In this document: positions 1-5,682 of the stretch, piece after piece
Layout of the letters: each line of letters begins with the position of its first letter
Position numbering within the stretch: the first letter of the stretch is position 1
DNA from: Escherichia coli
GTDB lineage: Bacteria > Pseudomonadota > Gammaproteobacteria > Enterobacterales > Enterobacteriaceae
Assembly: GCF_003334785.1 (NCBI RefSeq)
Contig: NZ_QOWV01000042.1
Length of the DNA: 5,682 nucleotides
Direction: 5' to 3' (one strand)
Notes under the pieces: generated by a model
What the model saw: only the letters and a program-made list of their open reading frames with translations
The model's database searches: none
Told to the model about the DNA's origin: nothing
Program-made: the position numbers and the translations under genes

Positions 1-68
1 GGTCATCGCCGAAACTGACGGTTTTCAGACTCTTGATCTCATCGTCCAGATAGCGGTTCAGCTCGAGG
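1..68. repeat. Partial copy of the same 75-bp repeat unit at the window start
   Basis: Positions 1-68 are near-identical to repeat units at 5163-5230. The array of copy A continues beyond the window edge. Confidence 0.85.
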
Positions 69-229
69 TGTTCATAATCTTCACTGACGCTAAAACTCTT
101 AACATTTTGTAGCATCTTATATTCGTACTTCAGCTTCTCTATTAACTCATTACTTAAATCATCAAGAGCATCATGGTCATATTTCGATGACATCAGATGC
201 GATTTTTTAATCATAAATCTGCCATCCAT
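1..229 (-). CDS. Acidic tandem-repeat protein, copy A, N-terminal part only (3' end beyond window start)
   Basis: ATG at 229-227 (minus) with SD AAGGAG at 241-236 and a 6-nt spacer, 13 nt after the stop of the upstream PIN-like gene. Hand translation of 229..2 is open throughout: MDGRFMIKKSHLMSSKYDHDALDDLSNELIEKLKYEYKMLQNVKSFSVSEDYEHLELNRYLDDEIKSLKTVSFGDD. The last residues are the first copy of the 25-aa repeat seen in full at 5101-5652. Not in the ORF track because it has no stop inside the window. Confidence 0.6.
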   Translation of the reverse strand, partial: MDGRFMIKKSHLMSSKYDHDALDDLSNELIEKLKYEYKMLQNVKSFSVSEDYEHLELNRYLDDEIKSLKTVSFGDD

Positions 230-242
230 ATGATACTCCTTC

Positions 243-1427
243 TTACTCTGTTATTGATGAAAGGATTGAGCTCATCTTCTGAATAGAAGATAACTTTCCT
301 TTCATTAGAAGTCTAATTTTAGCCATTATCTCAGGATCTGTCGCAGATTCTAGCTTTTTAGATAGACCAGCAATTTCTGCCTTTTCTCTTTTTATTCTGT
401 TTTCTAGGAGTGCTCGGTGTTCACTGTTGCTTGTGTTACTTCCAGCTCCATACCCATTCCCTGTTGAAATGTTGAGGTTTTCGGTGTTTATTTTAAGATC
501 GAATGCGTTGTTTATATTTAAGATTAGTTCTTTTGTGTTTATTACATCAAAAAATTGAACGCTTGAGTTATTTAGCATTTCCTCTCTTAATATAGCGTGA
601 ACGCCTTTGTTTTCTCTATTTTCTTTATCTCTACCAACTTTAAATATGAAGTCATCTTTTGCATCATTAGTGATTAGGAAAACGTTTTTCGCACCTGTTG
701 ATGCGGCATGCTCTAGAGTTTCTTTCCATATGTAGAAATCACCATAAGCTCTTTGATAAGTAATGCCGTCATAAGAGAATATATTGTCTGGCTTTCCTAC
801 CTTGTCTGCGTCACAGAATCCAGGGGGCGTTTTTAATTCATACCTTGATTTACATTCAGCATCTAATCCATTAATGTATTCTTGGTCCTTTTTTACGCCT
901 ATTTTTCCAGAGAATATGTTGTCAATCCATTCTCTATGTATGTCTTTTGTATTTAACTCATCAATTGATTCATTGAGTTTTCCATACATATCCTCTAGTC
1001 CTGAGTTTAATAAATCAATGGATTTTTTTATTAACTCAGATACTTGTCTGTTTAGCCCTTCGTAATGCCTTGCTTTGGAGTTGTTGCATTTTTCTAATAG
1101 TTTTGATGAATAAGATAATAAATCAACAACAGGAGATGTTGTTGTTGATATCAAGTGTTTCTGATCGTCGATAACCCCTAATCTTCTTCTCTGATACTCC
1201 AACGCAGTAAAATAAGGGAGATATATATTTTCTCTTATCTGTTCTATTGATTTCTTTATCGCAGATATTGTTTCCTGGTTGTTTCTATATAGGTCTAATA
1301 TGACATTGGTGTCAAAAACAAATAATGTATCATCTGCCCTGTATATATCAGGATTGTCCTTTATGTTGCCTGTATAAAATCCTTTAAACATATCCCTCAT
1401 CGACATAAAAAAGCCCCTATTATTCAT
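243..1427 (-). CDS. PIN-like (VapC-type) putative nuclease with a large internal insertion and a C-terminal coiled-coil tail
   Basis: Long minus-strand ORF (track 243..1493, stop TAA at 245-243). Contains FDTNVILDL (first PIN acidic motif), a conserved Glu in TALEYQ about 38 residues later, and LITNDAKDDF (the T-x-D-x-D-F motif typical of VapC/PIN) about 215 residues after the first Asp, implying an inserted domain. The track's first codon at 1493-1491 is TTG, not ATG. In-frame ATGs at 1472, 1427 and 1406 are alternatives; 1406 has a GGGG SD-like run 7 nt upstream. A perfect TTGACA on the minus strand at 1469-1464 could be a -35 element. The gene is strongly AT-rich compared with the plasmid backbone. 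Confidence 0.7.
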   Translation of the reverse strand: MNNRGFFMSMRDMFKGFYTGNIKDNPDIYRADDTLFVFDTNVILDLYRNNQETISAIKKSIEQIRENIYLPYFTALEYQRRRLGVIDDQKHLISTTTSPVVDLLSYSSKLLEKCNNSKARHYEGLNRQVSELIKKSIDLLNSGLEDMYGKLNESIDELNTKDIHREWIDNIFSGKIGVKKDQEYINGLDAECKSRYELKTPPGFCDADKVGKPDNIFSYDGITYQRAYGDFYIWKETLEHAASTGAKNVFLITNDAKDDFIFKVGRDKENRENKGVHAILREEMLNNSSVQFFDVINTKELILNINNAFDLKINTENLNISTGNGYGAGSNTSNSEHRALLENRIKREKAEIAGLSKKLESATDPEIMAKIRLLMKGKLSSIQKMSSILSSITE

Positions 1428-1501
1428 TTCTGTTTTGTTCTTTTCGTCAGTTGCTGACTCTTGTGTCAACATCAAAATCAATCGATCATGCAAATGATCT
1501 C

Positions 1502-1530
1502 TTGAGATTCCTTTTTTCTACGCGTAATCT
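1502..1530 (+). promoter_or_regulatory. RNA II (replication primer) promoter
   Basis: -35 TTGAGA at 1502-1507, 17-bp spacer, -10 TAATCT at 1525-1530. This matches the ColE1/pMB1 RNA II promoter arrangement. Confidence 0.8.
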
Positions 1531-1542
1531 TTCTTCCTGTAA

Positions 1543-1646
1543 ACGAAAAAACCACCCTGGCAGGTGGTCTTTTCGAAGGTTAGATAATCCTGGCAGATTC
1601 TCTAACCGTGGTAACAGTCTTGTGCGAGACATGTCACCAAATCCGT
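1543..1646 (-). ncRNA. RNA I, antisense copy-number control RNA
   Basis: Minus-strand promoter with -35 TTGAAG (complement of 1682-1677) and -10 TACACT (complement of 1658-1653). Predicted start is near 1646. Intrinsic terminator is the hairpin at 1551-1568 followed on the minus strand by a U-run (complement of 1545-1550). Length is about 100 nt, as expected for RNA I. Confidence 0.75.
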
Positions 1647-1652
1647 CCTTTC

Positions 1653-1682
1653 AGTGTAGCCTCACTCAGGCCACCACTTCAA
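1653..1682 (-). promoter_or_regulatory. RNA I promoter
   Basis: Same hexamers and position relative to RNA II as in pMB1/ColE1 (TTGAAG, 18-bp spacer, TACACT). Confidence 0.7.
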
Positions 1683-2049
1683 GAACTCTCGATACATCTC
1701 TCGCACATCCTGTTTACCAGTGGCCGTTGCCAATGGCGATTAGTCGTGTCTTTTCGGGTTGGACTCAAGACGATAGTTACCGGATAAGGCGCAGCGGTCG
1801 GACTGAACGGGGGGTTCGTGCATACAGTCCAGCTTGGAGCGAACTGCCTACCCGGAACTGAGTGTCAGGCGTGGAATGAGAAACCGCGGCCATAACAGCG
1901 GAATGACACCGGTAAACCGAAAGGCAGGAACAGGAGAGCGCACGAGGGAGCCACCAGGGGGAAACGCCTGGTATCTTTATAGTCCTGTCGGGTTTCGCCA
2001 CCTCTGACTTGAGCGTCGATTTTTGTGATGCTCGTCAGGGGGGCGGAGC

Positions 2050-2060
2050 CTATGGAAAAA
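2050..2060 (+). other. Origin of replication (RNA II to DNA transition, oriV)
   Basis: The motif gcggagcctatggaaaaa lies about 520 nt downstream of the RNA II start, corresponding to the ColE1 primer processing and DNA start point. Confidence 0.65.
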
Positions 2061-2299
2061 GCGCCTGCGGCGCGGCCTTTTTCGGGGTTTCCGTTTTTGC
2101 GCACATGTTCTTTCCCGGGTTATCCCCGGATTCTGTGGATAACTGTGTTACCGTTTTTGTGTGAGTCAGTACCGCTCGCCGCAGCCGAACGACCGAGCGT
2201 AGCGAGTCAGTGAGCGAGGAAGCGGAAGAGCGCCGGAAGCTACATTTTCTCCTTACGCATCTGTGCGGCATTTCACACCCGGCATGGTGCACTTTTCAT

Positions 2300-2400
2300 A
2301 CCATCCGCACTGATGCTGCATGAGTAAGCCAGTATACACTCCGCTATCGCTACGTGACTGGGTCATGGCTGCGCCCCGACACCCGCAAGGTCAACGGCCT
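2300..2400 (-). other. bom / oriT (basis of mobility) with nic region
   Basis: taagccagtatacactccgctatcgctacgtgactgggtcatggctgcgccccgacacccgc is near-identical to the pBR322/ColE1 bom region and lies between ori and rop as in those plasmids. The nick is expected on the minus strand within the complement of taagccag (2325-2332). Confidence 0.7.
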
Positions 2401-2477
2401 GACGCGCCCTGACGGGCTTGTCTGCTCCCGGCATCCGCTCACAGGCAAGCTGTGACCGTCTCCGGGAGCTGTATGTG

Positions 2478-2669
2478 TCAGAGGTTTTCACCGTCATCAC
2501 CGAAACGCGCGAGGCAGCTGCGGTAAAGCTCATCAGCGTGGTCGTGAAGCGATTCACAGATGTCTGCCTGTTCATCCGCGTCCAGTTCGTTGAGTTTCTC
2601 CAGCAGCGTTAATGTCTGGCTTCTGATAAAGCGGGCCATGTTAAGGGCGGTTTTTTCCTGTTTAGTCAC
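2478..2669 (-). CDS. rop: Rop/Rom, RNA I-RNA II pairing modulator
   Basis: 63-aa ORF MTKQEKTALNMARFIRSQTLTLLEKLNELDADEQADICESLHDHADELYRSCLARFGDDGENL, recognised as the Rop protein. It converges on RNA II, as in pBR322. Confidence 0.95.
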   Translation of the reverse strand: MTKQEKTALNMARFIRSQTLTLLEKLNELDADEQADICESLHDHADELYRSCLARFGDDGENL

Positions 2670-2701
2670 TGATGCCTCCGTGTAAGGGGGGATTTCTGTT
2701 C

Positions 2702-3058
2702 ATGGGGGTAATGATACCGATGAAACGCGAGAGGATGCTCACCATACGGGTTACTGATGATGAACATGCCCGGTTACTGGAACGCTGTGAGGGTAAACAA
2801 CTGGCGGTATGGATGCGGCGGGTCTGCCTGGGTGAGCCGGTTGCCCGTTCCGGGAAGCTGCCGACACTGGCACCGCCGTTACTGCGCCAGCTGGCTGCCA
2901 TCGGGAATAACCTGAATCAGACAGCGAGGAAGGTGAACAGCGGGCAGTGGTCTTCCGGCGACCGGGTTCAGGTGGTGGCCGCACTGATGGCCATCGAGAG
3001 AGAGTTGCGCAGCTTACGGCAGGTCGTCAGGGGACAGGGAGCGCGGGATGATAGTTAA
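2702..3058 (+). CDS. mbeC: Mobilization accessory protein MbeC (MobC family, ribbon-helix-helix)
   Basis: Translation ...MLTIRVTDDEHARLLERCEGKQLAVWMRRVCLGEPVARSGKLPTLAPPLLRQLAAIGNNLNQTARKVNSGQWS... matches the ColE1-family MbeC fold. The 5' part is colinear with the mob remnant retained in pBR322. Start is uncertain among ATGs at 2702, 2711, 2720 and 2735; 2702 has an AAGGGGGG run about 10 nt upstream. The stop overlaps the mbeA start. Confidence 0.8.
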   Translation: MGVMIPMKRERMLTIRVTDDEHARLLERCEGKQLAVWMRRVCLGEPVARSGKLPTLAPPLLRQLAAIGNNLNQTARKVNSGQWSSGDRVQVVAALMAIERELRSLRQVVRGQGARDDS

Positions 3059-3424
3059 GTTTCATGCCAGGGGGAAAGGTGGTGGCAGTGGTCCGGTTGA
3101 TTACCTTCTGGGAAGGGAGCGTAACCGGGAAGGTGCAACGGTACTGCAGGGTAACCCGGAAGAAGTCCGGGAACTCATCGATGCCACGCCATTTGCGAAG
3201 AAATATACGTCCGGTGTTCTGTCGTTCGCGGAGAAGGAACTGCCGCCGGGAGGACGTGAAAAAGTTATGGCGAGCTTTGAGCGTGTACTGATGCCCGGTC
3301 TTGAAAAAAATCAGTACAGCATCCTGTGGGTGGAGCACCAGGACAAGGGACGGCTTGAGCTGAATTTTGTCATTCCGAACATGGAGCTACAGAGCGGAAA
3401 ACGCCTCCAGCCGTACTACGACCG

Positions 3425-3476
3425 GGCAGACAGGCCGAGAATTGATGCCTGGCAGACAGGCCGAGAATTGATGCCT
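3425..3476. repeat. Exact 26-bp tandem duplication inside mbeA
   Basis: Two perfect adjacent copies of ggcagacaggccgagaattgatgcct, followed by a further partial copy ggcagac. 26 is not a multiple of 3, so the duplication shifts the frame. Confidence 0.9.
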
Positions 3477-3761
3477 GGCAGACGCTGGTTAATCACCATT
3501 ACGGGCTGCATGACCCCAACGCCCCGGAGAACCGCCGGATACTGACTCTCTCTGATAACCTGCCGGAAACGAAACAGGCGCTTGCAGAGAGCGTCACACG
3601 CGGGATAGACGCTCTTTATCATGTCGGGGAGATAAAAGGCCGTCAGGATGTGATTCAGGCGCTCACAGAGGCAGGGCTTGAAGTGGTCAGGGTGACGCGA
3701 AGCAGTATCAGCATTGCAGACCCGAACGGTGGGAAGAATATCAGGCTGAAAGGAGCATTTT

Positions 3762-4292
3762 ATGAGCAATCTTTTACAGACGGGCGCGGAGTTCGAGAAA
3801 AAGCTGAAAGAGAGAGCCGAATCTACAGAGACAATGCTGAACGACGAGTTCAGGAAGCTCGAAGAATCTGTAAACAGGGAGCTGACCTCAAACGAATCTT
3901 TAATCAGGAACGCTATCAACGACCATACAGCAGCCCTGAAAGAACTTCTGGAGAGGTATCAGAAAACGACCGTCAGCACGATGGACACACACTGGCAAAC
4001 CGTGCTGAAAATGAGCGTGAAACGCTGGCTGTGGCTGATTATCGTCTCAGTACTGATGTTTGCCACGACCGGGAGTCTGCTGTGGTACCAGGGCATGAAG
4101 ATAAACGAGAATATGAATATTCTCCGCGAGCAGAAAGAGAGTCTGGAGAAGCTGAACGCGAAGACATGGGGCGTGCGTTATCACGAGGACAGCAACGGAC
4201 GTTTTCTGGTGTTGCCGAAGGGGATGAAAGCCGAAACGAACTGGACGAAGGACAACGGCAAACTGAACGCAGTGAGACTGGTGCAGGAGTGA
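3762..4292 (+). CDS. mbeB: Mobilization protein MbeB (nested within mbeA in an alternative frame)
   Basis: 176-aa ORF starting MSNLLQTGAEFEKKLKERAES with a hydrophobic segment WLWLIIVSVLMFATTGSLLW. RBS AGGAG is 6 nt upstream of the ATG. Overlapping arrangement inside mbeA is as in ColE1. Confidence 0.8.
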   Translation: MSNLLQTGAEFEKKLKERAESTETMLNDEFRKLEESVNRELTSNESLIRNAINDHTAALKELLERYQKTTVSTMDTHWQTVLKMSVKRWLWLIIVSVLMFATTGSLLWYQGMKINENMNILREQKESLEKLNAKTWGVRYHEDSNGRFLVLPKGMKAETNWTKDNGKLNAVRLVQE

Positions 4293-4298
4293 CAGAGC

Positions 4299-4532
4299 AT
4301 GACGGAGCTGGAAAGACATTTGCTGAACGCCTTAGAGCAACTGCAACAGGACTATATGCAGCGGCTGAACGAATGGGAGAGCGCCTTCGTGGAATTGCAG
4401 AAAATGTTTTCGCTTACGCAACGGGACAACGCGATGCTGAACGAGCGGGTCATGCAGTTGAGTCAGCAGGTGCAGCACTTGAGCGAGCGGACAGAACGCT
4501 TGAGCCAGTTATACAGCGAGAACAGGAGATAA
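4299..4532 (+). CDS. mbeD: Mobilization protein MbeD (nested within mbeA)
   Basis: 77-aa ORF MTELERHLLNALEQLQQDYMQRLNEWESAFVELQ..., predicted coiled coil. AGGAG lies 9 nt upstream of the ATG. Position immediately after mbeB is as in ColE1. Confidence 0.7.
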   Translation: MTELERHLLNALEQLQQDYMQRLNEWESAFVELQKMFSLTQRDNAMLNERVMQLSQQVQHLSERTERLSQLYSENRR

Positions 4533-4632
4533 GGGACGAACGGCTGATACAGGAGCGCGAACATGCGTTATCCCTGGAGCGTGAGCGCCAGCCGGAAATA
4601 CAGGAACGCACACTGGATGGCCCTTCGCTGGG

Positions 4633-4839
4633 ATGGTAATCAGAGACAGGCTAAAATGTTGTCAGCGCGTTTCCGGTGCATTTTTTGGGATAATGGTTGG
4701 TTCGGGGGCACCGGGAACGCGCTTCAGTCAGACCTTGCTGAAAACACAGGAACGCGTTAAAACGCATACGGGCGCGATTCTGGTGTATCTTTTGTTGCTG
4801 TGTTTTGCCGTTATTGCCAGATCGCGCTCATTCCCCTGA
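4633..4839 (+). CDS. Small hydrophobic protein, possible MbeE
   Basis: 68-aa ORF whose ATG overlaps the mbeA stop (ATGGTAA) and which has a hydrophobic stretch ILVYLLLLCFAVIA. No convincing SD. Assignment is by position only. Confidence 0.3.
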   Translation: MVIRDRLKCCQRVSGAFFGIMVGSGAPGTRFSQTLLKTQERVKTHTGAILVYLLLLCFAVIARSRSFP

Positions 4840-4879
4840 ATTTCTGTTTTTCCGCTCCGGTTCCGTCTTCTGCCTTTCC

Positions 4880-5090
4880 GAAAGTATGAAAAAAATCCGT
4901 TTCAGCAGTCTCTGGCTGGAAATTCCTGCGTGATTCACATGGCTGCATAGCTATGCATGTGGTTAAAATTTACCGGGTGCGATCGCGGCAGTTTTTCGGG
5001 TGGTTTGTTGCCATTTTTACCTGTCTGCTGCCGTGATCGCACCGAACGCGTTTCAGTGGTGCGTACAATGGGATGTTATGGTAAATGGCT
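4880..5090. other. cer-like XerCD multimer-resolution site with upstream accessory sequences
   Basis: Core ggtgcgtacaa-tgggatg-ttatggtaaat at 5058-5086 resembles the ColE1 cer XerC arm, central region and XerD arm. Upstream sequence gcggcagtttttcgggtggtttgttgccatttttacctgtctgctgccgtgatcgc and the palindrome tgcatagctatgca resemble the cer accessory and ArgR-box region. Confidence 0.7.
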
Positions 5091-5100
5091 CTCGCTAGTT

Positions 5101-5682: not shown

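Follow-up and report, generated by a model that had tools for sequence, protein, structure and literature searches.

What does the two-gene cargo of a small Escherichia coli plasmid encode, and what might it do? We addressed this question for the window, the whole 5,682-nucleotide stretch of DNA analysed here. The initial annotation had placed in positions 1-1493 an AT-rich, minus-strand operon encoding a PIN-like nuclease (gene 1) and an acidic tandem-repeat protein (gene 2). We examined both genes, their plasmid setting and the wider family of the nuclease, and weighed the functions that this evidence would allow.

Plasmid setting and boundaries of the cassette

The features of the window on which the analysis draws are as follows.
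1..229, minus strand: 5' part of gene 2, with its ATG at 229, a unique N-terminal 57 amino acids and the first 25-amino-acid repeat; the gene continues beyond the window start.
230..242, minus strand: intergenic spacer of 13 nt, gaaggagtatcat, containing the AAGGAG ribosome-binding site of gene 2.
243..1406, minus strand: gene 1, a predicted PIN_8-family nuclease of 387 amino acids, likely start ATG 1406.
1407..1490, minus strand: upstream cargo DNA of about 85 nt, from the backbone boundary to the gene 1 start.
1543..1645, minus strand: RNAI, an Rfam match directly upstream of gene 1 on the same strand.
5058..5086, plus strand: cer-type XerC/XerD core site, GGTGCGTACAA-TGGGATG-TTATGGTAAAT, a pattern match with 0 chance matches expected.
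5101..5598, minus strand: 3' part of gene 2, with the last ~6.6 75-bp repeats, a degenerate final unit and the stop codon at 5101..5103.
5599..5682, minus strand: anomalous end segment of 84 nt, a copy of window 62..145 that aligns without gaps at ~70% identity and contains an in-frame TAG.

The cassette is located between the cer-type XerC/D core and the RNAI/RNA II start, and these coordinates agree with the cargo position between cer and the RNA II promoter proposed at the outset. Homology to other ColE1 plasmids covers only 1491 to 5086, with the gene 1-side end at 1488-1491; the other end of the cargo is marked by the cer-type core, with 14 nt between it and the gene 2 stop. The cargo measures 2.1-2.3 kb and holds two genes only, and in related plasmids the same ColE1 slot is occupied by colicins, the CfrBI R-M system or AbiEii. 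The operon does not end within 1-1493 as first described: gene 2 extends beyond position 1, with its final 6.6 repeats and stop located at 5101..5621. AT-richness held for gene 1 (GC 0.33, compared with 0.50-0.60 for the backbone) but not for the gene 2 repeat array (GC 0.49, GC3 0.72).

Copies of the cassette with 99-100% identity were found in E. coli and K. variicola, carried by three distinct ColE1-type backbones. This distribution identifies the cassette as horizontally mobile, the form in which the suggested horizontal acquisition was borne out. Carriage is rare (1 of 5,426 complete E. coli genomes), and the gene 1 subfamily was found only on small plasmids of the ColE1 and Rep3 types; the relaxase has been lost from the host plasmid, whose backbone is defective in mbeA. 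The 5.9-kb ECOR10 plasmid pIII (NZ_LT985292) is otherwise identical to the window and carries an intact gene 2.

The 84-nt end segment resembles the gene 2 N-terminal region, with mismatches spread evenly over codon positions, and is absent from the ECOR10, K. variicola and FDAARGOS_1248 records and from JGI metagenome contigs. If the window is read as a circle, gene 2 is not joined in frame and meets a stop after 78 codons. Should this allele be real and the molecule circular, an intact nuclease would coexist with a gene 2 product cut to 78 amino acids, which disfavours a strictly essential antitoxin. The 75-bp array breaks or mis-joins assemblies, even 'complete' records, so that such genes are systematically under-annotated.

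Gene 1, gene 2 and their conserved pairing

Gene 1 matched the Pfam PIN_8 (PF18476) HMM with an E-value of 1.2e-41 (143.6 bits, model positions 1-218 of 227), and PF18476 was present in all gene 1 homologues found. This match and an AlphaFold model (pLDDT 91) confirmed the VapC-like character first read from the motifs FDTNV and LITNDAKDDF. The model has a VapC-type PIN core with the active-site acidic residues intact, together with two helical elements.
Residues 65-153: helical hairpin insert (AlphaFold model).
Residues 327-384: C-terminal helical hairpin (AlphaFold model).
The C-terminal hairpin is the most variable part of gene 1 within the subfamily. In an alignment of 143 PIN_8 sequences D32 and E70 were invariant and D223, D248 and D252 were kept in at least 90%; the residues initially singled out as D61 and D277 correspond to D32 and D248 when counted on the 387-residue protein, and the conservation of both is family-wide. 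Both the PIN fold and the 4-5 conserved acidic residues at the active site, as expected of a PIN_8 member, are present in gene 1. That it might lack a PIN fold or belong to a well-characterised family had been raised from the start; we found a PIN fold with a large insert, in a family listed as 'function unknown'.

The longest gene 1 open reading frame reaches TTG 1493 (416 amino acids), the start first assumed, and the annotated ECOR10 record begins at the equivalent of 1472. ATG 1406 is the likelier start (387 amino acids), being common to all homologues. Rare codons abound in the gene: AGA/AGG specify 18 of its 19 arginines and ATA 23 of its 36 isoleucines, and CTG is used for no leucine. 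We found no convincing sigma-70 promoter in the ~85 nt upstream, a region poorly conserved among subfamily loci. Searches with gene 1 matched 0 families in PADLOC-DB v2.0.0 and none in NCBIfam, its family alignment gave no match in a PDB sequence-profile search, and no close relatives were found in IMG/VR.

Intact gene 2, as present in ECOR10 pIII, is a single open reading frame of 346 amino acids with 11.3 repeats; the window's 3' part is 100% identical to it, and within the window TRF detected 6.6 copies at period 75. The 25-residue (75-bp) unit reads NRYLDDEI[KM]SLKTVSFGDDHEL[LR][EK]L. The product is both repetitive and acidic, as first described, with 84 D+E against 52 K+R and a net charge of -32. 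Whether gene 2 might be non-coding was a further point raised initially. Its reading frame contains 0 stops, compared with 5-111 in the other frames; repeat units across subfamily loci measure 75, 75, 78 and 87 nt, every one a multiple of 3; and the repeats use preferred codons and are preceded by a strong SD. With the conserved junction described below, these features lead us to regard gene 2 as protein-coding on the strength of its sequence.

The fold of the gene 2 product is less clear. A single-sequence AF2 model was of low confidence (pLDDT 51) and placed one strand in each repeat; its top Foldseek matches were all LRR proteins, the best with an E-value of 7.8e-4 for this low-confidence model. 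The motif LxLxxNx[LF] occurs in all three repeats of one diverged locus, L019. The window repeat reads L-K-T-V-S-F-G-D-D, that is LxxVxFxxD, with Asp where LRRs carry Asn/Cys, and is no strict LRR match. Among six homologues no LRR profile matched at E <= 0.001, the best being LRR_5 at 0.013 in 1 of 6 sequences. The modelled protein is possibly an LRR-like alpha/beta solenoid. Gene 2 and its homologues contained no DNA-binding Pfam domain, a word-index homologue search with gene 2 gave no match, and its matches in PADLOC-DB v2.0.0 were weak and repeat-inflated (E >= 0.002), with no significant single stretch. Matches to a phage head-tail joining protein and to many PHROGs were likewise discarded as repeat-inflated sums lacking a significant stretch.

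At the junction, the gene 1 stop TAA (245..243) is followed by the 13-nt gap and the gene 2 ATG (229..227), so the gap and AAGGAG SD between two coupled minus-strand genes were correctly read at first sight. We conclude that the two genes are, as judged from this arrangement, translationally coupled. An equivalent junction, TAA-(A)AAGGAG-N5/6-ATG, was present in L002, L003, L006, L008/9, L018 and L019. Junction, N-terminal motif and acidic repeat open reading frame were present together in every close-homologue locus extending beyond the gene 1 stop, counting the window/ECOR10 cargo and six diverged loci. The motif, M-[NDS]-[DE]-x-S/R-F-[LMV]-x-K/R-K, is common to all subfamily partners, and the repeat units of partners of close gene 1 homologues are 25, 26 or 29 amino acids long. 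The neighbourhood survey proposed initially found an acidic repeat partner beside every close homologue examined, but the same junction and partner beside 0 of 75 distant ones. In PLSDB gene 2 was present only alongside gene 1. This pattern of co-occurrence marks gene 2 as the dedicated, conserved partner of gene 1. No description of a PIN_8 and acidic repeat pair was found in defence (PADLOC), NCBIfam or literature searches, in keeping with the original impression that the pairing is not a described system.

The PIN_8 family and its neighbourhoods

PIN_8 (PF18476) corresponds to cluster PIN_8 of Matelska 2017, belongs to the VapC group and has carried the label 'function unknown' since 2017. 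The family comprises 4,823 clusters at 50% identity (E <= 1e-3), distributed over plasmids, prophages, chromosomes and one integron-like cassette array; relatives occur on at least 98 IMG/VR contigs, and one lies at a phage genome end. Some adjoin type I R-M, NsnA-like DUF262, HEC-07, SIR2 or mad3 genes. In five Bacteroidota loci an NsnA-like double-DUF262 gene (PADLOC NsnA, 1e-44 to 1e-57) comes immediately before the PIN_8 gene or overlaps it; the PIN_8 proteins beside NsnA-like genes did not match the PADLOC NsnC models. In a sample of 20 loci, less biased than the early hand-picked defence matches, 3 had a PADLOC-type nearest neighbour, a raw, uncontrolled count in which one neighbour was only an orphan methyltransferase. 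Given this modest 3 of 20, we attach less weight to the defence-island argument.

Many distant relatives are single genes between housekeeping genes. Single-gene relatives are 40-130 amino acids longer and have variable C-terminal tails, of which 11 of 138 are tandem-repeat and 33 of 138 end in strongly acidic patches (net charge of -4 or lower over the last 20 residues). Gene 2 showed no phmmer or blastp similarity to these fused tails, and the idea that it is a detached tail is therefore an analogy only.

Possible functions and known systems

Our preferred reading, held tentatively and at just short of an even chance, is that the cassette is a mobile two-protein toxin-antidote conflict module for phage defence and/or plasmid addiction. 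Gene 1 would be an active Mg-dependent PIN_8 nuclease whose VapC-group core has an acidic site of the D-E-D-D type and is joined by a long helical arm and, at the C-terminus, a variable helical hairpin. Gene 2, made from the gene 1 mRNA via coupled translation, would be a cytoplasmic, strongly acidic, fast-evolving tandem-repeat protein that binds the nuclease and either keeps it inactive or directs it. At phage infection or plasmid loss the nuclease would be freed because the gene 2 protein has been degraded or titrated away, or because an invader protein has bound it, and would then destroy RNA or DNA, giving abortive-infection defence and/or plasmid addiction. The rare codons of gene 1, set against the preferred codons and strong SD of gene 2, fit a restrained toxin; the ColE1 cargo slot, the three backbones and the relatives near R-M or defence genes point to a mobile-element or conflict context. 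With the fold, active-site conservation, operon, conserved pairing and mobility of the cassette established, we infer the physical interaction of the two products, the inhibition, the trigger and the substrate. A narrower proposal seems to us improbable, namely that gene 2 is a bacterial, cytoplasmic, acidic solenoid of LRR-like type which inhibits the PIN_8 nuclease stoichiometrically and at the same time serves as its hypervariable sensor of invaders.

Alternatively, the cassette might encode a targeting complex in which gene 2 is needed for activity and not for protection. Its product, a solenoid, would be the specificity or sensor subunit, detecting nucleic acid or protein of foreign origin and bringing in or switching on the PIN_8 nuclease; by itself, gene 1 would do no harm. 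The top Foldseek matches of the gene 2 model are all ligand-binding LRR proteins; the repeats change quickly in sequence, in unit length and in copy number, which would suit a recognition surface; and the window's apparent truncated-partner allele would be tolerable beside an intact nuclease. In other PIN_8 subfamilies the partner is sensor-like, for example an NsnA-like ParB-DUF262 protein; a sensor role has been assigned to NsnA (PMC12065111). Yet the model's confidence is low and Pfam detects no LRR, the strong negative charge suits a nucleic-acid mimic or inhibitor more than a nucleic-acid binder, and the rare-codon throttling of gene 1 resembles toxin control; we consider this explanation unlikely. 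To pure plasmid addiction, that is, a post-segregational killing pair that stabilises small plasmids and has no phage role, we give a comparably low probability. Restriction of the subfamily to small plasmids, the toxin-first order with tight coupling, and the loss of the relaxase, which makes vertical retention matter, would all suit it, but high-copy ColE1 plasmids with cer are stable already, the wider family is chromosomal, prophage-borne and at times within R-M or defence loci, and so rare a cassette is unlike successful addiction modules.

The colicin operon slot and the order of a nuclease followed by a coupled acidic protein recall nuclease colicins, and would suit a bacteriocin-like nuclease whose immunity protein is acidic. 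The gene 1 model, however, consists of a PIN core and helical hairpins only, with no receptor-binding or translocation domains; the cargo leaves no room for a lysis gene; no CTGT-N8-ACAG LexA box was visible by eye in the 85 nt upstream; and most relatives are single intracellular genes. We regard this reading as very unlikely and rejected a nuclease colicin operon on the gene 1 domains, the two-gene cargo and the LexA result. Hardly credible, and the least probable of all, is a type III TA-like system in which the 75-nt repeats are an RNA antitoxin and the gene 2 frame is incidental. A tandem direct-repeat array does adjoin the nuclease gene on the same strand, but it follows that gene instead of preceding it, its SD, ATG and N-terminal peptide are conserved, and it keeps its protein motif and whole-codon units while the DNA diverges. 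Moreover, the repeat RNA is less stably folded than its shuffled counterparts (z = +1.77), the Rfam match in the window is RNAI only, and gene 1 does not have the ToxN/AbiQ fold.

The cassette is the most compact PIN_8 form with a dedicated partner. If gene 2 restrains or senses, it would represent a new antidote or sensor architecture of tandem, rapidly diversifying, possibly LRR-like repeats and offer a way into the variable repeat tails seen in single-gene PIN_8 relatives. Were the combined inhibitor and sensor solenoid true, it would be a prokaryotic counterpart of ribonuclease-inhibitor/NLR logic, its array expanding, contracting and diversifying under arms-race selection; the repeat tails of single-gene proteins would be the fused version of the device, and a mechanism would be assigned to several thousand uncharacterised proteins. 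Carriage on a 5.9-kb plasmid of the standard reference strain ECOR 10 makes toxicity, rescue, nuclease and phage assays feasible.

Among known systems, VapBC shares the PIN core, but we rejected this identity. Gene 1, with 387 amino acids, is ~2.7 times larger than the compact single-domain toxin (~130-150 amino acids) and adds the ~90-residue helical hairpin insert and the C-terminal hairpin; its partner, a 346-residue tandem-repeat protein, lies downstream and has no DNA-binding domain, unlike the upstream VapBC antitoxin with its AbrB/RHH/Phd/HTH domain. In Menshen (NsnABC), the NsnC effectors have PIN-like N-domains from which catalytic residues are missing (PMC12065111). PIN_8 proteins keep theirs, as does gene 1, and NsnA and NsnB are absent from the window, so NsnC identity was also rejected. 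ToxIN and other type III TA systems likewise join a nuclease to a tandem direct-repeat array, but the cassette repeats are coding, downstream and unstructured as RNA. Colicin E3/E9-Im and barnase-barstar resemble the cassette in placing a nuclease and then a small acidic inhibitor in one operon, and nuclease colicins share its ColE1 cargo position; the cassette differs in having no uptake domains, lysis gene or SOS box and a large, repetitive partner. Ribonuclease inhibitor and the LRRs of TLR/NLR proteins are acidic alpha/beta repeat solenoids with 20-29-residue units that bind nucleases or ligands. Gene 2 approaches them in the uniformly LRR Foldseek matches of its low-confidence model and in the LxLxxNxL of L019-type repeats, and departs from them in having no Pfam LRR match and, in the window repeat, no canonical LxxLxLxxNxL motif. 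RnlAB and LsoAB are toxin-first RNase TA pairs with anti-phage activity, lsoAB being carried on a small E. coli O157 plasmid. Their folds are unrelated to that of gene 1 (RnlA and LsoA are not PIN_8) and their antitoxins are not repeat proteins, but their arrangement on a small enterobacterial plasmid, with the antidote gene after the toxin gene, is the one proposed for the cassette, and in these pairs the nuclease is released on infection, as our preferred toxin-antidote reading would have it here.

Cargo slot and operon layout

The window (5682 bases) is a ColE1-type mobilisable plasmid, and plasmid RCS83_pIII of E. coli ECOR 10 (NZ_LT985292, 5912 bp) matches positions 1..5598 at 100% identity. 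Backbone homology to thousands of related plasmids was confined to about 1491..5086, and the cargo is therefore 5087..5682 plus 1..1490. As the initial annotation had placed it, the cassette lies between cer and the RNA II side, flanked by the XerC/XerD core and RNAI. The same slot in related plasmids carries colicin E1, a colicin V-family bacteriocin, CfrBI restriction-modification, AbiEii with PP2C, or a colicin Z-related gene. The end of the XerC/XerD core coincides with the cargo/backbone boundary and is 14 nt away from the stop codon of gene 2, which raises the possibility that these plasmids exchange cargo at the Xer site. In the backbone, the mbeA relaxase gene is frameshifted by a perfect 26-bp tandem duplication (3425..3483) that leaves split ORFs at 3048..3545 and 3650..4639. 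Relative to pRHB38-C24_6 this is a 26-nt insertion; removing one copy restored a 521-aa ORF, and self-mobilisation has probably been lost.

Features of the window
243..1406, minus strand: gene 1, the PIN_8-family gene; stop TAA 245..243, start ATG 1406, 387 aa
Minus strand, 13 nt from gene 1 stop to gene 2 ATG: intergenic spacer, gaaggagtatcat, with AAGGAG inside
229..227, minus strand: start ATG of gene 2, the acidic repeat gene, which extends past window position 1
5101..5621, minus strand: 3' part of gene 2, last 6.6 repeats and stop codon (tandem-repeat detection)
1543..1645, minus strand: RNAI (Rfam search)
Beyond RNAI: backbone genes rop, mobC, mbeB and mbeD
5058..5086, plus strand: cer-type XerC/XerD core (core-site match)

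The two minus-strand genes, their 13-nt gap and the AAGGAG Shine–Dalgarno sequence ahead of gene 2 were all read in the sequence. Gene 2 had been placed wholly within 1-1493; instead it passes position 1 and its remainder lies at 5101..5621. The longest gene 1 ORF starts at TTG 1493, and the equivalent of ATG 1406 is the start in all gene 1 homologues (M-S-M-R/K-x-x-F-K-G-F-Y). The AT-richness ascribed to both genes held for gene 1 (GC 0.33-0.34, against 0.50-0.60 in the backbone) but not for the repeat array (GC 0.49). Codon usage reverses inside the operon, when gene 1 (243..1406) is compared with the repeats at 5101..5598 and at 3559..4430 of locus L001. Gene 1 has a GC3 of 0.30, uses CTG for 0 of 36 Leu, AGA/AGG for 18 of 19 Arg and ATA for 23 of 36 Ile, and is also rich in TTA and CTA, whereas the repeats have a GC3 of 0.72, use CTG for 34 of 53 Leu, are rich in CTG, CGC and ATC, and contain no AGA, AGG or ATA. 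In its codons the N-terminal part of gene 2 is similar to gene 1. Two further loci (L008 and L019) show the same GC jump, which is absent in a third (L006). Together with the strong gene 2 Shine–Dalgarno sequence, the codon switch suggests that the nuclease would be translated poorly and its partner efficiently. Gene 1 is immediately preceded, on its own strand, by RNAI, with only about 85 nt of cargo before the start codon. We saw no convincing promoter upstream of gene 1 (1407..1645, minus strand); transcription that runs on beyond the RNAI terminator may drive its expression and would then couple it to replication-control transcription.

Compared with the ECOR10 array, about 314 nt are missing at the right end of the window, where 84 nt (5599..5682) stand instead. 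This segment repeats the N-terminal segment of gene 2 without gaps at approximately 70% identity; it contains an in-frame TAG, and the mismatches are even across codon positions (9/6/10). If the window were circularised, gene 2 would stop after 78 codons. The 84-nt segment was not found in the ECOR10, K. variicola or FDAARGOS_1248 records or in JGI metagenome contigs, and is either a rearranged (pseudo-)allele or an assembly fault. The array assembles badly, since the 'complete' records of K. variicola (NZ_CP044052, L015) and FDAARGOS_1248 (NZ_CP069548/NZ_CP069547, L100/L101) are linear and interrupted within the 75-bp array; for FDAARGOS_1248 the plasmid is split into two entries, one of 2099 bp and one of 3816 bp. 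The ECOR10 annotation takes an internal Met as the start of gene 2, which shortens the protein from 346 to 308 aa.

A PIN_8 gene and its acidic repeat partner

Intact gene 2, from ECOR10 pIII, is a single unbroken 346-aa ORF in which a 75-bp unit (NRYLDDEI[KM]SLKTVSFGDDHEL[LR][EK]L) recurs 11.3 times after a unique 57-aa N-terminus. Its description as repetitive and acidic was borne out (84 D+E versus 52 K+R). All six diverged loci (gene 1 56-76% identical), which came from Proteus and from metagenomic Rep3-type or other small plasmids, preserve the TAA-(A)AAGGAG-N5/6-ATG junction and the N-terminal motif M-[NDS]-[DE]-x-S/R-F-[LMV]-x-K/R-K, and carry an acidic tandem-repeat ORF downstream of gene 1. 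Repeats vary between loci around a common core, L-[SN]-x-x-L-D-[DE]-E-[IL]-x-x-[LM], with periods of 75, 75, 78 and 87 nt that are whole codons in every case; the arrays contain no stops in the reading frame versus 5-111 in other frames. Repeat RNA folded more weakly than shuffled sequence (z = +1.77), and Rfam gave no match over the array. In-frame periods, a stop-free frame and a conserved junction speak for a coding gene 2, and against the non-coding case that would have refuted the proposal. In PLSDB gene 2 was restricted to gene 1-carrying plasmids, and 0 of 75 distant PIN_8 loci in species-representative genomes had a tandem-repeat ORF downstream. The conserved junction, motif and frame, with the absence from distant loci, indicate that the pairing is specific to this subfamily and no chance ORF. 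On these sequence comparisons we regard gene 2 as genuine and as the dedicated partner of gene 1. A 173-aa antisense ORF also spans the array (5161..5682, plus strand); we rejected it as a gene and regard it as a by-product of the scarcity of stops in one antisense frame, which has 5 across the whole ECOR10 array.

Gene 2 contained no Pfam domain. Its single-sequence AlphaFold model was poor (pLDDT 51); in each repeat it has a single short strand, at K-T-V-S-F. Foldseek with this low-confidence model returned nearly exclusively leucine-rich-repeat (LRR) proteins (best E 7.8e-4), including TLR13, the CroV588 circular LRR, designed LRRs, Lingo-1 and NLR LRRs. L019-type repeats carry the canonical LxLxxNxL; the window unit has LxxVxFxxD instead. 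We take the 'LRR-like acidic solenoid' to be a lead and not a finding.

The proposal that gene 1 is a PIN-like nuclease was supported by its profile match, modelled core and conserved acidic residues. It matched Pfam PIN_8 at E 1.2e-41, with a weak PIN_12/DUF4935 match, and phrog_9788 (function unknown) covers its full length (E 2e-45); PADLOC and NCBIfam gave no match. An AlphaFold2 model from an alignment of 143 family members (mean pLDDT 91.4) predicted an alpha/beta PIN core interrupted after strand 2 by a long hairpin of two antiparallel helices (65-108 and 113-153), with a second helical hairpin at the C-terminus (residues 327-384). Neither Foldseek against the PDB nor a profile search of PDB sequences gave a significant match. 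The active site looks intact because, across the 143 sequences, D32 and E70 are invariant and D223, D248 and D252 are kept in at least 90%. Variability within the subfamily peaks in the C-terminal hairpin (48% mean identity versus 70-79% in the core), which would fit co-evolution with gene 2 without proving it.

The wider PIN_8 family

Matelska et al. 2017 (PMC5499597) defined the PIN_8 cluster within the VapC group, gave it 4-5 active-site residues and listed it as 'function unknown'. We counted 4823 clusters (50% identity) at E <= 1e-3, of which the window subfamily is one. A Firmicutes subfamily has a fixed upstream partner of 233-235 aa, 12-13 nt away (L051, L044, L052, L056-L059, L065, L067, L068, L076), without a PADLOC match; at L051 the pair adjoins a type I methyltransferase. 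In five Bacteroidota loci (L063, L070, L072, L092, L094) PIN_8, with intact catalytic residues, directly follows or overlaps an NsnA-like double-DUF262 gene (PADLOC NsnA 1e-44 to 1e-57; about 760 aa, 513 aa in L072). No NsnB was evident there, and the two genes may make up a Menshen-like variant whose PIN is active. Further PIN_8 genes lie immediately 3' of hsdR-M-S (Lactococcus pIL6), beside a HEC-07 gene (Halomonas), SIR2 (Kosakonia, 7.5e-164) or a mad3-like ATPase (Buttiauxella), last in Clostridium phage phiCp-A, and in an array of acetyltransferase and barstar cassettes (Vibrio vulnificus). PIN_8 occurs on at least 98 IMG/VR contigs, and about 32 of 80 retrieved loci lie <3 kb from a contig end. 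These mobile and conflict examples were partly hand-picked. In a less biased sample (nearest ORF of at least 140 aa per side, 20 genome loci), the raw count of PADLOC matches was 3 of 20 loci, one merely an orphan methyltransferase, and the defence-island association is suggestive only.

Single-gene distant PIN_8 proteins are typically 420-520 aa, and their alignment to gene 1 ends near residue 310. Their C-terminal tails are variable: clear tandem repeats occur in 11 of 138 tails versus 0 of 138 cores, and 33 of 138 tails have strongly acidic ends (for example DDDSNSED and EDSDDEM). Near-perfect tail repeats with a period of 23-40 aa were seen in P0018, P0070, P0106, P0126, P0086 and L016 (K. 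pneumoniae pC51_006, 362..2086). Several repeat tails finish in an acidic patch. By analogy, such tails resemble a fused form of the gene 2 theme; no sequence similarity of gene 2 to any PIN_8 tail was found.

Candidate roles and known systems

The best-supported reading, held at a little under even confidence, is a toxin-antidote style conflict module, in which an active PIN_8 nuclease would be held back by, or work through, its co-translated acidic repeat partner, and infection or plasmid loss would release it. Against a strict antitoxin role stands the window allele, which, if real, combines an intact nuclease with a truncated partner. That gene 2 is instead a targeting or sensor subunit, not an inhibitor, seems unlikely, and a pair serving purely as an addiction module is similarly doubtful. 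We consider a colicin-immunity pair very improbable, and a type III RNA-antitoxin system slightly more so; domain content, gene order, coding signatures and the folding of the RNA count against them.

The cassette is rare (three PLSDB plasmids; 1 of 5426 complete E. coli genomes). It recurs near-identically in K. variicola and E. coli FDAARGOS_1248, and its 99-100% identity across three different backbones in two genera indicates that it is mobile, in keeping with the horizontal acquisition suggested earlier. Resident in a reference strain, the toxin-antidote candidate is cheap to test and could give access to a family that numbers several thousand proteins. The gene 1 family is known yet uncharacterised, and the pair has no description in PADLOC v2, NCBIfam or the searchable literature, which upholds the view that it is not a described system. 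The cassette differs from VapBC in size, gene order and the DNA-binding antitoxin, and from ToxIN and colicin operons in their defining features; gene 1 likewise differs from NsnC of Menshen, whose PIN-like domains are catalytically dead (PMC12065111).

Follow-up and report, generated by a model that had tools for sequence, protein, structure and literature searches.

An AT-rich operon of a predicted PIN_8 nuclease and a tandem-repeat protein on a mosaic ColE1-family plasmid of Escherichia coli, and the reading of its compositional step

The stretch of DNA analysed (5,682 nucleotides, hereafter the window) is, judged from its sequence, a mosaic ColE1-family plasmid and essentially the Escherichia coli ECOR10 plasmid RCS83_pIII. 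It combines an AT-rich cargo with a backbone of higher GC content. The step between the two probably marks the edge of an accessory module, whose AT-richness would be a standing property and no record of the source organism. The 54%-GC part, comprising the RNAI/RNAII origin, rop, the mob genes and a putative cer site, has the composition of enterobacterial hosts. The cargo slot, which is bounded by the cer core and by the RNAII promoter (approximately 1491), houses an operon for a predicted PIN_8 nuclease and an acidic tandem-repeat protein. The compositional finding itself is ordinary: AT-rich cargo on a host-like backbone is the norm for the ColE1 family, and the plasmid was already present in databases. 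The lesson concerns method. A GC step on a small plasmid flags accessory DNA and cannot serve to recognise the donor. PIN_8 genes lie below their surroundings in hosts of 37% to 66% GC, and the edge of a step can fall within a gene.

Plasmid pIII (NZ_LT985292.1, 5912 bp) is 99.9% identical to the window over 1543-5621 and 100% identical over 200-1500. Both have the RNAI/RNAII origin, rop, mobC-mbeA-mbeB-mbeD and the putative cer site in common, and in both the PIN_8 and repeat-protein cargo lies between this site and the RNAII promoter. They differ in the repeat array, which has 12 units in pIII and 6.6 + 1 in the window, and in an 85-bp diverged tail that is absent from pIII. The backbone had been called near-identical to the ColE1/pMB1 lineage. 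It is closely related rather: over approximately 1491-5086, at least 5000 ColE1-type records share 91-93% identity with it, and identity reaches 99.9% with pIII. Classical colicin E1 plasmids have a backbone about 91% identical and an unrelated cargo. RNAI is located at 1543..1645 on the minus strand (Rfam RF00106, 76.5 bits; gathering score 47). This match and an origin 91-93% identical to ColE1-type plasmids identify a ColE1 replicon with an antisense RNAI/RNAII primer. Reading frames for Rop (2478-2669), MobC (2735-3058), the relaxase MbeA (from 3048, typed MOBP), MbeB (3762-4292) and MbeD (4299-4532) follow the annotation of the 99.9% identical record, so that Rop and a mobilization region of MOBP/HEN type (mobC/mbeA/mbeB/mbeD), both characteristic of the ColE1 family, are present. 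In the window, a 26-bp duplication shifts the frame of the relaxase gene. On the right, the common backbone ends with a putative cer-type XerC/XerD core at 5058..5086 (plus strand), GGTGCGTACAA-TGGGATG-TTATGGTAAAT. It is presumably cer, given the match of this core-like sequence to the published core.

The break between cargo and backbone described in the earlier note is confirmed by measurement. Positions 1-1500 have 34.6% GC and positions 1501-5100 have 54.0% (two-proportion test, chi2 159, p 2e-36); another two-proportion test on the break yielded chi2 131 and p 2e-30. GC content and codon usage also differ between the PIN reading frame at 243-1427 (33.8% GC) and the backbone genes at 2478-4639 (54.4%), and the observation therefore holds. 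A maximum-likelihood segmentation with two breakpoints on the circle separated a high-GC arc at 1552..5627 (53.8%), which contains the origin, rop, mobC/mbeA/mbeB/mbeD, cer and the repeat array, from a low-GC arc at 5628-1551 (34.2%), with a log-likelihood gain of 89. The breakpoint on the origin side (1551) falls at the 3' end of RNAI, and the PIN operon lies directly downstream and co-directional with RNAI. GC rises gradually on this side over about 300 bp, from 0.36 at 1460-1539 via 0.45 across RNAI to 0.55 by 1740.

A/T-rich codons dominate the PIN gene, as had been read by eye from an AT-rich run that was found again at 490-527. GC at the three codon positions is 0.39/0.32/0.31 and GC3s is 0.29, compared with a GC3s of 0.58-0.75 across rop, mobC, the 5' part of mbeA, mbeB and mbeD. 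Synonymous codon usage is heterogeneous (chi2 194, df 41, p 8e-22): AGA encodes 14 of 20 arginines and ATA 23 of 36 isoleucines, and CTG is used for none of the 37 leucines. The break could in principle be a by-product of a Lys/Asn/Ile-rich protein, or chance, and not a different nucleotide regime; the share of FYMINK residues is 37% in the PIN protein and 14-29% in the mob proteins. However, it is the synonymous sites that differ most, which rules out the protein-composition reading. The non-coding leader at 1407-1490 is AT-rich too, and p values of 1e-30 to 1e-36 argue against chance. An origin in protein composition or chance is thus exceedingly improbable.

The repeat gene had been described as intermediate in composition. 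It is bimodal instead: the unique 5' part (59..229, minus strand, 57 codons) has 34.5% GC and a GC3 of 0.40, and the 75-bp repeat unit has 53% GC. The break on the cer side is therefore located inside the partner gene and not at the junction of cargo and backbone. Nineteen of the 25 third positions in the unit are G or C (Fisher's test with one unit counted: p 7e-6 in comparison with PIN, p 0.004 in comparison with the unique part). The array part of the partner at 5101..5652 (minus strand) forms a 183-amino-acid reading frame in the window with 48-53% GC and a GC3 of 0.67, and Tandem Repeats Finder (TRF) reported a 75-bp unit x 6.6 at 5125-5621. The first 75-bp unit (1..58, minus strand) is cut by the start of the window and is continuous with the 12-unit array in pIII. 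An array that drifted or was rebuilt to 48-53% GC would have placed one edge of the break inside the partner gene.

The AT-rich tail at 5598..5682 (minus strand) is a diverged copy of 58-145 that aligns without gaps at approximately 68% identity and contains an in-frame stop. It was not found in pIII, the Klebsiella variicola plasmid described below, FDAARGOS_1248, L017/L018 or the 92% and 87% relatives, and an exact 31-mer of it was not found in metagenome contigs. An assembly chimera, with an AT-rich contig joined to a ColE1 backbone, would agree with a tail seen nowhere else and with an end/start junction of the window that sits in a collapsed repeat array. Against it, both junctions (approximately 1491 and 5086-5100) recur in pIII, in the K. 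variicola plasmid and in two metagenome contigs, and a chimera is very improbable. The interior of the array is the only part of the assembly under suspicion.

The cargo is a two-gene operon, in which a PIN_8 nuclease gene precedes the gene of an acidic 25-residue tandem-repeat protein. The predicted nuclease gene (PF18476, Pfam E 1.4e-41) extends over 243..1406 on the minus strand and encodes 387 amino acids at 33.8% GC. The profile match spans model positions 1-218 of 227, and phrog_9788 was matched with E 2e-45. Longer in-frame starts exist at 1427, 1472 (PGAP) and 1493. For the start at 1406, homology with all relatives begins at 1407/1406, the proteins of the relatives start with MSM(R/K)..FKGFYT, and a Shine-Dalgarno sequence AGGGG lies 7 nt upstream. 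The cargo leader at 1407..1490 (minus strand) reaches from the PIN start to the first backbone base and is not conserved in relatives. A scan of 1407-1540 for the sigma70 consensus yielded no promoter match for the operon. D32, E70, D248 and D252 are invariant in 11 PIN sequences down to 38% identity and are putative active-site acidic residues of the PIN fold. An AF2 model of the protein is alpha/beta with a pLDDT of 78. Foldseek of this model against the PDB gave no significant match (best E 0.1), a PDB sequence search gave no match, NCBIfam contained no family for the protein, and PADLOC-DB 2.0 no defence-model match at E <= 0.1.

PIN-like nucleases related to PIN_8/DUF4935 belong to a VapC-like structural group and are listed with unknown function (Matelska et al., 2017, PMC5499597). 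The PIN protein of the window matches PIN_8 strongly and PIN_12 more weakly, keeps the acidic residues in the motifs FDTN, ALEY and TNDAKDD, and has the long helical insertion after the second strand. DUF4935 genes are mostly monocistronic (PMC5499597). In contrast, every PIN gene in the clade of the window is followed by a tandem-repeat gene as its partner, and the PIN protein of this clade has a coiled coil at its C-terminal end.

The ATG of the partner at 229 lies 13 nt past the PIN stop codon. All relatives of 56-92% identity have a repeat-protein gene downstream at this same distance. The repeat units of the window, ELNRYLDDEI(K/M)SLKTVSFGDDHEL, are acidic and 25 residues long; units across relatives are likewise acidic and comprise 25-29 residues. 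The array is variable, with copy number differing among near-identical plasmids and unit sequence and length differing among relatives, and the window array has a homologue in the repeat partner found in the 74% relative (BLASTP E 8e-34). A Pfam search with the partner gave nothing below E 0.28, a search of a 5.8-billion-protein set for homologues gave no scoring match, and in PADLOC-DB 2.0 two weak matches were obtained, neither with a significant stretch. An NCBIfam match to 'phage head-tail joining' (47.7 bits) has no single significant stretch, and none of the many small PHROG matches has one; these were taken for weak matches that add up across 12 repeats, and rejected. PDB matches were to designed helical-repeat proteins only and were not informative. 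No fold is claimed for the partner, since the single-sequence model is unreliable (pLDDT 51).

The operon resembles type II toxin-antitoxin systems of the VapBC type in that it is carried by a small plasmid and that a second gene follows the PIN-fold gene closely, at 13 nt. However, the partner is located downstream and not upstream, and consists of 260-346 amino acids of acidic repeats where VapBC has a small DNA-binding antitoxin. No conserved reading frame was found upstream of PIN, and the coupled partner had no DNA-binding domain match in Pfam or NCBIfam. Tentatively, the PIN_8 gene and the repeat partner may form an undescribed two-gene plasmid module, either for anti-phage defence or abortive infection or for addiction. 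The nuclease would be sensed for or inhibited by the repeat protein, acting as its sensor or inhibitor, and the array would turn over rapidly by expansion, contraction and replacement of units. If true, the compositional step within the operon would be the footprint of a fast-turnover array coupled with a nuclease gene that evolves slowly and is deliberately AT-rich. A by-product of the analysis is an uncharacterised operon, so far confined to small enterobacterial plasmids, as a candidate defence or stability module.

The earlier note derived the cargo from a low-GC donor. The analysis supports one part of this, namely that the AT-rich block is an accessory cargo carried by a ColE1 backbone of host-like composition; it does not support the break as a pointer to a donor. 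Composition and codon usage of the cargo are distinct from the recipient replicon, as in a foreign island. The same contrast is found with other cargo: eight of eight other plasmids with the same backbone (54% GC), which were the top of one BLAST list and not a random sample, carry cargo of 32-43% GC, whatever it encodes. Colicins, restriction-modification systems or Abi genes occupy the slot in other plasmids. Counting the window, cargo lies 11-22 GC points under the backbone in all nine. ColE1 plasmids have been described as gene-capture platforms, with origin and relaxase matching the GC content of the host (PMC5864857; PMC8683028); the origin has 52.8% and the relaxase 57.7%, compared with 53.0% in Enterobacterales (PMC8683028). 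As AT-rich cargo is the rule in the ColE1 family, a drop in GC does not identify a low-GC donor.

The PIN_8 genes behave likewise. They are GC-poorer than their surroundings in 14 of 14 non-redundant contexts, low-GC hosts included (sign test p ~1e-4), for example in a Proteus plasmid (27.9 vs 41.2%), in Commensalibacter (29.0 vs 37.6%) and in Stenotrophomonas (53.6 vs 65.7%). Genes of this kind are low in GC wherever they occur, and the low GC is no donor fingerprint. AT-richness in every cargo and every PIN_8 context examined marks mobile accessory DNA and is silent on the source organism. In Enterobacteria, plasmids and accessory genes have a higher AT content than the chromosomes of their hosts. 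The window agrees with such AT-rich acquired (xenogeneic) and accessory DNA in that the cargo and the PIN_8 genes lie below backbone or flanks; it differs in that the step falls within one operon and even one gene.

The search for a donor lineage of the cargo proteins that the earlier note had called for was run, and no donor genome was found. A near-identical copy in a composition-matched lineage was not detected among GTDB representatives, IMG/VR and metagenome contigs. The scan of 100,044 species-representative genomes, which used an alignment of 11 PIN sequences, found a homologue in Commensalibacter communis only, 38% identical. IMG/VR viral contigs contained no PIN homologue, and in metagenome contigs the plasmid type of the window was found twice, along with one relative of 74% identity.

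A fairly recent import of the PIN/repeat cargo from a low-GC lineage, such as Morganellaceae (Proteus) or their Rep3 plasmids, with the composition unameliorated, is unlikely. It has several observations in its favour. The closest named PIN homologue (64% amino acid identity) is located on a Rep3/MobA plasmid of Proteus mirabilis with 38.8% GC, and other relatives are found on Rep3 plasmids of 37-39% GC, most relatives being metagenome or read-archive contigs. The GC content of the window PIN gene (33.8%) is near that of the Rep3 genes on those plasmids (34-37%), the use of AGA, ATA and CTA and the lack of CTG are typical of AT-rich genomes, and the cargo is rare in E. coli, with 1 of 5426 complete genomes and 3 of 72,556 plasmids. 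However, PIN genes are still 10-13 points under the rest of the low-GC plasmids (27-31% vs 40-41%), no relative of more than 92% identity occurs outside ColE1-type contexts, and the 87%, 76% and 69% relatives adjoin RNAI as well. Nothing among the GTDB representatives is closer than the 38% homologue, every other cargo in the same backbone is AT-rich, and the repeat array of the same operon has 48-53% GC.

Under the preferred reading of the step as a module edge, AT-richness would have persisted while the module diverged alongside small plasmids of ColE1 and Rep3 type. The PIN operon adjoins RNAI in L005/L006, L015 and L020, and ColE1-type replicons with an origin only 70-72% identical to that of the window carry the same operon, still at 31% GC. 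It may be deduced that the module has long resided alongside ColE1 replicons. Between L005 and the window, nucleotide identity is 70-72% in the origin and 71% in PIN. This similarity is no proof of co-divergence, since the slot is common to all ColE1 plasmids and independent insertions would look alike.

AT-richness might also be actively maintained, with silencing of the H-NS type and slowed translation at rare codons (AGA, ATA, CTA) together holding a potentially toxic nuclease low on a multicopy plasmid. Such maintenance, which is compatible with the module-edge reading and would account for the persistence, is a possible but doubtful explanation. Silencers of the H-NS type bind AT-rich DNA, and H-NS has an established role on such DNA when it is acquired. 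In nine diverged modules with backbones of 38-54% GC, the GC3 of PIN stays at 0.19-0.33, while that of the adjacent array spans 0.28-0.81, and codons rare in E. coli are in strong surplus in PIN. However, a mutational bias towards AT, combined with weak selection on accessory genes, would produce this pattern too, and the shift affects all codon positions, not the third alone.

Module exchange may proceed by XerCD recombination at cer on one side and a second crossover near the origin. A plasmid of K. variicola is approximately 100% identical to the window from the central region of cer through cargo and origin to about 2040-2066, and 45-80% identical beyond. The start of this block in the cer central region suggests Xer-mediated exchange, on the evidence of one junction. 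For qnrB19 plasmids, a model of modular exchange by recombination at Xer sites and at oriT has been put forward (Tran et al., 2012, as cited in PMC8683028). The block agrees with this model in that one of its boundaries lies in the central region of cer. It differs in its second boundary, which lies near the replication origin (approximately 2040-2066) and not at oriT, and in the exchanged unit, which is the origin together with the cargo. The clean cer-core junction is a further by-product and indicates how blocks of cargo and origin may move between ColE1 plasmids. In the K. variicola core, the XerD arm is identical to that of the window and the XerC arm is different. Homology common to thousands of ColE1 plasmids ends at approximately 1491 and at 5086; for most other plasmids it stops where the XerD arm ends, with its last base at 5086.

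The window (5682 bp) is a small plasmid of the ColE1 family. It matches plasmid RCS83_pIII from E. coli ECOR10 (NZ_LT985292.1, 5912 bp; pIII) with 99.9% identity over 1543-5621 and 100% over 200-1500. At least 5000 further ColE1-type plasmids match at 91-93%, limited to about 1491-5086. The near-identical record is annotated with Rop, MobC, a truncated relaxase, MbeB and MbeD, and RNAI was located with Rfam at 1543-1645 (minus strand). The motif GGTGCGTACAA-TGGGATG-TTATGGTAAAT at 5058-5086 is taken to be a cer-like XerC/XerD core, from its match to the published core sequence. Based on the limits of ColE1 homology, RNAI, the mob annotation and the cer-like core, the shared backbone spans 1491-5086, and the remainder of the circle, 5087 through to 1490, is cargo.

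The GC content is 34.6% at 1-1500 and 33.8% in the ORF of the PIN_8 nuclease gene (PIN), versus 54.4% at 2478-4639 and 54.0% at 1501-5100 (chi2 131-159, p 2e-30 to 2e-36). The best circular segmentation with two breakpoints separates 1552-5627 (53.8% GC) from 5628-1551 (34.2%). G+C at synonymous third codon positions is 0.29 in PIN and 0.58-0.75 in rop, mobC, the 5' part of mbeA, mbeB and mbeD; synonymous codon usage is heterogeneous between PIN and the backbone genes (chi2 194, df 41, p 8e-22). PIN uses AGA for 14 of 20 arginines, ATA for 23 of 36 isoleucines and CTG for none of 37 leucines. Since 243-1427 and 2478-4639 thus differ in GC and codon usage, the sharp break between cargo and backbone described in the earlier note is real. 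Amino-acid composition as its sole cause is ruled out, because PIN and backbone differ most at synonymous sites.

On the ori side, GC rises from 0.36 (1460-1539) to 0.45 across RNAI and 0.55 by 1740, and the likelihood breakpoint (1551) coincides with the 3' end of RNAI. At the cer edge, the cargo/backbone junction (5087-5100) shows no GC step; GC changes within the second cargo gene, the partner. Its unique 5' part (229-59) has 34.5% GC and a third-position G+C (GC3) of 0.40, indistinct from PIN (p 0.13). The 75-bp repeat unit has 53% GC and a GC3 of 19/25, which, counting one unit and not the whole array, is distinct from both PIN (p 7e-6) and the unique part (p 0.004). Array composition mirrors that of one unit, because a single short unit was amplified. 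The "intermediate" composition ascribed to the repeat gene is therefore an average of two regimes.

PIN, the first cargo gene, is located at 243-1406 on the minus strand and encodes 387 aa (Pfam E 1.4e-41; phrog_9788). Translation likely starts at ATG 1406 and not at 1427 or at 1472 (the start given by PGAP), because 1406/1407 is where homology to all relatives sets in, their proteins have the equivalent Met as first residue and AGGGG precedes this ATG. Residues D32, E70, D248 and D252 are invariant among homologues down to 38% identity. The AF2 model (pLDDT 78) shows an alpha/beta fold, a long inserted helical segment and a coiled coil at the C terminus. The function of PIN_8 is given as unknown by Matelska et al. 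(PMC5499597). The operon lies directly 3' of RNAI and co-directional with it (upstream interval 1407-1645, minus strand), an order kept in the related loci L005, L006, L015 and L020. A scan of the 84-bp leader upstream of PIN detected no sigma70 consensus promoter, and expression by read-through from RNAI is possible.

The partner gene starts at ATG 229, 13 nt past the PIN stop codon. In pIII its product has 346 aa, comprising 57 unique residues and twelve acidic 25-residue units ELNRYLDDEI(K/M)SLKTVSFGDDHEL, and it received no assignment in Pfam, NCBIfam or PADLOC. Copy number differs among near-identical plasmids, with 6.6 + 1 units in the window (5125-5621), 12 in pIII and about 12 in the metagenome contig L017 (about 1940-2830); in the compared locus L001 the array spans 3559-4599. 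Many assemblies (L002, L003, L004, L007, L014, L015) end inside the array. The last 85 bases of the window (5598-5682) repeat 58-145 without gaps at about 68% identity and contain an in-frame TAG. When the window is read as a circle, the ORF from ATG 229 ends two codons beyond the end/start junction, and the repeats fall in a separate 183-aa ORF starting at TTG 5652. No relative carried this tail, nor did the metagenome scan detect it; it arose either as an assembly artefact where the array collapsed or by genuine recombination. Long ORFs antisense to the array (173 aa at 5161-5682, plus strand; 287 aa in pIII; 248 aa at 2062-2808, minus strand, in locus L019) are not counted as genes, because amplification of a stop-free unit is expected to yield one by chance.

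PIN relatives at 56-92% identity all reside on short contigs or small plasmids. Each has a partner gene 13-14 nt downstream, starting M(N/S)D.SF.. or MDGRF.., followed by acidic tandem repeats. The units vary in sequence and length (75 bp in the window type and in the 56% relative, 87 bp in the 74% relative). The window-type partner is clearly homologous to that of the 74% relative (E 8e-34) and weakly matched by that of the 56% relative (E 0.002). The operon occurs on ColE1-type backbones, where RNAI immediately precedes PIN and points the same way (L005/L006, L015, L020), and on Rep3/MobA-type backbones (L004, L007, L009/L010), one of them a Proteus mirabilis plasmid. No repeat partner accompanies the more distant PIN_8 homologues, with identities of 40% or below. 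The cargo is scarce, being found in 3 of 72,556 PLSDB plasmids and 1 of 5426 complete E. coli genomes.

Low GC is shared by other cargoes. In the eight other plasmids with the window backbone, the best of the match list, the slot holds a cytosine methyltransferase, CfrBI restriction-modification, colicins E1, K and Z-like, AbiEii + PP2C, or hypothetical proteins; non-backbone DNA has 32-43% GC versus 54% in all eight. PIN_8 genes lie below the rest of their locus in all 14 non-redundant contexts, e.g. a Proteus plasmid (27.9 vs 41.2% GC), a Commensalibacter chromosome (29.0 vs 37.6), V. vulnificus (34.7 vs 40.0), Stenotrophomonas (53.6 vs 65.7), Psychrobacter (34.1 vs 38.6) and K. pneumoniae (38.6 vs 46.5). 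L005, whose PIN has 30.6% GC, shares 70-72% nucleotide identity with the window in ori and 71% in PIN. Across nine modules, PIN GC3 is 0.19-0.33, and array GC3 ranges from 0.28 (Rep3 plasmid L009) to 0.81 (L005). The low cargo GC thus appears to have outlasted long residence on replicons of 50-54% GC. A scan of 100,044 species representatives for a donor returned only a Commensalibacter gene at 38% identity, IMG/VR held no PIN homologues, and the metagenome scan yielded two copies of the window plasmid type and one 74% relative. Given the AT-rich cargo in all eight plasmids, the position of PIN_8 below its flanks, the rarity of the cargo and these scans, low GC marks the block as mobile accessory DNA without naming a donor. 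Of the earlier proposal, cargo on a shuttle plasmid stands, and an identifiable low-GC donor does not; a Morganellaceae-type origin is possible. Candidate causes of AT-richness are an AT mutational bias on accessory genes under weak selection, silencing of AT-rich DNA by H-NS, and rare codons that would throttle a nuclease which may be toxic and is encoded on a multicopy plasmid. Both the phenomenon of AT-rich cargo and the window plasmid are already known; the side leads are the uncharacterised operon of PIN_8 and repeat gene, and the cer-core junction of a block shared with a K. variicola plasmid.

The operon may tentatively be read as a stability or defence module, because a tight coupling of PIN to a variable acidic repeat protein is kept on small plasmids. 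No PADLOC model matched the operon. A VapBC module was rejected, since the second gene of the operon is a large one located downstream and lacks a DNA-binding domain. On the E. hormaechei plasmid pKM98_p3 (NZ_CP126866.1, 1-8000), a distant PIN_8 homologue (32% identity) has an Abi family gene on one side and DGQHR-domain/PAPS-reductase genes on the other. This neighbourhood resembles a defence island, which suggests a role in stability or defence.

The K. variicola plasmid NZ_CP044052.1 (L003; junction about 5020-5060) and the window share a block of about 100% identity, which starts in the central region of the cer core, takes in the repeat gene, PIN, RNAI/RNAII and ori, and ends at about 2040-2066; past that point, identity is 45-80%. 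At the junction its XerC arm reads GGTGCGGGCAA versus GGTGCGTACAA in the window; the XerD arm and all downstream sequence are identical. Such a pattern would be expected if two plasmids had crossed over through XerCD, and it agrees with the proposal, attributed in PMC8683028 to Tran et al. (2012), that Xer and oriT sites are where small ColE1-like plasmids undergo reshuffling. XerCD recombination at cer would swap the mob region and leave ori with the cargo; as the shared block extends from the cer core to near ori, cargo and ori would move together, the mob region being the exchanged part.

In the metagenome contig L018 (QZMB01000834.1, 6292-7024), two RNAI copies about 5.2 kb apart are followed by an sraL sRNA match; the contig looks like the window plasmid in an over-extended or chimeric assembly. 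The mbeA relaxase of the window is frameshifted by a 26-bp tandem duplication (2.3 copies, 3425-3483), leaving a product of 165 aa. The duplication is also present in pIII, while L017, L018 and pRHB38-C24_6 carry a single copy. Removing one copy from the sequence restores a 521-aa ORF (3048-4639), and because of the frameshift the plasmid may be unable to mobilise itself.

Follow-up and report, generated by a model that had tools for sequence, protein, structure and literature searches.

A ColE1-type replicon abuts a PIN_8 operon

The stretch of DNA analyzed here (the window, 5,682 nt) is almost identical to plasmid RCS83_pIII of E. coli ECOR10 and is a ColE1-type mobilizable plasmid. An antisense RNA I with three stem-loops overlaps the 5′ end of the primer transcript, RNA II; the primer promoter lies at the RNA I 3′ end and carries the hexamers conserved in the family; and a gene for the Rop/Rom modulator is found downstream of the origin. 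The origin region itself resembled those of ColE1-like plasmids in a sequence similarity search. Positions 1400 to 1540 are the seam between two modules of this plasmid, the replicon to the right of about 1500 and the cargo to the left (Table 1).

On the replicon side, RNA I matched Rfam family RF00106 with 76.5 bits (E = 2.6e-13; gathering score, 47), and its three-stem-loop fold had a z score of −5.75. RNA I runs in the same direction as the cargo and ends 137 nt upstream of the PIN_8 ATG, an arrangement overlooked in an earlier note on this DNA. The RNA II hexamers were compared by aligning the window with four other ColE1 plasmids and by a pattern search that returned ten loci. The +1 position was placed by alignment to GCAAAC/GTAAAC, the established RNA II start of pMB1-type plasmids. 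The position of the RNA II promoter fits the Rfam match, since RNA II begins where RNA I ends on the opposite strand, and the −35 element is where the earlier note had put it.

The cargo is an operon that reads away from the origin, its first gene tightly coupled to a second. It lies directly beside the RNA II promoter and is transcribed divergently from RNA II, a geometry that the earlier note described correctly. The product of the first gene matched the PIN_8 profile over most of its length (E = 1.4e-41; model positions 1 to 218 of 227), and residues D61, T62, N63, and E99, which include the acidic DTN motif, were invariant in an alignment with four homologues. The protein thus belongs to PIN_8 and is a predicted nuclease. 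The second gene encodes a protein of 25-aa LNRYLDDEI repeats, of which locus L001 has an uninterrupted 346-aa version; a downstream gene at a 13-nt gap also follows the PIN_8 homologues in relatives at 56 to 93% identity. The repeat protein belongs to no Pfam family. Among PADLOC defense models, the PIN protein matched none and the repeat protein gave weak hits only (E = 4e-4 and 5e-3), which were discounted because they look compositional. For both cargo proteins, searches of PADLOC and NCBIfam added no credible family to Pfam PIN_8.

Table 1. Features at and around the junction of replicon and cargo in the window
Feature	Position	Strand	Remarks
Second operon gene, 5′ part	1-229	minus	ATG 229; Shine-Dalgarno AAGGAG; 13 nt past the PIN stop
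PIN_8 (PIN-like nuclease, predicted) gene	243-1406	minus	387 aa; ATG 1406; stop included; PF18476
Shine-Dalgarno AGGGG	1418-1414	minus	7 nt before ATG 1406
Cargo-side leader/spacer	1407-1499	minus	about 93 nt; non-coding; AT-rich; belongs to the cargo module
Candidate ACGAAA-17-AATAAT	1419-1447	minus	PWM 6.39 here, 9.61 in L025; −10 conserved
TTGACA hexamer	1469-1464	minus	present; chance-level; not conserved
RNA II −35 TTGAGA	1502-1507	plus	invariant in five-plasmid alignment and ten pattern-search loci; PWM 9.03
RNA II −10 TAATCT	1525-1530	plus	17-bp spacer after −35; invariant across ColE1 plasmids compared
RNA II +1	about 1539	plus	placed by alignment to the pMB1-type start; abuts RNA I 3′ end
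Candidate TTTACA-17-TAGAAA	1515-1543	minus	overlaps RNA II promoter; PWM 9.26, similar to both real promoters
RNA I antisense copy-number control RNA	1646→1543	minus	Rfam RF00106 match 1645-1543
RNA I intrinsic terminator	1544-1575	minus	ACCACC/GGUGGU stem, A:U-extended, then U6 and CGUUU
RNA I promoter −10 TACACT	1658-1653	minus	GGCTA(C/A)ACT conserved in five plasmids
RNA I promoter −35 TTGAAG	1682-1677	minus	TCTTGAAGT conserved in five plasmids
Rop family protein	2669-2478	minus	63-aa ORF; annotated as such a CDS in the near-identical record

The PIN_8 gene starts at ATG 1406

The reading frame of the PIN_8 gene is open back to TTG 1493, and the PGAP annotation starts the gene at ATG 1472. 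Several lines of evidence showed that the true start is ATG 1406. The computed duplex with the 3′ end of 16S rRNA was worth −5.6 kcal/mol for ATG 1406 and +0.3 kcal/mol for ATG 1472, which has no Shine-Dalgarno sequence before it. The Shine-Dalgarno position reads AGAGG in two relatives with the same junction, L024 and L025, and GGGAG in a more distant one, L026 (69% protein identity), so that it is purine-rich in four diverged alleles. Relatives at 64 to 74% identity begin MSM(K/R)...FKGFY, most of 150 distant representatives start at ORF residue 32, and, more broadly, relatives at 56 to 76% identity and most distant homologues begin at ORF residues 30 to 32. DNA similarity to L026 and to a further homologue, L013, likewise commences at ATG 1406.

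If the annotated start (ATG 1472, or TTG 1493) were correct, the protein would carry an N-terminal extension of 22 to 29 residues, the TTGACA hexamer would be codons 2 and 3, and the promoter would have to lie wholly within the RNA II promoter/RNA I region. The frame is indeed open from 1493 here and in two relatives that differ by 7 to 12% in protein sequence (gene calls of 409 and 416 aa), and PGAP picked ATG 1472 in three records. The supposed extension did not behave like coding sequence, however: its substitutions were spread 6/7/8 over the three codon positions, without codon periodicity, and it was 31% diverged at the protein level versus 12% for the body of the protein (P0152). Together with the ribosome-binding site and the N termini of the homologues, these data make the annotated start very improbable. 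The earlier note had placed the gene start a few tens of base pairs from the RNA II −35 element; the true distance, measured from ATG 1406, is 96 bp.

The module boundary lies 2 bp from the RNA II −35 element

The segment between ATG 1406 and the replicon diverges with the cargo. The replicon of L024 is 100% identical to the window from position 1500 rightwards; its leader is 83.9% and its coding sequence 88.4% identical. This places the recombination joint at 1499/1500, 2 bp from the RNA II −35 element. The leader was found only at this junction, and all instances carry the same junction; a search for it in another context returned none, and the more distant homologues share no upstream similarity. 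Leader identity in the relatives was 84 to 89% versus 76 to 82% at third codon positions. That the leader is slightly better kept than third codon positions hints at some function within it.

Other signals in and beside the leader were considered. The leader was 65% A+T (measured over 1407 to 1490), and its fold was unstructured (z score, 0.01). The path across it is C-poor (17 C versus 30 G in 133 nt) and not rut-like, and no terminator-like site was returned on the minus strand from 1540 to 1406 by a scan that also missed the RNA I terminator. A plus-strand hairpin, GTCAGTTGCTGAC, at 1446 to 1458 was flagged as terminator-like and rejected: it has only 5 bp, has no gene to terminate, and is lost in L024 and L025. 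An imperfect inverted repeat, TCAATCGATCAT/ATGATCTCTTGA, at 1478 to 1505 was considered as an operator over the RNA II −35 element; L024 and L025 retain only eroded arms, and the repeat is probably due to chance. The GATC (Dam) sites at 1484 to 1487 and 1496 to 1499 were set aside as not conserved, with one left in L025 and none in L024.

No promoter in the leader rises above background

Promoters were sought with a PWM scan, whose hexamer frequencies approximate those of published compilations, so that scores were used for relative statements only, and with a consensus scan. The consensus scan found 6 sites in the whole window versus 6.2 expected and missed both genuine promoters, and it therefore had no power; it returned no minus-strand promoter in the leader. 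In the PWM scan, the two genuine promoters ranked just 10th and 17th in the window (tenth for RNA II; the RNA I promoter at 1653 to 1682 scored 8.55). The best minus-strand sigma-70 site in the approximately 93-nt leader scored 7.19, a value reached by 953 of 2,000 dinucleotide shuffles and by 45% of same-sized windows within the PIN gene. Thus, no opposite-strand promoter within about 100 bp of the RNA II promoter exceeded background, and the back-to-back pair of divergent promoters suggested in the earlier note was not borne out. The PWM is crude, as the ranks of the real promoters illustrate, and a weak real promoter in the leader may have escaped it.

The earlier note drew attention to a perfect TTGACA on the minus strand and to its want of a −10 partner, and both observations were confirmed. 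The best partners are GAAAAG at an 18-nt spacing and CGAAAA at a 17-nt spacing, neither of them usable. TTGACA occurs 3 times in the window versus 3.78 ± 1.8 expected (at least 3 in 156 of 200 shuffles), and its position reads TTGGCA in L024 and L025, whose PIN proteins are 93% and 88% identical to the one here. The hexamer is most likely a chance occurrence rather than a working −35 element, and, being at chance level and unconserved, it is no evidence for a cargo promoter.

The operon could nevertheless have its own weak sigma-70 promoter in the leader, with TTGACA (TTGGCA in the relatives) as the −35 element and GAAAAG as the −10 element across the 18-nt spacer. Transcription would then start near 1433, and the mRNA leader, about 27 nt long, would contain the Shine-Dalgarno sequence; the promoter would stand back-to-back with the RNA II promoter about 105 bp away. 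Such a promoter would account for a leader that diverges with the cargo and not with the replicon, as a regulatory region of its own would, and that is AT-rich and slightly more conserved than third codon positions. In three alleles, the spacing between the −35-like hexamer (6/6 matches here, 5/6 in the relatives) and the ATG is plausible, and homologues elsewhere have recognizable promoters of their own. However, GAAAAG has the A at −11 but no T at −7, matches at 3 of 6 positions, and becomes GAAAAC in L024, and neither the pair (equalled in 48% of shuffles), the consensus scanner, nor the chance-level frequency of TTGACA sets the site apart. A weak promoter in the leader is, on this evidence, rather unlikely. 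The other leader candidate, ACGAAA-17-AATAAT, was rejected as the cargo promoter: it lies too near the ATG, and its start would fall downstream of the conserved Shine-Dalgarno sequence.

Candidate sites over the primer promoter are not specific to this cargo

The proposal of the earlier note can be put in a strong form. The cargo promoter would then be a site lying over the RNA II promoter, either TTTACA-17-TAGAAA or a bidirectional −10 element, AAGATT, and mutually exclusive polymerase binding would couple nuclease expression to replication initiation; in a variant, it would be negative supercoiling from divergent transcription that acts on the primer promoter. The score of TTTACA-17-TAGAAA, close to those of the real promoters, speaks for this idea, as does its presence in three cargo alleles (the window, L024, and L025), the homologous position scoring 4.7 to 5.0 in several other ColE1 plasmids; CAGAAA is the usual ColE1 allele of TAGAAA. 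Moreover, the cargo and this replicon variant occurred together in every instance found. The same pair is nevertheless present in a Citrobacter plasmid that lacks this cargo and absent from L026, where TCTTAA is found, and TAGAAA is without the near-essential T at −7.

The reciprocal −10 element was assessed against known bidirectional promoters of bacteria, in which divergent starts are 7 to 25 bp apart and share a near-symmetrical −10 element (PMC10268837). Symmetry of −11A and −7T underlies these promoters, which are reportedly unusually common on plasmids (PMC10268837). Like them, the RNA II −10 element retains an A at −11 and a T at −7 on its complement, AAGATT (1531→1526), and the minus strand within the RNA II promoter holds a second −35/−10-like pair. 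Unlike them, the better candidate implies predicted starts about 31 bp apart, beyond the bidirectional range. The underlying sequence, GCGTAATCT, is invariant in every ColE1 plasmid examined, whatever lies upstream; the symmetry is therefore common to the family, not an adaptation to the cargo, and uninformative about this cargo. Genes in both orientations are also common beside the RNA II promoter. Taken together, the data make a coupling promoter over the primer promoter improbable.

Cargo transcripts may enter from the replicon side

Conservation of the Shine-Dalgarno sequence means that the cargo mRNA must start upstream of 1418. Since no site in the leader rises above chance, we infer that the replicon side is where most cargo transcripts come in. 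Polymerases not stopped by the RNA I terminator would cross the primer promoter in the antisense direction and continue directly into the PIN_8 operon, and the weak TTTACA-17-TAGAAA site over the primer promoter may add transcripts. Cargo transcription would then physically overlap the primer promoter as a consequence of ordinary ColE1 architecture; we found no evidence in this overlap for an evolved coupling device. By elimination, the earlier note had fair grounds to suggest that the primer-promoter region is probably overlapped or crossed by cargo transcription.

Among the observations that count against entry from the replicon side is the RNA I terminator, a GC-containing hairpin (−20.5 kcal/mol; z score, −5.29) followed directly by a U tract, UUUUUUCGUUU, with equivalents in two other ColE1 plasmids; the consensus scan missed it because A:U and G:U extension of the stem uses up the U tract. 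Its hairpin and U6 look efficient, which argues against read-through, and a literature search gave no usable value for measured read-through at the RNA I terminator. Another lies in the homologues: the leader of L026 is longer and contains a good TTGATT-17-TATAAG site, and an extended −10 element precedes the gene in L013, so that the gene family normally brings its own promoter. We put entry of cargo transcripts from the replicon side at slightly less than an even chance. The explanation as a whole, in which the region is a module seam with a chance TTGACA and transcripts that enter from the replicon, we hold to be an even call.

RNA I and the PIN_8 operon are co-oriented in four alleles with 100, 93, 88, and 69% protein identity. 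A bolder reading takes this order as the product of selection rather than shared ancestry: the operon would have no promoter of its own, and its expression would rely on terminator read-through, which extends RNA I at its 3′ end, and/or on a site in competition with the primer promoter. If so, nuclease dose would be tied to the copy-number circuit, tracking RNA I synthesis and trading off with primer initiation. We consider this quite doubtful.

On the ordinary reading, that of a module seam, the value of these results is mainly corrective. In the public annotation, the PIN-like gene begins 66 nt too far upstream and hence seems to touch the primer promoter, and the "perfect −35" TTGACA is unfit as promoter evidence. 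The results also locate a ColE1 cargo exchange point precisely, 2 bp upstream of the RNA II −35 element; any gene inserted there and facing away from the origin sits directly downstream of the RNA I terminator. If most cargo mRNA did come from RNA I read-through, small plasmids would have in it a simple and previously unremarked means of copy-number-proportional expression of accessory genes, a speculative proposal.

Comparison with other ColE1 plasmids and PIN_8 loci

The control region shares with that of ColE1/pMB1 the Rfam RNA I match, the Rop gene, the RNA II −35 and −10 elements and their spacing, and the RNA I promoter; the promoter features of both RNAs are conserved with thousands of ColE1-like plasmids. 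In pBR322-type replicons, RNA I is about 104 to 108 nt long and ends at the RNA II start (PMC3478263), and RNA I here does likewise. The RNA I/II loops differ from those of other ColE1/pMB1 replicons and form a distinct variant, with matches at or above 99% confined to the three PIN-cargo plasmids and the next closest at about 92%. Compared with other ColE1 plasmids, there is also an extra segment of 11 to 12 bp just upstream of the −35 element, and one extra base separates −10 from +1.

Divergent cargo beside the RNA II promoter is ordinary and common among the ColE1 plasmids sampled. Of 11 distinct other plasmids, 5 had a divergent and 4 a co-directional gene as the first one annotated upstream of the RNA II promoter; in 2, no such gene was present or annotated. 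Plasmids with divergent cargo include Salmonella p151-7k, ColJs and its relatives, and a 4,251-bp Citrobacter plasmid. As in the window, the cargo of these plasmids begins about 10 to 20 bp upstream of the −35 element, and the first gene faces away from the origin with its start codon 80 to 400 bp from −35; the two are about 95 bp apart in p151-7k, nearly the same distance as found here. Their cargo genes are unrelated to the PIN_8 cargo, and p151-7k carries in its leader an AGGAG ribosome-binding site and a more obvious AT-rich promoter-like sequence than the leader here. In colicin-type plasmids, by contrast, the lysis gene reads towards RNA II.

PIN_8 genes elsewhere are found in defense-rich islands and on small plasmids, with homologues on those of Klebsiella, Rahnella, Psychrobacter, and Proteus, and a Cronobacter homologue adjoins a nucleotidyltransferase and 4TM effector gene pair. 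The gene described here and those of its relatives at 56 to 93% identity differ from other PIN_8 loci in preceding, by the same 13-nt gap, a gene for a repeat protein that belongs to no Pfam family.

Plasmid identity and backbone

The window, 5682 bases long, is a mobilisable plasmid of the ColE1 type. Apart from the final 61 bases it matches RCS83_pIII of E. coli ECOR10 (NZ_LT985292.1) at 99.9-100%, and RNA I folds into the expected three hairpins. The backbone is common to more than 5000 plasmid records, in which the stretch similar to the window typically spans 1488-1496 to 5069-5090; this leaves everything left of about 1490, and round to about 5087, as the cargo segment. Backbone similarity to most other plasmids ends at 5086-5090, right after window 5058-5086 (GGTGCGTACAA-TGGGATG-TTATGGTAAAT), a candidate dimer-resolution site that resembles ColE1 cer in its XerC/XerD core.

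Features of the window
Feature	Position	Strand	Details
Second cargo gene	ATG 229		13 nt past PIN_8 stop; AAGGAG site upstream
PIN_8 gene	1406-243	minus	387 aa
TTGACA hexamer	1469-1464	minus	
RNA II -35	1502-1507	plus	TTGAGA
RNA II -10	1525-1530	plus	TAATCT, 17 bp past -35
Candidate TTTACA-17-TAGAAA	1543-1515	minus	within RNA II promoter
RNA I	1645-1543	minus	Rfam, 76.5 bits, E 2.6e-13
RNA I promoter	1682-1677, 1658-1653		TTGAAG, TACACT; same direction as PIN_8 operon
Rop gene	2669-2478		
mobC, mbeA, mbeB, mbeD		plus	

The mbeA relaxase gene contains a perfect 26-bp tandem duplication (3425-3483; 2.3 copies, 100% match) that leads to a frameshift and a truncated 165-aa ORF (3048-3545). Since the ECOR10 record annotates the same truncated ORF, mobilisation may have been lost in this plasmid. 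In several public records a 27-46-aa "replication initiation protein" is called within the RNA II transcript (198-281 in the near-identical ECOR10 record L001, and equivalents; window ~1740-1823, minus strand). ColE1 replication requires no plasmid-encoded initiator protein, so these are probably spurious calls.

The second cargo gene (window 5125-5621 plus 1-229; L001 3559-4599) encodes a 25-residue repeat protein of about eleven units, LNRYLDDEIxSLKTVSFGDDHEL, with a DNA period of 75 bp (91% matches). The protein is uninterrupted in the ECOR10 record (346 aa) and belongs to no Pfam family; NCBIfam and PADLOC matches were weak and probably compositional. A gene also lies 13 nt past the PIN gene in relatives at 69% and 56-64% protein identity, wherever the contig extends that far. 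No related plasmid or contig retrieved contains the final 61 bases (5622-5682), the last 85 (5598-5682) are 72% identical to the start of the repeat gene (61-145, N-terminal part), and circularising the window puts the repeat gene stop two codons past the join. This pattern suggests that the repeat region at the window ends is rearranged or misassembled.

Start codon of the PIN_8 gene

No stop codon interrupts the PIN_8 frame from TTG 1493 onwards, and PGAP starts the gene at ATG 1472, so that TTGACA would be codons 2-3. The evidence favours ATG 1406 instead. A Shine-Dalgarno (SD) sequence, AGGGG, lies 7 nt upstream of ATG 1406 (-5.6 kcal/mol), while none was found before ATG 1472 (+0.3 kcal/mol), and the SD position is purine rich in four of four diverged alleles (AGGGG, AGAGG, AGAGG, and GGGAG). 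Relatives at 64-74% identity start MSM(K/R)..FKGFY, aligned with ORF residue 30; most of 150 distant representatives start at residue 32, and the Pfam PIN_8 domain starts at residue 57. At the DNA level, the relatives at 74% and 69% resemble the window from ATG 1406 onwards. The putative N-terminal extension evolves faster than the protein body, and its substitutions lack codon periodicity (6/7/8 over the three positions). The SD, homologue N termini, and DNA similarity thus put the gene 96 bp from the RNA II -35 element, not the few tens of base pairs proposed in the earlier note. Three public records start the gene 66 nt too early (409 rather than 387 aa), and gene callers over-extend it likewise in two metagenomic relatives (409 and 416 aa).

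The cargo-replicon joint

The leader (1407-1499) is part of the cargo, not of the replicon. A metagenomic relative, L024 (1-250), is 100% identical to the window from 1500 rightwards, and left of that point identity is 83.9% in the leader and 88.4% in the coding sequence. This switch at 1499/1500 implies a recombination joint 2 bp from the RNA II -35 element, which would mark the point where cargo alleles swap against an identical replicon. The leader was found in no other context, being unique to the PIN_8 junction in every collection searched. It is 65% A+T, is unstructured as RNA (z 0.01), and is conserved slightly above third codon positions (84-89% versus 76-82%).

Compared with other ColE1 plasmids, window 1488-1499 has 11-12 extra bases (ATGCAAATGATC) between a conserved AGATCAAAGGATC-like block and the -35 element; these may be a small duplication made at the cargo joint. 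In E. coli M15 plasmid C, GGTTCGAATCCTACCCTCTCCGCCA lies ~60-100 bp upstream of the RNA II -35 element, at the cargo joint, and looks like a candidate tRNA gene 3′ end (T arm, acceptor stem, CCA).

Possible origins of cargo transcripts

The RNA II -35 element had been placed correctly: neither hexamer of the promoter varies in alignments with other ColE1 plasmids or in ten pattern-search loci. RNA II would start near 1539, adjoining the RNA I 3′ end. The minus-strand TTGACA is likewise present and, as had been noted, has no good -10 partner (GAAAAG or CGAAAA at best), but it is no more than chance would give. The hexamer occurs 3 times in the window against 3.78 expected, TTGGCA replaces it in two diverged relatives with the same junction, and we conclude that it is most likely a chance occurrence.

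Because the SD is conserved, PIN_8 mRNA must start upstream of 1418. Three sources were considered: a leader promoter, RNA I read-through, and a minus-strand site within the RNA II promoter. A weak promoter in the leader is given a fairly low probability, below that of replicon-side entry. The top promoter-like score of this 94-nt interval (approximate position-weight scan) was reached by 48% of dinucleotide shuffles and by 45% of equal-sized windows within the PIN gene. Pairing TTGACA/TTGGCA with GAAAAG leaves position -7 without T and gives a chance-level score. In ACGAAA-17-AATAAT the -10 is conserved, but transcripts from it would begin downstream of the SD. The highest score of the whole window, TTGACA-18-TATATA (10.38), lies at 1286-1315 on the minus strand, within PIN_8 coding sequence; intragenic promoter-like sites are frequent in AT-rich acquired DNA.

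We tentatively favour, at somewhat less than even probability, entry of cargo transcripts from the replicon side, by RNA I read-through and perhaps also from TTTACA-17-TAGAAA. The RNA I terminator (a -20.5 kcal/mol hairpin followed by U6) lies 137 nt before ATG 1406, and the minus strand showed no other terminator-like site between the RNA I end and that ATG. The intervening RNA is C poor (17 C versus 30 G), and the order RNA I to PIN_8 recurs in alleles whose proteins are 93%, 88%, and 69% identical. TTTACA-17-TAGAAA scores 9.26, like the real promoters, and several other plasmids score 4.7-5.0 there; it has no T at -7, occurs also in a Citrobacter plasmid without PIN_8 cargo, and is absent from the 69% relative. 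Small plasmids of the Rep3 type carry the PIN_8 relatives at 56-64% identity, and one relative adjoins an ABC-transporter gene, with a promoter-like region of its own. Expression of the cargo as an extension of RNA I survives as a candidate reading.

The 69%-identical PIN_8 gene is on another ColE1-type contig (L026 3367-3674; L027 361-668), where it immediately follows RNA I in the same orientation. There 206 nt separate the end of RNA I from the ATG, and the longer leader includes a good TTGATT-17-TATAAG site.

Possible coupling to replication and comparison with other ColE1 plasmids

Any transcript that enters from the replicon side has to traverse or overlap the primer promoter, which makes physical interference plausible. 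Reciprocal -10 symmetry underlies bidirectional promoters (PMC10268837). The RNA II -10 element has this symmetry, which is invariant in all ColE1 plasmids examined irrespective of upstream content; both gene orientations are common beside the promoter, and none of the features examined is both cargo specific and conserved. There is therefore no sequence support for an evolved coupling device between cargo and replication, though such a device may exist.

A metagenome contig (QZMB01000834.1, 9222 bp) looks like two related ColE1 plasmids joined as a heterodimer or chimera; the first has PIN_8 cargo and the second a different ~2.2-kb insert at the equivalent place.

Eleven further distinct ColE1 plasmids were sampled for the gene annotated first upstream of their RNA II promoter: it is divergent in five, co-directional in four, and absent or unannotated in two. 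The divergent start codons lie ~80 bp (a Citrobacter plasmid), ~95 bp (p151-7k), ~200 bp (an E. coli 5219-bp plasmid and ColJs), and ~400 bp (a Salmonella plasmid) from the -35 element. A cargo gene divergent from the RNA II promoter is not an unusual arrangement, and the cargo/replicon junction seen here is ordinary for a known plasmid type.

Follow-up and report, generated by a model that had tools for sequence, protein, structure and literature searches.

The 5682-bp stretch of DNA analysed here, called the window throughout, is a small ColE1-type plasmid. According to its open reading frames and to the annotation of RCS83_pIII, a plasmid of the E. coli strain ECOR 10 (NZ_LT985292.1), it carries genes for Rop, a MobC-family accessory protein, a truncated relaxase, MbeB, MbeD, a PIN-like protein and a repeat protein. 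RCS83_pIII is 99.9% identical to the window over positions 1543-5621 and matches positions 1-260 and 1480-1542 at 100%, and both carry the same RNA I, rop, broken mbeA and PIN-like gene. Their difference in length (5912 bp for RCS83_pIII vs 5682 bp for the window) stems from unequal copy numbers of a 75-bp repeat within the repeat-protein gene and from window positions 5622-5682; in essence the two are one plasmid. The rop (rom) gene (2478-2669, minus strand) encodes 63 amino acids, and its translation is identical to ColE1 Rop; the same accession, WP_000165985.1, stands in the RCS83_pIII and ColE1 records, both times annotated as Rop family protein. Rop stabilises the kissing complex of RNA I and RNA II. 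The relaxase gene is disrupted by a 26-bp duplication. No Rep gene is present among the window ORFs or the RCS83_pIII annotations; an 84-nt 'replication initiation protein' annotated in RCS83_pIII falls within the origin and seems to be an artefact of annotation. PADLOC and NCBIfam searches with the cargo proteins gave no significant match.

The antisense copy-control RNA, RNA I, is encoded on the minus strand from 1646 to about 1540 (~107 nt) and consists of a 5' tail (ACGGAUU), three stem-loops and a U-run terminator. The Rfam model RF00106 (RNAI) matches the minus strand from 1645 to 1543 over its full length (model positions 1-102) with a score of 76.5 bits and an E value of 2.6e-13, the gathering score being 47, and the 5' end at 1646 was placed by homology to ACAGUAUUUGG in ColE1. 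In the minimum free energy fold three hairpins follow a free 5' tail, with a ΔG of −48.3 kcal/mol and a z-score of −6.95, and none of 200 shuffled sequences folded as well; the window RNA I is more stable than those of ColE1 (−43.0 kcal/mol) and pMUT1 (−41.8 kcal/mol). Folding places stem-loop I at 1609-1639 with the loop CGCACA at 1626-1621, and stem-loop II at 1578-1607 with the loop UGCCAG at 1595-1590, which is reduced to GCCA if a U·G pair closes. Stem-loop III (1544-1575) corresponds to the intrinsic terminator hairpin; its loop, again UGCCAG, lies at 1562-1557 and the hairpin is followed by UUUUUU. Nine diverse RNA I sequences all retain the three-hairpin structure, and 9 of the 31 pairs show compensatory changes. 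By its sequence and predicted fold, the element between 1646 and about 1540 is a bona fide RNA I.

The primer transcript, RNA II, is encoded on the opposite strand. Its promoter (1502-1530, plus strand) is composed of TTGAGA (1502-1507), a 17-nt spacer and TAATCT (1525-1530), and in the alignment both hexamers and their spacing agree with those of ColE1 and of pMB1, the latter verified in pZE21. The RNA I promoter (1653-1682, minus strand) comprises TTGAAG (1682-1677), an 18-nt spacer and TACACT (1658-1653), with hexamers identical to those of ColE1 and pMB1. A generic consensus scan for promoters and terminators detected no σ70 promoter between 1400 and 2300 and missed the RNA I terminator; both promoters were located by alignment with ColE1 and pMB1, as the thresholds of the scan are too strict for known non-consensus promoters, and we infer from this homology that they drive RNA I and RNA II. 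The RNA II pre-primer would start at the G at 1539 and extend on the plus strand to the A-run at 2056-2060, giving a length of about 517-521 nt; these end points follow from homology to ColE1, with which the window shares the start context GTAAACGAAAAAACC and the origin context ATGGAAAAA. The ColE1 primer is about 555 nt long, in agreement with the landmark distance of 552 nt from start to A-run in the ColE1 record (NC_001371), compared with ~517 nt in the window, whose RNA II is thus about 35 nt shorter.

Within the RNA II region a run of six G residues is found at 1809-1814 (plus strand), corresponding to about position −265 in ColE1. The upstream G-run of ColE1 is said, after Masukata and Tomizawa, to help form the persistent RNA-DNA hybrid, and by established ColE1 knowledge the run at 1809-1814 would have this role in the window. 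The origin core (2038-2060, plus strand) consists of a second G-run at 2038-2043 (about −20) and the A-run at 2056-2060, and its 38-nt context, TTGTGATGCTCGTCAGGGGGGCGGAGCCTATGGAAAAA, is identical in ColE1. The A-run of ColE1 is the site of RNase H cleavage and of the transition from RNA to DNA. The locus is thus laid out as a ColE1-type replicon: its RNA II promoter precedes the origin by a distance in the usual range of some 500-555 bp, the origin has the G-runs and the A-run required for R-loop formation and RNase H processing, RNA I with its three hairpins and free 5' tail is within the typical ~100-110 nt, Rop, which is optional in such replicons, is encoded, and a Rep initiator is absent from the ORFs and annotations. 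Replicons of this type depend on RNA polymerase, RNase H and DNA polymerase I of the host.

An earlier note on this DNA had described the pairing region of RNA I and RNA II as diverged from pMB1 amid conserved origin sequence. With the verified ColE1 record as reference, positions 1575-1650 are 63% identical and the whole RNA I (1543-1646) is 67% identical, compared with 81% in 1500-1542, 79% in 1651-1760, 96% in 1761-1839 and 92% in 1920-2075, which makes the pairing region the most diverged part of the origin and bears out the central observation of the note. Several details need adjusting. The divergent string that it quoted is real and lies at 1583-1648 rather than at 1575-1650. The flanks are indeed conserved in 1761-1839 and 1920-2075, but a second block, 1840-1919, has only 72.5% identity to ColE1, so that conservation of the downstream origin is not uniform. 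The promoters are ColE1-like as claimed, their hexamers aligning with those of ColE1 and pMB1 although the consensus scan flagged none. The terminator hairpin is recognisable, but as its loop (1557-1562) has diverged as well it is not simply conserved. In the identity profile the pZE21 alignment past 1760 (57-63%) was set aside, as we attribute it, unverified, to segment extraction from a 1978-bp record, and the RCS83_pII column, which broke likewise, was disregarded.

Loop sequences were extracted from the folded RNA I and compared with those of the classical references. The window set, read from loop I to loop III on the minus strand, is CGCACA / UGCCAG / UGCCAG. The corresponding sets are CUGCUGA / UUGGUAG / UUGGUAG in ColE1 (verified, NC_001371), CUGCUGA / UUGGUAG / CUGGUAG in pMB1, CCUCCA / UUGGUAG / CUGCAA in p15A, CCUCCA / UUGGUAG / UUGGUAG in NTP16 (NC_002090) and CUGCGAA / UUCCCCAA / UCCCCA in CloDF13 (verified, NC_002119). 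The pMB1 loops were taken from the pBR322 sequence, which is 100% identical over 251 nt to pZE21 (NZ_CP035489, assembly GCF_004135125.1), and the p15A loops from a sequence that has a 100% match in the pACYC-bearing Rosetta2, BL21-RIPL and BL21(RP) assemblies. RSF1030 is represented by the verified NTP16: a pRSF origin segment is 97.3% identical to NTP16 and pOSAK1 and had no 100% match among the matches listed. None of the window loops is common to ColE1, pMB1, p15A, NTP16 or CloDF13; identity of the loops to those of pMB1 or ColE1, the finding that would have spoken against the earlier note, is absent (0 of 3 loops), and all three loops differ from those of every reference.

The resemblance to these plasmids lies elsewhere. 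ColE1 and pMB1 have the same layout and probably the same replication mechanism as the window, the Mbe mobilisation genes of ColE1 are homologous to those of the window, and parts of the ColE1 stems as well as the AUUUGG tail recur in the window RNA I. The three-hairpin architecture of RNA I is found in p15A, NTP16 and CloDF13 too, and p15A and CloDF13 resemble the window in the lower stem of stem-loop III and in the CGAAGGUU linker. These three plasmids are natural specificity variants, each of them compatible with ColE1.

The loop set of the window is that of pMUT1 of E. coli Nissle 1917 (NZ_CP058218.1), whose RNA I is 97% identical to that of the window, with all three loops and the entire stem-loop I being the same. 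The differences are confined to the 5' tail (ACGGAUU in the window vs ACAGUAUU in pMUT1), one stem position in stem-loop II and one extra G in stem-loop III; these three differences could modulate cross-reaction between the two RNAs. Like the window, pMUT1 has a ColE1-type origin with Rop, albeit under a different Rop accession, whereas its backbone carries NikA/MobA (typed as MOBF) and other cargo in place of the Mbe/MOBP genes of the window. The same loop trio is present in pMut1, the copy of pMUT1 in strain NissleGFP_pZE21 (NZ_CP035488.1), in ETEC H10407 p52, Salmonella pSH1148_4.8, E. coli pEM06-18-14_1, Enterobacter p12795_3, a 2495-bp Enterobacter plasmid and a 5429-bp Shigella plasmid, and stem-loop I is identical in pMUT1, ETEC p52 and RCS83_pI.

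A megablast search of PLSDB with positions 1543-1646 returned 478 records at ≥95% identity from Escherichia, Klebsiella, Enterobacter, Salmonella, Shigella, Citrobacter and other genera. A match to RNA I is present in 245 of the 5426 complete E. coli genomes, in 251 records; 182 of these records reach ≥95% identity, so that at most 182 of the 5426 genomes carry an RNA I this similar. The loops were the same as in the window in all eight plasmids sampled at ≥95% RNA I identity, and matches at 84-93% identity have one or two loops replaced. We therefore class the window RNA I, informally, as pMUT1-type: judged by these matches it is ordinary, very common and already sequenced. The different subgroup proposed in the earlier note has indirect support with respect to pMB1 and ColE1 and is not a new one.

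The origin is best read as a mosaic. The RNA I is 97% identical to that of pMUT1, positions 1840-1919 are 97.5% identical to the 2495-bp Enterobacter plasmid, and a resemblance to ColE1 is seen in positions 1920-2300, in the origin core and in the rop and mob genes. The closest relative of the backbone, pRHB38-C24_6, is 93% identical over window positions 1541-5086 but only 68% identical in RNA I, where its loops read CCUCCA / UUGCCG / CUGCAA. We compared 20 RNA I sequences, 17 of them from records, and found 11 loop combinations built from four alleles of loop I, four of loop II and five of loop III. For two alleles of stem-loop I and two of stem-loop III all four combinations were seen, and CGCACA and CCUCCA are each paired with UUGCCG as well as with other alleles. 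The occurrence of all four combinations of multi-nucleotide loop alleles is more readily explained by recombination of co-resident ColE1-type plasmids than by stepwise drift. An alternative that concerns the history of the region and not its working is that point mutations gradually accumulated in the pairing region itself, driven by diversifying selection for a new specificity, and that no module was imported by recombination. Single-base changes in a loop do alter incompatibility (cited in PMC9458437), and some loop alleles, such as UGCCAG and UUGCCG, are few changes apart, yet the block-like identity profile, the very different RNA I of a relative with a 93% identical backbone and the four-way combination of loop alleles all argue against gradual change, and we regard it as unlikely, though the least improbable of the alternatives weighed here. 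Going beyond recombination in this one plasmid, we tentatively suggest, at rather less than even chances, that the three RNA I stem-loops of natural ColE1-type plasmids are reassorting modules, that new incompatibility specificities arise mainly by recombination of co-resident plasmids and that the window is one product of this process.

We estimated the specificity of the window RNA I from predicted energies of loop-loop duplexes, which are a crude proxy for kissing kinetics. The cognate loop pairing of the window sums to −39.1 kcal/mol, as compared to −4.9 to −12.0 kcal/mol for the pairing of window loops with those of ColE1 and pMB1 in both directions. For reference, the incompatible pair ColE1 and pMB1 gives −39.3 kcal/mol, and ColE1 and p15A, a classically compatible pair, give −17.4 kcal/mol. 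Plasmids with the loop set of the window coexist in sequenced strains with ColE1-type plasmids of other loop sets. Assembly GCF_004135125.1 (E. coli NissleGFP_pZE21) holds pMut1, which has the loops of the window, together with pZE21, which has a pMB1 RNA I. The preprint of Crook et al. (10.1101/364505) depicts both native plasmids and pZE21 in its summary of mutations in isolates that had adapted in vivo during a 5-week mouse study, and names kanamycin as the means of maintaining pZE21; it mentions no selection for pMut1. With pZE21 under kanamycin, the persistence of pMut1 demonstrates that it is not displaced and does not amount to a symmetric test.

ECOR 10 harbours three ColE1-type plasmids, each with a loop set of its own: CGCACA / UUCCCCAA / UCCCCA in RCS83_pI, CCUCCA / UUGCCG / UUGCCG in RCS83_pII and the window set, CGCACA / UGCCAG / UGCCAG, in RCS83_pIII. 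RCS83_pI and RCS83_pIII have an identical stem-loop I and differ in loops II and III, which resembles the pair of ColE1 and p15A, whose one common loop does not cause incompatibility. The plasmid p58 of ETEC H10407, considered as a ColE1-type co-resident of p52, was set aside as it encodes a Rep protein. The loops of RNA I determine incompatibility, and single base changes can alter it (PMC9458437, PMC8683028). In line with an incompatibility between the window and pMUT1, constructs with a pMUT1 origin displace pMUT1 (PMC11056357). The weak heterologous pairing predicted for the loops and the co-residence of plasmids with different loop sets lend indirect support to a specificity of the window RNA I that is separate from that of ColE1 and pMB1 and compatible with both, as the earlier note had proposed.

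It could be argued that the plasmid nevertheless still belongs functionally to the ColE1/pMB1 incompatibility group, with cross-inhibition occurring via the common stems and the similar 5' tail. Such a view can draw on the stem parts and the AUUUGG tail that the window RNA I has in common with ColE1, on MOB-suite, which places both RCS83_pIII and ColE1 in rep_cluster_2350, and on the report that compatibility cannot in every case be predicted from diverged loops alone (Chaillou et al. 2022, PMC9458437). In addition, papers on Nissle often call pMUT1 'a typical ColE1 origin' or 'ColE1-like' and cure it for fear of incompatibility; in the pMUT1 literature examined we found no test of compatibility between pMUT1 and pMB1. 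The replicon cluster, however, reflects overall similarity of the origin and not the RNA I loops, of which none of the three is common, and the predicted pairing is weaker than that of the compatible ColE1 and p15A. Moreover, pMut1, with loops identical to those of the window, persists beside pZE21 both in the sequenced strain and in the isolates of the 5-week mouse study. Membership in the ColE1/pMB1 group thus appears very improbable. As MOB-suite groups the plasmid with ColE1 despite its other RNA I specificity, replicon type and incompatibility group are not equivalent for ColE1-like plasmids.

That the divergence is a sign of decay, the control region being a degenerate relic of weakened or no function and the plasmid being maintained in some other way, can practically be dismissed: the relaxase gene broken by the 26-bp duplication and the generic promoter scan that flagged nothing in the region might be taken in its favour, but the fold is more stable (−48.3 kcal/mol) than that of ColE1 (−43.0) or pMUT1 (−41.8), the stems carry compensatory changes, the RNA I promoter has the very hexamers of ColE1 and the RNA II promoter those of pMB1, an alternative Rep gene is absent from the ORFs and annotations, and the conservation of RNA I at ≥95% in 478 PLSDB plasmids from many genera is incompatible with decay.

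With these alternatives weighed, we consider it highly probable that this region controls copy number and incompatibility by an antisense RNA in a replicon of the ColE1 type, which is primed by RNA II and independent of a Rep protein, and that it has pMUT1-type specificity. In this module RNA II would start near 1539, be transcribed through to the origin near 2058 and form a persistent hybrid with the DNA there, which RNase H would cut so that DNA polymerase I is primed. RNA I, which would be the exact complement of RNA II over the latter's first ~107 nt, is predicted to engage the nascent primer by its three 6-nt loops, these kissing the complementary loops of RNA II in a complex stabilised by Rop. 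The 5' tail of RNA I would then nucleate the full duplex, keeping RNA II from its primer-competent fold. Since recognition starts at the loops, these set which plasmids cross-inhibit each other, and from the pMUT1-type loop set incompatibility with pMUT1-type plasmids is expected, whereas replicons of the ColE1/pMB1, p15A, RSF1030/NTP16 and CloDF13 types should be compatible. Recombination seems to have brought the control module, by acquisition or exchange, into an otherwise ColE1-like backbone with Rop, the origin core and the Mbe genes.

The plasmid itself adds little new biology, being already public and having the RNA I type of the long-known pMUT1. The pMUT1-type module is a naturally evolved origin of very wide distribution, and knowing that it occurs beside a pMB1-type vector in a sequenced strain is useful for multi-plasmid engineering and for work on E. 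coli Nissle. The apparent modular reassortment of RNA I hairpins, as seen in the three plasmids that reside together in ECOR 10, would merit a systematic survey. Within one RNA I, loops II and III are usually the same, as in the window (CUGCCAGG), ColE1 (GUUGGUAGC) and RCS83_pII (CUUGCCGG), which may reflect concerted evolution or a kinetic benefit when two kissing sites are equivalent.

We compared the loop sequences of the RNA I genes of the window, ColE1 (L002) and the plasmid records L003, L005-L014 and L016-L020, and found four alleles of stem-loop I (SL1), four of SL2 and five of SL3, which occur in 11 combinations among the RNA I genes compared. The RNA I hairpins look like modules that reassort. 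For most types of RNA I, a single core of 6-9 nt is common to loops II and III, this being CUGCCAGG in both loops of the window, GUUGGUAGC in both loops of ColE1, CUUGCCGG in both loops of RCS83_pII and UCCCCA in both loops of CloDF13. Differing loop sets are also found within a single natural strain, E. coli ECOR 10, which harbors RCS83_pI, RCS83_pII and RCS83_pIII, the last being a near-twin of the window. All three plasmids are of the ColE1 type and encode Rop, and their three RNA I loop sets are all different, with stem-loop I being identical between RCS83_pI and RCS83_pIII. This trio provides a ready natural system to study how many common loops are tolerated.

A second block of the origin, located within RNA II downstream of RNA I (1840-1919), is diverged from both ColE1 (72.5% identity) and pMUT1 (71%), the Nissle 1917 plasmid that has the same RNA I loops as the window. 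A 2495-bp Enterobacter plasmid matches the block at 97.5% identity, and the block also resembles p15A. It adds to the evidence that recombination has made the origin a mosaic. In several of the compared plasmids the RefSeq/PGAP annotation places a tiny 'replication initiation protein' CDS within the non-coding ColE1-type origin, at 198-281 (minus strand) in RCS83_pIII, equivalent to ~1740-1823 of the window, and at 784-942 in ColE1. As ColE1 replication requires no plasmid-encoded initiator, this CDS looks like an annotation artefact, which could misdirect automated typing.

The cargo is a unit of two genes, both on the minus strand. The first (243-1472) encodes a 409-aa PIN_8 protein (PF18476, E 1.4e-41) and the second (5101-5652) a protein made of 25-aa repeats (…LNRYLDDEIKSLKTVSFGDDHEL…), which are encoded by 75-bp tandem repeats (5125-5621) present in 6.6 copies in the window, whereas the repeat protein of RCS83_pIII comprises 309 aa with ~11 repeats. 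Neither protein matched a PADLOC family, and in NCBIfam the PIN_8 protein was without match while all matches of the repeat protein lay below the curated cut-off. The two genes could be a defence or addiction module. Comparison of the final ~60 nt of the window (5622-5682) with ~23-145 showed that they are a diverged copy (~80% identity) of the repeat-protein gene's 5' portion; in RCS83_pIII this gene adjoins the PIN-like gene. Circularising the window as given would shorten the upstream copy to ~40 codons. The repeat array may have been collapsed or rearranged in the assembly, or else this may be a true variant.

The MbeA-type relaxase gene, which begins at 3048, contains a perfect tandem duplication (3425-3483; 2.3 copies of the 26-bp unit GGCAGACAGGCCGAGAATTGATGCCT) that causes a frameshift, resulting in a product of 165 aa. 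In silico removal of one 26-bp copy restored an ORF of 521 aa. The mobilisability of the plasmid has probably been lost. The same duplication is present in the relaxase of RCS83_pIII, whereas the unit is single-copy in pRHB38-C24_6, a backbone relative with a different RNA I.

Follow-up and report, generated by a model that had tools for sequence, protein, structure and literature searches.

The closest described counterpart of the locus analysed here is the ColE1 mobilization system, consisting of the MbeA relaxase and the mbeABCD(E) genes together with their oriT. The relaxase is commonly lost or truncated in the ColE1 family: only approximately 39% of ColE1 plasmids encode one, and 11 of 352 relaxases are truncated (PMC8683028). 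ColE1-like plasmids in which the relaxase is disrupted while the oriT is kept are a recognised minority (Ares-Arroyo et al. 2021, PMC8683028; Hanke et al. 2024, PMC11229322), and ColE1-type mbeA genes are mis-called as pseudogenes by PGAP in 487 cases (PMC11229322). A ColE1-type oriT without a working relaxase is also found in bom+ mob- vectors such as pBR322 and in orphan-oriT plasmids that are mobilized by a relaxase supplied in trans (Finnegan and Sherratt 1982, cited in PMC9282650). Perfect intragenic tandem duplications that cause a frameshift and whose precise loss restores the gene are known from phase variation of the cap3A (Waite et al. 2001, via PMC11163986) and phcA (Poussier et al. 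2003, via bioRxiv 10.1101/2023.04.27.538605) genes.

The window, by which is meant the whole stretch of DNA that was analysed (5,682 bp), is 100% identical outside of a 75-bp repeat array to plasmid RCS83_pIII of E. coli ECOR 10 (NZ_LT985292.1, 5912 bp), and represents this plasmid or an identical sibling. It resembles ColE1 in its gene order, its RNAI, the relaxase residues Y19 and H97-x6-E104-x-N106 and, once its mbeA gene is repaired, a full-length match to the ColE1 MbeA family model. It differs from ColE1 in that mbeA is frameshifted after codon 137. The disrupted relaxase and retained oriT are shared with the truncated ColE1-like plasmids, and the absence of a working relaxase beside a ColE1-type oriT with the pBR322-type vectors, although the window still encodes MbeC, MbeB and MbeD and has a known host without an MbeA donor plasmid. 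While many of the mbeA pseudogenes in the databases are annotation errors on intact genes, that of the window is a true frameshift. The evidence set out below indicates that it is very probably a recent, one-off loss-of-function mutation in the MOBP5/HEN relaxase gene of a ColE1-type plasmid. The features on which this reading is built are as follows.

1543..1645, minus strand: RNAI of the ColE1-type replicon (Rfam RF00106, 76.5 bits)
2290..2480, minus strand: oriT (bom) region, with the nic-like core TATACTGGCTTA at 2325-2336 on the minus strand
2478..2669, minus strand: rop, 63 aa
2735..3058, plus strand: mbeC, coding for an intact MobC-family relaxosome accessory protein of 107 aa (PF05713 MobC, PF21983 NikA-like) and overlapping the start of mbeA
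3048..3545, plus strand: truncated mbeA ORF as written, 165 aa, the exact protein being WP_140410903.1 / HAM3705230.1
3425..3450, plus strand: copy 1 of the 26-bp unit GGCAGACAGGCCGAGAATTGATGCCT, native mbeA sequence beginning within codon 126
3451..3476, plus strand: copy 2 of the 26-bp unit, the inserted duplicate, which shifts the mbeA frame by +2 and is not found in the relatives L002, L003, L011 and L034
3477..3483, plus strand: GGCAGAC, the downstream ancestral 7-bp direct repeat, here a partial third copy
3446..4639, plus strand: remaining part of mbeA, the native frame of which stays open between the duplication and the natural stop
3762..4292, plus strand: mbeB, which codes for 176 aa in a different frame inside mbeA and is preceded by a strong Shine-Dalgarno sequence (AAGGAG)
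4299..4532, plus strand: mbeD, likewise nested within mbeA, coding for 77 aa and matching NCBIfam NF033829 at 118 bits (cutoff 60)

The genes are arranged in the order rop, oriT, mbeC and mbeA, the last of which contains the nested mbeB and mbeD, and the window also holds a PIN-like gene and a repeat-protein gene. The original prediction, made from the sequence alone, held that the duplication inactivates mbeA and leaves the remainder of the mobilization module intact, and the second half of this proposal is well supported. MbeC is encoded by a full-length 107-aa ORF which matches the MobC and NikA-like Pfam families, and the nic-like core of oriT is conserved, being common to 29 of the 34 related loci. 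The exact MbeB and MbeD proteins of the window, WP_001483786.1 and WP_000137440.1, respectively, are also encoded by plasmid pSCU-105-4, which codes for an intact MbeA of 521 aa, showing that both nested genes are unaffected by the duplication. The oriT region is near-identical, inclusive of a variant at 2387-2398, to that of pAPHA_2019_2, where mbeA is annotated as intact in RefSeq. We take the nick in the window to lie between 2329 and 2328 (CTGG/CTTA), as in the pBR322/ColE1 nic. Since oriT, mbeC, mbeB and mbeD are unaltered, mobilization should still work where MbeA is supplied in trans. Both mbeB and mbeD are provided with their own Shine-Dalgarno sequence, and a polar effect of the premature mbeA stop on their expression is possible.

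The variant at 2387-2398, situated some 60 nt from the nic-like core, reads GCAAGGTCAACGGCC in the window and GCTAAAACCCGC in the sister metagenome contig L034. It is a common natural allele, and its identity in pAPHA_2019_2 suggests that bom undergoes patchwise recombination. Further downstream, at approximately 5057-5087, the sequence GGTGCGTACAATGGGATGTTATGGTAAAT resembles the core of cer, the site at which XerCD resolves ColE1 multimers.

Direct string comparison confirmed that the 26-bp unit occurs twice as an exact tandem duplication at 3425-3476, where it had been placed originally, with period-26 identity extending from 3425 to 3483 exactly. Tandem Repeats Finder reports 2.3 copies with a period of 26, 100% matches and no indels for 3425-3483, and the chance expectation for an exact adjacent 26-mer repeat in 5.7 kb is in the order of 1e-12 (5682 x 4^-26). 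GGCAGAC at 3425-3431 pairs with GGCAGAC at 3477-3483 as a 7-bp microhomology, and this third, partial copy following the two complete ones indicates that the single-copy ancestor contained 7-bp direct repeats spaced 26 bp apart. Such a single-copy arrangement, GGCAGAC-N19-GGCAGAC, is seen in most of the related loci examined. Short direct repeats are the usual substrate of replication slippage. In an ancestral mbeA with two GGCAGAC repeats at this spacing, slipped-strand mispairing during replication would have allowed the nascent strand to re-pair with the upstream GGCAGAC, so that the 26 bp between the repeats would be duplicated and 26 nt (a +2 shift) added after codon 137. Hairpin-assisted slippage was considered and dropped, since folding of the 53-nt ancestral segment is no more favourable than that of shuffled sequence (z = -0.83), no notable hairpin being present; the slippage explanation accordingly has the 7-bp direct repeats as its only basis. 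Rfam returned no match at the duplication, RNAI being the sole match in the window. The mbeA lesion is probably an ordinary slipped-strand frameshift in a well-known gene family.

The identity of the gene as mbeA, as originally proposed, is borne out by the NCBIfam model NF047848 ('relax_MbeA_E1', cutoff 500 bits). Deletion of one 26-bp copy produces an MbeA ORF of 521 aa which matches this model across residues 1-513 at 890 bits, whereas the product as written reaches 338 bits over residues 1-137 only and falls under the cutoff. The 165-aa product comprises 137 native residues followed by 28 out-of-frame residues and terminates at a TGA stop at 3543-3545. In the native downstream frame, the earliest possible start is a GTG at 3650 (native residue 193), giving an ORF of 329 aa to 4639, with no evident Shine-Dalgarno sequence before it. 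The 165-aa fragment and separate C-terminal ORF anticipated by the original prediction were thus both recovered, at 3048-3545 and 3650-4639, and the family alignment agrees with its placement of the frameshift after Tyr19 and the H97/E104/N106 motif. Programmed ribosomal frameshifting was also considered as a means of reading through the lesion. Inspection of 3425-3545 by eye revealed no programmed frameshift signal (X XXY YYZ heptamer or prfB-like CUU UGA) and no relative carries the extra 26 nt. Moreover, any shift past the duplication would still garble the residues from 138 onwards, including N140, D147, P148 and P151.

The product as written retains the catalytic Tyr19, S59-F60 and the metal site H97/E104/N106. 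Among 138 aligned family sequences the motif I catalytic tyrosine Y19 is invariant, as are W94, H97, E104, S213 and G227, while N106 is conserved in at least 90%. Motif III, H-x6-E-x-N, is represented in the window by WVEHQDKGRLELNF and replaces the HxH histidine triad, in agreement with the description of the HEN motif in PMC9282650. The break at residue 137 removes the invariant S213 and G227, along with 17 further columns at which conservation reaches 90% or more. A search of 1.84 billion representative proteins recovered 2,640 homologs, of which those at 41-58% identity align without interruption over residues 1 to approximately 285. The AlphaFold2 model is consistent with these limits: pLDDT is approximately 95-98 for residues 1-230, a lower block is found near 231-240 and confidence is regained up to approximately 290, while residues 300-414 are predicted to be disordered and 412-505 to form a long helix. 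In this model residues 1-110 contain the full set of three catalytic motifs as well as the five core beta-strands, and the break falls within a helix spanning residues 125-142. The HUH-type relaxase fold was recognised by structure prediction and fold search. A PDB sequence search with the repaired MbeA gave no match at E <= 1. As the Pfam nuclease-domain match (PF03432, residues 51-127) lies wholly inside the fragment, it could be read as indicating that the whole domain is retained; this reading is countered by the family conservation and the model, both of which extend the module to residues 285-290 or thereabouts. From this module the fragment lacks some 150 conserved folded residues, together with the entire C-terminal half of the protein.

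It had been suggested that the truncated fragment might retain nicking activity. In a wider form of this reading, the fragment would nick oriT either alone or, in a split-relaxase arrangement, together with a C-terminal polypeptide restarted from GTG 3650, and mobilization or another function dependent on nicking would persist. The retained active-site residues, the five core beta-strands and the position of the Pfam match are in favour of such an activity. Several observations, however, make a functional split or truncated relaxase highly improbable. If translation restarted at GTG 3650, neither polypeptide would contain residues 138-192, and these include N140, D147, P148, P151, P164, G185 and R190, each of which is conserved in at least 90% of the family. 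The restart codon has no Shine-Dalgarno sequence, the break interrupts a helix of one continuous high-confidence module, and the solved relaxase domains matched in the fold search are 183-282 residues in length. Natural full-length homologs, furthermore, always keep residues 1 to approximately 285 as one stretch. The suggested nicking activity is thereby weakened, and its retention by the 165-aa fragment appears unlikely on the strength of the alignment and the model. On the same grounds we infer that the MbeA relaxase as written is non-functional: 28 wrong residues and a stop would follow residue 137, with the catalytic residues kept and the rest of the module gone. Since MbeA is truncated, the plasmid should no longer be capable of nicking its own oriT and piloting it.

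The age of the lesion can be gauged from its intact relatives. The repaired mbeA shows no differences over 1566 nt to the intact genes of the metagenome contigs L011 and L034, and no stop codons have accumulated in the downstream native frame, so that the lesion is very recent in evolutionary terms. L034 shares the same backbone, and the window region 2322-5130 differs from it only by the 26 bp and the short oriT patch at 2387-2398. Of the two possibilities raised by the original prediction, a recent lesion or an on/off switch for mobilization, it is the former that is favoured by the evidence.

The distribution of the two-copy allele was established with a 47-mer junction probe (3431-3477) designed to contain no 28-nt exact word in common with the single-copy allele; a 160-nt query is unsuited to allele counts, as its overlapping pieces cover single-copy records to 100%. 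Only one of the 72,556 PLSDB plasmid records, NZ_LT985292, contains the junction 47-mer, and it is found in none of 5,426 complete E. coli genomes. A junction-specific 24-mer likewise had no exact match in metagenome contigs or species-representative genomes. By comparison, 794 PLSDB records and 648 records from the complete E. coli genomes contain the mbeA segment around the site, while a longer query of the mob region matched 1,152 PLSDB records. The single-copy, wild-type junction occurs in several hundred plasmid records as well as in 31 metagenome contigs, nearly all of which code for a full-length MbeA of 514-532 aa. Copy-number variation at the site was not seen among the relatives, with all close relatives being single-copy. 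In the collections searched, the duplication is private to one plasmid lineage.

These counts bear on the proposal of a reversible switch, in which the duplication would be gained and lost by slippage at appreciable rates and the multicopy plasmid population would toggle between a Mob-on and a Mob-off state. Precise loss is possible for a perfect tandem duplication, and with the downstream frame intact, the loss of one copy would restore the wild-type gene and could restore MbeA function. Precedents of duplication and reversion are available in pneumococcal cap3A (PMC11163986) and Ralstonia phcA (bioRxiv 10.1101/2023.04.27.538605). In these systems the duplications arise repeatedly and revert measurably, whereas the window allele is a singleton in all of the collections searched. 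The two-copy junction is restricted to one lineage, set against several hundred to approximately 1,150 related PLSDB records, the 648 E. coli genome records and the 31 metagenome contigs. Most of the related loci examined share the 7-bp repeat substrate, yet they display no variation in copy number at the site. The two-copy allele is, moreover, the consensus in all three assemblies in which it occurs, and the ancestral segment contains no significant hairpin. The switch is consequently highly improbable, as is a heteroplasmic form of it, in which a minority of molecules with one copy would maintain low-frequency mobilization of the plasmid and of the co-resident pII, and the host would be spared continual nicking by the relaxase. 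If reversion does take place, the plasmid would provide a simple system in which to measure the loss of a tandem duplication on a multicopy plasmid through the selection of transconjugants.

The duplication is identical in three assemblies, namely the window (5682 bp), NZ_LT985292.1 (5912 bp) and contig DABQXL010000055.1 (5200 bp; GCA_014451455.1), the last of which is 100% identical to window positions 1-5187. The small plasmids of ECOR 10 were obtained by transposon-based sequencing of purified plasmid DNA, with gaps filled by Sanger sequencing (PMC6202452), and the transposon-based sequences are taken to be Sanger reads. That the duplication is a sequencing or assembly artefact and the true plasmid has one copy is extremely unlikely, the least probable of the readings weighed here: the window and NZ_LT985292 do disagree elsewhere, in the 75-bp repeat array, but the duplication is the same in three assemblies of different length, one produced by transposon-based sequencing and another a short contig from a third-party assembly, and the structure, at 59 bp, would fit within any normal read and is not a homopolymer. 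A single strain may be the source of all three assemblies, in which case the mutation could have arisen during laboratory storage.

ECOR 10 was isolated from human faeces in the 1970s-80s, is sensitive to antibiotics and contains three small plasmids but no large plasmid that could be typed (Branger et al. 2018). No second MbeA and no conjugative plasmid were found in this strain, with pI and pII encoding no MbeA homolog. By analogy with the bom+ mob- plasmids, transfer of pIII is expected only if a co-resident plasmid supplies the Mbe proteins. Helper plasmids of the IncF and IncI1 types, such as F and R64drd11, are efficient in mobilizing ColE1-like MOBP5 plasmids (PMC6856555). As ECOR 10 is without a conjugative helper, selection on mbeA would be relaxed, and loss of the gene is probably neutral in this host. 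Plasmid pII (NZ_LT985291.1, 2999 bp) contains the nic-like TATACTGGCTTA and no mob genes, and thus represents an orphan ColE1-type oriT. Lacking mob genes of its own, pII would depend on the MbeA of pIII in trans, and the duplication in pIII may immobilise pII too, affecting two plasmids at once.

The lesion is of practical interest mainly for plasmid typing. RCS83_pIII is typed as 'mobilizable, MOBP' by MOB-suite in PLSDB, while the original publication types it as MOB_RNA and counts it among the mobilizable plasmids (Branger et al. 2018). The mobilizable call can be ascribed to the N-terminal relaxase motifs, which are still detected, and is probably an over-call. Typing on the presence of a relaxase over-calls the mobility of plasmids with frameshifted genes, the opposite error being the annotation of an intact mbeA as a pseudogene. 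The biological significance of the lesion is small, with the window representing one more ColE1-type plasmid caught shortly after the loss of its relaxase. It is a clean example of such a loss, since a metagenome contains the same allele in intact form on the same backbone.

The annotation of related plasmids is also uneven. In the PLSDB gene tables, an intact mbeA coding for 521 aa is absent for L002 (CP057080.1), L003 (NZ_CP051742.1) and most of the mob-region matches, where a gap in the locus tags is found instead, in keeping with the known PGAP mis-call of mbeA as a pseudogene, while newer RefSeq annotation names mbeA genes of the L002/L003 type 'plasmid mobilization relaxase MbeA'. Two other truncated MbeA proteins of 165 aa, P0207 and P0237, carry different lesions, and their equal length is a coincidence. 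In P0237, residue 116 is fused to read-through of the oriT region, indicating a deletion derivative. Where these two truncations are fusions or deletions, the lesion in the window is a clean 26-bp duplication with the rest of the sequence intact.

The 75-bp array, which codes for a 25-aa repeat, occupies 5125-5621 and continues across the start of the window (positions 1 to ~70) on the minus strand, with 6.6 copies at 91% identity. The repeat protein, which reads ...LNRYLDDEI[K/M]SLKTVSFGDDHEL..., is annotated as a 'hypothetical protein' of 308 aa in NZ_LT985292, and its sole NCBIfam match is sub-threshold and probably spurious. The length of the array differs between the window, NZ_LT985292 and L034. 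The last 87 bases of the window (5596-5682) resemble a diverged first repeat or an alternative 'head' of the repeat gene and matched nothing in PLSDB, in the complete E. coli genomes or in any of the loci compared, inclusive of the otherwise identical NZ_LT985292. When the window is circularised, a stop at the junction splits the repeat gene; the array may have been collapsed or joined wrongly at 5596-5682, or the variant may be real. Positions 243-1472 on the minus strand, immediately after the repeat-protein gene, code for a PIN-like protein of 409 aa (Pfam PIN_8). The same pair of genes is also present on the metagenome contigs L011 and L034, and may constitute a two-gene accessory or defence-type cargo.

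Follow-up and report, generated by a model that had tools for sequence, protein, structure and literature searches.

The window, i.e., the whole stretch of 5,682 nucleotides that was analyzed, represents a ColE1-family mobilizable plasmid carrying at positions 5058 to 5086 a new sequence variant of a well-known element type, the cer-type Xer recombination site. The plasmid is already present in GenBank, where this site is unannotated. Based on comparative sequence analysis, the site probably (at a probability of about 0.75) represents a functional cer-type resolution site of this ColE1-family plasmid and, at the same time, the joint between its backbone and its cargo.

Plasmid context and architecture of the core

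RNAI was detected by means of Rfam at 1543-1645 on the minus strand, so that RNAII is encoded on the plus strand, and ORFs for Rop, MobC/MbeA, MbeB and MbeD-type proteins are present in the window. Megablast searches against PLSDB matched at least 5000 ColE1-like plasmids. Among these, the E. coli ECOR10 plasmid RCS83_pIII (NZ_LT985292.1, 5912 bp) is essentially the same plasmid, with identities of 100% for window positions 1-1542 and 99.85% for positions 1543-5621; the difference is confined to a 75-bp tandem-repeat region. Within the MbeA-type relaxase gene, a perfect 26-bp tandem duplication (2.3 copies) was observed at 3425-3483. This gene is split into two ORFs (3048-3545 and 3650-4639), and RefSeq contains just a 165-aa relaxase fragment for the ECOR10 plasmid, so that mobilization of the plasmid may be defective.

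The site is composed of the XerC-binding arm GGTGCGTACAA (5058-5068), the central (crossover) region TGGGATG (5069-5075) and the XerD-binding arm TTATGGTAAAT (5076-5086), all on the plus strand, which adds up to 11 + 7 + 11 = 29 nt. The XerC arm is the same as that of ColE1 cer and is included in the published xrs list; the XerD arm is shared with ColE1 cer and most plasmid xrs. The 29-nt core was the sole match in the window when the exact pattern was searched with up to three mismatches, and likewise the single match of the degenerate pattern GGTGCGYRYAA-N6-8-TTATGKTAAAT. A chance match was ruled out by 200 dinucleotide-preserving shuffles, from which 0 core matches are expected. Small ORFs extending over the core (4957-5115 on the plus strand and 4970-5104 on the minus strand) were regarded as spurious.

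The first-pass annotation had described a cer-like core possessing the ColE1 arms and a variant central region of 7 instead of 8 nt, and this description proved to be correct. In the ColE1 record NC_001371, the core reads GGTGCGTACAA TTAAGGGA TTATGGTAAAT, and thus both 11-bp arms of the window site are identical to those of ColE1 cer. Alignment to this record revealed a true shortening of the centre by 1 nt, accompanied by five substitutions; the earlier parse is therefore not off by one, and identity with canonical cer is excluded. An alternative parse shifted towards a 6-bp centre was also rejected, since the resulting XerC arm, GTGCGTACAAT, would share only 2 of its 11 positions with the dif arm. 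The core shows the features of plasmid xrs, namely 11-bp arms, a centre of 6-8 bp and the inner bases ..AA and TTAT... With its 7-nt centre it falls outside the strict ColE1 cer type (30-bp core, 8-bp TTAAGGGA), and with its 29 bp also outside the class featuring a 6-bp centre (dif-like or type II hybrid-like, 28-bp core).

A centre of 7 nt is nevertheless ordinary for plasmid Xer sites. Plasmid xrs were defined by two 11-bp arms and a centre of 6-8 bp, the sequence of which is unconserved (Fournes et al. 2025, PMC11724359). Previously characterized sites include the 7-bp site of NTP16 (TGAGACG), and the xrs catalogue lists many 29-bp sites, featuring for example TGCGACG, TGGGACG or TAAGGGA (PMC11724359). 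Among the published centres, TGGGACG and TGCGACG are nearest to TGGGATG. The 7-bp sites of NTP16, of pLST424C-10 and others (TGGGACG) and of pETEC_5 (TGCGACG) share with the window site the 29-bp core, the 7-bp spacing, the first T and the last G of the centre, the XerD arm and an accessory sequence of the ArgR type. They differ from it by 1-2 nt in the centre and, for NTP16 and pLST424C-10, by the XerC arm GGTGCGCGTAA.

In order to evaluate the distribution of the site, the exact 29-mer was searched in several sequence collections. It was absent from the supplementary xrs listing of PMC11724359 and from all 5,426 complete E. coli genomes, and it occurred in one of 72,556 PLSDB records, namely the ECOR10 plasmid RCS83_pIII. 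Scanning of metagenomes with the 20-mer AATGGGATGTTATGGTAAAT yielded four contigs (L006-L009). Two of them, L006 and L007, carry the exact 29-mer, belong to the plasmid lineage of the window and share its right flank; L008 and L009 were excluded, as they feature no XerC-like arm and an unrelated context. A widespread occurrence of the exact 29-mer was thus ruled out by the PLSDB, complete E. coli genome and metagenome scans. Furthermore, 17 contigs with the ColE1 arms and any centre of 6-8 nt were found among 100,044 species-representative genomes, none of them containing TGGGATG; their centres are TTAAGGGA, TGCGACG, TAAGGGA, TAAGGGG and TTAGAGCG.

Two side observations were made in these scans. 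The ColE1-type cer cores of the 17 contigs (L010-L026) were located on short contigs, many of which are filed as Streptomyces, Bacillus, Corynebacterium, Hymenobacter and other non-enterobacteria, and these most likely represent contaminating plasmid DNA in those assemblies. Moreover, the 9.2-kb metagenome contig L006 (QZMB01000834.1) contains two unlike cer-type cores as direct repeats (512-539 and 6301-6329), i.e., GGTGCGGGCAA followed by CGGATG and the TGGGATG site of the window, with near-identical accessory DNA at each. Either two ColE1-type plasmids have naturally fused into a cointegrate here, or the contig is a chimera produced by assembly.

Accessory DNA and predicted dimer resolution

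Upstream of the core, about 115 bp of ColE1-like accessory sequence align with ColE1 cer throughout. This stretch (4944-5057, plus strand) lies on the XerC side and represents the predicted region of PepA/ArgR wrapping, which may reach back to approximately 4880, corresponding to the whole accessory extent of about 180 bp. For the 180 nt to the left of the core, identity amounts to 76% with ColE1 and to 96-98% with pETEC_5, p5217 and L019. At the outer end of the aligned stretch, a palindrome resembling an ArgR box, TGCATAGCTATGCAT (4944-4958, plus strand), aligns with the ColE1 box TGCATAGGTATTCAT, from which it differs at 2 of 15 positions. As counted from the sequences, the distance from the start of the putative box to the XerC arm is 114 nt, compared to 113 nt for ColE1. 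Boxes of this type are also indicated in published accessory sequences (PMC11724359). Accordingly, the window has the layout that characterizes cer-type sites, in which accessory DNA adjoins the XerC arm and contains an ArgR box about 100 bp from the core.

The order of ArgR box, XerC arm and XerD arm along the plus strand, the strand of RNAII, agrees with the orientation reported as invariant in this family, in which the ArgR side comes first relative to RNAII transcription (PMC2831885). ColE1 cer exhibits the same orientation and is likewise flanked by the mbe genes on one side and the cargo on the other; its right-hand cargo is unrelated to that of the window. Similarity to the cer accessory DNA and the XerC arm was also observed on Shigella virulence plasmids of the pINV type (~210 kb, e.g., NZ_MW396859.1, 181577-181748), which show 86-90% identity to window positions 4898-5069; this similarity stops at the central region.

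Within the accessory DNA, a long imperfect hairpin was predicted at 4976-5043 on the plus strand (RNAII sense), with a minimum free energy of -43.5 kcal/mol and a z-score of -5.8. Among 14 diverse cer relatives, compensatory changes were found in 9 of 18 consensus pairs, and the hairpin of the corresponding Rcd region is conserved in ColE1 cer. Rcd is a checkpoint RNA known from ColE1-type resolution sites (PMC4393325, PMC5935869, PMC2831885), and based on PMC5935869 and PMC2831885 the hairpin was interpreted as a putative Rcd-like RNA. A scan of positions 4800-5200 for sigma-70 promoters and terminators gave no match; its spacer range of 16-18 nt excludes the 15-bp spacer reported for Pcer (PMC5935869). 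At the gathering score, Rfam gave no match in the Rcd region, RNAI being the single family found in the window.

By homology with ColE1 cer, we infer that the site would resolve plasmid dimers following the steps described previously (PMC2699498, PMC5357621, PMC9947245). ArgR would bind to the box at 4944-4958, and PepA would wrap the ~115-180 bp of accessory DNA of the two directly repeated sites of a dimer. XerC would then occupy 5058-5068 and XerD 5076-5086, and exchange of the top strands by XerC at the border between arm and centre would lead to a Holliday junction, from which host processes independent of Xer would complete the reaction to yield monomers. Meanwhile, the Rcd-like hairpin RNA predicted to be encoded by the intervening DNA would serve as dimer checkpoint, delaying cell division.

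It is highly improbable that the site is instead an inactive relic, in which the 7-bp spacing or the hybrid centre disables catalysis and the plasmid relies on its copy number. Precedents for such a loss can be named: some catalogued xrs located beside ArgR-type accessory sequences were judged inactive, as on the Yersinia pPCP plasmids (PMC11724359), and variants of the mwr core and its ArgR box can resolve poorly (PMC2699498). However, both arms of the window site are perfect consensus sequences, 7-bp sites are among the characterized xrs (PMC11724359), and accessory DNA, ArgR box and hairpin are all intact. Moreover, the core is the only xrs of the plasmid, and the same core was retained in four independent sequences.

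Backbone and cargo on either side of the core

To the right of the XerD arm, a spacer of 14 nt (5087-5100), comprising the first bases of the cargo-specific flank, leads to the stop codon of a repeat-protein gene; this flank is identical in a Klebsiella variicola plasmid (CP044052) and in the E. coli FDAARGOS_1248 plasmid. The gene, a tandem-repeat ORF on the minus strand (5101-5652) encoding a protein of 183 aa, corresponds to 'copy B' of the first-pass annotation, which had placed the site directly against its 3' end as marker of the cargo boundary. Adjacency is roughly right, although the 14-nt gap separates arm and stop codon, and the boundary itself is well supported by the comparisons described below.

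The cargo consists of this repeat-protein gene, followed by a gene for a PIN_8-domain protein. A 75-bp tandem array at 5125-5621 (6.6 copies, 91% matches) encodes 25-aa repeats (..LNRYLDDEI[MK]SLKTVSFGDDHEL..), the copy number of which varies between the window, the ECOR10 plasmid (CDS of 927 nt), the K. variicola plasmid and the metagenome contigs. The start of a second, short paralogous gene was located at position 115 on the minus strand, running off the start of the window, and the window tail (5622-5682, 61 nt) is an approximately 72% paralogue of this head region, with no match in PLSDB. The PIN_8 protein (PF18476, E = 1.4e-41) comprises 416 aa and is encoded at 243-1493 on the minus strand. 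K. variicola CP044052 and E. coli CP069548 carry the same gene at 99-100% identity, and distant homologues are encoded by many plasmids. Provided that the window is circular, the PIN_8 gene shares its strand with the repeat-protein genes and directly precedes them, and together these genes may constitute an operon. The 183-aa repeat protein gave no match in Pfam or PADLOC, and searches of NCBIfam and PADLOC returned nothing meaningful for the two cargo proteins.

In total, 1081 PLSDB records matched window positions 4500-5682, one of which, the ECOR10 plasmid, covers at least 80% of the query. In an evenly spread selection of 60 of the 1081 records, all matches reaching the core end between 5060 and 5091, mostly at 5069 (after the XerC arm and the T) or at 5086, the outer end of the XerD arm and most frequent end point of backbone homology. 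Overall, the homology of the backbone to hundreds of plasmids stops at 5069 or 5086-5091. Among 18 loci with a 125-nt accessory stretch at least 94% identical to the window, 10 different centres of 6, 7 or 8 bp and 14 different right flanks were counted; the sampling of loci comprised about 38 in all. The right flank of the window was found in only three PLSDB records. These comprise the window's own type represented by the ECOR10 plasmid (GGTGCGTACAA, TGGGATG, accessory identity 100%), E. coli FDAARGOS_1248 (GGTGCGTACAA, TTGGATG, 82%; CP069547 and CP069548, which seem to be parts of a single plasmid of ~5.9 kb) and K. variicola CP044052 (GGTGCGGGCAA, GGGATG, 64%).

Rightward from GGGATG (GGATG in FDAARGOS_1248), the three cargo-sharing plasmids are 98-100% identical. 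Identities to the window on the left and right of the core are 97% vs. 50% for pETEC_5 and 98% vs. 39% for p5217, but 64% vs. 98% for CP044052 and 82% vs. 100% for CP069547. This reversal places the switch of ancestry in the first 1-2 bases of the central region. Strand exchange by XerC is known to occur at the border between XerC arm and centre (PMC5357621, PMC2699498). One right half thus occurs on three different left halves, with the switch located within 2 nt of this border, and as far as sequence comparison can tell, the core is hereby shown to be the joint between backbone and cargo.

The other end of the shared segment, which is about 99-100% identical in the K. variicola and FDAARGOS_1248 plasmids, was observed at about 2000-2230, close to the origin predicted ~555 nt after the start of RNAII (~1541). 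Mismatches to the K. variicola plasmid begin at 2003 and become dense from 2061, and those to FDAARGOS_1248 are dense from 2228. As this end does not coincide with a Xer site, Xer recombination cannot have made both joints. The location of this end suggests that these chimeric plasmids may recurrently be joined at the origin region as well.

Origin and partner specificity of the central region

For the core, a hybrid origin is proposed. Its left half, composed of accessory DNA, GGTGCGTACAA and the T, would originate from a ColE1 backbone lineage of E. coli. The segment on the right extends from GGGATG and the XerD arm over the repeat-protein gene and the PIN_8 gene to RNAI/RNAII, ending at approximately the origin, and it is likewise present behind other XerC halves. 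A rare Xer exchange between a ColE1-type site (arm plus T...) and a site of the GGGATG type, followed by processing of the mismatched centres, probably gave rise to the 7-nt centre. The chance that the Xer exchange itself created this centre is estimated as slightly better than even. Sites of the GGGATG type with a 6-bp centre (CloDF13, and GGTGCGGGCAA followed by GGGATG in K. variicola CP044052 and the published list) share with the window site the six XerD-proximal bases and the XerD arm; they differ from it by the XerC arm and by the T next to this arm, which is additional in the window. CP044052 moreover shares the entire right flank and the cargo at 98-99%, whereas its accessory sequence is just 64% identical.

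Hybrid Xer sites were described before. Reportedly, Summers (1989) obtained hybrids of cer and the CloDF13 site that are comparable to the one considered here. Efficient Xer recombination requires closely related centres (PMC11705084). According to the account of Cornet 1994 contained in PMC9947245, unlike sites recombine rarely and yield hybrid sites, with XerC acting first and the junction being processed independently of Xer. As far as dif/psi hybrids (Cornet 1994) are outlined in PMC9947245, and likewise for C7/D9-type sites of Acinetobacter, the two halves derive from two lineages with the switch at the crossover, and the sites flank exchangeable gene modules, as in the window. Unlike these, the putative window hybrid is deduced from comparative sequence data, and it shows a length change of 1 nt: a clean break-and-join by XerC between GGTGCGTACAA|T... 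and ...|GGGATG predicts a 6-bp centre, and 7 bp were observed. An additional assumption is therefore needed, namely repair of a heteroduplex, a 7-bp parent that has escaped sampling or an indel of 1 nt at a later stage.

Alternatively, the centre may differ from that of ColE1 by ordinary mutation and 1-nt indels, with the module boundary arising from homologous recombination in the arms or the accessory DNA. TGGGATG and TTGGATG are separated by one substitution, and part of the variation could therefore be plain mutation; AGAGATG and TAGAGATG are likewise one event apart, the centre sequence is described as unconserved (PMC11724359), and the origin-side end of the shared segment cannot be an Xer joint. 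This explanation is nonetheless considered unlikely. Ten centres were found among loci that are 94-98% identical over the 125-nt accessory stretch, and so much change within 7 nt goes far beyond what a flank divergence of 2-6% would predict. Furthermore, homology flips no more than 2 nt from the XerC cleavage border in three lineages, and an 11-bp arm represents a very short target for recombination of the RecA type.

In the first-pass annotation, it had been suggested that the site may recombine with like sites only. With regard to efficiency this is a reasonable principle, but as stated it is not supported. In the strong form of this idea, the centre would act as a compatibility barcode, and the site would recombine with identical sites only and would not fuse the plasmid with co-resident ColE1-type plasmids. 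Inter-plasmid Xer recombination was seen only between closely related centres (PMC11705084), and dif x psi crosses are very inefficient as summarized in PMC9947245. Likewise, near-identical cer left halves carry a striking diversity of centres, and contig L006 keeps its two unlike direct-repeat sites without deletion. The same diversity is, however, accounted for equally well by a centre that travels with the right-hand cargo, and the possible chimeric assembly of L006 weakens its testimony. Moreover, the topology imposed by the accessory proteins already confines cer to intramolecular events (PMC2699498). The occurrence of the same centre, XerD arm and cargo on three XerC halves suggests that an exchange between unlike sites gave rise to the window site itself, and this history weakens the strict version of the barcode, which is judged quite unlikely. 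For dimer resolution, partner specificity is irrelevant, since the two sites within a dimer of the same plasmid are identical. That the centre diversity among near-identical cer left halves is maintained as a label of recombination compatibility is very doubtful; if true, such a label would limit the fusion of co-resident ColE1-type plasmids while still permitting rare module swaps, and the 7-bp joint of T and GGGATG would represent a fresh label originating from a cross between 8/7-bp and 6-bp sites.

Xer sites as seams of module exchange between plasmids, including ColE1-type and Acinetobacter plasmids, have been described previously (PMC6764390, PMC9947245, PMC11705084), and the site matters little by itself. 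Its recognition provides a useful annotation fix, as the plasmid would carry a standard Xer/ArgR/PepA dimer-resolution locus that is unannotated in the database records, and the site could be useful as a test pair for recombination between unlike centres. For the ColE1 family, it offers a clean natural case, resolved almost to the single base, in which a cer core probably serves as a seam in the reshuffling of cargo and backbone.
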